Assembly (NCBI GenBank): GCA_944332525.1
Contig: CALVKD010000022.1
Span: forward strand, 2,392-66,391
Reading direction: 5' to 3'
Origin: an uncultured Bacilli bacterium
Lineage (GTDB): Bacteria; Bacillota_I; Bacilli_A; RFN20; CAG-449
DNA length: 64,000 nucleotides
The notes beneath the pieces are model-generated. The model worked only from the letters and a program-made list of their open reading frames with translations, was not told the origin of the DNA and searched no databases. Both the position numbers and the translations under genes were made by a program. Positions within the stretch are counted from its first letter, which is position 1; each line of letters opens with the position of its first letter. This document shows positions 1-64,000 of the stretch, piece after piece.

Positions 1-2
1 AT

Positions 3-1148
3 TGTCCTGATCGTGAAAGATCGCCATATCTTGGCGATGCTGCTAATCAAATATCAATGTCATTTTATGCTTTGGACCGCAACGCGGATAAACTTACGAA
101 AAAAACTATCAGAACGCTGCTTGGGTGGATTGAGGATGACTATATTTTCCCTAGTAGATCACCAAGCAAAACTACTTCAGAAATTCCTGCTCAAAATCTA
201 GCTTTCATCTTGTCAACTAAGGATTATTATTTGAACACTGGTGACGCTGAAACCATGAAACTATTCTATCCAGCCATTAAGAATTATTTGGGAGTATGGA
301 AAATGAGTAATGGTTTACCTGAATATCGCCCTGGTGAATTTCCATGGACGGATTGGGGCAATAACGCCGATGAAAAATTAATCCAGGTTCTTTGGTATTA
401 TTTAGCTTTAGAGGTTGGCGAATATTTTGCTGAAGAATTCTCTTATAATGAAGACTTATCTTTTTATCAAGAACGTTTAAATTCAATAAAAAATAATTTT
501 GAATCGTCTTTCAGAAAGGATACTGGTTATATGTCTAGTTCAATGGTGACACCAGATGAACGAGCGAATGCTTTAGCTATCATTGCTGGGTTAACAAACC
601 CCGAAGATAATGAACTAGTAACTAATATATTGTTCAATGTTCGTCAAGCCTCACCATATATGGAAAAATATGTTTTAGAAGCTCTTTGCCAATTAAAGCA
701 ATTTGACCTAGCAAAGACACGGATGTTAGAACGTTACGAAGAAATGATTAATGATTCCGGTTCAACATTGTTTGAGTTATGGAAAAAAGAAGATGGATCG
801 GTTAATCATGGCTGGACAGGAGGAGCGTTAACGGTTATGTCCCAATACTTTATCGGTATTAAGCCATTATCTAAAGGCTATGATAGCTATGAGATTGACT
901 TACAAGATTTTACTGATTCTTTGGAATCTAAAGTCAGCACAGTTAAAGGAGACATATCTATTAAGTTAACTAAAGATAGCGATCAAACTATAATTGATTT
1001 AAAGACAATTAATAGCGAAGGTCATCTAAAACTTCCTACATCCCTTGGCGAATCTTTAATAATTACCGGTGATCAATATGAAGATTTGAGATCTAGCGAA
1101 GGTTATATTCTTTTAAAGGGAAATCATTACCAAATTACTATTAAATAA
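3..1148 (+). CDS. Glycoside hydrolase with an (alpha/alpha)6-barrel, alpha-L-rhamnosidase (GH78)-like; C-terminal part only, 5' end outside the window
   Basis: The reading frame is open from position 3 with no stop before the first Met at 57, so the gene is 5'-truncated. Motifs such as FPWTDWGNN and LWYYLALEVGEYFAEEF, and the overall composition, resemble six-hairpin glycosidase C-terminal domains. A glycosidase operon sits next door. Confidence 0.4.
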   Translation, partial: CPDRERSPYLGDAANQISMSFYALDRNADKLTKKTIRTLLGWIEDDYIFPSRSPSKTTSEIPAQNLAFILSTKDYYLNTGDAETMKLFYPAIKNYLGVWKMSNGLPEYRPGEFPWTDWGNNADEKLIQVLWYYLALEVGEYFAEEFSYNEDLSFYQERLNSIKNNFESSFRKDTGYMSSSMVTPDERANALAIIAGLTNPEDNELVTNILFNVRQASPYMEKYVLEALCQLKQFDLAKTRMLERYEEMINDSGSTLFELWKKEDGSVNHGWTGGALTVMSQYFIGIKPLSKGYDSYEIDLQDFTDSLESKVSTVKGDISIKLTKDSDQTIIDLKTINSEGHLKLPTSLGESLIITGDQYEDLRSSEGYILLKGNHYQITIK

Positions 1149-1182
1149 GAGATAACTGCAGTCTAAATAATGATAAAATAAT

Positions 1183-2568
1183 TTATTTTTCATTGTTAGA
1201 CGGCAGTTTTTTTATCGGAATAACAATTTTTAAAAAGAACATTTTTTCTTTTTCTTCTAAAGATATTTTTAATGTACCATTATAATAATTTACGATATAT
1301 CTAATGCTTCTTAATCCTAACCCATGGTTATGTGAGTCTTGCTTATTCGTGGTTATTAATCCATCAGCGTTAATTTTTCTATCAGTCTGATAATAGTTAT
1401 ATTCTTCTATTATGAGATCTTTATTTTGCTTATAGATATTTAATCCAATAACGCGTTTATCTTTATCTATAATTTCTTTAACCGATTCAATTGAATTTGA
1501 CAATATATTATTAAGTAATGAATATACGTGGACATCGTTCATAAACGCTAGTTTTTCTCCATCCGCTAGGCAGGTTAGTTTAATATTATAAGTATCGCAT
1601 AATAACTGTTTTTCGTATAAAATTGTATCTAAATTTTTATTGCCAGTTCTTATCGTTTTATCATAGATGGATACTGCTGTTTTTAAAAGATTAATATCCT
1701 CATTGGTCAGCTTATTGTGAAACGACTCTAACTGATGCTTGATGTCGTGGCATTTCATATTAATGATATCTATATTTTCTCTAACCATTTCATATTGCTT
1801 TTTTTCTAAATACATTAATCGGTTCATCTCTTTTATTTCTTCTTTATAATGATCTTCCTTAAGAATGTATCTTTGAACAAGCAAAACTCCGATTGATAGC
1901 AATCCCGTTAATATCATAGATAAGACATATAAGGCATAACTTTCTGGCTCATAGGCATAGATATAAGTTTTAATTATAACCATGAAGAAAAGCATGGCGA
2001 TTCCTAAGATAGAATATTGCTTAAGTATTTGATGGATTTGATTGCCTGGCTCAATTTTTTTATTAAAAAATAAAGCGAATAGTAACTGGAATAGAAAATG
2101 CAACAAATCATAGATAAAAGCATTGAGGTAAGGAAAATTAGCGATAATATCAATAGATTGTCGGTTATCCATCCCGCATAAAGCTAAAACTAAAGTAAAA
2201 AGAACATCGACAGTTTCTCTTGTTGCCAAAATCCGGATAAAAGCTGTACAAAATGTTAATATCGGTTCGTCGTAAAGAAGAGTCAGTAACACCATGTTTA
2301 TTATATAAAGCAAAAGAGTATAGATAATTCTTAAGTATGTAGCATTATTGAGTGATCTAAGAGCACCTAGCGAAAAAGCTAAGGTAATTAAACCAATTAC
2401 ATAAATTATTAATCTTACAATGAAAAATTTTCTCTTTTTAAATTTGAAAGTGAAAAGAATCGAACAAGAAAATATTTCATAAACCTGTGCGACATAAATA
2501 ATAAATAAATAGCTAAAAGTTGCACCGAAAAGAGAAAATAAATCGTTCAAGAGGTAAGCTAAAATCAT
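1183..2568 (-). CDS. Sensor histidine kinase, HPK10 (AgrC/VirS-like), polytopic membrane N-terminus plus GHKL ATPase
   Basis: About 6-7 predicted TM helices. H-box MKCHDIKHQL is typical of AgrC-type kinases. The C-terminal G-box is GLGLRSIRYIV. A 1-nt overlap with the upstream LytTR regulator indicates an operon. Confidence 0.8.
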   Translation of the reverse strand: MILAYLLNDLFSLFGATFSYLFIIYVAQVYEIFSCSILFTFKFKKRKFFIVRLIIYVIGLITLAFSLGALRSLNNATYLRIIYTLLLYIINMVLLTLLYDEPILTFCTAFIRILATRETVDVLFTLVLALCGMDNRQSIDIIANFPYLNAFIYDLLHFLFQLLFALFFNKKIEPGNQIHQILKQYSILGIAMLFFMVIIKTYIYAYEPESYALYVLSMILTGLLSIGVLLVQRYILKEDHYKEEIKEMNRLMYLEKKQYEMVRENIDIINMKCHDIKHQLESFHNKLTNEDINLLKTAVSIYDKTIRTGNKNLDTILYEKQLLCDTYNIKLTCLADGEKLAFMNDVHVYSLLNNILSNSIESVKEIIDKDKRVIGLNIYKQNKDLIIEEYNYYQTDRKINADGLITTNKQDSHNHGLGLRSIRYIVNYYNGTLKISLEEKEKMFFLKIVIPIKKLPSNNEK

Positions 2569-3284
2569 TAATTATTTTTAAACTCCTTTAATGCGGTTAA
2601 AACTTGCTTTTTACGCGGCCTTGATATTTGTAAAGGTGGAATATTTTCTTCTGTCATAATTAGAGATAAGTTTTCTCTATCAACGTATTTTACATAATCT
2701 AAATTGACTAAATAACAAGAATTACATCTGACAAAATTAAATTCTTTGAGTTTCTCTTCGTATGCAGAGAGTGAATCATACTTTTTAAAATCGCCAATCT
2801 TAGTATGAAAAATTAAAGCATGCGATTGAGTTTCGATAAAAATAATATTTTGCAGTGAAATTTTTACTATCCCATCACTACTTGGCAATATTAAATAATT
2901 TTTTTTATTTGAATTATCTAATTTATGTAAAATTCTAGTGAATTTGATTTTAAAAGAAGCTTGATCTAATGGCTTCAATAGATAATCAAAAGCATTAACT
3001 TGATATCCTTCAATAGCGTATTGAGCTAAAGATGTGACAAAAACGATTAATACTTCTGGATCTTTGCTTCTGATTTGTCTCGCGCATTCCATACCTGAAA
3101 TAATTGGCATGCGAATATCGAGAAAAATTAAATCATAATCAGATTTAAATGATTTTAAAAATTCAACAGCTGAAGTAAATTGATCAATATGAAAAGAACG
3201 GTTTTCAGTTTGAAATTCGGATATTAGCCTTTCAAAATTGTTGCGAAATTTTTCGTCGTCTTCAACTAAAGCGATTCTATACAT
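2568..3284 (-). CDS. LytTR-family response regulator (AgrA/VirR-like)
   Basis: N-terminal receiver domain (IALVEDDE...FLDIRMP with the phospho-acceptor Asp context). C-terminal LytTR DNA-binding domain (FVRCNSCYLVNLDYV...). Gene order RR-HK as in virR-virS. Confidence 0.85.
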   Translation of the reverse strand: MYRIALVEDDEKFRNNFERLISEFQTENRSFHIDQFTSAVEFLKSFKSDYDLIFLDIRMPIISGMECARQIRSKDPEVLIVFVTSLAQYAIEGYQVNAFDYLLKPLDQASFKIKFTRILHKLDNSNKKNYLILPSSDGIVKISLQNIIFIETQSHALIFHTKIGDFKKYDSLSAYEEKLKEFNFVRCNSCYLVNLDYVKYVDRENLSLIMTEENIPPLQISRPRKKQVLTALKEFKNN

Positions 3285-3356
3285 TAGTTAAATATCTCCT
3301 ACGTTAATTATAGAAAAAAATTTCTTTTAAAACCATAGCCGAAATGGGTTTAATTG

Positions 3357-3387
3357 ACAGGTTAAGTAATAAAAAAAACAGATTAAG
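3357..3387 (+). promoter_or_regulatory. Direct-repeat operator ACAGGTTAAG-N11-ACAGATTAAG (21-bp period), candidate LytTR regulator binding site
   Basis: Two 10-bp repeats, 9/10 identical, with centres exactly two helical turns apart. This is the architecture bound by AgrA/ComE/VirR-type LytTR regulators. It lies in the divergent region between the regulator gene (2568-3284, minus) and the lipoprotein/GH3 operon (plus). Confidence 0.45.
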
Positions 3388-3455
3388 AAAAAACGTTTCA
3401 AAAAATGAAAGCCCTTTCTTACGATGTAAAGGACAAACGTAGGAGGTTTCAACAA

Positions 3456-4055
3456 ATGTCAAAAAAATCATTATTAATCGGTTTAGCTTCTTTAGCCATG
3501 CTTATGACAGGCTGCAGTGGAAGCAACACTCAAGCAGCAACGATGACTGCATCATATCTTTCACCATCAGTGATGAGATATATGAATATGCGTCCAACGG
3601 CTAACTACTATACCTTAGAATTTTCAATGGAAAGATTGCAAACCTTTTCTGATGGAACATATCAGTTAGATGTGATTTCTCAAGTTTATTCTGCTCTTAT
3701 TTTACCAGAAGAAGGCAGTGCAGCTACTGGTAATGAAAGAACAAATTATGTAAATTCTTACTATGGAACTTTCACTTCAACAGTTGATGATCTCGATAGT
3801 AATACTTTACATCTTGAGTTAGCTGCTCCAACAAGAATTGTTTCGACTTATGATGCAGCATATTATTACGATACTGCTAATTGGACTGATGCTATGAGTG
3901 CAGTTGAATATACTGATATTGCCGGCAATAAAACAGCTTATACTAGCGGAGATGAATACCTTAGCAAAAATAAATTTGAATCAGCAAGTTTCGTCGCTTC
4001 AATTGATAGCAGTTCAATTCAATATGTTACTTTAGAAATTGTTAAAGCGGAGTAA
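3456..4055 (+). CDS. Lipoprotein of unknown function
   Basis: ORF-track start 3405 is likely too early. The ATG at 3456 is preceded by AGGAGG at 3441-3446. Signal peptide with lipobox LMTGCSG. Overlaps the downstream GH3 gene, so co-operonic. Confidence 0.6.
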   Translation: MSKKSLLIGLASLAMLMTGCSGSNTQAATMTASYLSPSVMRYMNMRPTANYYTLEFSMERLQTFSDGTYQLDVISQVYSALILPEEGSAATGNERTNYVNSYYGTFTSTVDDLDSNTLHLELAAPTRIVSTYDAAYYYDTANWTDAMSAVEYTDIAGNKTAYTSGDEYLSKNKFESASFVASIDSSSIQYVTLEIVKAE

Positions 4056-4059
4056 TTAT

Positions 4060-6948
4060 ATGAAGAAAAATAAAGGCAATATTTTTCGAGGAATTACAGC
4101 TGTTTTAGCATCAACTCTTTGCTTAGCTGGATATATGTCGGTATTGGCTTTTGAAAGAGAAGGAGATATTAATGCATTTTTGCAAATAAAACCTCCATCA
4201 CAAACAGTTACTGATGATACAAATTATTTTCCAAGTGCCTATGATAGCGAAGAAAAGAGATTAGCAGCTGAAAAAGATTTCATCGAAAGAACTCAAGAAG
4301 AAGGCAGCGTCCTTTTAAAAAATGATAACCATGCTTTACCTCTTACTTCCAATGAAAGAAAAGTTACTCTCTTTGGAAGAACAGCGACAGATAATATCTT
4401 CCGCGGTGGTTCTGGTGGAGCATCAAATGCTGATTCAGTAACCTTAAAAGCAGCTTTGGAAAGCCGCGGATTTGAAATCAATAAGCCGGTTTATGATGCT
4501 TTAGCCGCGGTTAATCTTAAACGCGGAAATGGTGAAATTGCTGAAGCACCTGCAAGTACATATAATGGCTTATCTTATACAGGATATACTGATGCTGCAA
4601 TTGTAGTGTTAGGCCGTTATGGCGGTGAAGCTAATGATCTTGATGTTTCCGATAAATACGGAGTACCTGAACTTTCTCTTCATCAAGCTGAAAAAGAGAT
4701 GCTAGAGATAGTTAAAAATGCCGGGTTTAAAAAGATTATTGTCTTAGTTAACTCGGGTTATGCGATGGATTTGGGCTGGCTTGATGATTATAATGTCGAT
4801 GCTTGCTTATATATTGGCTATCCAGGACGTTATGGTATGAATGGTGTCGCAGATCTTTTAATCGGCGAAAATGATCCATCGGGTCATTTAGTTGATACTT
4901 TTGCAGAAAATTCTTTATCATCGCCAGCGATGCAAAATTTTGGTGATTACGTCTTTACAAATTTGCAAAGTAATGCTCAGTATAAGAAAGAATATCTTAT
5001 ATATGCTGAAGATATCTATGTTGGATACAAGTATTATGAAACTCGTTATCAAGATCAAGTATTAGGAATTAATAACGCGACATCCTCTGCCGGAGTTTAT
5101 AATTCTGAAAACAACTCCTGGGATTATGCCGATGAAATGGCATTTCCTTTCGGAAGCGGGCTTTCTTATGCGGATTTCACTCAAGAAGTAACAGATATAA
5201 CTTGGAATCAAGAAACGCATGAAGTGATAGCCAAGGTAAAAGTCACGAATAATGGTTCTGATTATTATGATGGTACATCTAAGTCAGTAGTTCAGCTTTA
5301 TGCTCAACTTCCTTATGAAACAGGAATGGCTAGTAAATCAGCAGTTCAATTAATCGGCTATACAAAAACTAAGCCATTAGCAAAAGGTGAATCTGATGAG
5401 GTGACAATTACTGTTTCTGACTATCTATTTGCCACATATGATGATAATGCTGTTAATGGAGCAGATGAATCTAAAAAAGGATGTTATGTTTTTGATGAAG
5501 GTGATTATTACTTTGCAATCGGTAATAATGCTCACGATGCTTTAAACAATATTCTTGCTGCTCGTGATGTAAAAGGATTATTTGATGAAGAAGGCGTAGC
5601 AGTTGTAGGCGATGCTTCTAAGGTTAAAAAGGAAAATTTAGCTGAGTATGATAATACTACTTATGCTAAATCAGAAACCGGTGAAATAGTTTCAAATCGC
5701 TTTGATGATAGAGATATCAACTATTTCTATGACGAAGATGTCGTCACATATTTAACGCGTGATGACTGGAATACTTTCCCTAAATCTTACACTGGTTTAA
5801 CCGCGGCTGATGGAATTGCTTCTAAACTTTCTGCATCTACAAACGAATATACTAAACCATCAGATGCCCCAGATATTGATAAGAGCAAATTCGGCCAAGA
5901 ACAATTATTGAAACTTATTGAATTCAAAGATAAAGATTATAATGATCCTGAATGGGATAAATTAATTAGTCAAATGACATTACCAGAGCTTTATACAATG
6001 GTTGGTGAGCATATGGGAAATGACGCGATTGAAAGCGTTGGCTATCCTGCTAACGTTTCAAATGATGGCCCTGATGGATTGATTGGCGCGACTAATTTCA
6101 ATGCTGAAGTAATCTCAGCTTCGACATGGAATAAAGAATTAATTGAAGAGCGCGGTGAAATGTTTGGTGAACAAGCATTAGCTATAAGCTATGGCATGAC
6201 ATATTCTCCTGGAGCAAACGCGCATCGTACACCTTATGGCGGAAGAAATTATGAGTATTATTCAGAAGACAGCATTATGTCTTATTACTGCGGCTGGTAT
6301 CAAACAGCAGCAATGCGTGAAAAAGGTTTAATCTCAGCAATTAAACATTTCTGCGGTAACGATCAAGAAACAAATCGTCACGGCGTTGCCACTTTCATGA
6401 ATGAACAAACATACCGTCAAGGCGCTCTTAAAGGATTTGAAGGGGCCTTTGTTAAAGGCAAAACTCTTGGAACAATGACAGCATTTAATAGAATTGGCTG
6501 CGAACCTACAGCATCTGACTATGAAACAATGACAGGTGTCTTACGTAATGAATGGGGATTCCAAGGAATTAATATTACCGATTCTTCAAGAGATGCAACA
6601 ACATATATGTTTACTGCTGATTGCATTATGGCAGGTACAGATTTTTTCAATAATGATACTGGAAGAATTGGTGATGTTAAAAATTATATTGTTAGTAACC
6701 GCGATGGAAATATCTTTAATAAGGTTAGAGAAATCGCACATCACGTTCTCTATGCTTATTCGCGGAGTAACGTTATGAACGGATTAACAGTAGATACCGC
6801 TGTTACAAACTTTGTTCCGTGGTGGGAAACAGCAATTTATGCTTTTGATGGAACTATAGCTTCATTGACTGCAATATCTGCAGGAGCATTCATCTTCTTC
6901 GCCTATATCAAGAAAAACAAACCTGAGGAGGATAAAAAAGATGCTTAG
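4060..6948 (+). CDS. Glycoside hydrolase family 3 (beta-glucosidase / beta-xylosidase-like) with permuted domain order, N-terminal signal/TM and C-terminal TM anchor
   Basis: A GH3 C-terminal alpha/beta-sandwich-like segment (KVTLFGRTATDN...GGSGGASNAD) precedes the GH3 catalytic barrel-like segment (SNDGPDGLIGATNF...GFQGINITDSSRD, KHFCGND). There is a hydrophobic N-terminus and a C-terminal hydrophobic helix followed by a KK-rich tail. ATG at 4060 follows GCGGAG. Confidence 0.7.
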   Translation: MKKNKGNIFRGITAVLASTLCLAGYMSVLAFEREGDINAFLQIKPPSQTVTDDTNYFPSAYDSEEKRLAAEKDFIERTQEEGSVLLKNDNHALPLTSNERKVTLFGRTATDNIFRGGSGGASNADSVTLKAALESRGFEINKPVYDALAAVNLKRGNGEIAEAPASTYNGLSYTGYTDAAIVVLGRYGGEANDLDVSDKYGVPELSLHQAEKEMLEIVKNAGFKKIIVLVNSGYAMDLGWLDDYNVDACLYIGYPGRYGMNGVADLLIGENDPSGHLVDTFAENSLSSPAMQNFGDYVFTNLQSNAQYKKEYLIYAEDIYVGYKYYETRYQDQVLGINNATSSAGVYNSENNSWDYADEMAFPFGSGLSYADFTQEVTDITWNQETHEVIAKVKVTNNGSDYYDGTSKSVVQLYAQLPYETGMASKSAVQLIGYTKTKPLAKGESDEVTITVSDYLFATYDDNAVNGADESKKGCYVFDEGDYYFAIGNNAHDALNNILAARDVKGLFDEEGVAVVGDASKVKKENLAEYDNTTYAKSETGEIVSNRFDDRDINYFYDEDVVTYLTRDDWNTFPKSYTGLTAADGIASKLSASTNEYTKPSDAPDIDKSKFGQEQLLKLIEFKDKDYNDPEWDKLISQMTLPELYTMVGEHMGNDAIESVGYPANVSNDGPDGLIGATNFNAEVISASTWNKELIEERGEMFGEQALAISYGMTYSPGANAHRTPYGGRNYEYYSEDSIMSYYCGWYQTAAMREKGLISAIKHFCGNDQETNRHGVATFMNEQTYRQGALKGFEGAFVKGKTLGTMTAFNRIGCEPTASDYETMTGVLRNEWGFQGINITDSSRDATTYMFTADCIMAGTDFFNNDTGRIGDVKNYIVSNRDGNIFNKVREIAHHVLYAYSRSNVMNGLTVDTAVTNFVPWWETAIYAFDGTIASLTAISAGAFIFFAYIKKNKPEEDKKDA

Positions 6949-7390
6949 TAAAATAAAAAATTATTTTATGGATAAATCGGTGTTTTATTTCTTGCTTTTA
7001 GGCTCGGGATTATTAGCATTGATTTCCTCAATTGTTTTCTATGTTTTAGACGTGACTACGATTAAAGGTAATATCACATTTACTGATGATTCATTAATGA
7101 CATTTATCTTCATGCTAATTGGGGTTGCTGGATGTATCTTCGCAGCATTAACTAAGTTTAACTTTGCTCCGTTGATTCCGGTTATCTTCTTTGCATTAGG
7201 ATTTTCACAAAATGTGGTTATGGCCTGCTTCCCAGCAGCAGATATCCTCAAAGGTGTTCCATTCTTTACATCTAATATGGATATCGCTAATAGCACATTT
7301 AGGATATTCTTAATTTTCGGAATATTATTCTTCATTTCCCTGGTACTAAGTATCATTTATTGCTTTGCTTCTAGAGAAAAGAAAAGATAA
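6941..7390 (+). CDS. Small integral membrane protein (4 TM), unknown function
   Basis: Strong RBS AGGAGG 8 nt upstream. 8-nt overlap with the GH3 stop. Four hydrophobic helices. Confidence 0.55.
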   Translation: MLSKIKNYFMDKSVFYFLLLGSGLLALISSIVFYVLDVTTIKGNITFTDDSLMTFIFMLIGVAGCIFAALTKFNFAPLIPVIFFALGFSQNVVMACFPAADILKGVPFFTSNMDIANSTFRIFLIFGILFFISLVLSIIYCFASREKKR

Positions 7391-7395
7391 AGAAA

Positions 7396-7436
7396 ACCCG
7401 GTTATGATCTTCTTAGATTATGACCGGGTATTTTTT
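7396..7436. terminator. Bidirectional rho-independent terminator between convergent genes
   Basis: Imperfect hairpin ACCCGGTTATGATC / GATTATGACCGGGT, flanked by a T-run on the plus strand and a T-rich run on the minus strand. Confidence 0.5.
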
Positions 7437-8520
7437 ATTGGTATTGCGCGTATAATGTCATATCCATATAAATTGGGGTGATGTTGGTAACATGTCCGCT
7501 ATTAGGGGTTAATTCTTTATCGGTGTACCAGCCGACAAATTCAGCTCCTTCTTTATAAGCTAATGGAAGATTGATATATTTTCCTTCTTCAACTTTATAG
7601 GTAATTGGATCGAGAGGATTAACTAAACTTCCTCCGTTTAAATCAAGTGTGATGTAGTAATAGTTTTTCGTTTCAGGAGTATCGACTCCAGCGATAACAG
7701 TCTTTAAAATCCAATTACCATTTTCTTTAACATAGATTTCTCCGGTGCTGAGATTAAAATAGAAGTCGCCATTTTCCCCGTTTTGACTATCTGGAACAGT
7801 TGAACCATATAACCAGGTTGTCGCATGCTCTTTAGAAAAAGATACTTCTTCTTGAGTTCCGTCATCATAATGAATTATTAATTTATAATTATTTTCATCT
7901 TCTTGTGTTTCAATATAGTCAATAGAAACGCCTCTTAAGCCGCGAGGAATTCTAAATTCTACACTTGGAGAATCATCGGTAAAAGAGATTGTTACAATAA
8001 CATCATAGCTAATCGGATCATAAGAAGTTGTAATCTCTTTGATAGAGACGCCGTCTTGGCCTTTAGGGACGATAAAACTAACCGGTGAGGAATCATCCGT
8101 AAAAGAAATTGTTATTTGCTGATTGCCGTTTTCTAGCGTTTCTACATTGATGTTCGCTATTCCTCTTCCGTCGACTCCGTTATACACCGGAATATAAGTA
8201 ACAAATGGTTCTTTATTGCTGTCGGTGAAGGTAATAGTTAATTTTACGCGGTTATATTCTTCTTGGAATTCGCTTGTCACATCTTTAATAGATACGCCTT
8301 CTTGTCCGTCTGCACCTTTAGGCAAAGTAAAGCTGACACTTGGCTTATCTTCGCTATTGAAAGAGATTGTGACAACAGTATTACCCTGATTATCAACGTC
8401 TGTAGTTACATCGCTTATGAGATAGCCAGTTTCTTCTTCAGCAAAAAATCCGCAGGCAGAAAGCGAAGGAAGAGAAAAGACGAGCAGAGTTCCTAAAAGC
8501 AGATTTCTAATTTTTTTCAT
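7435..8520 (-). CDS. Lipoprotein with three ~55-aa internal repeats and a C-terminal Flg_new (Listeria-Bacteroides repeat) domain
   Basis: Lipobox LSACG. Repeated GVSIKDVTSEF / GVSIKEITTSYD / GVSIDYIETQED modules. C-terminal LDLNGGS...GAEFVGWYTDKELTP matches the Flg_new GxxFxGW motif. Last gene of the 11-gene operon, with a 4-nt overlap to the upstream gene. Confidence 0.65.
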   Translation of the reverse strand: MKKIRNLLLGTLLVFSLPSLSACGFFAEEETGYLISDVTTDVDNQGNTVVTISFNSEDKPSVSFTLPKGADGQEGVSIKDVTSEFQEEYNRVKLTITFTDSNKEPFVTYIPVYNGVDGRGIANINVETLENGNQQITISFTDDSSPVSFIVPKGQDGVSIKEITTSYDPISYDVIVTISFTDDSPSVEFRIPRGLRGVSIDYIETQEDENNYKLIIHYDDGTQEEVSFSKEHATTWLYGSTVPDSQNGENGDFYFNLSTGEIYVKENGNWILKTVIAGVDTPETKNYYYITLDLNGGSLVNPLDPITYKVEEGKYINLPLAYKEGAEFVGWYTDKELTPNSGHVTNITPIYMDMTLYAQYQ

Positions 8521-10877
8521 TTGTTACCTCCCCTACTGATCAAATCGTTTTGATCAGGTATTTGATTAAATAATTTATGTTGTTGATCGTTTAAGTAAAA
8601 GCGGAATGCATTCATGCCCATCGCCATTGGAACGCATTTAGCTAATGCCTCGGCAAATTGATTTTCTGAAGGAGTTAAATTTTGACCGCTTAAGCAGGCA
8701 TAAGCGATATCCGCAGTTATTTCTTCACTTAGTGATTCATCATTTAATTTAGAAATATCAAGAGAAGAATTATTATATCCTCCTCCATAGAAACTCACCG
8801 CGGTGCAGAGATAATTTTTGCTATCTTCGTTATAGACTAAATTTTGGTTTTTAGCTAATTTCAGTAAAAGATTCTTGATTGGAAAATAGTTATCAATAGT
8901 TATCTTTTCTCCGTCTCCGAATTCACCTAAGAGCTGACCTAGTCTTTCTTCAATCAAGCACGAAGCATCAAGCGAAGCAATATCTTTATAGTCGTAGAAA
9001 CGGACATCGCCTTCTAAAGAGAGATTAACGCCTTTTTGAGTTCCAGAGATCTTATTTGGAAGAACTGGGTCTTCAAGTAATAAATCGAGAAGCTCTTTAA
9101 CAAAGGAAGGCAAGCCGTTATAGAGATAGATTCCGTTAAAATAAGTATCAAAAGCAATAGAGAACAATCCGGATTGATAGAAATATGTATCTTTGATAGT
9201 CGCATTAGTTTTTTCATCGCTAACATTATCTAAGGCGCTTTGGGTTTGTGATAAAGTCTGCTGAGAAATGTTATTATTGTCAAATAACGATGTGTAATAA
9301 GAATCAGCGTTAAATCCTTGATTTCCGTTTAAAAATTCTCCGCTGGTTAGATTATAGTTCTGATTATTATAATTTATAGTTATATTTTTATTTTCATCAA
9401 CTTGGGTGTATTCATTATTGCCGATTTTGAAAAGAAATTCTCTTGTCTGCATTAGTAGGCAGTTATCGAGTAAGAAGTCATCGCTTGAGAAAACTCTAAC
9501 CCCAGTTCGACCGTTTTTGATAATAGAATTTTTTATTGTAACGTTATTTCCTTTAACATCAATGACTGTGCCGGTGAATTCAAGGTTGTAGAGATTATCT
9601 AAGTTGTTGATATTCTGAATTTTGAGATCATTAACTGTGATATTGTCGCCATCAACATACATATTGACATTATCTTGACCATAAGCTTTGACAAATGGAT
9701 AATCAAATAAACCTAAACTGACAAATGTTAGAGGTCCGGTAAATAAATCGCCTTTTTCTTTGGAAGGGGTCAATTTTCCAGTATATTGATCAATCTCGCC
9801 GTTTTTAGGGTAAGCCAATTCATGGATAGAAATATTAAATCCATTACCGTAAAAATCTTTTTGAACGTGGATAGCCGCGTACAGATAGCTATGCTCAAGA
9901 TAATCATCTTTAAAATACTGTTTGATGTATTCATGGTTATATGTCGTTTCAAATTGATAAACTTCACTTATAAAATTGAAACTTTTCGAAGTAAAATCAT
10001 AATTGCCAAATAATTTTGTATCAGAACTTAAATATTCATTGATATAATTACCGTTTTCGTCTTGCTTATAAGTGTTTTGTAATGATTCGAGATTGGTCTG
10101 TAAACAGACGATTTCGCCATTTTCGCTTTTATTCGTGCAGGATAATAGGTCATTATAGTCATAGACATTTATGCCGTTTTCCACGATTGAGAAGGTATAA
10201 TTTGAGGTGATAAAAGCATTATTCCCCGCGCTTAATTCTAAATAAGCTTCGCCAGATCCATTAAAATAAATAACATTATCGACTAATGATATATTTGGTG
10301 AAATATTCTTAATTAAATAGCTTTGATCGCTATCTTCCGGCAATATTTTGACCTCAATTTCAAAACTAGCTAAAGTCTTTTTGTTGATATCGTGATCTTG
10401 TAAATCATATTGTCCAAAATATCTTTTTTTAGCAATTGAAGATGAAGAGGAGGCGATGTTTTTAGGATTGATGATGACCGCGCCATCTTCGTAAATAATG
10501 GCATTAAAAGATTTTGTCACAGTTTTTTTCTCGTTTTGACAGGTAATTATGACCTCACCTTCATTTAAAGCGAAAAGATAGTATTCATTGTTTTGTTTTT
10601 CAATTTTGGCATAGTCATTATCCGTGTCATCTTTATTGTCAACTGTCCAAACTAAATCATTGCCAGGGGCTAAGGTAAAGTTTTTATCAATAATCGGTTC
10701 AGCCGATAATAAATACCCATCACTAGAAATTTTATAGCCTTCATTTTCTTGATAATTCCAGGATATTCCCGTGATATCGACTTCTAAAGTATTTTTTAAG
10801 ATGGTGATATTGACAAAACCGAGAATTGCGATGACAAAAGGAATTAATAATAAGACGAATAAGGTTTTATTTTTCAT
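8517..10877 (-). CDS. Large secreted or membrane-anchored protein with right-handed parallel beta-helix (PbH1-like) repeats
   Basis: N-terminal hydrophobic signal/anchor. Repeats such as VTIKNSIIKNGRTGVRVFSSDDFLLDNCLL are typical of pectate-lyase-fold beta-helices. Asn/Tyr-rich. 4-nt overlaps on both sides. Confidence 0.5.
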   Translation of the reverse strand: MKNKTLFVLLLIPFVIAILGFVNITILKNTLEVDITGISWNYQENEGYKISSDGYLLSAEPIIDKNFTLAPGNDLVWTVDNKDDTDNDYAKIEKQNNEYYLFALNEGEVIITCQNEKKTVTKSFNAIIYEDGAVIINPKNIASSSSSIAKKRYFGQYDLQDHDINKKTLASFEIEVKILPEDSDQSYLIKNISPNISLVDNVIYFNGSGEAYLELSAGNNAFITSNYTFSIVENGINVYDYNDLLSCTNKSENGEIVCLQTNLESLQNTYKQDENGNYINEYLSSDTKLFGNYDFTSKSFNFISEVYQFETTYNHEYIKQYFKDDYLEHSYLYAAIHVQKDFYGNGFNISIHELAYPKNGEIDQYTGKLTPSKEKGDLFTGPLTFVSLGLFDYPFVKAYGQDNVNMYVDGDNITVNDLKIQNINNLDNLYNLEFTGTVIDVKGNNVTIKNSIIKNGRTGVRVFSSDDFLLDNCLLMQTREFLFKIGNNEYTQVDENKNITINYNNQNYNLTSGEFLNGNQGFNADSYYTSLFDNNNISQQTLSQTQSALDNVSDEKTNATIKDTYFYQSGLFSIAFDTYFNGIYLYNGLPSFVKELLDLLLEDPVLPNKISGTQKGVNLSLEGDVRFYDYKDIASLDASCLIEERLGQLLGEFGDGEKITIDNYFPIKNLLLKLAKNQNLVYNEDSKNYLCTAVSFYGGGYNNSSLDISKLNDESLSEEITADIAYACLSGQNLTPSENQFAEALAKCVPMAMGMNAFRFYLNDQQHKLFNQIPDQNDLISRGGNK

Positions 10878-12478
10878 AGCAATTCACCTCCAATATCGAG
10901 ATAACCCCTAAGAACAATTCTTTTGAAAAAGATAATTAATGTTATCAAAAGTGCTGAAAATAATGCGCTTTCGATTAAATAAATTTCCCATGCTTTAATC
11001 TTCAAAAACGTTAAAGCAAAATGGATAAATGCTAAAATTAACGGCAAAGCTAACCCGTATATTGATGAAAGCGAGGATTTAGAACTAGGATTTCTACTTT
11101 TAAGAATGCGAATATTATCGTATAAGCCGATAAGATTTAAACTGATAATAAAAACTAATCCTAAAAATAAAGATACGAAGAAAACATTTAAAGAAATATT
11201 GCTTGAAGAAATTAATATAATTAAAGAAATAATTAACGATAAAGAAGAAATGCAGGACGGAATTAATATTTTTATTAAACACTGATAAATAGGGGAAATC
11301 GGAATAGTTTTACTGACGATTAAACCTTTGCCTTCTCTTTTTAAAGCATACATTGATTGAGAGGCGATTACCGAAGAAAAGAGAAGAATTAAGGTGATGT
11401 TCAAAGCATTAATCAATTCCGGATAGTAAGTTAATAACATTTCCATATTTACATAGAGTAACGAAGTTAGTGAGGAGATAACGACGTAGGTAAAAAATGG
11501 CTGCATGATTAATAATGAAACATAGGAAGATAGATCATTTGATCCGCGGAAAACTAAAATTAATTCTTTTTTTATCAAAGAAACAAAGATAGAGTCCTTT
11601 TTTACTTTGTTAATGATTTGTTTCTTCTTTTTTTCTTTTGAATCCGTTAGATAAAGATGATAAAAAGTTTCAATTAAGATAAAGGCCAAAGCTAATAAAA
11701 TCATCGTCATTCCTAAATAAATAGCTAAGGAAGAAAGAAGGTTGTCTTGCTTAATAAAGACATCAAGCAGCGAAGATAGAGGAAAGGCGTATTTTGATAA
11801 AGAATCTAAAAAAACGATGAAATCTTGGTTGAAGAGATAATCTAATTTCGAATTATTAATGATATTAAGAAAGAGATTTAAAACAAATTGATAAAGGTAG
11901 CAAAGAACGATAACAATAGCCGCGCTTATCAAGATTTGTAATAAATAATGTTTCTTTAAATAATCGATAAAATATTTATAAGGTATTAATAAAATAAAAG
12001 TTAAAGCCGAGGTAATTAATGAAGCAAAAAATGGATAAAGCGCGCTGAGGACGTAATATGATGCGATGTAGATATTATTAATTCCGTAACTGATAAATAA
12101 CGGAAATGAAAAGAGAAATAGAGTTGCCGTTTCACTTAAATAAATCATCAAAAATTTGGCAATGATTAAATCATCTTTGACCAGTGGTCGGTAGCTTAGC
12201 AATAAAATATCTTTTTCATTAAATAAGAAACGATAGGCTTTATTTAATGAAGAAAATATTGCAAGTAAAGCAACTAAAAGTAAGAATAAGACTAAAAATC
12301 CATAATTAGATCCCTTTGAGAATACTTCAATCTTTTTATTTACTGAAATAAAGATAAAAGTTTCCAAAGCGATAAATAAGGCGCAAAGCAAAAGAGAAGA
12401 AATAATCTTTATAATTCTCCTTTTTTTATTAACCTCATTTTGTTCTTTGAAATCTTTAATCAGTAAATCAAGAATCAT
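10874..12478 (-). CDS. ABC transporter permease (polytopic, roughly 10-12 TM)
   Basis: Highly hydrophobic throughout with many predicted helices. Directly downstream of, and overlapping, an ABC ATPase gene. Confidence 0.6.
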   Translation of the reverse strand: MILDLLIKDFKEQNEVNKKRRIIKIISSLLLCALFIALETFIFISVNKKIEVFSKGSNYGFLVLFLLLVALLAIFSSLNKAYRFLFNEKDILLLSYRPLVKDDLIIAKFLMIYLSETATLFLFSFPLFISYGINNIYIASYYVLSALYPFFASLITSALTFILLIPYKYFIDYLKKHYLLQILISAAIVIVLCYLYQFVLNLFLNIINNSKLDYLFNQDFIVFLDSLSKYAFPLSSLLDVFIKQDNLLSSLAIYLGMTMILLALAFILIETFYHLYLTDSKEKKKKQIINKVKKDSIFVSLIKKELILVFRGSNDLSSYVSLLIMQPFFTYVVISSLTSLLYVNMEMLLTYYPELINALNITLILLFSSVIASQSMYALKREGKGLIVSKTIPISPIYQCLIKILIPSCISSLSLIISLIILISSSNISLNVFFVSLFLGLVFIISLNLIGLYDNIRILKSRNPSSKSSLSSIYGLALPLILAFIHFALTFLKIKAWEIYLIESALFSALLITLIIFFKRIVLRGYLDIGGELL

Positions 12479-13206
12479 AATTTTTCTCCGTAAACCTTAA
12501 AGAAAATGGTTTTTAAATTCTTTCTTTTGAACGGCTCCTTGTTTAAATCAATTAAAAGATCAATTTTTCCGTCATTGATAATTGCGACGCGGTCGCAGAT
12601 TTCTGCGACTAAGTCAATATTATGGGAAGTAACAAAAATCGTATTCTTATTTTGAACATAGCTTTTCATCATTTTGACTAATGTTTCATAAACGATGATA
12701 TCTAATCCGACAGTCGGTTCATCGAGAACCCAAAGCGATGGATTATGAATTAAAGAAGCCATTAAACAGATTTTTTGTTTCATGCCATGCGAATATTCTT
12801 TAATTGGGCGAAGCAAATCTTCATCGGCTAATTCAAATTTATTTTTTAAAAAGTTAAAATTGCTTTCAAAGGCTTCTTGGCTCATTTGATAGCAGGAGGC
12901 GATAAATTCAAGATATTCTTTTCCGCTCATGATTTCATAAGTAAGAGGTTCACTTGGAACATAGCCAAAATTGTTTTTGACTTCTAAAGGTTTGGTTTTA
13001 ATATCGAGATTATCAATTAAAATTTGACCTTCATTAAATCTTTTTAAACCAATCATGCAATCAATTAATGTCGACTTACCCGCGCCATTTTTGCCTAATA
13101 AGCCAAAAATTTCTCCTTTATCTACGCTTAAAGAGATTCCTTTTAGGACCTCTTTATTGCCATATGATTTGTGAAGGTTAATTATTTCAATTGCTTTATT
13201 TTCCAT
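12475..13206 (-). CDS. ABC transporter ATP-binding protein
   Basis: Walker A GKNGAGKST, signature YSHGMKQK, Walker B WVLDEP, H-loop SHN. Confidence 0.85.
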   Translation of the reverse strand: MENKAIEIINLHKSYGNKEVLKGISLSVDKGEIFGLLGKNGAGKSTLIDCMIGLKRFNEGQILIDNLDIKTKPLEVKNNFGYVPSEPLTYEIMSGKEYLEFIASCYQMSQEAFESNFNFLKNKFELADEDLLRPIKEYSHGMKQKICLMASLIHNPSLWVLDEPTVGLDIIVYETLVKMMKSYVQNKNTIFVTSHNIDLVAEICDRVAIINDGKIDLLIDLNKEPFKRKNLKTIFFKVYGEKL

Positions 13207-14524
13207 ATAAGCCTCCCCAGAGAGATTTTAACCAGATTAATTTTGCTTGACCTTTATTAATAAGTGCGAGAGAAGAATTGCAGTTAGGGCAGAAAAAGTT
13301 ATCTTGATCGAAACGTTTATCTTCCTTTAAAGAGAGTTTTCCGCAGATAGGACATTTTTTAGATAACGAGCCTTTGACTGTTAGCCTTAATGATAAGAAG
13401 ATATCATCTAAGCTAACCCGTGAATCTTTTTTAGACAAAACATCAATCTCTAAGATATTCTTATTTTGTTTAGATTTATTTATTTGACAGATATAGAATA
13501 CATTATCAAATTCTTCAAAGATTGCTTCATCTAATTCTTCTTTGATTATGATTAAGTTTTTTGTATAGTTATCACCATATTTAACTTCAAGATAAAGATA
13601 ATTGTCGATTTTGTTAAATTTATATGTAAATCCATCTTTAGAGCAAATTAAATCAGTTATTTGAATTTGATTATCGCTAAAAGTGAGCGATGATGTTTTA
13701 TTAAAGCGATATTTATTTTCAATTAAAGTTTCTAAAATTTTTAAGGTTACGTAATTTACAAACATCGAATCATCATTATTTCTTTTAAGATTAGTTCGAT
13801 AAAAGCGGTAGAGATAATAATACTTTTGATCATGTAATAAGATATTTGTTGGAATAATCGGTAAAGATATTGTTTCTTTTGATAAGAGTTTATAAAACGA
13901 TGTCTGTTCAATCCTTTTCCCTTTCGCGTATACTTTGTTAATCAATTGATTGTCTTGATTATCATCGCTAAGTAAGGCGGAAATATTTTTATTATTCTCC
14001 GTGATATCGTTTACTAAACTGTTTTCAGAAAAAGTTATCTGTTCTTGCTTATAAAGATTCTCTAAGGAATTTCCTAACGGATTATCTTTATAGAATTTAT
14101 TGATGTCTTGCATCAACAAATTAAAAACATAGATTACAAATTTGTTTTCATAAGTGATGATATCTTCTTTGGAAGATTTACTATAAACGTATTCAGGAGC
14201 TAAATTTTGACCCTTTCTTTTCCACAGAGAAGAATCGCGTAAGGTATTGATATAGTCTTCATTATCAATTTGATAAGACTGTTCGCTTCTAATTAATAAA
14301 GTCTCAGGACTATTTAAATAATGCGGTGATGAAGCGATAGAAAGAATAACATCAAAAAGATAGTTAATGTCTTTGATATAACTATTAAGCAGAGAATTAG
14401 TGTTGTTTGTTAAATGAATTTTATCATCGTTTAATAATTCTTCAAACGTTGTTAAAGAAACACAGTTAGAAAGATAACTGGTTAATTCATCATTCAATTT
14501 TGCGTAATAGTTAATTTCTTTCAT
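13196..14524 (-). CDS. Hypothetical protein with a candidate PD-(D/E)xK nuclease-like motif and a C-terminal C4 zinc ribbon; possible McrC-like partner of the upstream McrB-family NTPase
   Basis: C-terminal CPICGK...CPNC. SKDGFTYKFNKIDNYLYLEVKYG gives a D...hhhEhK pattern. Starts 1 nt after the McrB-like gene and overlaps the ABC ATPase gene. Confidence 0.35.
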   Translation of the reverse strand: MKEINYYAKLNDELTSYLSNCVSLTTFEELLNDDKIHLTNNTNSLLNSYIKDINYLFDVILSIASSPHYLNSPETLLIRSEQSYQIDNEDYINTLRDSSLWKRKGQNLAPEYVYSKSSKEDIITYENKFVIYVFNLLMQDINKFYKDNPLGNSLENLYKQEQITFSENSLVNDITENNKNISALLSDDNQDNQLINKVYAKGKRIEQTSFYKLLSKETISLPIIPTNILLHDQKYYYLYRFYRTNLKRNNDDSMFVNYVTLKILETLIENKYRFNKTSSLTFSDNQIQITDLICSKDGFTYKFNKIDNYLYLEVKYGDNYTKNLIIIKEELDEAIFEEFDNVFYICQINKSKQNKNILEIDVLSKKDSRVSLDDIFLSLRLTVKGSLSKKCPICGKLSLKEDKRFDQDNFFCPNCNSSLALINKGQAKLIWLKSLWGGLYGK

Positions 14525-14525
14525 C

Positions 14526-16370
14526 TTAGAATCTTCTTAATAGTTTTTTTATGAATTGCTTAGATAATGTAAAATCTTCTTTTGAATAAGTTTTGTTAAT
14601 TAAATCAAGTAAGTCTTCTAAACCTTGTTCGACATAGTCTTCAAAGCGTCCATCGAGTTTATTTAAGATTTTACGGCAGAGCATAAAATCAAGAGCGTCT
14701 TCTTTTCTTCCTCCAGCAGCAACAAAAACTGGGGTGAACAGAATAATTTGGTTGAGAATACGGTTACCAAATGTTACATCAAATGTCTCATAGATATAAT
14801 CTGTAAGGATTTTAAATTTTGCTAAATCATCTTTTGATAATTGATAATCTTCGTTATTTTGAGCTTCAGAGAATAAAGACTGCAATTTGCTATAGGAGAG
14901 AGTGATTTTCTCTGTTTCTCCTTCTACTGGGAAATAATCATTTTGCTCATTAAAGGAAATAGTGATAGCCCGGTCATAGACTTTATCAGTGATGGTATAA
15001 GTCGAGTCATCTTTATTAGCAGTTCCGATAAAATAAGTTGTCGGAGCGATATCGAGAATTCCATTTTCTAAATGATCTGGTGCAGTAAAATTAAACGGCA
15101 AGTTCATGATTTTTAATTTCCATTGATCAATAGGATATTCAAGAATTGATAAGAAATCAGCAAAGTAATATTCAACGCGCGAGATATTCATTTCATCAAG
15201 AACCATGATATTGATATGGTTATCTCTATAAGTAGCTTGATATAAACGCTTTAAGAATTCTGTTTCATTATAAGATTTAGAGAAATCATTATAGTAACCT
15301 AATAATGATGTTCTATCTCTCCATGTTGCTTGTACTGGAGTAAAGAAAGACTCTTCGCTGATAAATTCTGAGAAATATCTCGCTAATGAAGATTTACCGG
15401 TTCCTGATAAACCTTCAAGAATGATTAATCTTGAGGCTGATAAAGCTGAAATAAAGCAGCGGATAGTATTGATATCAAAATAGAGTTTTTCTTCTTTAGC
15501 TAAATAATTTCTAAATTTGGTAACTAAGTCAGGTAAGGTAATATCATCATTAAATTCTTCATTTTGATATGTTGCTAAGACATCAATTTCACATAGAGAA
15601 GGGAAAACCTTTTCTTTAGTGAGTTCTTCATTATCGGATATAGGTGAAGCAACAGCTTGGTTAACTAAGGATGAATTATTAACTGAAGCTGCAGAAGAAG
15701 GTGAAACTTCACCAAAAGTTTCTGCTAGATGACCTTGTTTAACTTGGTCATTGAGTTCTTTTTCTTCTTGTTTCCTTTCTTCGCTTTCTTGCTCTTTTGT
15801 TTCTTTATTGAAGAAGCGGAAAGGTTTATCAATTGATTTTAAATTGATAACTAGCATTGCTGCGAATAAAACAATTGAGCCGAGAATAATGAAAATAATT
15901 AATCCGACAAATAAGGATTCTAGAACGAATAAAAAGGAATTTCCAACATATTCCCAGTTAACCGGAATATGAGCGATAATGCCAATTACTGACGCTAAAA
16001 TAAGGCAGATAAAGAATGTTGCAACATAAATGCCTATCCATTTTAATGATGCAGCTTTTTCTTCATAATATTTAGCTAAACGCATTTCATAGATAAATGC
16101 CGCGGCAAATAGTAATGAATAAACGATTACCATGCTAAATAAAATATATGTACCAAATGAGGCATCAATGCTCGGTAAGGATAATATTTTTCCTAGCATC
16201 TGAATTGGATTATCTTCTTTCATTAAGCCTTTTGCGTCTAGACATAATCCTGAAAATACAGTGACTAGTAAATAGAAATAAACTATCGCTAGAGCAATAA
16301 AGTTTTTTCTTGTGAAATGTGTTTTAAATCTCGGTTTTTCCATGTTTATTTCCTCCATCTCCATAAGCAC
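14526..16370 (-). CDS. Membrane-anchored McrB-family AAA+ GTPase/ATPase (4 N-terminal TM helices, charged linker, C-terminal AAA_5/McrB-like domain)
   Basis: GTG start (ORF-track M). Four hydrophobic helices in the first ~180 aa, then an E/K-rich linker. Walker A ILEGLSGTGKSSLA. Walker B MVLDEMNISR resembles McrB DEINRAN. IGTANKDDS resembles the McrB NTAD motif MNTADRS. Confidence 0.55.
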   Translation of the reverse strand: MLMEMEEINMEKPRFKTHFTRKNFIALAIVYFYLLVTVFSGLCLDAKGLMKEDNPIQMLGKILSLPSIDASFGTYILFSMVIVYSLLFAAAFIYEMRLAKYYEEKAASLKWIGIYVATFFICLILASVIGIIAHIPVNWEYVGNSFLFVLESLFVGLIIFIILGSIVLFAAMLVINLKSIDKPFRFFNKETKEQESEERKQEEKELNDQVKQGHLAETFGEVSPSSAASVNNSSLVNQAVASPISDNEELTKEKVFPSLCEIDVLATYQNEEFNDDITLPDLVTKFRNYLAKEEKLYFDINTIRCFISALSASRLIILEGLSGTGKSSLARYFSEFISEESFFTPVQATWRDRTSLLGYYNDFSKSYNETEFLKRLYQATYRDNHINIMVLDEMNISRVEYYFADFLSILEYPIDQWKLKIMNLPFNFTAPDHLENGILDIAPTTYFIGTANKDDSTYTITDKVYDRAITISFNEQNDYFPVEGETEKITLSYSKLQSLFSEAQNNEDYQLSKDDLAKFKILTDYIYETFDVTFGNRILNQIILFTPVFVAAGGRKEDALDFMLCRKILNKLDGRFEDYVEQGLEDLLDLINKTYSKEDFTLSKQFIKKLLRRF

Positions 16371-19000
16371 ATTGTTGTATCAAAATAGAATTGACCATAA
16401 CCAGCAGTTATTGGTGTCGCTGATGATGTTTTTTCATATACTACAGTACCATCACTAGTCCAGCTAGGATCCTTATTTTTATCTAGAAGTTCTCTAATGG
16501 AATCAGTACTGTTATATAGACTCTTATCTGAAGCTTTTACAATAACATTATTCAAATAATTATCAATTGTACTGGAAGTATCTTTGAATGTAGAGTTATA
16601 TCTGCTCGCATCTGCGTTGATATTTACATTGTTACCATAGCTACCATATTCAAAAGATGAATTTTCCAAATATGTTATAGATATATTATTTGTCCATAGA
16701 CTATTATCTGTTGGAGCAAGGGGTTTCTCGTCCCAATATCCATATTTAATTGACGCTTCGGCAGTATATGATAAATTCAATGGTAATGCTTCAATAAAAC
16801 TTCCTGCAAAGTTTATGTACCAACGATTATTCTTTTTAACTGCTAAATTTAATGTCATATTTTCATAAACAGGTTCACCAGTTTGGTAATCTGTTGTAGT
16901 TTGGACTTTGATAGTTTGACTAAATACATCATCGGCTGTTTGATATGATTCAGATTTAGAAGGTGTTATTCGAGGAGTAGTATTTCCGTTGTTTGGCCAA
17001 AAGTAGAAATAAGTATTACCGTTTGAATCAGTATAAGTATTATCGTAATAGTTAAATGATGAATTATTATTGTGAGATTTAGGGTAGATAAAGATTGAGG
17101 ATAACGCTCCATCATTTAAATTGTCTAAGATAGCTTTTGTTAGAGCGTCTTTACTTAATCCACCCAAAATAAAATCACGAATTAATTTTGCTATGTCAAC
17201 ATTATCCATGCTACTGCTGCCACGGAAATAACAAGACCAATCATCATCTAGCTTTGAAAATTCAGATGAATTGTTCTTAAAATTGCTGTTATTTGTGAGA
17301 TTAATGTTTCCACCTAATCTGTTATTATTACCGGAAACTGTTAAAGTACCATCAATAGTTACATCCGGTAAGTCTGTAATTTTATTCCATTCGGCATAGA
17401 GAGAATTACTTCCATATGGATTTATTGTATAGTAGACAGGATAAAGGAAATTATTTAAAGTCATCAATCCAGCATTATCGCTAAAATGTACTGACGAGGA
17501 TGTGTCACAATAGACTTTACTTCCTGGGAACATATCAACTCTTTGAGTCCAAGTGAATGATGAACTATGTGTTAATTTTAAGTTAATCCAAGGTGGAATT
17601 GGAAAGTGGACACCAACCATATCTAGTGTTACACCAATTGGTGGTAAACGATCAGACACTGAGAATTCTAAATTCATTTTTAATGAGTTTAACTGTATTT
17701 CCGCATTATTTGCCGTGTATATTTCATCATAATTAACATACGGAAGATATTTTCGATAATCTGTTTTTGTGGAATCAATTGTATGCATGCCTTCAACAGA
17801 ACGAATGATGTAGGAATCAGAAGAATTACGCGTATTTGATAATAGGAATGTATTATCAGGCCCAATAACATTCATAATCGTTCGATTATATGCGCTATAA
17901 GCGAAGAGTTCAGTTAAACCATATAATTTTCCGCCATATTCGAATTTAATGGTTGTATTGATATAAGGCATTGAAAATAACGAGAAAGGAACACTTTTTG
18001 AAGTATATGATCCGACAGTATGTCCGCCGCCACCAAAGTCTTCAACTAAGAAACCAGAATAAATAGAAGCATTATTTTTAACTGTTATCTGACCTTCTCC
18101 TGTTGAATCATAAATCAAGCCATGGCCGTAAATTGTTGATCCATCCTCCATCGTTATGGTATGTCCGTTTAAATCTAAGGCAGTATATTTTCCAGATATG
18201 ACATGGCCAGAAAGTCCAGATCCACTTGTACCATTTTGGGCTTCTAAGACTAATTTTGCATTAGATTCAAGAGTTAAATCATTTTGTAAAACTATAGTGA
18301 TTAAATTATTCGCGGCAGTAACTGCGCTATAAGCATGAGAAGCACTAGCACTGCTTGGATTATTAGTAAAAGTAGTTTCATCAGAATAATTGGTCCCGTC
18401 GTTAAGAACAAATTTTACTGTCTTATTACTAATATTAGTAACGCTTAATGGAACATAAGTATTAATTGCTTCGCCGCTACCATTAGCGCCTGGATCAAAA
18501 ATCGCTGTGCCGCTATTTTGTGAAGTTGGAGATGAGTTATAATTTAATTTTATAACCGGTGCTGAACTATCGTTAATATAGTCTGACATCGTATAAGAAG
18601 AATAATCTTTTTCGACCTTAGTTATTTCAATTTTTGTAATCTTATTGCCGTTAAGAGGATCTTCGATATGGTAATTATTTGAAGAATCATCAAAAAGATA
18701 TTCAGTATTTGTAACTGTTTTATTGTTATAAGAAAGAGTTGTTTTAACTTCTAGTCCTTCAAAATGAGTATCAGTTGAACTCAATGAAAATGGTAAGCTA
18801 ATATCATCACCGATATCACCCATCATTTCATAGGTTTTACCTTGTCCGTCATTAACGATAATTGAGATATCACCGTTTTCCCCGGTCAAAGATACCATAT
18901 TGTTTGTAAGCACGATAAAAGTACCATTGGCTACGATTAAACTAGACATGGTAATAAAGATTAACATTGCTAATAAAGTTTTAAATTTGAAATGTTTCAT
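16346..19000 (-). CDS. Large secreted Asn/Ser/Thr-rich protein, probable beta-helical surface protein
   Basis: N-terminal signal/anchor (LIFITMSSLIVANGTF). Gly-rich repeats (NGTSGSGLSGHVISG...GHTITMEDGSTIYGHGLIYDSTGEG). 884 aa with no catalytic motif recognised. 25-nt overlap with the downstream gene. Confidence 0.45.
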   Translation of the reverse strand: MKHFKFKTLLAMLIFITMSSLIVANGTFIVLTNNMVSLTGENGDISIIVNDGQGKTYEMMGDIGDDISLPFSLSSTDTHFEGLEVKTTLSYNNKTVTNTEYLFDDSSNNYHIEDPLNGNKITKIEITKVEKDYSSYTMSDYINDSSAPVIKLNYNSSPTSQNSGTAIFDPGANGSGEAINTYVPLSVTNISNKTVKFVLNDGTNYSDETTFTNNPSSASASHAYSAVTAANNLITIVLQNDLTLESNAKLVLEAQNGTSGSGLSGHVISGKYTALDLNGHTITMEDGSTIYGHGLIYDSTGEGQITVKNNASIYSGFLVEDFGGGGHTVGSYTSKSVPFSLFSMPYINTTIKFEYGGKLYGLTELFAYSAYNRTIMNVIGPDNTFLLSNTRNSSDSYIIRSVEGMHTIDSTKTDYRKYLPYVNYDEIYTANNAEIQLNSLKMNLEFSVSDRLPPIGVTLDMVGVHFPIPPWINLKLTHSSSFTWTQRVDMFPGSKVYCDTSSSVHFSDNAGLMTLNNFLYPVYYTINPYGSNSLYAEWNKITDLPDVTIDGTLTVSGNNNRLGGNINLTNNSNFKNNSSEFSKLDDDWSCYFRGSSSMDNVDIAKLIRDFILGGLSKDALTKAILDNLNDGALSSIFIYPKSHNNNSSFNYYDNTYTDSNGNTYFYFWPNNGNTTPRITPSKSESYQTADDVFSQTIKVQTTTDYQTGEPVYENMTLNLAVKKNNRWYINFAGSFIEALPLNLSYTAEASIKYGYWDEKPLAPTDNSLWTNNISITYLENSSFEYGSYGNNVNINADASRYNSTFKDTSSTIDNYLNNVIVKASDKSLYNSTDSIRELLDKNKDPSWTSDGTVVYEKTSSATPITAGYGQFYFDTTMCLWRWRK

Positions 19001-19003
19001 CTT

Positions 19004-20005
19004 TTATTCTTTCTTTTTTGAATTTATCGTTTTTTCATTTACTTTAATTTCGCCATTAAGGTTATCAATAACTTTCATGGTTCCTTCTTCAGTATCAGCT
19101 TCTTCTTTAGAAATAAATTTTCCGTTTTCGAATATATAGCGATATCCTTTATAAATTAATTCTTGATGAAATGTATTAGTTATTGATTCTTCAATATCAT
19201 CAAAGTCTTTGATTAAATCGGTTAAAAGCAAAGTTCTTTCTTGAATAGCTTTTTCATATTTGCTGCGGTAATGGTCAAACATGAAGTAGCAATAAATAAT
19301 CGCGATAATGGTAATTATTCCGGCACCTGATTGAAGAAAGATAATAAAGATTCCTACCATTGGAATTTTGGTACCAGTATACTTACCGACAATTTTATCA
19401 AATGTTAAATAATTTCCGTATTGCGATTGAGAATCATCGGTATTATTTGCATCGCCTTGAGTGAGAAAATGATATTGATTATCAACAATATCTATTCTGA
19501 CAACTCTATGAACGATTGTGACATTGTTATTGTTTTTAAAAGCGATTATATCATATAGTTTGATATCTTCGGGATTATTGACTTTTTTGATAGTTATTAC
19601 ATCATATGTTGCAATTTGGTTATTCAGATGGTTATCGATAAGATAGGTGTTTTCAGGATTCTTTTTTTCCATTGATCCTGAAGCGATAACAACGACTGAT
19701 GTATCATTAATCATCAAATTATCGTTAAAACGGTTGATGATAGAAAAAGTCAAAAATAAGAGAATAATGGCAAAAAGAATATAAGTTAAAGTTTTTCCTA
19801 ATATAGAAAATACTTTTTTTGTCTTACTTTTTGCTTTTTGCTCATCAATGATTGCTTGATCAATTAAACTGATGTCTTCTTTTCCTTCTTCAATATTAGC
19901 GATATTGTATTTAAAGTAATATCTAAATAATACGGTAAATACTGCTGAAAACGAAAGAAGGCAGATGAGAGTTACGACCAAGGATAAAATCTCAATGTTA
20001 CTCAT
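19004..20005 (-). CDS. sipW: Sec11/SipW-type (S26B, archaeal/ER-type) signal peptidase I with extra N-terminal TM segment and long C-terminal cytoplasmic tail
   Basis: Catalytic boxes VVIASGSMEKKNPEN (SGSME Ser box), TIVHRVV (His box) and LTQGDANNTDD (KGDNN-like box). Flanking TM helices. ORF-track TTG start at 20047 is replaced by the ATG at 20005, 2 nt after the upstream stop. Confidence 0.7.
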   Translation of the reverse strand: MSNIEILSLVVTLICLLSFSAVFTVLFRYYFKYNIANIEEGKEDISLIDQAIIDEQKAKSKTKKVFSILGKTLTYILFAIILLFLTFSIINRFNDNLMINDTSVVVIASGSMEKKNPENTYLIDNHLNNQIATYDVITIKKVNNPEDIKLYDIIAFKNNNNVTIVHRVVRIDIVDNQYHFLTQGDANNTDDSQSQYGNYLTFDKIVGKYTGTKIPMVGIFIIFLQSGAGIITIIAIIYCYFMFDHYRSKYEKAIQERTLLLTDLIKDFDDIEESITNTFHQELIYKGYRYIFENGKFISKEEADTEEGTMKVIDNLNGEIKVNEKTINSKKKE

Positions 20006-20621
20006 CGTCGTATACCGAAATTGCAAAGATTGAAGAATCTGCTGCAATATTTAAATAGCTAAGAATTTTCGATAAGTTATCATTAGGTGATATTTCCCCA
20101 TAGTTTAACTGACAGGAAATGTTTAAATAATAATCAGTATTAATAGAAACGTTACCATCGACAATTTTAAAAGTCATTGAATCGGCAGGAGTAGTTACTA
20201 TTGACGATGGAGAAAAAGTTACTAGACTGCTTTTCTCTCCGATATATTTAGAAATTGTTAAAGAAGTTTGCAAAGCATTGTTTTTCTGTAAATAGGTCGC
20301 ATTTAAATTTTGTAAATCAATATCAATATTAATTAAATTTAAATTCTCATTAGATAAAAAAGATACTGGTAAAGAAAATGTCATACTTGCAGAACTTATT
20401 GATCCTGTTTGCACTTCTTTTTCATAACGGTAACTAACTTTATTTGAAGTAATCGATAGAATTTTACTTTGGTTATTTTTAGTTTCAACAGTCGCGGCAT
20501 TAACTTGAAATGTTATATCTTGACTTTGATTACCTGTAGTTAACCAAGTTGAAAAGCCAACGCTGATTAGACTAAGCGTTGCAATAGCTAATATCAGATT
20601 GACTTTTCCTAACTTGATCAT
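19998..20621 (-). CDS. Small secreted protein with SipW-cognate-type signal peptide (TasA/CalY-like candidate), paralog 3
   Basis: N-terminus MIKLGKVNLILAIATLSLISVGFSTW. 207 aa, in the size range of camelysin/TasA proteins. Immediately upstream of the SipW-like peptidase. Confidence 0.5.
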   Translation of the reverse strand: MIKLGKVNLILAIATLSLISVGFSTWLTTGNQSQDITFQVNAATVETKNNQSKILSITSNKVSYRYEKEVQTGSISSASMTFSLPVSFLSNENLNLINIDIDLQNLNATYLQKNNALQTSLTISKYIGEKSSLVTFSPSSIVTTPADSMTFKIVDGNVSINTDYYLNISCQLNYGEISPNDNLSKILSYLNIAADSSIFAISVYDDE

Positions 20622-20632
20622 ATTGATTAATT

Positions 20633-21367
20633 TTATGCTGGAACGTATGAAGTTAATGTAATTGTAAATTTTTGACCATTTAAAGCTTTAAGTGCTTCTA
20701 ATGCGGTGATGACATCATCTAAATTGTCATCATTTGCAAATTTAGAAGGATTAAGATTGATTCCTTCAACTGCAAATGCACTTCCCCAAGCAAAAGAATA
20801 TGTCGCGGTGACTTTTAAGTCAGTATTACCGTCACCTGCTGCCTCAAATGTTAAACCGTTGCCTTCATCACCTGGAAGGGGTGTTCCGGTTTTATGTGCA
20901 AATAAACTAGTATTAGAATCAGTTAATGCGTTTCCATTTCTTTGAGGTGCGGTAATATAATTTTCCCCGATTAAATTGCTATAAGCAGATGGATTATCCC
21001 ATTTAATATAAACTCCGACATCCTTTGTAAAATTACCTTCGGCGTTTAATACATCGCTGATGGTAAAAGAAAAGTTAAAAGTTAAATCTTCATAACTTTC
21101 TCCGTCCCAAACAATCGGACCCTCATCATCATCTTTTTTTGCATCAAATACAATGTCTTGATCAGTTGAAGTAATTTCACTTATAACAAAGCGCTTATCG
21201 CTGACATCGCTAACGGATACGTTGAAATCATTAAATGTTTTGGTGCTTGTGCTTTGAATTACCCATGATGAAAAAGCTACTCCAACAAGAGAGACAGCAG
21301 CTAATCCAAAAAGAGAACCAGTAAGAATTTTAACTTTTGTCATTTTATTCATAATTAAATCCTCCAA
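20633..21367 (-). CDS. Small secreted protein with SipW-cognate-type signal peptide (TasA/CalY-like candidate), paralog 2
   Basis: N-terminus ...LVGVAFSSWVIQSTSTKTFNDF; compare TasA LVGGGTWAAFNDI and CalY IGGGTFAFFSD. Shares C-terminal motifs (FAWGSAF, ALNGQKFTITLTS) with paralog 1. Confidence 0.55.
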   Translation of the reverse strand: MEDLIMNKMTKVKILTGSLFGLAAVSLVGVAFSSWVIQSTSTKTFNDFNVSVSDVSDKRFVISEITSTDQDIVFDAKKDDDEGPIVWDGESYEDLTFNFSFTISDVLNAEGNFTKDVGVYIKWDNPSAYSNLIGENYITAPQRNGNALTDSNTSLFAHKTGTPLPGDEGNGLTFEAAGDGNTDLKVTATYSFAWGSAFAVEGINLNPSKFANDDNLDDVITALEALKALNGQKFTITLTSYVPA

Positions 21368-22153
21368 TTATTTTTTTTCGGCCACTACTTCGGCAGTGAG
21401 AGTTAGTTGTTTGCCATGGAGAGCAGTATGCAAAGCTTTAAGCTCTTGAGTAATTTTATTCGCGGCATCAGTTTCATCTTCATATGTCATTGAGTTATAG
21501 TAATTGGCCGGTGACATTTCGTTAAAGAAACTGCCCCAACGGAAATCAAGAACTTTACCTTGGAGAGTTATGACCGTTAAGGCTCCATCAGTTGCCGTTT
21601 CTTGATTTGTTAAGTCAATTTCTGCTGGGGCGGCAAGATATTCCCAAGAATCGTTGGCTTCTAAGCCAGTTGATGACATAGCAGTTTTTTGAGTTACGCG
21701 TGAATCACCTAATAAATTCTCTTCATCTTGCGTAAGGTTAGGAGTGTTGACAGCATAAGTACTGTCGTCATATTTCAAAGAGAATTTTAAAGTTAGATTT
21801 TGTGTTCCTTTATCAAAAAATTCTGAACCATATTTTAATGTAATATCCGCGGTAACCTGTAATGCTGTTGGGTCAAAAGCTCCTTCGTCGGTTTTAACTA
21901 AATTACTATCATTTTCTGTGAGCTTAACATTTTCTTTAAGCTCTATGAGACTATCTGTTAGTGATACAGAAAAATCAACAGAAGTATTCTTTACTGTATC
22001 AACGTTGATTGTGGCTGTTGCGTCATCGGTATTATTATTGACTCCAACAATATAGGTTGCAAAACCTGTTGTCAGCAACGCAACTCCGGCAAAGGCCATA
22101 ATGCCGGTAACTACCCATTTTCTCCTGGTAGTCAGGTTTGTTTGCTTTTTCAT
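21368..22153 (-). CDS. Small secreted protein with SipW-cognate-type signal peptide (TasA/CalY-like candidate), paralog 1; first gene of the operon
   Basis: N-terminus KWVVTGIMAFAGVALLTTGFATY. 261 aa. FRWGSFF and ALHGKQLTLTAEV are paralogous to gene 20633-21367. Confidence 0.5.
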   Translation of the reverse strand: MKKQTNLTTRRKWVVTGIMAFAGVALLTTGFATYIVGVNNNTDDATATINVDTVKNTSVDFSVSLTDSLIELKENVKLTENDSNLVKTDEGAFDPTALQVTADITLKYGSEFFDKGTQNLTLKFSLKYDDSTYAVNTPNLTQDEENLLGDSRVTQKTAMSSTGLEANDSWEYLAAPAEIDLTNQETATDGALTVITLQGKVLDFRWGSFFNEMSPANYYNSMTYEDETDAANKITQELKALHTALHGKQLTLTAEVVAEKK

Positions 22154-22183
22154 TAATATAATTTTCCTTTCGTTTGCTTAATT

Positions 22184-22200
22184 ATAACATACTTTTTTGC
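22184..22200 (-). promoter_or_regulatory. Candidate extended -10 promoter (TGTTATAAT on minus strand) for the 11-gene operon
   Basis: Reverse complement of 22191-22199 is TGTTATAAT, about 38 nt upstream of the ATG at 22153. It lies in a 310-bp AT-rich divergent intergenic region, with an AAAGGA RBS in between. Confidence 0.35.
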
Positions 22201-22477
22201 ATGTAAATATTTAATATAAAAAGATAATATTAGAAATATGCATAAATAATATAATATATGAAAAAAAATACAAATTATATTGCAAAATTATGCTTAATTT
22301 TTGCTTGAAATTAGAAATATATAAAAACAATATATTTTTGAATTCAATATAAATTTTATAATAATGTAATATTGTTATTATTTTGTGCTGCTTTAGACAC
22401 TATTTAAGAAAAAAAGTTCGTTTTTGATTAAAAAAAATGATAATTAATTTAAAATATATTAAGGAATGGTTGCCTTT

Positions 22478-24001
22478 ATGAAAAAGATTATTGGGATTTT
22501 GTGCTTAGGAATTTTTATTTTCCTTTCTTCAATAATAATCTATGAAGCATCACTAAATGGAAATGCCTCTTCTTCAAAAAGCGGTTTTTTAACCTCTTTA
22601 TTTGATTTTGGACCAAAAGAAGCAGAAATAGTCCCTCTAGACAAGATAACTATCAATAATGATTCTGAATTATACATAGGTGAAAATGAATCATTAAATA
22701 TTTCGTTTTATCCAGAAAACGCTTCGGACAAGAGAATAAAAGTTATCAGTTCAAATAAAGATGTTTTATCAGTAAGCAACAACCAATTACATCCTTTAAA
22801 AGCAGGAGCATCGATAATTACTGTGATATCTGAGGAAAATAATCAAATAAAAACAGAAGTAACTTTTGAAGTTAAAGAGAAAAAAGTGGAGACATTATCT
22901 CTAAATTTGCCTGATACTTTAAAAGAGGGAAATAGTTATTTTTTAAGAGCTTCAAGTAACCTAGGAGAAATAAGTTTCACCAATTTGCAATTTGAATTTG
23001 ATGATGAATATTACTCTTTTAACCAAACTAACAATGTTTTAACCTGCCTAAAATCTGGATCCGGTAATATTGCTTTAACATATTTATTAGATTCTAATAT
23101 AAAATTTAACAAAAATTATCTTATCGAAAATCAAATATATAAGCAAGTTAACCATTTTAACTTTACTTTACCAGATGAAATTTATGTCGGTGATCACCTT
23201 AACGGAGAGTTTTCTTTTAATGATGATGCAACTCAAAAAGACTATGTTTGTTCATTAGATGGTCAGCTTTTTTATAATGAACTTCCGATTGTTTCAAATT
23301 TGCAATCGTATAATTTAGAAATTATTCCGTTAGGTAATATGTCATTAACAAAGAAATATCAAATTAATCCTTTAGAAGTAAAAGCTAAAGAAATAATTAT
23401 TAATACTTCCACTTTAACCTATGGTAAGAATGAAAAATTATCATACGCGGTGGTTAGTCAGCTAGCAAACCGCGCGGTAACTTTTAATGAAGTTACATTT
23501 ACTTCTTCTGATGAAAGCATATTAAAAATTGATGAAGGCGGAAATATGATTGCTTTTAAAAAAGGCCAAGTAACAATAACTGTCACATTAAAAAAAGATC
23601 CATCAATTTCTCAAAAAGGTACAATTACTATAACTTCACTAGATGAAAATACCTTCAATGAAATTAATCATGTCATTAGAAAACTAGTGGGGCATTTCGG
23701 ATTATTCTTAGTTACTGGTTTAAGCGGAATTGCCGGTTTATATTTAATATTTGAGAAAAAAATTAATAAAAAAATTGTGATTATTTCTGTGATAATATAC
23801 GGAATATATGGCTTAACTTTAGCTATTATTTCTGAGCTTGTTCAACTAACTGCGAATAACCGCGGACCAGGAATTAATGATGTTTTAATTGATTACTCCG
23901 GCTATCTTGCGGGAATTTTAATATTTTTATCAATAATATTTATTTGTTATTTTGTTAAAAAGAAAAAATCAATGAAGAATAAAGAATTAAATTCTCTCTA
24001 A
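22478..24001 (+). CDS. Surface protein with Big_2-like Ig domains and a C-terminal VanZ-like membrane domain
   Basis: Signal/TM at the N-terminus. Central beta-rich repeats (SVSNNQLHPLKAGASIITVISEEN...). C-terminal 4-TM VanZ-like segment (HFGLFLVTGLSG...NNRGPGINDVLIDYSGYLAGI). ATG at 22478 is preferred over 22466, which abuts the RBS. Confidence 0.5.
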   Translation: MKKIIGILCLGIFIFLSSIIIYEASLNGNASSSKSGFLTSLFDFGPKEAEIVPLDKITINNDSELYIGENESLNISFYPENASDKRIKVISSNKDVLSVSNNQLHPLKAGASIITVISEENNQIKTEVTFEVKEKKVETLSLNLPDTLKEGNSYFLRASSNLGEISFTNLQFEFDDEYYSFNQTNNVLTCLKSGSGNIALTYLLDSNIKFNKNYLIENQIYKQVNHFNFTLPDEIYVGDHLNGEFSFNDDATQKDYVCSLDGQLFYNELPIVSNLQSYNLEIIPLGNMSLTKKYQINPLEVKAKEIIINTSTLTYGKNEKLSYAVVSQLANRAVTFNEVTFTSSDESILKIDEGGNMIAFKKGQVTITVTLKKDPSISQKGTITITSLDENTFNEINHVIRKLVGHFGLFLVTGLSGIAGLYLIFEKKINKKIVIISVIIYGIYGLTLAIISELVQLTANNRGPGINDVLIDYSGYLAGILIFLSIIFICYFVKKKKSMKNKELNSL

Positions 24002-24541
24002 AAAGTCAGGATTTTTCCGATTCTTTTTAATTAATTTAAATGTTTCTTTTTCACCATGGTCTTTTAAATATGTCAAAAGATAATTTAATTGATTTCTTGT
24101 TTTTTGATGCATATTAGCGTATTTATCTTTTGTTAAGAAATATTCTAACGGCTTAGAATCATCATATTTTTTACCCATATAGACTTTGCTTGCGGCAATT
24201 CTGTCACAAAACGATTCAATCAGATATTGACGCGGCATCGGGAATGGAAGATAAGCATGTTGAGACGGAACGTAGTCGAACCAATATTCATAGTGATGAC
24301 GATTTCTGCCTTTATGGTGCATCCACGCTTCAGAATAACCTTTATCCTCCCTCTCCGCAGTTGTCGGTGAGCGATAGCCTTGATAATATTTAACCGAATT
24401 CAAAAATTCTGTCGGAGAATATTTACTTAAATCATGTAAAAGTCCACGGCGGTAATATCCGCAGCGGAAACAATGCTTCATAACGAGGAAGCGGTGTTTA
24501 TTAACTGTATGTAGATGTTTAAAAAAGTTAATTAATTTCAT
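23987..24541 (-). CDS. Hypothetical protein (possible HD-like metal-dependent hydrolase)
   Basis: HDLSK and HHKGRNRHH motifs. No confident family assignment. Confidence 0.3.
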   Translation of the reverse strand: MKLINFFKHLHTVNKHRFLVMKHCFRCGYYRRGLLHDLSKYSPTEFLNSVKYYQGYRSPTTAEREDKGYSEAWMHHKGRNRHHYEYWFDYVPSQHAYLPFPMPRQYLIESFCDRIAASKVYMGKKYDDSKPLEYFLTKDKYANMHQKTRNQLNYLLTYLKDHGEKETFKLIKKNRKNPDFLERI

Positions 24542-24670
24542 ACTTTAATTATCATAGCACTTTTTATTAATTTAACAGCAAGAAAATATCAGCGTTATAC
24601 CCTTTTTGAAGTTTAATAGCCTAGCAATTTCTCTTTAATTTAATTGTAAAAATATGTAAAATATCAATAT

Positions 24671-25228
24671 ATGAAAAAATATTTAATTATTTCTGACATT
24701 CATGGAGCAGCAGAGCCACTTGAAAAATGTTTAAAAATTTTTCGAGATGAGAAACTTGATAAAATCATCTGCTTAGGTGATCTTCTTTATCATGGCCCAC
24801 GTAATGATCTACCAAAATCCTATAATCCCAAAAAAGTTGTGAGTTTGCTAACTACACTAGTTGAAGAAAAGAAAATTATTTGGGTTCAGGGTAACTGCGA
24901 CGCGGAAGTTGATGAAATGGTAATGAATATGAAATTCAAAAAACGTTATACAATTCACCTTCCGGATCATAAAGTCATTTTCTCGCATGGCCATCATCTT
25001 TCGCGGTTTGATCCAGATATTAATTTAAATAATGGTGATGTTGTTGTATATGGTCATTATCACGTTTTAAATTTAACTGATAACAATGGGGTTACTTATC
25101 TAAATATCGGTTCAACATCGATTCCTAAAGATGAGCATGCTCAATTTGCTATTTTCCGTGATGAAGTTATTTCTGTTTATGATTTAAATACAATGGAGCC
25201 TTTACTTAAACTCGACCTTTCAGTTTAG
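24671..25228 (+). CDS. YfcE/MJ0936-family metallophosphoesterase
   Basis: DIHG, GDLLYHGP, GNCD, SHGH and GHYHV motifs in the canonical order. Confidence 0.8.
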   Translation: MKKYLIISDIHGAAEPLEKCLKIFRDEKLDKIICLGDLLYHGPRNDLPKSYNPKKVVSLLTTLVEEKKIIWVQGNCDAEVDEMVMNMKFKKRYTIHLPDHKVIFSHGHHLSRFDPDINLNNGDVVVYGHYHVLNLTDNNGVTYLNIGSTSIPKDEHAQFAIFRDEVISVYDLNTMEPLLKLDLSV

Positions 25229-25289
25229 AGAAATAAGCCTTAACTATCAATAATAAATGCATTATTATTGAATAGAGAGGTTTTTTATT

Positions 25290-25592
25290 ATGTGGGAAAA
25301 TGTTAAGACCAGCCGTAATACTGTAATTCTTTCCTTAAGTTATGAGGATTTCGCGACAATCCAAGTGGAAAAAAGAATGCGGAATAACGGAATGATTGAA
25401 TATGAAATTTCTTTTCATATCGAAGATGTCCACGATTCAATTATCAGCTGCTTTAAGTTAGAAGACGTTGAAAAGATTCTTAAAGTAAGCAAATCACTTA
25501 TTGAAAATCTTTATGATGAAATTGATGGGATGGATGATATTGAAATTGATGAATGGATTGAAGATTTTGAAGACCAAGTAAACGATTTTTAG
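25290..25592 (+). CDS. Small acidic hypothetical protein
   Basis: ORF with an RBS. Asp/Glu-rich C-terminus. Precedes an ATP-grasp gene by 16 nt. Confidence 0.35.
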   Translation: MWENVKTSRNTVILSLSYEDFATIQVEKRMRNNGMIEYEISFHIEDVHDSIISCFKLEDVEKILKVSKSLIENLYDEIDGMDDIEIDEWIEDFEDQVNDF

Positions 25593-25608
25593 TAAGAGGG
25601 GATAAACT

Positions 25609-26802
25609 ATGAATTTTGTTTTTATTTCACCAAATTTTCCGGATAATTATTATTTATTTTGCCGGGGATTAAAAAATAATGGGGTTAATGTTTTAGGCAT
25701 TGGTGATACACCTTATAATGCATTAAGCGATAATGTTAAAGCAAACCTAACTGAGTATTATTATGTTCACAGCTTAGAAAATTATGATGAAAAATTAAGA
25801 GCAGTTGCTTTCTTTACGTTTAAGTACGGAAAAATTGATTTTATTGAATCAAATAATGAATATTGGTTAGCTAGCGATGCTCAGTTACGTACTGATTTTA
25901 ATGTGACAACTGGGCCAAAAGCAGATGAGATTCGCTATTTTAGAAGTAAAACAGCGATGAAAGAAGATTATGCAAAAGCCAACGTTAAAACCGCGCGTTA
26001 CCATATTCCTAGCACGATTGATAAAGCTAAAGAGTTTATCAAGGAGGTCGGCTACCCAGTTATCGTGAAGCCAGATGACGGAGTAGGGGCTATTAAAACT
26101 TATAAAATTACTAATGATCAAGAATTAATTACTTTCTTCCAATCATTCAATCCTAAGCAGCCATACATCATGGAAGAATTTGTCGAGGGTGATTTAATTT
26201 CTTTTGACGGAATTTGTGATAGCCATGGAAATGTAGTCATTCCAACCCACCACGTTTTCCCAAATCAAATAATGGATGTTGTGAATAATCTTACCGATGT
26301 CTTTTACTATACTAATAAAGAAATCCCTCAAGATTTATATGAAGCTGGTCAACGCGTATTACTCGCATTTAAAGCTAAATCGCGTTTTTATCATTTAGAA
26401 TTTTTCCGTCTAACAAAAGATAAAATTGGTTTAGGTAAAAAAGGTGATTTAATCGGACTTGAAGTCAATATGCGCGTCCCAGGAGGATATACCCCTGACA
26501 TGATTGACTATGCTTATCAAATGGATATTTATCAAGCTTGGGCCGATGTTATTTGCTACGACCATAATAATCAATATATTCCTTTGAAAAAGAAATACTG
26601 CGCTTTCTATGGACGTCGCCGCTTTAATAAGTATAAACATAAAGATAAAGATGTCTTGAAAAAATATCTGCGTAATTTAATGATGTTCCAAGAGATGCCA
26701 CGTGCTTTATCTGATGCGATGGGTGACTATTTCTATATATGCACATTTGACACACTTGAAGAAATGACGTCTTTCCGCGCATATTTAAGCGAAAGAGAGT
26801 AA
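25609..26802 (+). CDS. ATP-grasp domain protein (carboxylate-amine ligase-like)
   Basis: Central IVKPDDGVGAIKTY, ATP-grasp B-domain-like region and later E/N-rich loops. Specificity unknown. Confidence 0.5.
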   Translation: MNFVFISPNFPDNYYLFCRGLKNNGVNVLGIGDTPYNALSDNVKANLTEYYYVHSLENYDEKLRAVAFFTFKYGKIDFIESNNEYWLASDAQLRTDFNVTTGPKADEIRYFRSKTAMKEDYAKANVKTARYHIPSTIDKAKEFIKEVGYPVIVKPDDGVGAIKTYKITNDQELITFFQSFNPKQPYIMEEFVEGDLISFDGICDSHGNVVIPTHHVFPNQIMDVVNNLTDVFYYTNKEIPQDLYEAGQRVLLAFKAKSRFYHLEFFRLTKDKIGLGKKGDLIGLEVNMRVPGGYTPDMIDYAYQMDIYQAWADVICYDHNNQYIPLKKKYCAFYGRRRFNKYKHKDKDVLKKYLRNLMMFQEMPRALSDAMGDYFYICTFDTLEEMTSFRAYLSERE

Positions 26803-26823
26803 GATAATAAGAGAGGTATAATT

Positions 26824-27477
26824 ATGAAACTATTTATCGATACAGCAATCACTGAAGAAATTAGAGAAGCTGCTAGCTATGGAATTATTTCCGGCGTTAC
26901 GACTAATCCATCATTATTAGCTAAAAGCGGCAGAAAATTAGAAGATGTCATTGAAGAAATTACCACGTTAGTAAATGGTCCAATCTCCGCGGAAGTCACT
27001 GAAGCTGATGCTGAAACGATGTATAATCAGGCTAAGCAAATCGTTAAAGAAATTAATAATGAAAATATAACCATCAAATTACCGATGACTATCGATGGAA
27101 TTAAGGTTTGTAAAAAATTGTCTTCAGAGGGAATTAAAACTAACGTAACTTTAATTTTCTCGGTTCCTCAAGCTATTTTAGCTATGGAAGCTGGAGCAAC
27201 CTTTATTTCTCCATTTATGGGAAGAATGGATGACCGTTATGATTCGCATGATGCCGGTTATAATTTAATTGAAGAAATTGATGAAGTCAGAAGAATTTAT
27301 GGATATAAATCTAAAATTATCGCTGCTTCAATCAGAAATGTTGAACACGTCAAAGAAGCTGCTCTCGCCGGAGCGGATATCGCAACAATTCCGTTTAAAG
27401 TCATTAAGCAGATGTATGAGCATCCATTAACCACTTCTGGTTTAGCAACATTTAAAAAAGACGCAGAAGGAAAGTAA
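26824..27477 (+). CDS. Fructose-6-phosphate aldolase / short transaldolase (TalC/FSA family)
   Basis: MKLFIDTA...GVTTNPSL N-terminus and 217-aa length are typical of FSA/TalC. Confidence 0.8.
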
Positions 27478-27559
27478 ATAATAAGACCCTTTCTCTTAAC
27501 TTGATTTTATTATATCTAGTATGATAAAACATTGAGTTGTAAGAGAAAGGTCTTTTTTT

Positions 27560-28855
27560 ATGCTTAGCAATTATGTTAATGTTCTTGCCGATAGCGCAGG
27601 ACAGCCATATCAAATTTTATTGCCTCTAGCATTGATACTTTTAATATCTAAAAGTTTGATGATTCTTTGCCGGAGAGCAAAATTGCCTCAGATAGTTGGA
27701 GCTTTGATTACCGGTGTTTTAATCGGTTTAATTTTATTAATACCAAACCAAAATATCTTGACTCCATATGTTCAAGAAGGTATTGATGATCTAGCAAAGA
27801 TTGGGGTTATTTTAATTATGTTCTCAGCGGGTGTTGAGACTGATGTCAATAAAATAAAATCTTGCGGATTAGCTTCCATTGTCATCACTATTTTAGGCGT
27901 TGTTGTGCCGATGGGGTTAGGATTTTTAACCGCCTTTGCCTTCTTTCCAAATAATAACTGGATATCAAATCTTTTCTACGGGGTTGTTTTGACAGCAACT
28001 TCTGTTTCGGTTACGGTTTCCGCCTTAAAAGAATTAGGAAAATTAGATAGTAAAGTCGGAACAAGTATTGTTTCTGCAGCGATCATTGATGATGTAATCG
28101 GAGTTATTTTACTATCGATTATCGTCTCGTTAGGAGAATCCTCAGGCGGAAGCGCCGTAGCGGTTATGGAACAAATCGGCTTAATGGTTCTTTATTTCAT
28201 CTTAGCTTTAGGCTTAGGATTCTTGATTAAAAAAGTTTTTACTTGGCTTGACGTCAAGTATCCAATGCATCGGAGAATTGCTATATACGGGTTAGCAATT
28301 TGCTTCTTCTATGCTTATTTTGCTGAAAGATTCTTTGGTGTTGCTGACATTACTGGTGCTTATATTGCCGGCTTAGTATTATCAGGTGCTCGTCAGGTTA
28401 GAGACAATCCGACCTCAACCCAATATATTGATAGAAAAGTTGAGCAAGAGTCCTATTTACTTTTCCAACCGGTCTTCTTCGCTTCCATTGGCTTAATGTT
28501 ATTTGATAAAAATGAACAGGGTAATTTTATTATCTCTGAAATCTTTACCGATTGGCGGTTTTTATTATTCGGATTATGCTTTGTTATCGCTGGCATGGCC
28601 GGAAAAATTTTAGGTGCCGGTATTGGTGCGAAGATTTGTAAGTATTCCTTTGCCGATTCTTTAAAAGTTGGTGTAGGAATGATGTGCCGGGCAGAAGTTG
28701 TTATCGTCTGCGCGGAAAGAGGTATTTCTGCCGGTATGATTAATCCGGGCATTATGCCGTTTGTCCTAGTCTTAATTGTCGTTACTTCTTTCACTACTCC
28801 AATCATTTTAAAGGCTTTATATAAGAAAGAAACAGTTACTGCGGATTTAAAATAG
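27560..28855 (+). CDS. Monovalent cation:proton antiporter (CPA2 / Kef-type Na+/H+ exchanger family)
   Basis: 12-13 TM helices with Na_H_Exchanger-like motifs (GVETDVNKIK, IIDDVIGVILLSI). Confidence 0.75.
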   Translation: MLSNYVNVLADSAGQPYQILLPLALILLISKSLMILCRRAKLPQIVGALITGVLIGLILLIPNQNILTPYVQEGIDDLAKIGVILIMFSAGVETDVNKIKSCGLASIVITILGVVVPMGLGFLTAFAFFPNNNWISNLFYGVVLTATSVSVTVSALKELGKLDSKVGTSIVSAAIIDDVIGVILLSIIVSLGESSGGSAVAVMEQIGLMVLYFILALGLGFLIKKVFTWLDVKYPMHRRIAIYGLAICFFYAYFAERFFGVADITGAYIAGLVLSGARQVRDNPTSTQYIDRKVEQESYLLFQPVFFASIGLMLFDKNEQGNFIISEIFTDWRFLLFGLCFVIAGMAGKILGAGIGAKICKYSFADSLKVGVGMMCRAEVVIVCAERGISAGMINPGIMPFVLVLIVVTSFTTPIILKALYKKETVTADLK

Positions 28856-28874
28856 CTTTCAATTATTAGGATAA

Positions 28875-28909
28875 AAAAGCAAAAGATCTTCGGAAATTTT
28901 GCTTTTTTT
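28875..28909 (+). terminator. Rho-independent terminator after the antiporter gene
   Basis: AAAAGCAAAA-loop-TTTTGCTTTT followed by a T-run. Confidence 0.7.
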
Positions 28910-28961
28910 ATTCTTTTAATAGAATAAAATTCTTTAATCTAATTAATACATGTTAAGTAAT

Positions 28962-28991
28962 TTGTTGAAAAAACTCCTTTTATGTTATAAT
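28962..28991 (+). promoter_or_regulatory. Candidate sigma-A promoter TTGTTG-N18-TATAAT for the lipoprotein gene at 29039
   Basis: Hexamers read directly from the sequence. AAGGAGG RBS lies downstream. Confidence 0.4.
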
Positions 28992-29038
28992 TAAATTAAC
29001 AAAAAGAAAGAAATTTTCTTTCGCCAAAGGAGGACAAT

Positions 29039-30790
29039 ATGAATAAGAAGTACTTATTGCTTTCACTTGGTGGCGTTCTTATGTTAGCTTCTTGTGGAGG
29101 AACGTCGTCAAGTATATCATCAATTGTAAGCTCACCAATTTCTGAAGAACCTGTCAGTAGTTCATTGCCTGAGACAGCTCTTTCCGGACGAGATTTATTT
29201 GATCGGATGTATGATCAATTAGCCTCTGAAGATAATTTTGGCATAGATCTCGAAATTGAAGTTGTCGATAATATTACTATCGACGTATACGGTGTTTTAA
29301 TTAACAAAGGTAATCTTGATTTTGATGGAAGACTAGTAGTTAATGCTTTCTCTGCTACTGGTGAAAATTTATCGTCTGACTATCTTTTGCTGAGAGATCA
29401 TGAATTTATTCATTTAAGTAAAACTGTTGAAGGACCATACGCGATTAGCCGCGAAAATGCTTATTTTGAAGGAATTAATTACTACGTTGATTATTTATCT
29501 AACTATCTCGGTGAAGAAATAAATATTGATTTAAAATCAATTATCGGTTCACTTTTTGAACTAAGTAATGGCGAAGTAACCATTACAGAAAATGGCTATT
29601 CCTGGAATAATGAATATCAGCTTGCAGAAACTTTAACAGCATTAACTAATTATTTAACTTTAAATAAAGATCGGCCATTAGGTGATGTGATTTTAGAATT
29701 GACTTCACTTAGTAAAGAAGAATTGATGTCTTCAATTAATAATATTTTCCAAGAAGGCGCGTCAGTTTATGTTTTAATCCAAGAAATTGATAAATTACTA
29801 TTAGCTTCTGGCTCGGATTTAACAGTAGAAAAGATTATTAATTTCGTGCAGGAAACCTTAAACTTAGAGACTTCAACTATTGTTAAATTAATTAATAAAT
29901 TAGCTGGGTCGACGTTAATAGCTAATCCATTACCTGATGATACGTTATACGATGTTATTGAACGTTTAGCGATGACAGTTTCCCTAGAAACACTTTTAAA
30001 AACTCTTATTTCACCGGAAACTGATTTATCAACAATACCGTTAATGATTGAAAATCTTCTCTTTGCAGCAGAAGATTCAACAAGTGAGCCGACTTATTTA
30101 ACACTAGCTCAACTTTCATTGGCATTTTCTGAAGCCCTTGGAGTTGATTTAGTTACAGTTTTACCAGCTTTAAAATTCAATTCGCTTGATTTGTCTTGTA
30201 AAGTGGACTTTGATAATTTAGCCCGCTTAAGCAATGTTGAATTAAACGGATTAATTAATATTGATAATGTCGCCGGTGAAGAGACGGTATCGCTTTTAGA
30301 TTATGAAGTTAATGTTAAGGCAGGGTTTACTTATTCTGTTACAATTGATGAAGACGCTTTGTTTGATATCAGCGATTTAACTATAGATTATACAGGAGAC
30401 TTGCCTTATTATTCTGCTCCGGATAATTTGATGTTTGAAACTAATCGAAACTTTGAATATTTAATCTTTGAAGAAGAAACCAATATTTATAGTAGAATGT
30501 TCTTACAAACTTATGCTAATACAGGTTTACCTTTACAATATTTCTTTGAACAGGATACTAATCAAGTAGAACTCATTTCAGAAAATAATATTAAGATTGG
30601 AGATGCTACGCTTGAAGATTATACGTTCTACGGACTTGCTTGTAAGAAGTTATCCATTGATATCGATGACAATTATTTTGTTAATTCTGGTGAAACTTCA
30701 TTAGGCATTGAGTTAGGATTTACGATGCTCAATGATGCTGGAGAAATCATGGGTTATAGTGCTTACGAAATACTTAGAATAATTGTTTAA
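29039..30790 (+). CDS. Lipoprotein, unknown function (583 aa)
   Basis: Lipobox LASCGG after the signal peptide, then a Ser-rich linker. Strong RBS AAGGAGG. Confidence 0.55.
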   Translation: MNKKYLLLSLGGVLMLASCGGTSSSISSIVSSPISEEPVSSSLPETALSGRDLFDRMYDQLASEDNFGIDLEIEVVDNITIDVYGVLINKGNLDFDGRLVVNAFSATGENLSSDYLLLRDHEFIHLSKTVEGPYAISRENAYFEGINYYVDYLSNYLGEEINIDLKSIIGSLFELSNGEVTITENGYSWNNEYQLAETLTALTNYLTLNKDRPLGDVILELTSLSKEELMSSINNIFQEGASVYVLIQEIDKLLLASGSDLTVEKIINFVQETLNLETSTIVKLINKLAGSTLIANPLPDDTLYDVIERLAMTVSLETLLKTLISPETDLSTIPLMIENLLFAAEDSTSEPTYLTLAQLSLAFSEALGVDLVTVLPALKFNSLDLSCKVDFDNLARLSNVELNGLINIDNVAGEETVSLLDYEVNVKAGFTYSVTIDEDALFDISDLTIDYTGDLPYYSAPDNLMFETNRNFEYLIFEEETNIYSRMFLQTYANTGLPLQYFFEQDTNQVELISENNIKIGDATLEDYTFYGLACKKLSIDIDDNYFVNSGETSLGIELGFTMLNDAGEIMGYSAYEILRIIV

Positions 30791-30848
30791 TGTAGTTTAA
30801 ATTATTGTCTATATAGGTAATTTGTTAGACTAGAAAAGTTAACTTAAT

Positions 30849-30895
30849 AAAAAGGATTATATTCTCTAAAGTGAGAAATAATCCTTTTTCTATTC
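30849..30895 (+). terminator. Rho-independent terminator (AAAAAGGATTAT / ATAATCCTTTTT)
   Basis: Perfect 12-bp stem plus T-run, downstream of the gene at 29039-30790. Confidence 0.65.
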
Positions 30896-30910
30896 TTGTT
30901 AATTTTTTAC

Positions 30911-30954
30911 ATATAAAAACCCAAAAGTGTTTTGCATTTTATAAACTTTTGGGT
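30911..30954 (-). terminator. Rho-independent terminator for the minus-strand ABC genes
   Basis: ACCCAAAAGT / ACTTTTGGGT stem with a T-run on the minus strand, just past the stop at 30974. Confidence 0.65.
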
Positions 30955-30973
30955 TTAAGAGAAAACTATCTTT

Positions 30974-32905
30974 TTAGCAATGCTTTACGAAGAGAGATTT
31001 TATCTTTGTTAAGAAAAAGATTAAAATCGGTAAGAATAAAAATATTAAACTAATTGCAAATGAGATATGATGTAAGGCTGCCGTTCTAAGACAATAACCA
31101 AATACTAAAACATTTAAGAAGTTATATAAATATTCTACAAAGAACGAGAAGGCAAAACCTAATAGATATAAGATAACTGCCATTATTGAAATTTCACTTA
31201 ACGATAATGATGCTACATGGAGTTTACTAACACCTAAAGTTTCTAATGCTTCATATTCTTTGCTATGATTTTTCTTAGACACAAAGACATAGACAATTGA
31301 GAAAATTAGATATACCATTCCGAAAAATCCAAAGAAAGCATACGCGGCTGTGTCATAATATTTTTTATTAGTCGTAGCGAAAAGTGAATAAATTTGGAAT
31401 GGATTTTCGAAAGAGTATTCATCGTTATATGAAAGCGATAGTTTTTCATAATTATCGTAGGCTTCATAACTATTTATTGAAATAGTATAGGCTTCATTAA
31501 TGTTACTATCGTAAGAACTAATATCATCCGGTAAAGCTTTAACTATTACCGAATTGTAGATACTATAATCATCATAAGAATCAGCAAAATCCATATTGAA
31601 GTTTACATTATCGGTATAGATTTTGAATGAATCTTGACCGCAGGTATATAATCCAGTCAGTTCTTTATGATCTTCTGCAAGTTTGTTATAACGGGTAATA
31701 ATATCATCATAAGATGCTTTAGAAGTTCCTGTTTCGTTATATAAAAGTTTATAAACTGCGATATCACTTATCATGTAATCTAATTCTTTGCTCGGAATTT
31801 CACCAGAAACTAATGAAACATGAAATACTGTCTCTAAATTATCGCTATATTGAAAGATTCTCGTTTTTTTATCTAATTCGAGTTCATCAAATCCGTAATA
31901 GTTTTTTAGAATAGTTTGAGAAGAGATACTTTTAGCGGCATTATTTCCAAAAAGCAGGGATATATCGGTGTCTAATGTCTCGGAAAAAGAACCATTATCT
32001 GTTGTCACACCTAGTTGATAACCATTATCGACAATTAAATCTATTGATTTAGCACCCCATGAATTATATATTTCATTATTTGCTACTATAATCAATCCTA
32101 AAGATAAAATCATCGCTAAATAAATACCAATAAATTTGCTGAATTTATATTTTAAATTAGCGAATAATAATGAAAATAATTTAGAAAATGCGAGTTTATC
32201 TTTTTTATTTACAGCATCAGACTCGATATTTTCACTAAGGGTATTATCAATGATTTCACCATTATCAATTGTTATTTTACCATCGATAAATTCTTCAATA
32301 TCGCTAGTATCATGCGAAACAGTGATAATTAGTTTATTTTTTGATTCTTCTTTTAACAATTTAAAAATCTTTAAAGTGATTTCTTTGTTGACTCTGCTTG
32401 ATGGTTCATCGACGAGTAAGACACTTACATTGAGAAGTAAACTTCTAACAATAGCGATTCTTTGTTTTTCACCGCTTGATAGTTCTTTTGGATACTTTGT
32501 TAAAAAAGAAGAATCCAAATCCATTTTCTCAAAGTAATCAAGTACTCTGTCTTTGTCGAGTTTAATCTTTTTTAACGATAAGAATAACTCTAAGTTTTTC
32601 TCAATATTTATTTCCTCAATTAATTCAATATTTTGAGGGATAAAGCCGACATTATTAATCAAAAAATTTTCTCTATCTGAAGCTTTTAAATTTATAACAT
32701 TTTTGCCGTTATAAGATACTTCACCGTGATCTAATGTTAGATTTAATCCTAAAATATTTAATAATGTTGTTTTACCAGACCCGCTTTTTCCATCAATTAA
32801 GAACATTCCCTTATCAGGAAAAGTAAGATTAACTGGTCCAAAACGGAAGGCGGTTAAACCATTTTTAAGTTTAAATTTTATTGAAGCATTTTTTACATTT
32901 ATCAT
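30974..32905 (-). CDS. Fused ABC transporter: N-terminal ATPase plus C-terminal FtsX/MacB-type permease
   Basis: Walker A GKSGSGKTT, signature LSSGEKQR, Walker B LLVDEPSS. C-terminal TM helices. Paralog of the upstream gene with a 4-nt overlap. Confidence 0.75.
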   Translation of the reverse strand: MINVKNASIKFKLKNGLTAFRFGPVNLTFPDKGMFLIDGKSGSGKTTLLNILGLNLTLDHGEVSYNGKNVINLKASDRENFLINNVGFIPQNIELIEEINIEKNLELFLSLKKIKLDKDRVLDYFEKMDLDSSFLTKYPKELSSGEKQRIAIVRSLLLNVSVLLVDEPSSRVNKEITLKIFKLLKEESKNKLIITVSHDTSDIEEFIDGKITIDNGEIIDNTLSENIESDAVNKKDKLAFSKLFSLLFANLKYKFSKFIGIYLAMILSLGLIIVANNEIYNSWGAKSIDLIVDNGYQLGVTTDNGSFSETLDTDISLLFGNNAAKSISSQTILKNYYGFDELELDKKTRIFQYSDNLETVFHVSLVSGEIPSKELDYMISDIAVYKLLYNETGTSKASYDDIITRYNKLAEDHKELTGLYTCGQDSFKIYTDNVNFNMDFADSYDDYSIYNSVIVKALPDDISSYDSNINEAYTISINSYEAYDNYEKLSLSYNDEYSFENPFQIYSLFATTNKKYYDTAAYAFFGFFGMVYLIFSIVYVFVSKKNHSKEYEALETLGVSKLHVASLSLSEISIMAVILYLLGFAFSFFVEYLYNFLNVLVFGYCLRTAALHHISFAISLIFLFLPILIFFLTKIKSLFVKHC

Positions 32906-34833
32906 AATTTAATAATCCTCTTTTTACGATATATTCTATGTAGTAACAAATAGGTGATTCCAAATACGAGCAGTAAAACAATAATAAAGCTAATAATTGA
33001 TAAAGACCATTGATGGCTTACAATTAAGCAGTCAAATCCTTTACCAAAATTAGAAAAATCAACACTTCCTATTAGATAAATTGTCAAAGAAGTTATTGGA
33101 AGTGAAACAGCAAAAGCAAGAACGCTTATCAATAATGAAAATAATAAATGATAGGCTAAGGATTCTTTAAAAGAGAAGCCAAGTGTTCTATAGAGAATAA
33201 TTGTTTCTTTGTTTTTAGAAATAATTGAATATAAAATTAAAATCAAAAATACTAATGAAATAACAACGGCAATACCTCCAAAAATCAAATAAATTTCAGA
33301 TGTGCTCCGATATTTTGAAGATTTTACAAATGAAGGTAAGGAAGGATTAGTAAAACTTAAATCATATGTGTATTCATTTATTTCAAATATATCAGTATCA
33401 AAGTTCAGATTTAATGTATTGGAAAGTTTAATAAGGGTGTCGCCTTTTAAATTAAATAATATGCAATAAACTTTATATTCAATGTTATATTGCTTTAATA
33501 AATTATATATATTATTTGATGCGATATATGTAGGTAAAATCGTATTAATTGTTTCTTCGATATAGTATCCGACAATGGTAAATTCTAGTGGGCTAACATT
33601 GTCAGTTTTACCAACTTTAATAGATTGTTTTTGACCGATAACATCGTCAATGCTATCTAAATCCAATTTTTCTTGAATATATCTAGCTTCACTATAATCA
33701 ATTAATAGTTCGTTTTCTGATTTTGGCAATTCTCCATGCACGTCTCCAAGAAAATACTGCGTTGAGCCATCGTCATTAAGTGGCAAAAACGAAAAATAAT
33801 TTGATGTATAATACATATTAGCGTAGCTGCTATCAGAAAAATTCTCACTAATTATATTGCTTAGAGATTCCATTGCTACATCGCTTTCTATTACATCTGT
33901 ACAATCAATTGCCATTGAAAAATGTTCGCTAGAATTATTTATTGCTTTTTGAACGTTTCCTATCGTAGCGTTATTAACAGAAGATGACATAATCCATTCG
34001 GTGCCAATTGAAAAAATTAATAAAAAGCAAAACAAAACAAAATAAAGCAAAGCGTTAGATTTCAAAATAGACTTTAAAACAAATGAATTAAAAGCAAATT
34101 TTCCTTTGCTTGGTGAAATTATTGTTTCGTTTTCTTCTGATTTGTCTTTTTCTTCAACAATAACCTCAGTTTGAGGATTAATTAAATTCCCATGATCTAG
34201 TGTTAATTTTTCATCGCAATATTTATTTGCAAACTTAGTATCATGAGTAGAAATAATAATGAGCTTTTCCTTTGATAACTTCTTCAGAATCAAAAATATT
34301 TCTTCAGCGTTTTCATAATCAAGTTCAGATGTCGGCTCATCCATCACGATGATAGGATTATTAATTAATAAAGCTCTTAAAATATTAGCTCTTTTCTTCT
34401 CGCCGCCACTTAACTGACCAATCTTTTGATCTAAAAGATTTTTTCTTAAGTTCAAAAATTCCATTAATTCATATAATCTATTTTCGTCTAACTGCAAATG
34501 ATTAATTGATAAAAATGTCGACAAATTATTAAGTAAGGTTTCGTTTTCTAAAAAGTTATTTTCTTCGTAAACGATACTAAAACTACGCTTTCTTAAGTAA
34601 TCGTTATAAATTGTATTACTATAATTTATTTTTTGACCATTGAATTCAACTTCTCCATTACTAGGAAAATCCAAGAAAGTTAAAATATTTAATAATGTAC
34701 TCTTTCCTGATCCAGATTGCCCAATAACAGGATAAAATCCTGTGTCTTTAAAGCAATAAGAAAAATCTTTTAAAGCGTATATTTCTTTACTTCTTTTTTT
34801 ATATATTTTATTTATTTTATTAAAACGTATCAT
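32902..34833 (-). CDS. Fused ABC transporter: N-terminal ATPase plus C-terminal FtsX/MacB-type permease (paralog)
   Basis: Walker A GQSGSGKST, signature LSGGEKKR, Walker B IVMDEPTSELD. C-terminal TM bundle. Confidence 0.75.
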   Translation of the reverse strand: MIRFNKINKIYKKRSKEIYALKDFSYCFKDTGFYPVIGQSGSGKSTLLNILTFLDFPSNGEVEFNGQKINYSNTIYNDYLRKRSFSIVYEENNFLENETLLNNLSTFLSINHLQLDENRLYELMEFLNLRKNLLDQKIGQLSGGEKKRANILRALLINNPIIVMDEPTSELDYENAEEIFLILKKLSKEKLIIISTHDTKFANKYCDEKLTLDHGNLINPQTEVIVEEKDKSEENETIISPSKGKFAFNSFVLKSILKSNALLYFVLFCFLLIFSIGTEWIMSSSVNNATIGNVQKAINNSSEHFSMAIDCTDVIESDVAMESLSNIISENFSDSSYANMYYTSNYFSFLPLNDDGSTQYFLGDVHGELPKSENELLIDYSEARYIQEKLDLDSIDDVIGQKQSIKVGKTDNVSPLEFTIVGYYIEETINTILPTYIASNNIYNLLKQYNIEYKVYCILFNLKGDTLIKLSNTLNLNFDTDIFEINEYTYDLSFTNPSLPSFVKSSKYRSTSEIYLIFGGIAVVISLVFLILILYSIISKNKETIILYRTLGFSFKESLAYHLLFSLLISVLAFAVSLPITSLTIYLIGSVDFSNFGKGFDCLIVSHQWSLSIISFIIVLLLVFGITYLLLHRIYRKKRIIKL

Positions 34834-35006
34834 AATAGTTATCCATTTTGTTTATCTAAATCCCCTCTATGTTTTTAATAAACGCAAAAGTAACTATGTT
34901 TTAAGTATCCCATATATATATACATAATCATCACCCCTACACTTATAACAGATATACTGATTATAATATCACTTTATTTAGAAAAAACAATTAATTTATA
35001 TAGATT

Positions 35007-35050
35007 AAAAAAGTGAACCAATTATGTCTTTTTGATTTAATTGATTCACT
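35007..35050 (-). terminator. Rho-independent terminator after the MacB-like gene
   Basis: AGTGAACCAATT / AATTGATTCACT stem with one mismatch, followed by TTTTTT on the minus strand. Confidence 0.5.
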
Positions 35051-35068
35051 AAGCAATGTTAAGTATGA

Positions 35069-37876
35069 TTATTCGCTTCTAAGGCAATCTACTGGATCCT
35101 TTTTCGAAGCGATTCTTGCAGGAATTAAACCGGCGATAAATGTTAATAAGCAGGAAAGAACTAAAAGTATTAATGCGCCTCCCCAAGGCAAGACAGCGAC
35201 ATTAGCGATACCTGCTAAATGATTTATGATTAATGAAATAGGTATATCTAAAACCATTGTGATAACTAATCCTAAAGCCCCTGAGATAAAGCCGATAATT
35301 AAACTTTCTGCAGTAAATACATGTTTGATATCTTTCTTTGAAGCACCAATCGCTCTTAAGACACCAATTTCTTTAGTTCTCTCTAGGACTGAAATATAAG
35401 TAATAATACCAATCATAATTGAAGAGACGATTAAGGAAACGGAGACGAAAGCGATTAGAACGTAGGAAATTGCATTGATAATCATCGATACTGAATCAAT
35501 CATTAATCCAGCATAATCAGTATAGGTAATGACATATGATTCACCTTTATTTGAATCAGCGCGCATTTCATCGTTATATTGATCGAGGAGTTTGATTAAT
35601 CTTTCTTTGCTTTCAAAATCGTTGCAATAGAAGGAAATAGATGAAGGATTAGCTAAGTCGATAACACCGAAGGCTTTCATGTTGTCTTCATAGGAAGAAG
35701 CGGAGAATACTTGATTGTAGAAAGCGTTGATATCATCATCGCTTGTCAGCATTGAAATCATCATTAAGAAAGCATTTCTAACTGCTTGTTCATCAGAAGT
35801 ATCAATTCCGTATTTATCTAATAAAGTTACTAAATCCGGATTACCTATTAAAATTGCTGAAACTTCGGCATCGGTAAGATTTGTAAAGTAGGTAGTTAAT
35901 TCTTGTTTCTTTTCTTGTACGGTCAATTCTTGACTAAATGGTTTACCTGTTAAAACGTTAATATCTGGAGTAGTCTTTTGAGCGATAACTACTGGGCTAT
36001 TTTCGTTGCGGTTAGCAATTTCTCTAGTTAATGATGGTAAATACGCGACCGGAGTAGAAATAGAATGAGCTGAAGCATTTTTATTAGGGCGGACAACTCC
36101 AACAATCTTTAAGTTAACGCCTTTTGAGCTGTCTTCAATGTTTTCTTTTATAAGTTCATCAGAGTTACTTAATGTGCGAATATCGCTGAAAGTACCATTA
36201 TCATTTTCCTTATAATAGTCTGAAGATGAGAAAATGCGGTATTCTTTTCCTAATATTTTTTCCATTGGGACATCAGGGATTTCCACTTCGTATTTATTGT
36301 AGTCAGGATTATTTTGATTTTCAAAGTTTTCTAATAATCCATGTGCTATATCATTAAGTGATGGTTCATCAACGATATCTAAGGCGTAGAGATAGTAATC
36401 GTTGATTGTGTAATTATCGTTAACAACTAAGATTGCTTCATCATAATTACTAGGCCAACGCGAACCATATTCCTCACCGATTAAATCATATTGACCTTTA
36501 ATTAAGTCCATCGAATCAATCATCTCGGAGAAAACTGAAGTGTTAAGAAGATTAAATCTAGTAATATATGATTCATAATCAATTGGAGCATCCGGGTATT
36601 TAGCGTTATATTCTTCACCGATTAAACGAATTAAATCAGTAAAAACTGTCATTGGTTCAAGCTGTGTTCCATCTTGAGAGTAGATATCGATATTGAGGTT
36701 ATAGGCATATTGAATAATGAATTCTTGGAAAGCCGGGTCGTTATCAATATAGCTCTTAAGATTTTTTAAGTTGTTGACTGAAGATGAGGACATAACTGAA
36801 TCAAAGATATTAGACATGATTTCATTTGCCCCGATTGAAGAATCGTTACCTTCAATTTCAGAAGAGGGTGGATTCATGATAGCTTCTAAAGCAGAGGTAT
36901 AGTTTAATGACTCAGTTGTGATAGTTAACGGATAGGTCGATAGGGTATCTTGCTGGACGGTGTCGATATAATTTTGGAATCCTGAAGATAAAGATAAGAT
37001 TAAAGCAATTCCGATAATGCCGATTGATCCGGCGAAAGATACTAAAGCAGTTCTTCCTTTCTTAGTTAAAAGGTTTTTGCCTGAAAGAGATAATGCTGTC
37101 CAAAAAGACATAGAAGTCTTTTTCTCTTTATTTGTTTTAGGTTTCTCTTCAACTAAACTGGTTTTAGGAGCGTCTTTAACATTAAATTCGCTAGAATCAT
37201 TCATAATTCTTCCATCGAGTAATTCGACGATTCTAGTTGAATATCTTTTAGCTAATTCCGGATTATGGGTGACCATGATGATGAGCTTTTCTTTAGAAAT
37301 CTCTTTTAATAGTTCCATAACCTGAATTGAGGTTTTAGTATCGAGAGCACCTGTTGGTTCATCAGCGAGGATGATGTCTGGATTATTAACAATCGCTCTA
37401 GCGATAGCTACTCTCTGCATCTGTCCTCCGGATAACTGTGTAGGTTTAGCGTTAATTTTATCGCCTAAGCCAACTTTCTCTAAAGCTTCTTTAGCCCGAG
37501 TTTTTCTTTCTTCTTTATTAACACCTGATAAGGTTAAGGCTAATTCAACGTTTTCTAAAACTGTTTGATGAGGAATTAAATTATAACTTTGGAAGACAAA
37601 GCCGATTTTGTGATTACGGTAGTTATCCCAATCGCTATCTTTATAATCTTTAGTAGAAATATTATTGATGATTAAATCGCCATCAGTATAGTGGTCAAGT
37701 CCTCCAATAATGTTTAACAAAGTAGTTTTTCCGCAGCCGGATGGTCCGAGAATAGAGACAAATTCAGTATCGCGGAATTGAATTGATACACCTTTTAAAG
37801 CTTCGACGCATTGATAATTGCTGTCACCTGGTTTTCCTAAGGTGTAAGTTTTAATAATATTCTTTAATTCAAGCAT
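35069..37876 (-). CDS. MacB-type ABC transporter with fused ATPase and permease and a large extracytoplasmic domain
   Basis: Walker [10 protein letters not shown], signature [14 protein letters not shown], Walker [12 protein letters not shown]. About 550-aa periplasmic-like domain between TM1 and the C-terminal FtsX helices. Confidence 0.8.
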
Positions 37877-37914
37877 ATAAACTCCACTTCTTTTCTAATA
37901 ACTTAAATAAATTA

Positions 37915-38844
37915 TCAGTCATTTATTAACTTATTATTAACTTTTTGCTGTTCTAATAAATTTTTTGTTAATTCGTAATCCGGCAAGAGGTTTTTATAGA
38001 AGCGAATTAAACCTAATGGAGCGCATACGAATACGACAGAAAAAATTAATTTACGGAATCCAACCCAGCCGCTTCCAAAGAAGAAATCAAGAGGTGATTG
38101 ATAGTCTTTAATCATTGATGGAACAGCTATAGATAAGAATATCGCGAAAGTAATAAACGATATTGAAAGGAAAATCCAAGGCAAGACTTTATTAACATCA
38201 GGTTTAGATAAGAATAAAGTTGCTGTCATAAATAATGGAACAAAGACGCCTAAGAAAGTGATGTAATCATTCATAAAGACCATGGTGAGAATTGATGGAA
38301 CAATTCCGATTAAGGCCCCTAAAATAGCTAAGCAAATCGATAAGATAAAGCGCTTATTTCTCGTTTCAATATGCTTATTATACTTTTCCATAAATTTGTC
38401 ATAATAACTCTGAAAACAGTTTTTATGCATAGGAATATATTCTTCACCTAAAGCGGTATATTCTGTGCATTCTTGTTTGCAGAAGAAACAAGTATGATTA
38501 CCCTCATAGCCATCATTGATTAATAAGGCGGTTACCCGATCAAGTATTTCATCGCAGATAGCTTTAAAGTCCGGGCTATTTCTTTTTTCAATTGGCAAGG
38601 TGACGATTAAAGTGTCTTTTTCTGAAATCCCGTGAAGTGCGCAGGCATTTTTCTTCGCGGCCACTTCTAATCTTTTTCTTTCGACTTCCGTAATCTCTTT
38701 ATTAGTGACAATATAAAAAGATGGAATCGCGTAGATGGTGTATTTCCATTTTCTTAAATAGATAACGAAACCGCGCTCGCGTTTATAATAAATCCCGTTA
38801 TCCTCTTGAAAATCTAATTTAGCTGCATATTCTTGTAGTTCCAT
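37915..38844 (-). CDS. Membrane protein with N-terminal cytoplasmic Cys-rich (zinc-ribbon-like) domain and about 5 TM helices
   Basis: CFFCKQEC...CFQSYYDK cysteine pairs followed by hydrophobic helices. Confidence 0.4.
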   Translation of the reverse strand: MELQEYAAKLDFQEDNGIYYKRERGFVIYLRKWKYTIYAIPSFYIVTNKEITEVERKRLEVAAKKNACALHGISEKDTLIVTLPIEKRNSPDFKAICDEILDRVTALLINDGYEGNHTCFFCKQECTEYTALGEEYIPMHKNCFQSYYDKFMEKYNKHIETRNKRFILSICLAILGALIGIVPSILTMVFMNDYITFLGVFVPLFMTATLFLSKPDVNKVLPWIFLSISFITFAIFLSIAVPSMIKDYQSPLDFFFGSGWVGFRKLIFSVVFVCAPLGLIRFYKNLLPDYELTKNLLEQQKVNNKLIND

Positions 38845-38851
38845 ATCTTTT

Positions 38852-39505
38852 TTACCTCATTATTTTTTTTATTATATCGTTTCTTTTTAAGTTTTTAATC
38901 AGAAGTTTATTTTCTTCATCAATTCTGAATGAATCCCGTATTTTACCTTTAGTTTTCGATAACAGATCTTTAGAAATATTGCCTGTTAATAAAAACTGAT
39001 AGACTTTAGAAAAATATTTAATTGCTAAGGTTGCTAATAACCAAGCCTGAGCCATCGCAACATAATATTCGGAATCAGGATTATCTTGGATTGTTTTTAT
39101 TAAAATATCGACGTCGTTTTCATCAATATTATGATTAAAAATAAAAAGGACATAAGCCATTCTCCGTAAAAAGAGATTCTTTTCTTTAAGCAAGTGTTCA
39201 GCAAAAGAAAACATTTTTGAAAAGTCATCATAAATTAAATATTTTGTCAGTTCGTCGACGTCATACCAATTTTTAAAATATCTTTTATTGGATAAAATCA
39301 ACTTTTTTTGTTCAGCAAAAGATTTGGCTATCTGAAATAGAGACAAAAAATAAAAGGAATATAAAATATGTGATGGATTATTTTTCCAATTTATTAAATC
39401 GACACCTTGTTTTTTTATTTCTTTTAATAGCGATGTCTTTTCTGGTATATTAATTGAATAATTTAGTAAATATTGTTCAAGTTCTTCGATGTTTAACTGT
39501 TGCAT
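38852..39505 (-). CDS. Hypothetical alpha-helical protein
   Basis: ORF with coding periodicity. No motif recognised. Confidence 0.35.
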   Translation of the reverse strand: MQQLNIEELEQYLLNYSINIPEKTSLLKEIKKQGVDLINWKNNPSHILYSFYFLSLFQIAKSFAEQKKLILSNKRYFKNWYDVDELTKYLIYDDFSKMFSFAEHLLKEKNLFLRRMAYVLFIFNHNIDENDVDILIKTIQDNPDSEYYVAMAQAWLLATLAIKYFSKVYQFLLTGNISKDLLSKTKGKIRDSFRIDEENKLLIKNLKRNDIIKKIMR

Positions 39506-39607
39506 GTCTATTATTCCTCTTTCTTATTATATATAAGAAAAAGAAAAACATCTCTCTATAAAAATTTAAAATGATAAAAAAACGATGTAACCGTTTTCAC
39601 TAAAAAT

Positions 39608-39636
39608 TTGCATAAAATATCTTTTAATTGATAATT
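39608..39636 (+). promoter_or_regulatory. Candidate sigma-A promoter TTGCAT-N17-ATAATT for adhE
   Basis: Hexamers and spacing read directly from the sequence, 57 nt upstream of the adhE ATG. Confidence 0.45.
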
Positions 39637-39658
39637 ATTTATCGATATACTTTTATCG

Positions 39659-39676
39659 GTTGAAGAAATGTTCAAC
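39659..39676 (+). promoter_or_regulatory. Perfect inverted repeat GTTGAA-N6-TTCAAC between the promoter and RBS of adhE; candidate Rex-like redox-repressor operator
   Basis: 18-bp palindrome. Rex boxes (TTGTGAA-N4-TTCACAA) commonly sit at this position in front of adhE in Firmicutes. Spacing here is 6-6-6. Confidence 0.35.
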
Positions 39677-39692
39677 AATTAAGGAGTCCCAA

Positions 39693-42323
39693 ATGGAAGA
39701 AAAAGTAATTACCCCACAAGAAGAAGTTGATTCGTTAGTTAAAAAGGCTCTTAAGTGCCTTGATGAATATGCTTCATTCACCCAGGAGCAAATCGATTAT
39801 ATCGTTGCTAAAGCTTCAGTTGCCGCGCTTGATCATCATGGCAGCTTAGCTAAATTAGCTATTGAAGAAACTAAAAGAGGCGTTTTTGAAGATAAGGCAA
39901 CTAAAAACTTATTTGCATGTGAATATGTCGTTAATAATATGAGACATTTAAAAACTGTCGGTATTATCGATGATGATGAAGTTACAGGAATTGTTAAAGT
40001 CGCTGAACCAGTCGGTGTAGTCGCAGCTTTAACTCCGGTTACTAATCCAACATCTACAGCAATTTTTAAATCTCTTATCTGCTTAAAAACTAGAAACCCA
40101 GTCATTTTCTCTTTCCACCCAAATGCTAAGCAATCATCAATTGCTGCTGCGAAAGTTGTCTATGATGCCGCGGTTGCAGCGGGAGCACCAAAAAACTGCA
40201 TTCAATGGATTGAAAATATTTCAATGGAAGCAACTAATTGCTTAATGAACCACCCTGGTGTTGCAACAATTTTAGCTACTGGTGGTAATGCGATGGTTAA
40301 AGCTGCTTATTCTTGCGGTAAACCAGCATTAGGCGTTGGAGCCGGTAATGTTCCTGCTTATATGGAAAAAACTTGTAATGTTAAACAAGCAGTAAATGAT
40401 ATCGTTTTATCTAAATCATTTGATAACGGTATGGTCTGCGCTTCTGAACAAGCTGTTATTATCGATAATGATATTTATGATGCAGCATTAAAAGAATTTG
40501 AATCTTTCGGTTGCTATCTCTGCAATGAAAAAGAAAAGAAGATGCTCGAAAAATTTATGTTCGGTGTCGCAAGCAAAGAAGATTGTCCAAAAGCTAAATT
40601 ATATGCTCCATTAGTTGGTCAATCAGCAAAATGGATTGCTGAGCAAGCTGGATTTGAAGTTCCAGATAAAACTGTCATCTTACTTGTTAAATGCTCACAA
40701 GTCGGTGTCAACGAACCTCTCACTAGAGAAAAATTATCACCAGTCTTAGCTGTTCTTAAATCAAAAGATAGCGAAGAAGGAATTAAACTTGCTAAGCAAA
40801 TGGTTGAATTCAACGGCTTAGGTCACTCAGCAGCTATCCATACTACTAATAAAGAATTAGTTGAACATTTCGGTGATGTTATTCCGGCAATTAGAATTAT
40901 TTGGAATTCCCCATCAACATTCGGCGGAATCGGTAATGTTTATAACTCATTCTTACCTAGCTTAACCTTAGGATGCGGTTCGTATGGCCATAATTCAATT
41001 GGCGACAATGTTTCCGCGGTTAATTTACTCAATATTAAAAAGATCGGACGGAGAAGAAACAATATGCAATGGTTCAAAATTCCTAGCAAAATCTATTTTG
41101 AAAGAGATGCCATTGAGTATCTCCATCAGATGAAAGAAATGAAGAAAGTAATGATCGTTACCGATAGAAGCATGGTCGATTTAGGCTATGTTGATAGAGT
41201 TACCGATCAACTTAAACAAAGAAGAGAAGAAGTTCAATATCAATTATTCTGCGATGTTGAACCAGATCCATCAATTCAAACTGTTTTAAGCGGTGTTAAA
41301 TTGATGCGTTCATTTGAACCGGATACCATTATCGCTTTAGGCGGTGGATCGGCAATGGATGCCGCGAAAGGTATGTGGCTCTACTATGAGCATCCAGAAG
41401 TTAATTTTAATGACTTAAAGCAAAAATTTATGGATATTAGAAAGAGAGCTTTCCGTTATCCAGAATTAGGTAAAAAAGCCAAATTAGTCTGTATTCCTAC
41501 AACTTCCGGAACTGGTTCAGAAGTTACACCGTTTGCGGTTATCACAGATAAAACTGAAAATAAAAAATATCCATTAACCGACTACTCATTAACTCCAACA
41601 ATTGCGATTATTGATCCTTCTTTAACTTTATCTCTTCCAAAGAAGATTACCGCAGATACTGGTATGGATGTCTTAACTCATGCTACCGAAGCTTTCGTTT
41701 CGACATTAGCTAACGATTATACTGATGGATTAGCTATTCAAGCAGTTAAAATGGTCTTTAAATATCTTGAAAGATCATATAATAATGGCGCGAATGACCC
41801 AGAAGCTAGAGAAAAAATGCATAATGCTTCAACTTTAGCTGGTATGGCATTTGCTAACGCTTTCCTTGGCATGAACCATTCTATGGCTCATAAAATCGGT
41901 GGTGAATTCCACGTTCCACACGGCAGAGCTAACGCAATCTTATTACCATTTACTATTCGCTATAATGGAACAAAACCACAAAAATTATCAACTTGGCCAA
42001 AGTATAACTTCTATAAAGCTGATGAACGCTATGCTGAATTAGCTGCAGCAATCGGCTTAAAATTCAATACTGTCGCTGAAGGTGTTGAAGCTTACGCTAA
42101 AGCTGTCGGCGAACTCGGTATGAGATTAGGAATTAAGATGAATTTCCAATCACAAGGTATTGATAGAGAAGCTTGGATGAATGCAATGGACAAATTAGCT
42201 TATCTCGCTTATGAAGATCAATGCTCACCAGCTAACCCACGCGTACCGATGGTTGAAGACATGAAGAAAATCATGATCGCGGCTTACGATTCTCAAGAAT
42301 TCATCGCTCCTGAAAATAAATAA
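39693..42323 (+). CDS. adhE: Bifunctional acetaldehyde-CoA / alcohol dehydrogenase AdhE
   Basis: N-terminal aldehyde dehydrogenase domain and C-terminal iron-containing ADH domain (GGGSAMDAAK, metal-binding His motifs). ORF-track start 39660 is TTG; the ATG at 39693 has an AAGGAG RBS. Confidence 0.95.
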   Translation: MEEKVITPQEEVDSLVKKALKCLDEYASFTQEQIDYIVAKASVAALDHHGSLAKLAIEETKRGVFEDKATKNLFACEYVVNNMRHLKTVGIIDDDEVTGIVKVAEPVGVVAALTPVTNPTSTAIFKSLICLKTRNPVIFSFHPNAKQSSIAAAKVVYDAAVAAGAPKNCIQWIENISMEATNCLMNHPGVATILATGGNAMVKAAYSCGKPALGVGAGNVPAYMEKTCNVKQAVNDIVLSKSFDNGMVCASEQAVIIDNDIYDAALKEFESFGCYLCNEKEKKMLEKFMFGVASKEDCPKAKLYAPLVGQSAKWIAEQAGFEVPDKTVILLVKCSQVGVNEPLTREKLSPVLAVLKSKDSEEGIKLAKQMVEFNGLGHSAAIHTTNKELVEHFGDVIPAIRIIWNSPSTFGGIGNVYNSFLPSLTLGCGSYGHNSIGDNVSAVNLLNIKKIGRRRNNMQWFKIPSKIYFERDAIEYLHQMKEMKKVMIVTDRSMVDLGYVDRVTDQLKQRREEVQYQLFCDVEPDPSIQTVLSGVKLMRSFEPDTIIALGGGSAMDAAKGMWLYYEHPEVNFNDLKQKFMDIRKRAFRYPELGKKAKLVCIPTTSGTGSEVTPFAVITDKTENKKYPLTDYSLTPTIAIIDPSLTLSLPKKITADTGMDVLTHATEAFVSTLANDYTDGLAIQAVKMVFKYLERSYNNGANDPEAREKMHNASTLAGMAFANAFLGMNHSMAHKIGGEFHVPHGRANAILLPFTIRYNGTKPQKLSTWPKYNFYKADERYAELAAAIGLKFNTVAEGVEAYAKAVGELGMRLGIKMNFQSQGIDREAWMNAMDKLAYLAYEDQCSPANPRVPMVEDMKKIMIAAYDSQEFIAPENK

Positions 42324-42336
42324 TCATAATTTATTT

Positions 42337-42365
42337 AGACCAACTATAATGGTTGGTCTTTTTAG
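42337..42365 (+). terminator. Rho-independent terminator after adhE
   Basis: AGACCAAC-TATAAT-GTTGGTCT followed by TTTTT. Confidence 0.8.
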
Positions 42366-42538
42366 TTTAAAATTAAAAATATTCCATTTTTGCTAGATAA
42401 AATTAATAAAAATTAAGCAACATATGTATTTATTTTTTGATATTTTGTGATAAAATGGGATTGTGTTAATAGTATCCTTTATCTGTTTAATCAAAAATTA
42501 AAGTACTTACTGGAGCGATTAATACAGAAAGGATAACC

Positions 42539-42712
42539 ATGGAAGACAAGAAAATTATCTGCAAGGACTGCGGAAAAGAATTCATCTTCACAGTCGGCGA
42601 ACAAAAATTCTTTGCTGAAAAAGGATTCACTAATGATCCTGTCAGATGCCCGGAATGCCGTAAAAAACGTCGGGAAGCTCGCGCAAAGCAAGAAGCTGAA
42701 CAAGCAAAGTAA
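42539..42712 (+). CDS. Small C4 zinc-ribbon protein (57 aa), absent from the ORF track
   Basis: MEDKKIICKDCGKEFIFTVGEQKFFAEKGFTNDPVRCPECRKKRREARAKQEAEQAK. AAAGGA RBS upstream. Followed directly by a terminator. The opposing ORF 42491-42703 is spurious. Confidence 0.6.
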   Translation: MEDKKIICKDCGKEFIFTVGEQKFFAEKGFTNDPVRCPECRKKRREARAKQEAEQAK

Positions 42713-42717
42713 TAATT

Positions 42718-42748
42718 AAGGTAAGGTGAAAACCTTGCCTTTTTTTGT
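42718..42748 (+). terminator. Rho-independent terminator after the small Zn-ribbon gene
   Basis: AAGGTAAGGT-GAAA-ACCTTGCCTT (one G-U pair) followed by TTTTTT. Confidence 0.7.
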
Positions 42749-42785
42749 TATATATTTTATAATTTTATCGCTTGGGAGAATACAT

Positions 42786-43382
42786 ATGTTTTTGAAAAAA
42801 TTGATTTTAGTCGTCTCTCCTCCTGCTTGCGGGAAGACTTTTGTTTCTAAAAAATTAGCAAGCGCTTTAACGCACGTCGTATATCTCGATAAGGATACCT
42901 TAATCCCTCTTTCAAAAAAGATTTTTGAAGTTGCTGGGGAAGAATATAATCGCTCATCAGATTTCTTTAACAAAAATATTCGTGATTTGGAGTACGTCGT
43001 CACACTCGATTTAGCTTTCGAAGCGTTACAATATGAAGATTTAGTTTTAGTTAACGCTCCATTCACAAGAGAAATTAGAGACATTGATTTTGTTAGCAAG
43101 CTATCTAAGAGATTAAAAGATGAACTTAATGCTGAATTAGTCTTTATTTGGGTTAATGCTTCACCAGAAACTTGCCATAGAAGAATGGTGGAAAGGAATT
43201 CTACCCGTGATACTTGGAAATTAGAAAATTGGGAGGAATATATCAGAGGAGTTGATTTCTCTATTCCGACACCTCTTTCTTCAAAAGAATCTGGCGCTAA
43301 ACTTATTGTTTTCGATAATGATCACGATAATACATTTGAAAGCGAACTTAAGAAAACTGTCGCTCTTTTAGAAAAAGAATAA
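42786..43382 (+). CDS. P-loop NTPase / kinase-like protein (AAA_33 / zeta-toxin-like fold)
   Basis: Walker A VVSPPACGKT near the N-terminus. ORF-track GTG start at 42726 lies inside the terminator; the ATG at 42786 has a GGGAGA RBS. Confidence 0.5.
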   Translation: MFLKKLILVVSPPACGKTFVSKKLASALTHVVYLDKDTLIPLSKKIFEVAGEEYNRSSDFFNKNIRDLEYVVTLDLAFEALQYEDLVLVNAPFTREIRDIDFVSKLSKRLKDELNAELVFIWVNASPETCHRRMVERNSTRDTWKLENWEEYIRGVDFSIPTPLSSKESGAKLIVFDNDHDNTFESELKKTVALLEKE

Positions 43383-43388
43383 TTTAAA

Positions 43389-43414
43389 TATCTGGCTTAG
43401 GCCAGATTTTTTTG
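43389..43414 (+). terminator. Rho-independent terminator
   Basis: ATCTGGC-TTAG-GCCAGAT followed by TTTTTTT. Confidence 0.7.
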
Positions 43415-43551
43415 TTGCTTAAAAAACATATATCTCACACTTTGGCAATAATTATATATAATTATTTTTCGATTTGCCCCATTTTGTTATAGATTATCAT
43501 TTTGTCTCATTGTAAAATATAGCCGTAATAAAACAGAAGGGATTTTTTATT

Positions 43552-44124
43552 ATGGAAGAATTTATTATCGAAACAAGTGCTAGACATGTTCATGTCACAC
43601 AAGAAACCTTAGAAGTCCTCTTCGGCAAGGGAGCGGAGTTAACTGTCAAAAAGATGCTTTCGCAACCTGGTCAATTCGCTTCTGAACAAAAGGTCGAGGT
43701 CATCGGACCTAAAGGAACACTTAAGTGCTCAATTCTCGGACCTTGCAGAAACGTCAATCAAGTTGAACTCTCTCTCACCGATGCGAGAACTTTAGGTATC
43801 GCAGTTCCTGTTAGAGAATCAGGAGATGTTAAGGGCTCAACAGCGATTACTATCAAAGGACCTTGCGGCGAAGTCGCTTTAACAGAAGGTGCTATCGCTG
43901 CTAAACGCCATATTCACATGACTCCAGCAGATGCTGAAAGATTCAATGTCAAAAATGGCGATATCGTTAATGTTAAAGTCGTTAACGAGACTGGTAGAGG
44001 CTTGATCTTTGGTGATACAGTCATCAGAGTCAGCGATAAATATGCTTTAGCAATGCATATCGATACCGACGAAGCTAATGCAGGTGCATTATCTGGCTTA
44101 GTAAAAGGTATCATTGTTAAATAA
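43552..44124 (+). CDS. pduL: Phosphate propanoyl/acetyl-transferase PduL
   Basis: Two PduL repeats, with N-terminal IETSARHVHV and later AAKRHIHMT. Confidence 0.8.
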   Translation: MEEFIIETSARHVHVTQETLEVLFGKGAELTVKKMLSQPGQFASEQKVEVIGPKGTLKCSILGPCRNVNQVELSLTDARTLGIAVPVRESGDVKGSTAITIKGPCGEVALTEGAIAAKRHIHMTPADAERFNVKNGDIVNVKVVNETGRGLIFGDTVIRVSDKYALAMHIDTDEANAGALSGLVKGIIVK

Positions 44125-44135
44125 GAGGAGAAGAT

Positions 44136-45509
44136 ATGTCATTATTTAAATCAGAAGGATGCAAGCATCTGACTGGAATCAATGACACCAAACACTTAAC
44201 CTCAGAAAAAGAGATTTTGACTCTCCCTGATGAATACAGCAAGGAAGTCTATGTACCTCTTGTCGATCCAGGTAAAGGATTACCAATTAATGTTGAAGCT
44301 AAAGTTGGCGATCACGTTAAAGTTGGTACCTTAATTGGAACGAGAAATATGTTTGGTAACTTGATTCCAATTTATTCACCGGTTTCCGGTGTCATCAAAG
44401 GTGAAGAAAATATTCTTCACGGCGGACTTGGCAGAATGGCCAAGCATTACGTTATCGAAAACGATTTCAAGTATGAAAATGTCAAAGTCTGTGAACCATT
44501 TTCATTAGAATCTGATGCCGATACAATTATCGATGCTATGCAGAAACTTGGATTAGTCGGTCTCGGCGGAGCTGGTTTCCCAACATTCATCAAATATAAA
44601 GGCGTTAAAGATATCGATACTATTATTATCAATGGTGTCGAATGTGAACCATTCTTAACTACCGACTACAACGCAATGATTAAAGAAAGCGAAGAATTAT
44701 TCCTCGGTGCCTCTTTAATGATGAAAGCTGCACATGCTCAAAGAGCTTTAATTTGCTTTAAGCAAAACAAAGTTAGAGTCTATGAGGCTTTGAAAGATAA
44801 AGTCCATGAGTATCCAGGCCTTGAACTTAAATTAGTTCCAGATGTCTATCCGATGGGCTGGGAAAAACTTCTCTGCAAGACAGTTACTGGTAGAACTTAT
44901 GAAAAATTACCAGCAGAAGCTCACGTAATTATCAATAACGCTCAAACAGCAATTGAATTAGCTAAGTCGTCTAAGACTGGCTTTATTACAAGAAGCAAAA
45001 TGCTTACAGTTACCGGTGAAGGCCTTAAAGAAAACGCTAATGTTATAGTGCCAATCGGAACAAAGGTTAGTGAAATTGTTCGTTTCATGGGTGGGTATAC
45101 CATCGATGAAGGTGTCGTTTTATTAGGCGGACCAATGTGTTCAAGAGGCTTGATGAACGATAACTGCGCAATCCTTCCTCAAAACGATGCTATCACCGTT
45201 TTAAGAAAGTTAAAGAGAAGAACTCAACAATGCTTAAGATGCGGTGCTTGTACAGATCATTGCCCAACTAACTTACAGCCAGTTGAGATTAAAATCGCAT
45301 ATGAACACAAAGACATGGATAGAATGATGGCTTTGAAACCAACAGTCTGTATCGGCTGCGGATTATGTTCTTATGTTTGCCCAAGTCAAATTGAAGTCAA
45401 TGATTTCGTTAAGAAAGCTAAGGCTTTAGTTATGATGGAAGAAACAAAACGCAAAGCCGCTGAAGCTAAAAAGGCCGAAGCAGCAAAACCTCAAGGAGGA
45501 AAACAATAA
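44136..45509 (+). CDS. rnfC: Rnf electron-transport complex subunit C
   Basis: NADH-binding GLVGLGGAGFPT. Two 4Fe-4S motifs, CLRCGACTDHCP and CIGCGLCSYVCP. Confidence 0.9.
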   Translation: MSLFKSEGCKHLTGINDTKHLTSEKEILTLPDEYSKEVYVPLVDPGKGLPINVEAKVGDHVKVGTLIGTRNMFGNLIPIYSPVSGVIKGEENILHGGLGRMAKHYVIENDFKYENVKVCEPFSLESDADTIIDAMQKLGLVGLGGAGFPTFIKYKGVKDIDTIIINGVECEPFLTTDYNAMIKESEELFLGASLMMKAAHAQRALICFKQNKVRVYEALKDKVHEYPGLELKLVPDVYPMGWEKLLCKTVTGRTYEKLPAEAHVIINNAQTAIELAKSSKTGFITRSKMLTVTGEGLKENANVIVPIGTKVSEIVRFMGGYTIDEGVVLLGGPMCSRGLMNDNCAILPQNDAITVLRKLKRRTQQCLRCGACTDHCPTNLQPVEIKIAYEHKDMDRMMALKPTVCIGCGLCSYVCPSQIEVNDFVKKAKALVMMEETKRKAAEAKKAEAAKPQGGKQ

Positions 45510-47452
45510 TGAAATTCGGAATGAATCCGGGTCCATATTATCGTTCAAACAGATCAACTACTCATATTATGATGGAGTTGATGATCGGTTTGGCTGTAAT
45601 TTGGCTCAGTGCGATCGTCTTCTACTTCATGCAAAGCAGCGCTAATGGTGTCTTAGCTATCGTTAATCCGATAATCGCTATGGTTACCGCTGTTGTTGTC
45701 GAAGCTCTCTTCATGCTTCCAAAGACGATTAAAGAAAAGAGAAATTTCAAAGATTTACTCGATGATGTATTTCATTCTTATGGATATGTCAGCGGAATGA
45801 TCTTAGCTTTAATTTTACCGGTTGCAACTTCTTGGTATGCAATCGTCGTTTCTACAATTATCGGTGTTGGCGTCGCTAAGATGCTCTTCGGCGGATTTGG
45901 TCACAACATCTTTAACCCAGCAATCGTTGGAAGAATCATTTGCCAAACTTGTTTCTTAGATAAGATGGCTTATGATGCTGAAATCACAACCGGTGCAACT
46001 ATTACTACAGCTATGGGCAGTAATGGTTGGTCACTTGATTTACTCAATACCGGTCACATTTCCTTTATTGATCTCTTATTTGGTAACTACCGCGGTGCTT
46101 TAGGTGAAACATTTACTATTATCTTATTAATAGTCGGTATCGTTTTAGTTATTAGAAAAGTTATTGATTGGAGAGCTCCAGTATTCTACTTAGCAACCAT
46201 TTATGTCGCAACCTTTATCATGGGTCTCTGCGGCGGATATGGTGTTGATAGCTTTGAATATGCTTTAGTCCAAGTTGCTTTAGGTGGCGTTATGTTCGGC
46301 GCAGTTTTCTGCTTAACTGACCCAGTTACTTCACCTACTTCAAGAGCTGGCCGCGTTTTCTTCGGTATGGGTGCTGCTTTAATTACTATGTTAATTAGAT
46401 ACTGCGCTTCTGCTCCTGAAGGCGTTGCTTATTCAATTCTCTTTATGAATCTTTTCACACCGCTTATTGATTTAGCAGTTAAGGGATTAAGTAAAGAAAA
46501 TACTAGAAGAAATATCATTACAACATCCGTTATGGGTGCAGTCGCTATTGTTGGCGGACTTTATTTAGGCTTCACCAAGATTGATAAGATGGGCTTCTTC
46601 AACTATGAATACTCATTTGCTGATAAAACCGGTGAATTCACTGCAACTATCAACTATGCTGGCGAAAAAGACGGAATTGAAAGCTATGACGTCTCTGTTA
46701 CCGGTTATGTCGCAACAAACACTGAACATAATTTCGGTGATGTCAGAACAGTTTTCGCAGGCGCTCTTGCTAAATACGAAAACGGAACTGAATATCCAAA
46801 TTATCAATTCGTTGTCAATGATAATGGTACATCCCTGGATTTAACTTATGAGAAGGATGATGCTGAACAAATTATCGAAGGTGTTCTAAAATTAAAAACT
46901 GATAACACTAACGATACTTATACAATTGTTGATTCAGTTTCTGGATACTATCTTCCAACTGATGTTTCCACAGAAGAAGCTGTTTACTCATTAGAAATTG
47001 CAGATGATTATTCTATCATCCTTACTATGGCTGATGGACATACTTCACAAGATAACAATTCCATGTCTTATGCTTCTATGAGCTTCACCATTGATATTGA
47101 TTATGAAAATAAAGTCGTAGTTGCAACACACTTAAAATCTACAGGCGCTGGTGGTGGATACGGCGATGCAATGCTTGATTTTGAAAATACGCCATATGCT
47201 CCTTATTTAAGTGATGAGGCTGCCATGAAGTTATTAAACTTCTATGCTACCTACGTTAATATTACTACACCTGTCCCATTCTCTACTTACGAAAAATACA
47301 ACACACAGACTGCATTGATTGATACAGTTAATAGCGATTTACATGTCGGTGCAACTTATACTGCTAACGGCTTTATGTATATGATGAACCGCGTTATTGA
47401 ATACGCTCAATATTATCATCAATCATTATCAGCCGGAAAGGTGGTAAGATAA
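45509..47452 (+). CDS. rnfD: Rnf subunit D fused to a ~300-aa C-terminal extracytoplasmic extension
   Basis: NqrB/RnfD core with NPAIVGR and the flavinylation-site-like DAEITTGATITT. After the last TM helix (about residue 355) comes a soluble domain of unknown family (YSFADKTGEFTATINYAG...). Confidence 0.8.
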   Translation: MKFGMNPGPYYRSNRSTTHIMMELMIGLAVIWLSAIVFYFMQSSANGVLAIVNPIIAMVTAVVVEALFMLPKTIKEKRNFKDLLDDVFHSYGYVSGMILALILPVATSWYAIVVSTIIGVGVAKMLFGGFGHNIFNPAIVGRIICQTCFLDKMAYDAEITTGATITTAMGSNGWSLDLLNTGHISFIDLLFGNYRGALGETFTIILLIVGIVLVIRKVIDWRAPVFYLATIYVATFIMGLCGGYGVDSFEYALVQVALGGVMFGAVFCLTDPVTSPTSRAGRVFFGMGAALITMLIRYCASAPEGVAYSILFMNLFTPLIDLAVKGLSKENTRRNIITTSVMGAVAIVGGLYLGFTKIDKMGFFNYEYSFADKTGEFTATINYAGEKDGIESYDVSVTGYVATNTEHNFGDVRTVFAGALAKYENGTEYPNYQFVVNDNGTSLDLTYEKDDAEQIIEGVLKLKTDNTNDTYTIVDSVSGYYLPTDVSTEEAVYSLEIADDYSIILTMADGHTSQDNNSMSYASMSFTIDIDYENKVVVATHLKSTGAGGGYGDAMLDFENTPYAPYLSDEAAMKLLNFYATYVNITTPVPFSTYEKYNTQTALIDTVNSDLHVGATYTANGFMYMMNRVIEYAQYYHQSLSAGKVVR

Positions 47453-47454
47453 TT

Positions 47455-48405
47455 ATGAATAAATTAGTAAAGATGCCTTTATTCTTAGGTGTTACCTGCC
47501 TCGTCTGCGGCGGATTACTTGCAGGTATCGTCGCTTTGACTGATCCGGTTATTGAAAAGAATGAACAAGAACGCTTATCAGCAGCATTCAGAACTATGTA
47601 TGATGATGAAAGCGCACTTGTTACTAAGACCATCGTTATCAATGAAGAAGGTAATCCAATTTCTGAAATTAACGATGTCACTCATACTGGAGGAGAATCA
47701 GCTGTTTATAAAGTTACTTCTTCTTCCTCTTATGAAAGAATGACTTTCTACGTTGGTATCTCTAGAGAGAATAATACTGTTGATGCTTATTATTCTTTAT
47801 CAAGTACCGCTTCTTCTCTTGGATATGGCAACTTCCAAAACTCTGCTAATATATCCAATCTTTATCAAGGATATGATGGAACAGGAACAGTTATCGTTAC
47901 CGGTACTACGGTTACTTCAAAAGCAGTGAAAGTTGCAGTTGATGCTTGCTTAGATGATTACGCTGTTAGATATTTAGGTGAAGGCGGAAATCAAGGTGAA
48001 ACATTGGCTTTCTATCAAGAAATGTATGGAGAAAGTGCTGTATTAAAAGCTGAAGCTTCAATCAATGAAGGTGGAATCTTAAATGGATATCTCGTTGAAT
48101 ATGAAGAAGCAACTCACTACATTTATAAGTTATCAATTACTGTTGATGGAACAACTACTACATATTATGTAGGTATGGACAATGCTGGACGTGGTGAGGT
48201 ATATAAATATATTAGTTGTACTAATCTTGATACTTGGTCATTCTTCTATCTTCATAATGATGAGAAGATTACAGAAGGTATCAAGGGTAAATTCCATGGC
48301 ACTTTCGAAATCGCTCCATCAAGCGAAGAAGTAAATACCGCTTTCAATGAAGTCTATACTTTCGCTTTGCAAGATCTTGCTATGCGCGACTGGGAGGTAA
48401 AGTAA
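47455..48405 (+). CDS. rnfG: Rnf subunit G (FMN-binding), unusually long at 316 aa
   Basis: N-terminal TM anchor. FMN_bind-like VIVTGTTVTSKAVKVAVDA in place of SGATxTS. Operon position between rnfD and rnfE. Confidence 0.75.
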   Translation: MNKLVKMPLFLGVTCLVCGGLLAGIVALTDPVIEKNEQERLSAAFRTMYDDESALVTKTIVINEEGNPISEINDVTHTGGESAVYKVTSSSSYERMTFYVGISRENNTVDAYYSLSSTASSLGYGNFQNSANISNLYQGYDGTGTVIVTGTTVTSKAVKVAVDACLDDYAVRYLGEGGNQGETLAFYQEMYGESAVLKAEASINEGGILNGYLVEYEEATHYIYKLSITVDGTTTTYYVGMDNAGRGEVYKYISCTNLDTWSFFYLHNDEKITEGIKGKFHGTFEIAPSSEEVNTAFNEVYTFALQDLAMRDWEVK

Positions 48406-48406
48406 A

Positions 48407-49081
48407 ATGAAAGAAACAAAAACAAGTTTACGCCAGGCCTTCACTAATCCGATTTTTAAAGAAAATCCGATTCTCGTGACATTATTAGGTCTTTGCCCGG
48501 TTTTAATCGTTACTGATACATTTGATAAATCTTGGGGTATGGGAATTGCTGTCTTATTAGTTCTTATTTTCACTAATATCTTCATTTCTCTTATTCGTAA
48601 GATTGTTCCTAATGAAGTTAGAATTCCGGTATTTATCGTTATCATCGCTTGCTTTGTTACTATTGTTGAGCGCTTGATGAATGCTTATACTCCTACATTA
48701 TATTCTTCCTTAGGTGTTATTATTTCGATGATTACCGTTAACTGTATCGTCCTCGGACGCGGCGAAGCATTCGCTAGCAAAAACGGTGTTCTTCCTTCTC
48801 TTCTCGATGCTATCGGTACTGGAATTGGCTTCTTCTTAGCTGTTTCCGTTATCGGTTTAGTTAGAGAATTCTTAGGCAAAGGTGGATTGACTATTTCTAA
48901 TCCTTTCACCGGAGTCGCTATTTTCTCAGCTTATCCATTAGAAGATTATGCTATTTCCTTCCTCTGCGATAAGGGCGGAGCATTCTTAATGCTTGGCTTA
49001 GCAGTCGGTATCTATTCTTACGTCAGAATTAAACTTGATGAAAGAAAAGAAAAGGAAGCTGCTCAAGTGGAGGTTAAATAA
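48407..49081 (+). CDS. rnfE: Rnf subunit E
   Basis: NqrD/RnfE-type 6-TM protein. Conserved LGLCP and TVNCIVLGR. Confidence 0.85.
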   Translation: MKETKTSLRQAFTNPIFKENPILVTLLGLCPVLIVTDTFDKSWGMGIAVLLVLIFTNIFISLIRKIVPNEVRIPVFIVIIACFVTIVERLMNAYTPTLYSSLGVIISMITVNCIVLGRGEAFASKNGVLPSLLDAIGTGIGFFLAVSVIGLVREFLGKGGLTISNPFTGVAIFSAYPLEDYAISFLCDKGGAFLMLGLAVGIYSYVRIKLDERKEKEAAQVEVK

Positions 49082-49083
49082 TT

Positions 49084-49716
49084 ATGGAAATTATTACCAG
49101 TTTATTAGTGGTCTTCATCACAGCGATGATTACCAATAACATCGTCCTTACTACCGGATATGGTATCTGCTCCTATATCGGTGTTTCCAAAAACAGAAAA
49201 TCGGCATTCGGCATGGGTGTCGCTTTAGTCTTTGTCGTCTTCATGGCGAGCTTAGTCTCTTATTTCTTAGAGATGCTCTTAGTAGCTTTGAATATTGAAT
49301 TTATGCAGACCATCTGCTTTATCTTAGTCATCGCTTCTTTAGTTCAACTCGTTGAAATGATCGTTAAGAAATTCTTACCTTCACTTTATAAGAGCTTAGG
49401 TATCTACTTACCATTGATTACTACTAACTGTGTTGTCTTATACGTCACAAAACAAATTTGCGATGTTGAGACAATTCTCACCGGATTAGGTTTATCTGGC
49501 AGCTTAGCAAACAATGGCTTCTTCAATTTCCTCTTCGCGATGGTTTATGCCTTAGGCACAGGCTTAGGATATTTCGTCTGTATCGTCTTATTCTCAACCA
49601 TCAGAACTAAAATCGATTATTCACCGGTTAAGAGAGGTTTCTATGGTGCCGGTATCGCTTTAGTTACAACTGCTTTAATGGCTCTTACTATCACAGGCTT
49701 AGCAGGAATTTTCTAG
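49084..49716 (+). CDS. rnfA: Rnf subunit A
   Basis: NqrE/RnfA-type. ITTNCVVL motif. Paralogous to rnfE. Confidence 0.85.
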   Translation: MEIITSLLVVFITAMITNNIVLTTGYGICSYIGVSKNRKSAFGMGVALVFVVFMASLVSYFLEMLLVALNIEFMQTICFILVIASLVQLVEMIVKKFLPSLYKSLGIYLPLITTNCVVLYVTKQICDVETILTGLGLSGSLANNGFFNFLFAMVYALGTGLGYFVCIVLFSTIRTKIDYSPVKRGFYGAGIALVTTALMALTITGLAGIF

Positions 49717-49717
49717 A

Positions 49718-49903
49718 ATGCGATATCTCTACATTCTGTTAGTGCTCATCGTTTTCGTTGGAGTCTTTTGCTTAATCTGGTATCTTAATTCTCGGACTAA
49801 GAAACCAGATGATTGCGGAGAACTTCCAGAAGAATGCCAGCACTGCAGTGTTACTATCTGTAAGAATCATCCTAAAGATCAGAAAACGGAGGAAAAGAAA
49901 TGA
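49718..49903 (+). CDS. 61-aa single-TM protein with Cys-rich tail (C-x5-C-x2-C-x4-C) inserted between rnfA and rnfB
   Basis: MRYLYILLVLIVFVGVFCLIWY TM helix, then DCGELPEECQHCSVTIC. 4-nt overlap (ATGA) with the rnfB-like gene. Confidence 0.45.
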   Translation: MRYLYILLVLIVFVGVFCLIWYLNSRTKKPDDCGELPEECQHCSVTICKNHPKDQKTEEKK

Positions 49904-50184
49904 TTTACGTTTACGCATGTATCGTTGTCGTTGTCGCCGGAATTATCTTAGGTTTAGCCTTAGGCTTAGCCGACAAATATTTAAAGATTGAAGAAGATCC
50001 ACGTAAAGACGACATTACAGCATTGCTTCCAGGTGCTAACTGCGGAGCATGTGGCTATCCTGGCTGCTCGGGTTTAGCCGAAGCTATGGTCGAGGGAAAA
50101 TCTACTAAAGCTAGCGACTGCAAAGTCATTAAAGGTGACAAGCAAAAAGCTTTACAAGATTATCTCGACAATATGAAGAAATAA
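49900..50184 (+). CDS. rnfB: Minimal RnfB: N-terminal TM helix plus RnfB-type 4Fe-4S domain only (94 aa), lacking ferredoxin domains
   Basis: TM helix, then NCGACGYPGCSGLAEAMVEGKSTKASDC (C-x2-C-x4-C-x15-C), as in the RnfB N-terminal Fe-S domain. The protein ends after this domain. Confidence 0.65.
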   Translation: MIYVYACIVVVVAGIILGLALGLADKYLKIEEDPRKDDITALLPGANCGACGYPGCSGLAEAMVEGKSTKASDCKVIKGDKQKALQDYLDNMKK

Positions 50185-50187
50185 ATT

Positions 50188-50430
50188 ATGGTGTTAGAAT
50201 ATACACCTAAGGGTACTTGCTCAAGAAAGTTTATTATTGAGCACGATGGGCAAAAAGTACTCTCTTTGCAAGTTATCGGGGGCTGCAATGGCAATTTAAA
50301 AGGCATTGCTGCTCTCGTTAAGGGCATGGAGATTAAAGAAGCTATTAGCCGCTTAGACGGTATTAAATGTGGCTTTAAAGATACATCATGTCCTGACCAA
50401 TTAGCCCAAGCATTAAAAAACTTACTATAG
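50188..50430 (+). CDS. TSCPD-domain small protein
   Basis: C-terminal DTSCPDQLAQAL signature. 80 aa. Confidence 0.6.
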   Translation: MVLEYTPKGTCSRKFIIEHDGQKVLSLQVIGGCNGNLKGIAALVKGMEIKEAISRLDGIKCGFKDTSCPDQLAQALKNLL

Positions 50431-50444
50431 AAAGGTATCTGTTC

Positions 50445-51617
50445 ATGGAAGAAAGAATCTTATTTACTTCTGAGTCGGTATCCGAAGGCCATCCTGATAA
50501 AGTTTGCGACCAGATTTCCGATGCCATTCTCGATGAAGTATTAGCGTTAGACCCTTTAGCGCATGTCGCATGCGAATGTTTTATCACACAGGATTTCTTA
50601 TTAATTGGCGGAGAAATTACTACATCTTGTAAAGTTGATTATGAAAAAATTGCTCGCGATGTATTAATTAAAATTGGCTATGTAAGCGATGAAATCGGTA
50701 TTGACGGGTATAATTGTAAGATTCTTAATCTGATCAATACCCAATCAAGCGATATCGCTCAAGGAGTTAATAGAGGTAAAATTGAAGATCAAGGAGCTGG
50801 TGACCAAGGTATTATGTTTGGTTATGCTTCTGATGATTCTGAAAACTATATGCCTTTACCAATCGTTATGGCTCATAAGTTAGTCCGCGTAGCATCATCA
50901 TTAAGACACGAGGGTAAATTTAAACACGCTCGTCCAGATATGAAGAGTCAAGTGACTATAGACTATACTGATACCACTCCGCGGGTGAAGACCGTTTTAA
51001 TGAGCGTTCAACACGATGAAGATGTCGATATGGAAAGCTTTAAAAAGTATATCCATGACGAAATCATGGTTCCGGTTGTCGCTTCATTTCACTTAAATAC
51101 TGATTTTGAATATTTAATTAATCCGACTGGAAGATTCGTTATCGGAGGACCGAAAGGTGATACGGGTTTAACCGGTAGAAAGATTATTGTTGATTCCTAT
51201 GGTGGCTCAGCAAGAGCTGGCGGGGGTTGTTTTTCTGGTAAAGATCCATCAAAGGTTGACCGTTCTGCAACTTATGCCGCGCGTTATGTCGCGAAGAACT
51301 TAGTCGCTGCTGGTGTGGCTAAGAGAATTGAAGTACAGTTAAGCTATGCAATTGGAGTTAGCAAACCAATTTCTATCGCTGTTGATACTTTCAACACCGA
51401 AACTCTTGATAAAAAGAAAATTTTAAAAATTATCGATGAAGTCTTTGACTTACGTCCAGGAATTATCATCCGTGATTTTTCTTTAACCAAACCGAGCTTT
51501 AAATATCAAGATTTAGCAACATATGGACACTTTGGACGTCCGGATTTAGATTGTCCGTGGGAGAGATTAGACAAAGTTGATTTAATCAAATCTCTCATGG
51601 TAAAAGAAAACTCCTAA
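50445..51617 (+). CDS. metK: S-adenosylmethionine synthetase
   Basis: N-terminal ESVSEGHPDKVCDQISDAILD, GAGDQG and the C-terminal GGGAFSGKD-like motif. Confidence 0.95.
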   Translation: MEERILFTSESVSEGHPDKVCDQISDAILDEVLALDPLAHVACECFITQDFLLIGGEITTSCKVDYEKIARDVLIKIGYVSDEIGIDGYNCKILNLINTQSSDIAQGVNRGKIEDQGAGDQGIMFGYASDDSENYMPLPIVMAHKLVRVASSLRHEGKFKHARPDMKSQVTIDYTDTTPRVKTVLMSVQHDEDVDMESFKKYIHDEIMVPVVASFHLNTDFEYLINPTGRFVIGGPKGDTGLTGRKIIVDSYGGSARAGGGCFSGKDPSKVDRSATYAARYVAKNLVAAGVAKRIEVQLSYAIGVSKPISIAVDTFNTETLDKKKILKIIDEVFDLRPGIIIRDFSLTKPSFKYQDLATYGHFGRPDLDCPWERLDKVDLIKSLMVKENS

Positions 51618-51630
51618 ACGGAGTTTTTTT
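51609..51630 (+). terminator. Rho-independent terminator overlapping the metK stop
   Basis: AACTCC-TAAAC-GGAGTT followed by TTTTTTT. Confidence 0.7.
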
Positions 51631-51642
51631 ACGGAGGAAAAT

Positions 51643-53064
51643 ATGACAAATTACGATGTGATTATTGTGGGGGCCGGTCCGGCTGGATATTTCTGCGCTT
51701 ATGAATTAATGGAAAAAAATCCGTCTTTGAAGGTTTTATTACTAGAAAAAGGCTATGATATTTATTCCCGTAAGTGCCCAGTTTTGGAACACAAACTTGA
51801 AAAATGTCCAATTAATAAAGAAAAAGTCTCTGGATGCTATCCAGCTTGTGCGATGACTAATGGTTTTGGCGGAGCTGGGGCTTATTCCGATGGAAAGTTC
51901 AATATCACCAATGAATTTGGTGGATGGTTAAACGAATATATTGATGAAGATGAATTATTATCATTAATTTCGTATGTAGATGAAGTTAACTTAAAATATG
52001 GGGCTACACCGGTAATTACAAATCCTTATACTAACGAAGTTAGAGATATCGAAAAAAGAGCAATTGCTGTTGGTTTAAAACTCTTGAGAGCAAATGTTAG
52101 ACATATCGGAACTGAGGATAATTTAGAAATTCTTAAACGTATTTATGAAGATTTAAAGAAAAAAATCGAAATGAAATTCATGACAAGCGTCGATGACATC
52201 ATTGTTGAAGATGGAAAAGTTATCGGGGTAAAAACAAAAAAAGAAGATTATTTTGGTAAATATGTTTTCGTTGCTGTCGGTAGAGAAGGCAGCCATTGGT
52301 TAGAATCTATGCTTGATAAACATCATGTCAAAATGACCAATAACCAAGTCGATGTCGGCGTTAGAGTTGAAACCAATGATATCGTTATGGAAGAAATTAA
52401 TGAAGCTTTATACGAAGGTAAATTTATCTATAATACCTCAGTTGGAACACAGGTTAGAACATTCTGCTCTAACCCATCTGGTCAAGTCGTTGTCGAAAAC
52501 GAAGCTGGAACGATTTTAGCTAATGGTCACGCATATAAAGATAAACGCTTAGGATCAAATAACACTAATTTCGCATTACTTGTTTCTCATAAATTTGATG
52601 AACCATTTGATCGACCTAATGATTATGCTCACTCAGTCGCTAGATTAGCTAATCAGCTTTCTTGCGGGTCGGTTATTGTTCAAAAATATGGTGATGTTCT
52701 TTTAGGCAGAAGAACAACAAAGAAGAGATTAGCTGATGGCTTTGTTAGACCGACGTTAAAAGAAGCTGTACCAGGCGATTTAGGTCTCTGCTTACCATAT
52801 AACACGATGAAATCAATTATCGAAATGATTGAAGCTCTCGACCACGTTACTCCAGGTATCGCTAATGAGCATACCTTATTATACGGGGTTGAGGCGAAAT
52901 TCTACTCCTCACGTCCAGTAGTTGAAAATACATTGGAAGTTAAAGGAATTAAAAATTTCTATGTTGGCGGCGATGGAGCTGGCTTAACTAGAGGCTTAGC
53001 GCAAGCCGGCGCTTCCGGAGTTTATGTTGCTAGAGAAATTGCAAAAATAGAAGAAGGAAAATAA
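51643..53064 (+). CDS. FAD-dependent oxidoreductase (COG2509-like uncharacterised FAD dehydrogenase)
   Basis: N-terminal dinucleotide-binding motif DVIIVGAGPAG. Second GG motif near the C-terminus (YVGGDGAG). Confidence 0.6.
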   Translation: MTNYDVIIVGAGPAGYFCAYELMEKNPSLKVLLLEKGYDIYSRKCPVLEHKLEKCPINKEKVSGCYPACAMTNGFGGAGAYSDGKFNITNEFGGWLNEYIDEDELLSLISYVDEVNLKYGATPVITNPYTNEVRDIEKRAIAVGLKLLRANVRHIGTEDNLEILKRIYEDLKKKIEMKFMTSVDDIIVEDGKVIGVKTKKEDYFGKYVFVAVGREGSHWLESMLDKHHVKMTNNQVDVGVRVETNDIVMEEINEALYEGKFIYNTSVGTQVRTFCSNPSGQVVVENEAGTILANGHAYKDKRLGSNNTNFALLVSHKFDEPFDRPNDYAHSVARLANQLSCGSVIVQKYGDVLLGRRTTKKRLADGFVRPTLKEAVPGDLGLCLPYNTMKSIIEMIEALDHVTPGIANEHTLLYGVEAKFYSSRPVVENTLEVKGIKNFYVGGDGAGLTRGLAQAGASGVYVAREIAKIEEGK

Positions 53065-53065
53065 G

Positions 53066-54343
53066 ATGCCAAGATTAGTTTTGGAAGGTGCCCAATGGGG
53101 CGATGAAGGTAAGGGTAAAGTAACCGATTACCTAGCTCAGAAAGCGGATGTCGTTGTCCGTTTCCAAGGCGGAAATAACGCTGGTCATACAATTGTCTTC
53201 AACGGACATAAGTATGCTTTAAAGTTAATCCCTTCAGGAATTTTTTCTCCGCATATTAAAAATGTTCTCGCGAACGGAATGGTTATCAATGTTGAAGCTC
53301 TTCTTAGCGAATTAGCAACTTTAGAGAGCCAAGGAGTTAAATCTTATCAGCTCTTTATCTCCAACCGGGCACAAGTGTTAATGCCTTATCATATTGATTT
53401 AGATGGAGCTAGCGAAAGCATTTTAGGCGACCATAAAATCGGTACAACAAAAAAAGGTATTGGACCATGCTATCAAGATAAGTATGCCCGCCTCGGTATC
53501 CGTATTGGTGATTTGCTTGATGAAGAAGCTTTAAAAGATCGCTTAGAGACCGTTTTGCCGTTAAAAAATAAAGAATTAGCGTCTTATGGGTTAAAGGCTT
53601 ATATCTATGATGAATTATTCTCTCTTTGCCGTAACTGGGGCGAAAAGATTAGAAAATTTGTAACCGATACTTCTATTTTATTAAACGAAGAAATCGAAAA
53701 GGATAGCAAGATGCTTTTCGAAGGCGCTCAAGGTGCGATGCTCTGCATTGAACACGGCACTTATCCTTACGTTACTTCTTCTTCACCAACAGCTTCTTCA
53801 GTGTCTTTAAACTGCGGTATTGCTCCTTTCTATGTCGATAATGTTTTAGGAATCATTAAAGCATATACCACAAGAGTCGGTGAAGGACCTTTCCCAAGTG
53901 AACAACTTAACGATATTGGCAATTTAATTAGAGAAAAAGGCCATGAATACGGCACAGTTACTAAACGCCCAAGAAGAATTGGCTATCTCGATACTGTGGT
54001 TATCAATCACGCGAAACGCGTTTCAGGCATTCGTCATTTATCAGTGATGTTACTCGATGTTTTAACTTCTGTTCCTCTAAAAATTTGCTACGCTTATGAA
54101 TTAGACGGCAAGGTTATTAATTATATCCCTTCTACCTTAGCTGAATATAAGCGCGTTAAACCTCTCTATGTTGAAATGGAGAGCTGGACAGAAGATATCT
54201 CAAACGTTAAATCATTTGATGAATTACCGGAAAACTGCAAGAAATATCTTAAGAAAATTGAAGAGTTAACTTCTTTACCAATTGCTATGTTCTCAGTTGG
54301 CGCGGACAGAAATAAGACCATCGTCTTAGAGGATCTTCTTTAA
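53066..54343 (+). CDS. purA: Adenylosuccinate synthetase
   Basis: QWGDEGKGK P-loop, GGNNAGHT and GTTKKGIGP motifs. Confidence 0.95.
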   Translation: MPRLVLEGAQWGDEGKGKVTDYLAQKADVVVRFQGGNNAGHTIVFNGHKYALKLIPSGIFSPHIKNVLANGMVINVEALLSELATLESQGVKSYQLFISNRAQVLMPYHIDLDGASESILGDHKIGTTKKGIGPCYQDKYARLGIRIGDLLDEEALKDRLETVLPLKNKELASYGLKAYIYDELFSLCRNWGEKIRKFVTDTSILLNEEIEKDSKMLFEGAQGAMLCIEHGTYPYVTSSSPTASSVSLNCGIAPFYVDNVLGIIKAYTTRVGEGPFPSEQLNDIGNLIREKGHEYGTVTKRPRRIGYLDTVVINHAKRVSGIRHLSVMLLDVLTSVPLKICYAYELDGKVINYIPSTLAEYKRVKPLYVEMESWTEDISNVKSFDELPENCKKYLKKIEELTSLPIAMFSVGADRNKTIVLEDLL

Positions 54344-55638
54344 TGATTGACCGTTACGCACGTCCAGAGATGAAAGAAATCTTCTCGCTTGGACATAAGT
54401 TTGATACATATTTAAAAATCGAATTAGCAGTTAGTAAAGTTTTAGCTGAACATAAAGTTATTCCTCAGGAAGATTATGAAAAAATTGCTAAGAACGCAAA
54501 AGTTAATCTGCAAGAGGTTTTAGAGTTAGAAAAAGAAACTAAACATGATGTAATCGCTTTTACCCGCAGCGTTTCTAATTCCTTAGGAGAAGAGCGAAAA
54601 TGGGTTCACTATCTTCTTACCTCTACTGATGTTGTTGACTCATCGCTCGCTTATATTTATAAAGAAGCTAATGAAATTCTTTATCAAGATTTATTAAAAT
54701 TAAAAGAAACTTTAAAAAATCTCGCTTTGAAATATAAATTTACTCCGCAGATTGGTCGGACGCATGGTATTCACGCCGATATTACTTCTTTTGGCTTAAA
54801 ATGGGCTTTATATTATGATGAACTAAACCGCGATATCCATCGTTTCTTAGAAGCTAAAAAAGATTTAGAAACGATTAAAATTTCTGGAGCGGTTGGTAAC
54901 TTTGCAAATATTCCTCCATATGTTCAAGATGAAGTAGCTGAGAGTTTAAACCTCAATTCAGCCTTAATTTCAACTCAGGTTTTATCAAGAGATAACCATG
55001 CGTATTACTTCTCAGTTTTGACAATTATCTCTTCTCTTTGCGAAAAAATCGCATTTGAAATTCGTTTACTGCAACAAACCGAAATTCATGAAGTTGATGA
55101 ATATTTTTCCAAAGGACAAAAAGGATCTTCGGCAATGCCTCACAAAAAGAATCCAATCTCTAGTGAAAACATCTGCGGATTATCTCGTTTAATGAGAGGA
55201 TACTTATTACCGATTCTCGAAGATAACGCCTTATGGCATGAAAGAGATATCTCGCATTCATCAGTTGAAAGAGTAGCTTTACCTGACGGCATCACTTTAC
55301 TTGATTATCAACTCAATCGGTTAAATAATGTTTTATCTAAGTTAATCGTTTATGAAGATAAGATGAAAGAAGATATCTATCTCACCCACGGAGTTATTTT
55401 CTCTCAAAGAGTGATGACGGAATTAATCGACAAAGGCTTATCAAGAGAAAACGCCTACGATCTAGTGCAAACTCTCGCCTTAAAATCCTATAATGAACAT
55501 CTCGATTTCCATGCTTTACTCGCGGATAATGAAGAAATTAAAAAACATCTTTCCGAAGAAGAAATCGATAGCTGTTTCACCTTAGATTACTATTTTAAAA
55601 ATGTTGATTTTATTTATAAGAAAGTCGGTATAAAATAA
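54343..55638 (+). CDS. purB: Adenylosuccinate lyase
   Basis: MIDRYARPEM N-terminus. Fumarate-lyase signature region SSAMPHKKNP. 1-nt overlap with purA. Confidence 0.95.
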   Translation: MIDRYARPEMKEIFSLGHKFDTYLKIELAVSKVLAEHKVIPQEDYEKIAKNAKVNLQEVLELEKETKHDVIAFTRSVSNSLGEERKWVHYLLTSTDVVDSSLAYIYKEANEILYQDLLKLKETLKNLALKYKFTPQIGRTHGIHADITSFGLKWALYYDELNRDIHRFLEAKKDLETIKISGAVGNFANIPPYVQDEVAESLNLNSALISTQVLSRDNHAYYFSVLTIISSLCEKIAFEIRLLQQTEIHEVDEYFSKGQKGSSAMPHKKNPISSENICGLSRLMRGYLLPILEDNALWHERDISHSSVERVALPDGITLLDYQLNRLNNVLSKLIVYEDKMKEDIYLTHGVIFSQRVMTELIDKGLSRENAYDLVQTLALKSYNEHLDFHALLADNEEIKKHLSEEEIDSCFTLDYYFKNVDFIYKKVGIK

Positions 55639-55646
55639 TCTTATCA

Positions 55647-55692
55647 AAGTTAAGATACATCAGAATTTATGATAGCATCTTAACTTTTTTTT
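55647..55692 (+). terminator. Rho-independent terminator after purB
   Basis: AAGTTAAGAT-loop-ATCTTAACTT followed by a T-run of about 8. Confidence 0.65.
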
Positions 55693-55750
55693 ATCTTTGA
55701 TATATAATAAAGGTACAAGATACCAATAGGTCATAATAGGAGGCACAAAT

Positions 55751-56305
55751 ATGAAATGTCAGATTACTGGTAAGAATATTACCGTCACCGATGCGATGAG
55801 AGATGTCATCACTCAAAAGTTACATCGGATGGACAAATATTTTGTCACAGATGAAGAAGTTGAAGCCAAAGTTTTGACAAGAACTTATAAAGATGCTCAA
55901 AAAGTGGAAATAACAATCTTCACCAAAATGATGGATTTCCGGGTTGAAGTCAAAGATAAAGATCTCTATGCCGCGGTCGATATAGCTATCGATAAACTTG
56001 AAGGACAGATGAGAAAATTAAAAACTAAACTTTCTAAACGCCATAAAGAAAATCTCGGTCGGGCAATCGCTTTTGAAAATTTCCAAAGCGATGAAGAAGA
56101 AGCTCAAAATGATGAAGTCGTCAGAGTTAAGGAATTAACTCTTGAACCGATGGAACTTGAAGAAGCTATCACTAAGATGGAAGCTCTCGATCATAATTTC
56201 TTCGTCTATCTCGATTCTGAAGATGAAAAATTATCCGTTGTTTATAAACGTGATGAAGGTGGTTACGGCGTTTTGGAAGTCGTTTCACCGGAAGTTAAAA
56301 AGTAA
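55751..56305 (+). CDS. hpf: Ribosome hibernation-promoting factor (long HPF)
   Basis: N-terminal RaiA/YfiA domain (ITGKNITVTDAMRDVI), acidic linker and C-terminal dimerisation domain. Confidence 0.9.
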   Translation: MKCQITGKNITVTDAMRDVITQKLHRMDKYFVTDEEVEAKVLTRTYKDAQKVEITIFTKMMDFRVEVKDKDLYAAVDIAIDKLEGQMRKLKTKLSKRHKENLGRAIAFENFQSDEEEAQNDEVVRVKELTLEPMELEEAITKMEALDHNFFVYLDSEDEKLSVVYKRDEGGYGVLEVVSPEVKK

Positions 56306-56315
56306 TTTTCTAATT

Positions 56316-56348
56316 AAGGGTTACCTAAAAGAAAGGTAATCCTTTTTT
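56316..56348 (+). terminator. Rho-independent terminator after hpf
   Basis: AAGGGTTACCT-loop-AGGTAATCCTT followed by TTTT. Confidence 0.6.
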
Positions 56349-56406
56349 AATGCGCTTTTCTTTGCATTTATTTAAATTTTTTAATAATATTTTAAAAGGT
56401 GAGAAT

Positions 56407-58146
56407 ATGAAAAAACTTAAATTATCTTTTTTGTTAGTCGCATTAGGAACTTTGTCAGCATGTCAGGGCAACAATCCTTTTAATCCAAGCAATAATGAAT
56501 CCTGGTATTCAAATACTATTAAAACGCAGATTATCGGTATGTCAGGCGATCCAGTTCAACCTTTTGATAAAGAAACTAACAGTATGCTTAATCAATTAGA
56601 CGCGGTCATTTCGCCTTTTGATACGACTATTTCCGTGATTCGTTATCAAAATAATCAAAATTTTTCGGATATTACTTCGTTAGTTAGAAATAATTTTAGC
56701 GAATTACATGCTTATTTTGATTCGCATTACGATTATAAAATTAATGGAAATTTAATTAATAATCTCAAAACTATCAATGATCATTATGGCGATGGAGAAT
56801 TTATTGAAGTTAACGATGATTTATATTCAATTTTACAGACTGCAGTTGAAGTTACTGAAGTAGCGGATGGCTATTATAATGTCGGTATCGGTGCACTTTC
56901 TGATCTTTGGAAAGAATATATTAATTATAATAAAGGCAATACTTCTTCTGCTCGTCCGATTTATCGTAAGCTCTATACGAGTGCCTTTATGATGGAAACA
57001 TTATTTAATTACGATATTACATATGCTGATGAAGAAAAAGGAATTTATGAAGCAATTCTTTTATTAGTTACTGATTCAAGTACTTTTGAAGACAGCCAAA
57101 ACTTAGCTTATCATCTAAAATTTATTAACGGTGAAGAAGAAGCTGATATTCTTTTAGGATTTAATAACCAATTAAAAATTAATGCTTATACTTTATTAAA
57201 CGGTGATGAGCTTACTTCTTTAGCAAATTTAAAAGAAAATGCAGTTAGCAGCCAAATTAAGAATTTTACTAAAGGAAGCAATTTAACAATTTTTGGTGAC
57301 AGCAATCTCGATTCTAAGTTCACTCAATTTTTAGATAACGTAATTAATGATGCTTCTGCGCGTCTAGAAAAGACGAAAAAAGGTATGGTTCCAACTGCTA
57401 GTGAAGTAGCGACCGCTAAATCAGCTGTTCCATCTGGAAAAGAAATTTCTTCAATTGTTGAATTTAAAGAAGAAAATAATAAAAAGTATGTCAGATTAAA
57501 CAAATTAGAAGGCGCAGAACAAGATGTGAGATTATCGCTTGGTTCTATCGGTAAAGGTTATGCTGTTAAGAAAATGCAAGAAAAACTTGATCCAAACGGA
57601 ATCGCTTATGTTAATGGCGGTGATTCTTCAGTTTCGACAATTAACGATAATATGTTTGGTGCATGGAGATTAGCCATTACCAATCCGTTACATGGTGAAG
57701 CGATAAATCAAGGCGATAAAGTAACTGCTCAGAAATATAATTCAGCAGAAATGCGTTTAAGCCGTCAGGGAAGCTTCTCTTTCTCAACGTCAGGCGATTA
57801 TGTTAACTGCTATTTTGATAGCGAAGGGCAGCGTTATCATCACATCATCAACCCAGTTACCGGTTATCCTTCAAATACTTTCCGGACAGTTTCCGTCGTT
57901 TGCTCAGATTCAACTTTTGCTGATGCTATTACCACTGGATTAATGGCGATGACCATGGATGAAGGTAAAGAATTTATTAAAAATTTACGTTCTCAGTACT
58001 CTTTAACTATTTATCCGATTTGGACAGTTCAAGATGGTGCTAGCTTAAAAGTTTATGCGGATAAAACCCTTGAAGGACAATTAAAAGTTGATCGCGGACA
58101 GGAAACACAGAATATTGTTACTAGTTTAGAGTTTATTGAGGTATAA
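56407..58146 (+). CDS. apbE: Lipoprotein FAD:protein FMN transferase (ApbE family) with ~300-aa N-terminal extension
   Basis: Lipobox LSACQG. C-terminal ApbE domain (SLGSIGKGYAV, DxxHHIINP region). The ATG at 56407 with RBS AAAGGTGAG is preferred; the ORF-track start 56350 overlaps the hpf terminator. Confidence 0.75.
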   Translation: MKKLKLSFLLVALGTLSACQGNNPFNPSNNESWYSNTIKTQIIGMSGDPVQPFDKETNSMLNQLDAVISPFDTTISVIRYQNNQNFSDITSLVRNNFSELHAYFDSHYDYKINGNLINNLKTINDHYGDGEFIEVNDDLYSILQTAVEVTEVADGYYNVGIGALSDLWKEYINYNKGNTSSARPIYRKLYTSAFMMETLFNYDITYADEEKGIYEAILLLVTDSSTFEDSQNLAYHLKFINGEEEADILLGFNNQLKINAYTLLNGDELTSLANLKENAVSSQIKNFTKGSNLTIFGDSNLDSKFTQFLDNVINDASARLEKTKKGMVPTASEVATAKSAVPSGKEISSIVEFKEENNKKYVRLNKLEGAEQDVRLSLGSIGKGYAVKKMQEKLDPNGIAYVNGGDSSVSTINDNMFGAWRLAITNPLHGEAINQGDKVTAQKYNSAEMRLSRQGSFSFSTSGDYVNCYFDSEGQRYHHIINPVTGYPSNTFRTVSVVCSDSTFADAITTGLMAMTMDEGKEFIKNLRSQYSLTIYPIWTVQDGASLKVYADKTLEGQLKVDRGQETQNIVTSLEFIEV

Positions 58147-58210
58147 TTTTATTAACTGTTTATAAATAAAACAGTTATAATATTTATAGGCAGGGAAGAA
58201 AGAATTTTTT

Positions 58211-59053
58211 ATGATTAAATTACTCGCGACTGATCTTGATGGAACGCTTTTCTATCCAAAGAAAAAGATTAGAGTTTTATCAGAAAAGAATAAAGCGTTT
58301 CTTAGAGAAGTCATCAAGGAAAATAAGGAAGTTGTTTTAGTCTCCGGACGAAACTTTTATGTTGCGGATATAATCGGTAAAAAGCTTCATCACCATGTCG
58401 ACATGATCGCCTGCAACGGAGCTTGCGTCTATGTCGATAATAAACTAATTGATGAAACTCCAATTGAAAAGAAGATTGTTAAAGATATTTTTGAAAAAAG
58501 CCGTAATGATAAGAGAATTGTCGCTTGGACTTTTATGTCAAATAATCATAAAATGGTTATTGTTCCAACCCATTTAAATTTCTTTATTCGCTTTCTTTTG
58601 CGAATTGGACTATTTTTACAGTTCAATATGCAAGAGCCATATAATATGGGAGAAAAATATCTAAAAAGGCTTTTAGAAGATGATTCGGCACATATTTATA
58701 AAGTGATGGCGATTATGGGATTAGGCGAAAAAAAAGAAAAATTGGCGCAGATGATGACCGATGAATACCTTAATATCGTCAATGGCTACTTAGAAGCTAC
58801 TTGGTCTGGTGAAGCTATTGAATTTATGAAAAAAGGCGTTAGTAAAGCTAATGCTTTAAAAAAATTGATAGATGTGTTAAAGTTAGAAAGAAACGAAGTA
58901 GCTGTCATCGGTGATTCGGGCAATGATGTTTCTATGTTTAAAGAATTTGAACATAGCTTCGTTATGTCTCATGCCCCTGAAGAGATTAAGAAATTCGCTT
59001 CGACCGTCGTAGACAATGTCTATGATTTAAAAAATTACATTATGAAGGAGTAA
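58211..59053 (+). CDS. Cof-type HAD-IIB phosphatase
   Basis: DLDGTLF motif I. GDSGND motif near the C-terminus. Confidence 0.85.
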   Translation: MIKLLATDLDGTLFYPKKKIRVLSEKNKAFLREVIKENKEVVLVSGRNFYVADIIGKKLHHHVDMIACNGACVYVDNKLIDETPIEKKIVKDIFEKSRNDKRIVAWTFMSNNHKMVIVPTHLNFFIRFLLRIGLFLQFNMQEPYNMGEKYLKRLLEDDSAHIYKVMAIMGLGEKKEKLAQMMTDEYLNIVNGYLEATWSGEAIEFMKKGVSKANALKKLIDVLKLERNEVAVIGDSGNDVSMFKEFEHSFVMSHAPEEIKKFASTVVDNVYDLKNYIMKE

Positions 59054-59064
59054 AAAAACACAAC

Positions 59065-59985
59065 ATGAACGCAACCACAAGATATGTTATCGACATTTAT
59101 CAAGTAAGTGTCATCATTAGAGACACTCTTGAATATCTCGTTCCGAGAAAAGACGGATATAAAGTCGAGGTTTATAATCAAAGAAAGAACATTATCAAAA
59201 TCGCTCTTTCGAAAAACCATGCTCTCGATCGCTTCTTGACCGAAAATAAAGAAACCGGTGAAAAGATTAGAAATAATATTCAGGATTTCTATGATATGGT
59301 ATATGGCGATGAGTCACGCGCTGTCTTTGTCGAAAATGATAAAGTAGTCGTTGATAATGGTTATAACACTCAAGTTCTCGACTATGTCATCGGACTTCAC
59401 GAAACTTTATTTGATATCTGCAACGGATTCATCAAACACGCTAAAGAAACAAATAATTACGAAGAAGAATTAGGACTTCTCGTCGAAAGAGAAAACCATC
59501 TCTATCGCTGCGTTTCTTCAATGGTTATCACTGATCAAATTCACCGTTTATTCGTTGAATTTAACAAAGCTATGAGAGAAAGCAAAGGACAAGCTACTCC
59601 ACAAAGCAACTTCATCTCGAATGAATTAAGAAAGAATGTCGGTTTCTTCCGCTTCGTCCAAGATCATGCTCATTATGAAGATGATATCTATAAATTAGCA
59701 GTTGATAAGAGTAAATATGTTCTTGATTTAATGTCCGGTAAGGAAAAACTCGATGAAACCGGCGAAGGAATCAGAAAAGAAATTCTCAATCTTCATACCT
59801 TATGGGCAAGAGCTGTCGTTTTAACCGAAGCTGAATGGAGAGGTATCTATCAAAAGGTCGTTAACGATTTAATCGCTTACGATAAAGAAATGCTCGCTAA
59901 GAGACAAGCTGCTCAGGCCGCTGCTCCTGCTACAGAAGAAACAAAAGAAGAAAAAGCAGAAGAAAAAGTAGAGGAGACAAAGTAA
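59065..59985 (+). CDS. Hypothetical cytoplasmic protein with Lys/Glu-rich C-terminal tail
   Basis: ORF with RBS GGAG. No motif recognised. Confidence 0.4.
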   Translation: MNATTRYVIDIYQVSVIIRDTLEYLVPRKDGYKVEVYNQRKNIIKIALSKNHALDRFLTENKETGEKIRNNIQDFYDMVYGDESRAVFVENDKVVVDNGYNTQVLDYVIGLHETLFDICNGFIKHAKETNNYEEELGLLVERENHLYRCVSSMVITDQIHRLFVEFNKAMRESKGQATPQSNFISNELRKNVGFFRFVQDHAHYEDDIYKLAVDKSKYVLDLMSGKEKLDETGEGIRKEILNLHTLWARAVVLTEAEWRGIYQKVVNDLIAYDKEMLAKRQAAQAAAPATEETKEEKAEEKVEETK

Positions 59986-59988
59986 TTA

Positions 59989-60414
59989 ATGGCAAGACAA
60001 AAGAAAGTCTTATCATCACAAGAAAAAGCTAAAAGAGATTTAAAGATTGCTGAAAGCGTATACTATACTATCGGGGGATTTTTCCTTCTCGTCGGTTTTG
60101 TGTTTTCTATTCTCGGAGTGATTTTGCTTAATCCTCCACAGGAAAACTTCGCTTCTTCGCCGCTTTATTTAGCCGAACAAGCTTTCTTTAAAGCTATTAA
60201 CTGGAATACGACTTTCCTTAATGCTGGAGCTTTATTGATGGTCTTAAGCATTATCTACTTCATGATTGTATTTTATATCTTCTCAAGAAAAGGCGATGAC
60301 CTCGCTAAGAGAGAACATTTAAAATCACATCGTCAAAGAGAAATCGTTTTCCCTCAGCAAGCTGCAATGGAAACTACTGCTGAGCAAGTTGATGATAATA
60401 AAGTAAATGAGTAA
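59989..60414 (+). CDS. Small membrane protein (2 TM)
   Basis: Two hydrophobic helices. 3-nt spacing from the upstream gene. Confidence 0.45.
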   Translation: MARQKKVLSSQEKAKRDLKIAESVYYTIGGFFLLVGFVFSILGVILLNPPQENFASSPLYLAEQAFFKAINWNTTFLNAGALLMVLSIIYFMIVFYIFSRKGDDLAKREHLKSHRQREIVFPQQAAMETTAEQVDDNKVNE

Positions 60415-60419
60415 AATAA

Positions 60420-60448
60420 AAGGTTACCGATAAGAGGTAACCTTTTTT
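60420..60448. terminator. Bidirectional rho-independent terminator between convergent genes
   Basis: AAGGTTACC-GATAAGAG-GGTAACCTT with A/T runs on both sides. Confidence 0.75.
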
Positions 60449-60457
60449 AATGCTTAA

Positions 60458-62170
60458 TTATTGCTCAATTTTTAATGTATCAAGAACGCTTTGATGGACG
60501 CGTTTGATTTCGTCGATAGCTTCTTGTTTGCTTATTTTAGAAACTGCACCATAATAGAATTTGCATTTCGGTTCAGTTCCCGATGGACGAATAGCAATTG
60601 ATGTACCATCTTCAAGATAATATTTTACCGCATCGGTTGATGGAAGATTTTCAATGAATTCTTCTTGATCGCCGCTGATTCTCGATAAGTAGAGATAGTC
60701 TTCGACGGTTATTACTTTCTTTCCAGCGATTTCAGTTAACGGAGATTCATGGAGATGAGCCATAATTTCTTTCATGGTCTCTTGTCCTCGTTGACCTTTA
60801 AAGAAGATCGAATATTGAATATCGGCGTGATAGCCATAAATCTTGGATAATTCATCAAGTACTTGATCAAGTCTCTTTCCCTGGAGACGGTAATAATTAA
60901 CCATTTCGCTAATCATAACCATAGCTTGTAAAGAGTCTTTGTCTCTAACGAAAGAAGAAATTAAATAGCCATAAGATTCTTCGTATCCGAATTCAAAGGT
61001 CTTCTCTTTTGTCTTTGAATAATAATGGATTCTTGAACCGATATACTTAAATCCGGTTAAGAGAGATTCAACGGAAACTCCGTATGATTTAGCGATTTTA
61101 GCACCTAAATCACCGGTGACAATGGTGTTAAAGAGAACGCCGTTAGAAGAAAGAGTTCCATTAGCTTTTCTTTGAGAGAAGATATAATTAATCAGTAACG
61201 CCCCGGTTTCATTTCCGGTAGATAATTGATAATTACCGTGAGAATCGAGATAAGCGATACCGATTCTATCGCCATCTGGGTCAGTACATAATACTAAGTC
61301 TGCTTCATTTTCTCTTGCATAGATTAAAGCGAGTTCATAGGCTTCTGGGTTTTCTGGATTTGGCGATTTAGTGTTGGAAAAATATGGATCAGGTGAGCAT
61401 TGTTCTTTAACAGGGATAACGTTGTACTTTAAATGTTTAAGTAAATGCATTCCGTTTTCATAAGCAGTGCCATGCTGCGGAGTAAAAACAATCTTAAAAT
61501 CAGTTTTGTCGAGATTTTTATTAATTTGAATCTTTCTGACGTTCATCCGATAATTTTCATCGATATATTCATCGAGAATGAGAATTTGCCCAGGGTTTGG
61601 GTCTTTACCGCGTTTAACGTTTAACTCAAATCCGAGATTATTGATGATATCGACTAAACCGACGATATCGTTTGGCAATAACTGACAGCCATTCTTATCA
61701 TAGACTTTATAGCCATTATATTCTTTTGGGTTATGAGATGCGGTAATCATTACTCCTCCGACAGCTTTCATCTTTCTTACTGCATATGATAATTCCGGTG
61801 TTGGACGTAAAGCATCAAAAAGATAAGCCTTAATTCCGTATGAAGATAAGGTTCTCGCTGTTTCAACAGCAAATTCACGGGAGAATAAGCGGTTATCATG
61901 GGAGATAACAACTCCGTTTTGCTTAGCGCGCGAACCAAATTTAGCAAGTAAAAATTTAGCAAAGCCAACTGTAGCTTTTCTAATAACATATATATTAAGA
62001 CGGTTGCTGCCAGGTCCTAATAACCCTCTCATGCCTGCAGTGCCGAATTCTAATTCTTTATAAAAACAATCATTTATTTCCTCGTCGGACATATTGAGCA
62101 GTTGCTCGCGGAATTCATCTGACAAACTCGGTTCAGATAAATAGCGATTATACTTTTCTAAGATTGTCAT
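60458..62170 (-). CDS. pgcA: Alpha-phosphoglucomutase / phosphomannomutase
   Basis: Active-site TASHNPKEYNGYKVY. Metal-binding DPDGDR. 570 aa. Confidence 0.9.
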   Translation of the reverse strand: MTILEKYNRYLSEPSLSDEFREQLLNMSDEEINDCFYKELEFGTAGMRGLLGPGSNRLNIYVIRKATVGFAKFLLAKFGSRAKQNGVVISHDNRLFSREFAVETARTLSSYGIKAYLFDALRPTPELSYAVRKMKAVGGVMITASHNPKEYNGYKVYDKNGCQLLPNDIVGLVDIINNLGFELNVKRGKDPNPGQILILDEYIDENYRMNVRKIQINKNLDKTDFKIVFTPQHGTAYENGMHLLKHLKYNVIPVKEQCSPDPYFSNTKSPNPENPEAYELALIYARENEADLVLCTDPDGDRIGIAYLDSHGNYQLSTGNETGALLINYIFSQRKANGTLSSNGVLFNTIVTGDLGAKIAKSYGVSVESLLTGFKYIGSRIHYYSKTKEKTFEFGYEESYGYLISSFVRDKDSLQAMVMISEMVNYYRLQGKRLDQVLDELSKIYGYHADIQYSIFFKGQRGQETMKEIMAHLHESPLTEIAGKKVITVEDYLYLSRISGDQEEFIENLPSTDAVKYYLEDGTSIAIRPSGTEPKCKFYYGAVSKISKQEAIDEIKRVHQSVLDTLKIEQ

Positions 62171-62869
62171 TCTCTTTCTCCTTTTGTTCGATTAAATGAA
62201 CCATTGTTTCAAATAGAGAGATCTCTTGATCATAATGGAGATATTCCAAATATGCGAAGACATATTGGCTTTTGACCATTGAAGAAGCAAAATCGATAAT
62301 ATTCACTCCTTCTTTTACATTTGACAAGAACTCATGAGGGGATGAAAATTTCTTGCCGTGGTAGAAGATCTGCCCGCTTCCTTCAAGGAGGAAACCGAGC
62401 TTAAAATACGCTCTATTTTCGTTAATAAGAAACTCGTTTTCTAATTTTTTTACTTCTTGATATAGTGTAGGCTCTTTAAAATCATACTTCGTCTTTTCCA
62501 TGTAAAAAGTTAGAAGGTGATATTTTAGAAAGTCTTTTAAGTAGATATCAATACTAGGAGCAAAAGATAAAATCTTTTTTCCCAAGGCTTGGAAACTGTC
62601 AAATCGATATCCATGATAGGAAATAACCATCAGGGGATTTAACAGATATTGAGCCTTGAAAACCAAAGCATCTTGCTGAAAAGGAGTTCTTAATAACTCA
62701 GCAATAGTATTATACAAATTCTGATTTGTTTTGTATAAGATTTTCAGAAATTTTTGCGATTTTAGAATTGTAAACGCTTCATCGCTATAGAGGTACATAT
62801 TCCTTGCAAAATCTTCTAATGAATAGTAAATGTGGCCATGAAATTTAATGGTTATTTCATTCATTATAA
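62148..62869 (-). CDS. Hypothetical protein
   Basis: ORF-track start 62966 overlaps the upstream gene by about 100 nt. The ATG at 62869 (MNEITIKF...) has an AGGAGG RBS and sits directly after the upstream stop (TAATG). Confidence 0.4.
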
Positions 62870-63916
62870 ATGACCTCCTAAAAATAGCATTATTACTAAA
62901 AAGAATGCTAGAAGCGCTAAATAGAAAATAGCGCAGACGACATAGAAGAAGTGAGGAACTTTCCATTTTTCTTGAAGATATGGAAGCTTATCTTTTATTT
63001 CAACTAAATAAAGAAGATTTTTCATTTCTACATCGATTAAAGATACTTTCTTTAATGGAATATTTAATGGTTTTAATTCGTCGATATGACGGAGAAGTAA
63101 AGAATAAAATGCCTCTGATTCATTATCAATTTTAACCATGATACTTTTTTCAGAGCGCAGAGAATTATAAGCTCTAATGAAAATTCTAAATTTATTTAAA
63201 TAGACGTTATAAAAGAAAATTGAAATAAGGTCAAGTAAAAACAAAATAACAATTAAAACATAAAAAGTTACCATTACAACCTCTGACTCAATAGTTCCAG
63301 AATAAATATTTCTTAATGTAGTAATTGGAAAAAGCGGTAAGATAATTATGATGATATTAGCTAAAATAACTGCTGATAATAATGCAGTAATCGTTGATTT
63401 TTCCTTAATGTTTTCATCAATAATGTCTTCTTTACTTAAAAATTCAACAAAAGGTGAGATTAATAAAGATTTCACTTCTTTTCGGTAATTAAGATAAAGC
63501 TCTTTAACTTGATTAATTTTATAAGTTTTGGTGTAGCGTTCATCAAGTAGCATATCATTGAAGGTGATATCGCGTCCATCAAAAGGAATCATTACTTCGC
63601 CAAGTGTAATATTTTCTTCACTTAGTAGTGGATTAATCATTTTTTCTTTTTGACATTCTAAGGCGATATCAAGGATTTCAGCATAGGTCTTTTCAAAATC
63701 CAAAAAAGTTTTAATCTTGCTAAAATCGATTACTTCAAAACGCCTAATAATTTTGACGTTTCTAAAATAATCATGTTTTCTTAATTTAATAATCTGCGCG
63801 CAGACTTGAAGATAGACTTTACTGGTTCTTAGCTCTTCAATATAATGGTCAAGATAATCAGTGACGTCGACTTTGAGAAGGTCGCAGAGCAATAATACTT
63901 TATCTTCTTCTCTCAT
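62864..63916 (-). CDS. Hypothetical polytopic membrane protein
   Basis: Cytoplasmic N-terminal half, then 3-4 TM helices. RBS GAGGAAGGA upstream of the ATG at 63916. Confidence 0.45.
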   Translation of the reverse strand: MREEDKVLLLCDLLKVDVTDYLDHYIEELRTSKVYLQVCAQIIKLRKHDYFRNVKIIRRFEVIDFSKIKTFLDFEKTYAEILDIALECQKEKMINPLLSEENITLGEVMIPFDGRDITFNDMLLDERYTKTYKINQVKELYLNYRKEVKSLLISPFVEFLSKEDIIDENIKEKSTITALLSAVILANIIIIILPLFPITTLRNIYSGTIESEVVMVTFYVLIVILFLLDLISIFFYNVYLNKFRIFIRAYNSLRSEKSIMVKIDNESEAFYSLLLRHIDELKPLNIPLKKVSLIDVEMKNLLYLVEIKDKLPYLQEKWKVPHFFYVVCAIFYLALLAFFLVIMLFLGGHL

Positions 63917-64000
63917 ATCGATAATAATCCTTCCTCAATTAATTCCATAATCGGAGAGATAAATCCTCTTTCGACATGGTAAACATTGTTTAAAACAGTT

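Follow-up and report, generated by a model that had tools for sequence, protein, structure and literature searches.

An Rnf operon of Bacilli with a one-cluster RnfB and a Cys-rich membrane micro-protein encoded beside it

The RnfB subunits described to date carry three to eight clusters (PMC11889175). In A. woodii, residues 30-100 of RnfB form the mobile B8 domain. This domain nears the RnfA/E cluster to 15-17 Å, and mutation of its Cys abolishes activity (PMC11889175). Examples of the canonical RnfB/RsxB are those of A. woodii (9eri_B, eight clusters), C. tetanomorphum (7zc6_B, six), and A. vinelandii (8ahx_B, three). In the canonical protein, two to seven ferredoxin-type clusters form a ferredoxin-docking core and contact RnfC, and current structural work presents the multi-cluster RnfB as the ferredoxin-binding module.

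A second system relevant here is the Na+-NQR, a homologous pump without a polyferredoxin RnfB. Its NqrM protein (PF04400, DUF539) is a small membrane-anchored maturation factor with four Cys that has a role in cluster insertion for the intramembrane Fe-S centre, and the nqrM gene follows apbE at the end of the operon (summarised in PMC12174285). We gathered a set of NqrM sequences with a seed sequence, and 67/67 strong matches carry PF04400. They have 64-84 aa, with an N-terminal TM helix, a basic juxtamembrane 'RKT', a Gly-(Ser)-Cys33, and the spacing C33-x11-C45-x-C47-x3-C51. Kostyrko et al. 2016 reportedly identified Cys33 as the essential Cys in NqrM.

The locus compared here with these systems lies in a 64-kb stretch of DNA, called the window below, and all the genes given are on its + strand. 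The rnfC gene (44136..45509, 457 aa) matches TIGR01945 with 288.8 bits (cut-off 246), and its product has an NADH/FMN domain and two [4Fe-4S] motifs. It is followed by rnfD (45509..47452, 647 aa; PF03116 E = 1.3e-72, residues 6-324). The RnfD core spans residues 1-325, including a TGAT flavinylation-type motif, and continues into a C-terminal extension of ~320 aa without any Pfam match. The next gene (47455..48405, 316 aa) was assigned to rnfG from its operon position. It encodes a divergent, extended FMN-binding subunit, with weak matches to FMN_bind (19.2 bits) and TIGR01947 in profile searches. Then come rnfE (48407..49081, 224 aa; PF02508, and NF009070 with 228.6 bits) and rnfA (49084..49716, 210 aa; PF02508 and TIGR01943, E = 3e-53). 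The Cys pair of RnfA (GICSY, TTNCVV) would provide ligands of an intramembrane [2Fe-2S] cluster, and the pair of RnfE (LGLCP, TVNCIV) would provide ligands of the same cluster. All of rnfC, D, G, E, and A are thus present upstream of a short rnfB, and the four RnfA/E Cys are kept.

Between rnfC and an upstream gene for a PduL-type phosphate acyltransferase (43552..44124; PF06130 E = 1.7e-75) there are 11 nt, and the rnf transcription unit probably begins with this gene. Before it there are a terminator-like site (43390-43407) and a promoter-like site (43434-43462), both pattern-level matches only. An ApbE-family flavin transferase (56350..58146, 598 aa; PF02424 E = 5.9e-42, residues 299-548) is encoded 6 kb downstream of the operon and would be the enzyme that flavinylates RnfD and RnfG. 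The Rfam scan of the 64-kb window gave no match. We read the locus as a complete Rnf complex (ferredoxin:NAD+ oxidoreductase-type) with a lineage-specific minimal electron-input side. Taken as a whole, including a micro-protein as partner of RnfB, we give this model about an even chance.

The short rnfB (49900..50184) encodes 94 aa. The first-pass annotation had seen the gene end after its N-terminal Fe-S domain, and the ORF and the profile matches agree with it. Its x2 and x4 Cys intervals are right as well. The last interval is x17 and not x15, so the spacing reads C48-x2-C51-x4-C56-x17-C74. The sole Pfam match is PF04060 'FeS' (50.4 bits, cut-off 23), and the protein consists of a TM helix and one [4Fe-4S] domain. 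Of the RnfB/RsxB NCBIfam models, it covers no more than the first ~75-85 positions. With TIGR01944 it scores 58.8, under the cut-off of 68.7, for lack of the ferredoxin part. The motif CxxCxxCxxxC(P) is absent after residue 74 and from the rest of the protein, and the following gene begins 3 nt past the stop, which leaves no room for it. Six-frame translation of the 64-kb window yields two ferredoxin motifs, both within RnfC.

The short RnfB shares with the canonical protein the N-terminal TM helix and the PF04060 B8 domain (~35% identity over ~85 residues), as well as the place of last gene in an rnfCDGEAB-type operon. Unlike it, the short form stops at the end of B8 and has none of the ferredoxin-type clusters of the docking core. 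Its profile aligns with residues 4-89 of 7zc6_B, 5-89 of 9eri_B, and 1-83 of 8ahx_B. The AF2 model has a pLDDT of 88, with a helix at residues 2-27 (pLDDT 90-95). In a fold search of the PDB, its top matches are 9eri_B and the N-terminal cluster domain of CFeSP. The latter belongs to the large subunit AcsC/CdhE (4djd_C, 2ycl_A, 9fzy_F) and shares its PF04060 fold and Cys motif with the soluble part of the short RnfB, with an rmsd of 1.2-2.2 Å over 50-57 residues. However, the CFeSP domain is soluble and part of a large corrinoid protein, without TM anchor or Rnf context. The short RnfB corresponds to TM1 and the mobile 'B8' [4Fe-4S] domain of canonical RnfB, with no ferredoxin-type domain. It is predicted to bind an Fe-S cluster and may relay electrons between ferredoxin and RnfA/E.

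A frameshift had been named as a possible cause of the short gene. An identical 94-aa protein turns up in 188 indexed blocks of independent assemblies, and therefore a sequencing frameshift is ruled out. The comparison with rnfB in related genomes, which had also been called for, shows a stable and selected state. RnfBs of 89-109 aa form a family that fills the rnfB slot of rnfCDGEA-B operons in Erysipelotrichaceae, Izemoplasma, Anaeroplasmataceae, and other Bacilli. At the loci examined, the short gene is always the last one of rnfCDGEA-(peptide)-B. Residues L43, P44, C48, G49, C51, G52, G55, C56, A60, and C74 are invariant in the family. The pN/pS is ~0.2-0.3, with saturated synonymous sites. 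We rejected the frameshift or pseudogene explanation given this recurrence in assemblies, the invariant residues, and the purifying selection.

The same data bear on whether the short rnfB could be a decayed or auxiliary copy, in which case another locus of the genome would encode the functional, ferredoxin-accepting RnfB or a separate polyferredoxin. The sequence read comprises 64 kb of the source genome and flanks of ±8-10 kb in its relatives, which leaves space for such a gene, and one short-RnfB genome (L017) has a 60-aa ferredoxin with 2x[4Fe-4S] at 6.5 kb. Against this, at least 25 species-level genomes and many metagenomic clusters have the short form, conserved in length and sequence and always where a canonical rnfB would be, and purifying selection acts on it. 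Downstream of it, no remnant of a ferredoxin coding sequence was found. Likewise, no gene with a ferredoxin motif is conserved within ±8 kb of the short-RnfB operons, and a polyferredoxin encoded nearby and acting in trans was rejected on this ground. We consider a copy elsewhere very improbable.

The gene downstream of rnfB (50188..50430) encodes an 80-aa protein that had been annotated as TSCPD. Profile matches agree, with PF12637 at 95.6 bits (cut-off 22.8) and TIGR03905 at 108.2 bits (cut-off 67.7). The protein is a full-length member of the TIGR03905 family, with Cys at positions 11, 33, 61, and 68. A general link of this family to Rnf was not found here. The family is not known to have a function, the literature search gave no paper on it, and it has no solved relative. 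It had been suggested that the TSCPD protein, alone or with the upstream peptide, supplies the missing docking or redox function. Several features fit this suggestion. Only 3 nt without a terminator separate the gene from the rnfB stop, and it is probably co-transcribed with rnfB. Its four Cys are conserved, and it is kept beside rnfB, under purifying selection, in the clade of the window. Nevertheless, it lies downstream of rnfB only in this clade (RnfB at least 67% identical), and it is absent from that place in 25/25 short-RnfB species that are more distant, and likewise in four other loci (L007, L095, L097, L098). Within the clade, the whole neighbourhood PduL-rnf-TSCPD-metK-purA-purB-hpf is syntenic. 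Since the unrelated metK, purA, purB, and hpf are equally syntenic, the adjacency of the TSCPD gene to rnfB is little informative. We hold a role of this protein in docking to be highly unlikely. From its distribution, it looks like a bystander, that is, a clade-specific synteny neighbour outside the conserved Rnf module.

Between rnfA and rnfB there is a gene for a micro-protein of 61 aa (49718..49903), with a single N-terminal TM helix followed by Cys33/40/43/48. The first-pass annotation had described it as a TM peptide with a Cys tail and a 4-nt overlap with rnfB, and so it is, with stop and start sharing ATGA. The Cys spacing given there needs one change, from x5 to x6 in the first interval. 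The x2 and x4 intervals hold, and the tail reads C-x6-C-x2-C-x4-C. The micro-protein belongs to a family of 588 clusters at 90% identity and 409 at 50%, with lengths of 49-126 aa. All members are annotated as 'hypothetical' and have no Pfam assignment. Two alignments show N24, P30, C40, C43, and C48 to be invariant and C33 to be present in >90%; Cys33 is absent from the micro-proteins of L020, L028, and P0189. The AF2 model places the TM helix at residues 2-26 with pLDDT >90, and the Cys tail is modelled with low confidence (pLDDT 53-57). This tail may bind a metal or an Fe-S centre.

A small ORF of this kind could also arise by chance or be a non-functional leader. The short RnfB alone would then be the novelty and would take electrons directly from ferredoxin or flavodoxin. 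In fact, gene callers skipped the 61-aa ORF in 6/6 assemblies of the source species, and two short-RnfB lineages do without the peptide. On the other hand, there are hundreds of homologues with an invariant N, P, and three Cys, the position of the gene is fixed, and the TM helix is modelled with confidence. The pN/pS of ~0.3, with saturated synonymous sites, also speaks against a chance ORF. We give this explanation next to no credence.

The micro-protein gene is found between rnfA and rnfB in 23/25 short-RnfB species and in 0/53 species with a full-length RnfB (Fisher p = 9e-18, uncorrected for phylogeny). Three of three loci chosen by peptide similarity also have it between rnfA and an RnfB of 101-106 aa. 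The co-occurrence is confounded by phylogeny, as most short-RnfB genomes come from one broad Bacilli lineage. The two exceptions, L017 and L087, have no micro-protein gene between rnfA and rnfB or within ±8 kb. It means that the micro-protein is not obligatory for a one-cluster RnfB. In all the lineages examined, the peptide stop and the rnfB start overlap or abut, and the Shine-Dalgarno sequence of rnfB (GGAGGA) is located within the micro-protein gene. Fusions of the peptide with RnfB were absent from the best 150 of the 409 family representatives. The earlier idea that small proteins supply the missing function in trans must be divided. Its TSCPD part is not supported, since that gene follows rnfB only in the clade of the window. 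As to its peptide part, the adjacency of 23/25 versus 0/53 makes a role in trans for the peptide a reasonable hypothesis. The micro-protein could be physically associated with the short RnfB.

A possible mechanism is the following. RnfB is cut down to its membrane anchor and the mobile B8 cluster, in canonical enzymes the last one before the intramembrane [2Fe-2S] of RnfA/E, and it lacks the chain of two to seven further clusters to which ferredoxin normally docks. The micro-protein, translated from a coupled upstream gene, may be a stoichiometric membrane partner of the short RnfB. On the cytoplasmic face of the membrane, its Cys tail might hold a metal or Fe-S centre. Electrons from reduced ferredoxin or flavodoxin could be handed over directly at a site made of the Cys tail and the B8 domain. 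From there, the presumed path would run from the RnfA/E [2Fe-2S] to the RnfG FMN, the RnfD flavins, RnfC, and NAD+. Both this path and the donor, ferredoxin or flavodoxin, are deduced rather than observed. Related organisms have PFOR and hydrogenases (PMC11122141), and so ferredoxin is the expected partner. The micro-protein might be an unrecognised seventh component, with its own metal or Fe-S centre, of an Rnf class found in Erysipelotrichaceae, Izemoplasma, Anaeroplasma, and related gut and sediment Bacilli. With the one-cluster RnfB, it would take the place of the polyferredoxin antenna and be the entry for ferredoxin or flavodoxin. In an alternative form of the proposal, it would be a convergent counterpart of NqrM. 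We put the proposal forward tentatively, at somewhat less than an even chance.

The resemblance to NqrM raises a different possibility. As a functional analogue of NqrM, the micro-protein would act as an assembly factor that delivers Fe or Fe-S to the [2Fe-2S] of RnfA/E or to the RnfB cluster. As in NQR, such a factor would be needed once the RnfB polyferredoxin is lost. The architecture is the same in both proteins, namely a TM helix, a basic juxtamembrane segment, a Gly-Cys33, and a group of three Cys. In the micro-proteins (50-75 aa in this comparison), the TM helix is followed by 'NHKTP', Gly-Cys33, and then C40-x2-C43-x4-C48. In addition, both are encoded in operons of homologous pumps, and both pumps are without a polyferredoxin RnfB. 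However, the Cys spacing differs (C-x11-C-x-C-x3-C in NqrM versus C-x6-11-C-x2-C-x4-C), and so do the taxa, Proteobacteria for NqrM versus Bacilli and Mollicutes-like lineages. The gene position also differs. NqrM is encoded at the operon end, whereas the micro-protein gene lies between rnfA and rnfB and is start/stop-coupled to rnfB, which suggests a matched stoichiometry. Moreover, the first Cys is dispensable in some micro-proteins, unlike the Cys33 reported as essential in NqrM.

Sequence comparison showed no homology with NqrM. PF04400 gave no match among 25 micro-proteins, even at E <= 10. The full-length hhalign score against NqrM is 29.0, compared with 22.2 ± 3.4 for shuffles, and 11/150 shuffles reach the real score. 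With only the soluble part, 32/150 shuffles do so. A remote homology was not demonstrated, as there is no signal beyond the TM and juxtamembrane segments; the architectural analogy is kept. We regard the assembly factor as the main alternative for the micro-protein, less likely than a partner of RnfB.

An Rnf with a one-cluster RnfB and a micro-protein is a variant of the known Rnf system, and the micro-protein family was previously unnamed. In the literature searched, we found no description of either a one-cluster RnfB or the Cys micro-protein. A widespread Rnf with the terminal mobile cluster only would show the polyferredoxin antenna to be dispensable. The one-cluster RnfB sets the minimal input module to be used in mechanistic and cryo-EM work, and it makes the docking of ferredoxin or flavodoxin a question. 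The micro-protein, from a family often missed by gene callers, would add to a major anaerobic energy-conserving enzyme a new subunit or, alternatively, a new assembly factor. If it were indeed a convergent counterpart of NqrM, a small Cys protein dedicated to building or feeding the intramembrane cluster would be needed by every RNF/NQR pump that has no polyferredoxin RnfB. The lineages include common gut bacteria of humans and animals, such as Holdemanella, Solobacterium, Massilimicrobiota, and Traorella. Therefore, metabolic reconstructions that state 'rnfCDGEAB present' may miss a functional difference.

With artefacts of the TM helix controlled, the micro-protein is not detectably homologous to NqrM, to FeoB-associated peptides, or to RnfB. 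The only recurrent Pfam match was PF12669, the FeoB-associated Cys-rich membrane protein, in 8/25 micro-proteins (best E = 0.002). All these matches are under the gathering score (18.4 versus 27 bits). The likeness lies in the small size, the single TM helix, and the Cys-rich tail. Nevertheless, the signature N-x2-T-x2-P...C-x2-C-x4-C differs from that of the PF12669 family. There is no feoB near the micro-protein genes, which lie between rnfA and rnfB wherever present among the loci examined. The two longest 'fusions' in the micro-protein family proved to be assembly chimeras derived from adapters.

We also considered whether the micro-protein arose from the RnfB N-terminus as a degenerate paralogue. 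In hhalign, the two profiles match with 90-93% probability and with C-x2-C-x4-C in register. When the soluble columns were shuffled and the TM helix was kept, the scores against RnfB were 31.5 ± 1.6 versus 30.5 for the real profile, and 185/200 shuffles reached the real score. The soluble parts alone gave a weak match (probability 5%, E = 0.007). The paralogy was rejected as an artefact of the TM helix. All that remains of it is the identical Cys spacing, C-x2-C-x4-C, in the micro-protein and RnfB.

Three small ORFs close the 3' end of a tightly packed, co-oriented row: PduL (43552-44124), rnfC (44136-45509), rnfD (45509-47452), rnfG (47455-48405), rnfE (48407-49081) and rnfA (49084-49716). 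They lie where the first-pass annotation had placed them, all on the plus strand. The first encodes a 61-aa peptide (49718-49903). The second is a short rnfB of 94 aa (49900-50184), whose ATG overlaps the TGA of the peptide gene as ATGA. The third is an 80-aa TSCPD gene (50188-50430). The cysteine spacings originally described had to be corrected. The peptide presents C33-x6-C40-x2-C43-x4-C48 (not x5), and RnfB presents C48-x2-C51-x4-C56-x17-C74 (not x15). Over six frames of the whole 64-kb window, the ferredoxin-type motif CxxCxxCxxxCP occurs twice, both times in RnfC.

PF04060 is the sole Pfam match of the 94-aa protein (50.4 bits). Against the RnfB/RsxB NCBIfam models, the protein matches no further than the first ~75-85 positions. 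A short-RnfB profile aligns to residues 4-89 of Clostridium tetanomorphum RnfB (7zc6_B, 274 aa), 5-89 of Acetobacterium woodii RnfB (9eri_B, 333 aa) and 1-83 of Azotobacter vinelandii RnfB (8ahx_B, 174 aa). A weaker alignment was obtained with the cluster domain at the N-terminus of corrinoid Fe-S proteins (CFeSP). The AF2 model (pLDDT 88) comprises a TM helix (2-27) plus three short helices; its best PDB folds are 9eri_B and the CFeSP domain. In A. woodii, the highly mobile B8 domain (residues 30-100) comes after TM1 and carries the terminal [4Fe-4S]. It inserts between RnfA and RnfE, to within 15-17 Å of the [2Fe-2S] in the membrane, and B1-B7 make up the ferredoxin-binding core (PMC11889175). 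The profile and fold alignments thus indicate that the RnfB of the window is TM1 plus B8 and nothing further. The three canonical proteins share this part, whereas their C-terminal ferredoxin-type clusters are absent from the short form. Other RnfB isoforms carry three to six clusters (PMC11889175), and according to a 2025 review ferredoxin is accepted by the C-terminal domain, which has two to seven clusters (PMC12174285). An RnfB with one cluster falls outside this described range.

A sequencing frameshift, raised as an explanation for the short gene, is contradicted by the recurrence of the exact 94-aa protein, for which independent assemblies account for 188 indexed blocks. The identical operon is present on six contigs of 58-75 kb. 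Neither is the gene a pseudogene remnant. In a database search, every RnfB relative sharing 42% identity or more with the query was 90-109 aa long, and their alignment has ten invariant positions, four of them cysteines. Between the window and two relatives (67-71% identity), synonymous sites of rnfB are saturated and pN is ~0.2. Moreover, the 3 nt between the rnfB stop and the TSCPD start leave no room for a decayed ferredoxin domain. The comparison with related genomes that had been proposed therefore shows a short form recurring as a conserved family. Source records from Bacilli, Anaerorhabdus and Bacillota call its members 'electron transporter RnfB' or '(Fe-S)-binding protein'.

We searched the species representatives of GTDB with the alignment of short RnfB proteins and sorted the resulting 80 loci by scripted ORF analysis. 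The short class was defined by 44-59 residues from the first cluster cysteine to the stop, without a ferredoxin motif. It comprises 25 loci; 53 encode a full-length RnfB with 1-5 ferredoxin motifs, and contig ends truncate the other two. The labels on the short forms are Erysipelotrichaceae, Massilimicrobiota, Stoquefichus, Anaerorhabdus, Holdemanella, Solobacterium, Onthovivens, Anaeroplasmataceae, Izemoplasma, Mycoplasmatota and unclassified Bacilli. A few MAGs are binned as Fusobacteriales, Clostridiaceae, Defluviitaleaceae, Brevinematales and Methanomethylophilaceae, which are bin labels only. RnfC was found in every short-RnfB locus extending far enough upstream. Within ±8 kb of short rnfB, it was the only ferredoxin-motif protein, apart from one small ferredoxin in L017, a Bacilli faecal MAG (60 aa, 2x[4Fe-4S], 14795-14977, minus strand).

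Of the 25 short-RnfB species, 23 have a peptide ORF of 50-100 aa placed directly between rnfA and rnfB; none of the 53 full-length loci has one (Fisher p = 9e-18, uncorrected for shared ancestry). A stricter regular expression gave one stray match in the full-length loci, on the opposite strand and far from rnfB. The signature is an N-terminal TM helix followed by [YF]-x-L-N-[KH]-[KR]-T-P-x-P-x-G-C-E...C-x2-C-x4-C. N24, P30, C40, C43 and C48 are invariant in alignments of 25 and 61 members; in the larger set T27 is also invariant and C33 exceeds 90%. We also picked three members solely for their peptide similarity: one from Traorella massiliensis, one from an Anaeroplasmataceae MAG and a third that lacks Cys33. 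Each of them lies between rnfA and a 101-106-aa, PF04060-only RnfB. Across lineages, the peptide stop and rnfB start overlap or abut, and the rnfB Shine-Dalgarno sequence sits within the peptide gene, whose pN/pS is ~0.3.

A profile search returned 588 clusters at 90% identity; the matches listed are of 52-76 aa, without a Pfam domain, and named, where at all, 'hypothetical protein'. Searching 1.84 billion representatives exhaustively with an HMM yielded 409 members, each of small size. The few longer ones have charged tails or are adapter chimeras. In P0348 and P0335, a translated Nextera adapter (MCIRDR / DVYKRQ) precedes a normal peptide C-terminus, and both are assembly artefacts in public data. 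A minority (L020, L028, P0189, P0318) lacks Cys33 and keeps C-x2-C-x4-C, often with a histidine beside a cysteine (THCHGC, CKSCH). A three-cysteine site, or histidine or another fourth ligand, is possible there. The family is systematically under-annotated: gene callers passed over the 61-aa ORF in all six assemblies of the window's species (L001-L006, 9819-10004), and the exact peptide is recorded on only 4 contigs, against 188 blocks for the adjacent RnfB.

We found no solved structural relative of the peptide. PF12669, the FeoB-associated family, matches recurrently, weakly and always below threshold, and no feoB lies near the peptide genes. Homology to the RnfB N-terminus was suggested by an attractive hhalign match, but shuffled soluble columns score equally, so the match is a TM-helix artefact. 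The layout of NqrM, the Na+-NQR maturation factor, is strikingly similar: a TM helix, a basic 'RKT', G-S-C33, then C45-x-C47-x3-C51. Homology to NqrM was not demonstrated: profile comparison shows nothing past the TM and juxtamembrane part, and no member tested matches PF04400.

In the AF2 model of the peptide, the TM helix (2-26) is confident and the Cys tail is unstructured and of low confidence, which would fit a tail that folds only around a metal or against a partner. From the basic residues after the helix and the positive-inside rule, the topology is probably N-out, C-in. The tail would then face the cytoplasm, as does the cluster domain of RnfB. Because the gene is tightly coupled to rnfB in translation, is associated exclusively with truncated RnfB and encodes a conserved juxtamembrane motif, we favour, with moderate confidence, a stoichiometric, metal-binding partner subunit, for which we infer both metal binding and contact. 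By analogy, the micro-protein might instead be an NqrM-like assembly factor; NQR, another pump without a polyferredoxin RnfB, likewise needs a small Cys protein. This is the main alternative, which we consider less likely. Two loci stay unexplained under both readings: L017 (7409-8291) and the Brevinematales MAG L087 (7381-8300), with rnfA and rnfB 2 and 14 nt apart, have no Cys peptide ORF anywhere in ±8 kb.

RnfA/E retain their four cluster cysteines, RnfD has its TGAT motif, RnfC has its FMN/NADH domain and two clusters, and an ApbE gene is present, so the electron path would be canonical from the RnfA/E [2Fe-2S] onwards. On the input side, B8 would be the only cluster left. A soluble donor would then have to reduce it directly or via whatever the micro-protein holds. 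Ferredoxin is the likeliest donor, given the PFOR and hydrogenases of related organisms (PMC11122141).

The suggestion that small proteins act in trans is plausible for the peptide and finds no support for TSCPD. The latter is a full TSCPD/TIGR03905 member, a family for which we found no literature or solved structure. It lies downstream of rnfB in the species of the window and in relatives whose RnfB is 67-71% identical, where the region is collinear (AAA kinase, PduL, rnf, TSCPD, metK, FAD protein, purA, purB, hpf). In more distant short-RnfB loci another gene is there each time, never TSCPD. The adjacency is therefore local synteny, and nothing links TSCPD to Rnf function. With no terminator-like site after rnfB, it may be co-transcribed. 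metK begins 14 nt past its stop (gap 50431-50444). The Rfam scan of the whole 64 kb found no SAM riboswitch or other family, so transcription of rnf/TSCPD may run on into metK.

Databases name the short rnfB and the peptide 'RnfB' and 'hypothetical protein', and papers that describe the genomes of related organisms list a standard rnfCDGEAB operon. The RNF genes of Peloplasma aerotolerans are given as MDI6452236-38, 40-41 and 43 (PMC11122141). Number 42 is missing from this series; it would fall between the genes presumed to be rnfA and rnfB and probably denotes the micro-protein. Number 39, also missing, may belong to a further gene left off the list. Our literature search found no description of a one-cluster RnfB or of the peptide. 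We regard the locus as a novel variant of the known Rnf system that comes with a previously unnamed family of small proteins.

Other subunits also present peculiarities. RnfD (647 aa) has its PF03116 core at residues 6-324, then an extra hydrophobic segment and ~290 aa without a Pfam match. This extension (~326-647) has a 'VGATYT' stretch reminiscent of flavinylation motifs and is kept in the clade (RnfD of 670 aa in L091, 658 aa in L093). In Traorella massiliensis (L095), FMN_bind domains are fused to RnfD and RnfE; together, these features suggest multi-flavin Rnf variants in the lineage. The rnfG-position protein has 316 aa, against 188 (L091) and 179 (L093), a sub-threshold FMN_bind match (19.2 vs 22 bits) and TGTT in place of the usual SGAT. 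The ApbE homologue (56350-58146) is unusually long (598 aa), with its ApbE domain at residues 299-548 only and ~290 N-terminal residues without family assignment; L003 has a LytTR two-component pair in its place. The PduL-type phosphate acyltransferase lies 11 nt 5' of rnfC, a position kept in the clade, and an AdhE (aldehyde/alcohol dehydrogenase) gene (39660-42323) is just upstream. Both may tie Rnf to acyl-CoA / ethanol redox balancing.
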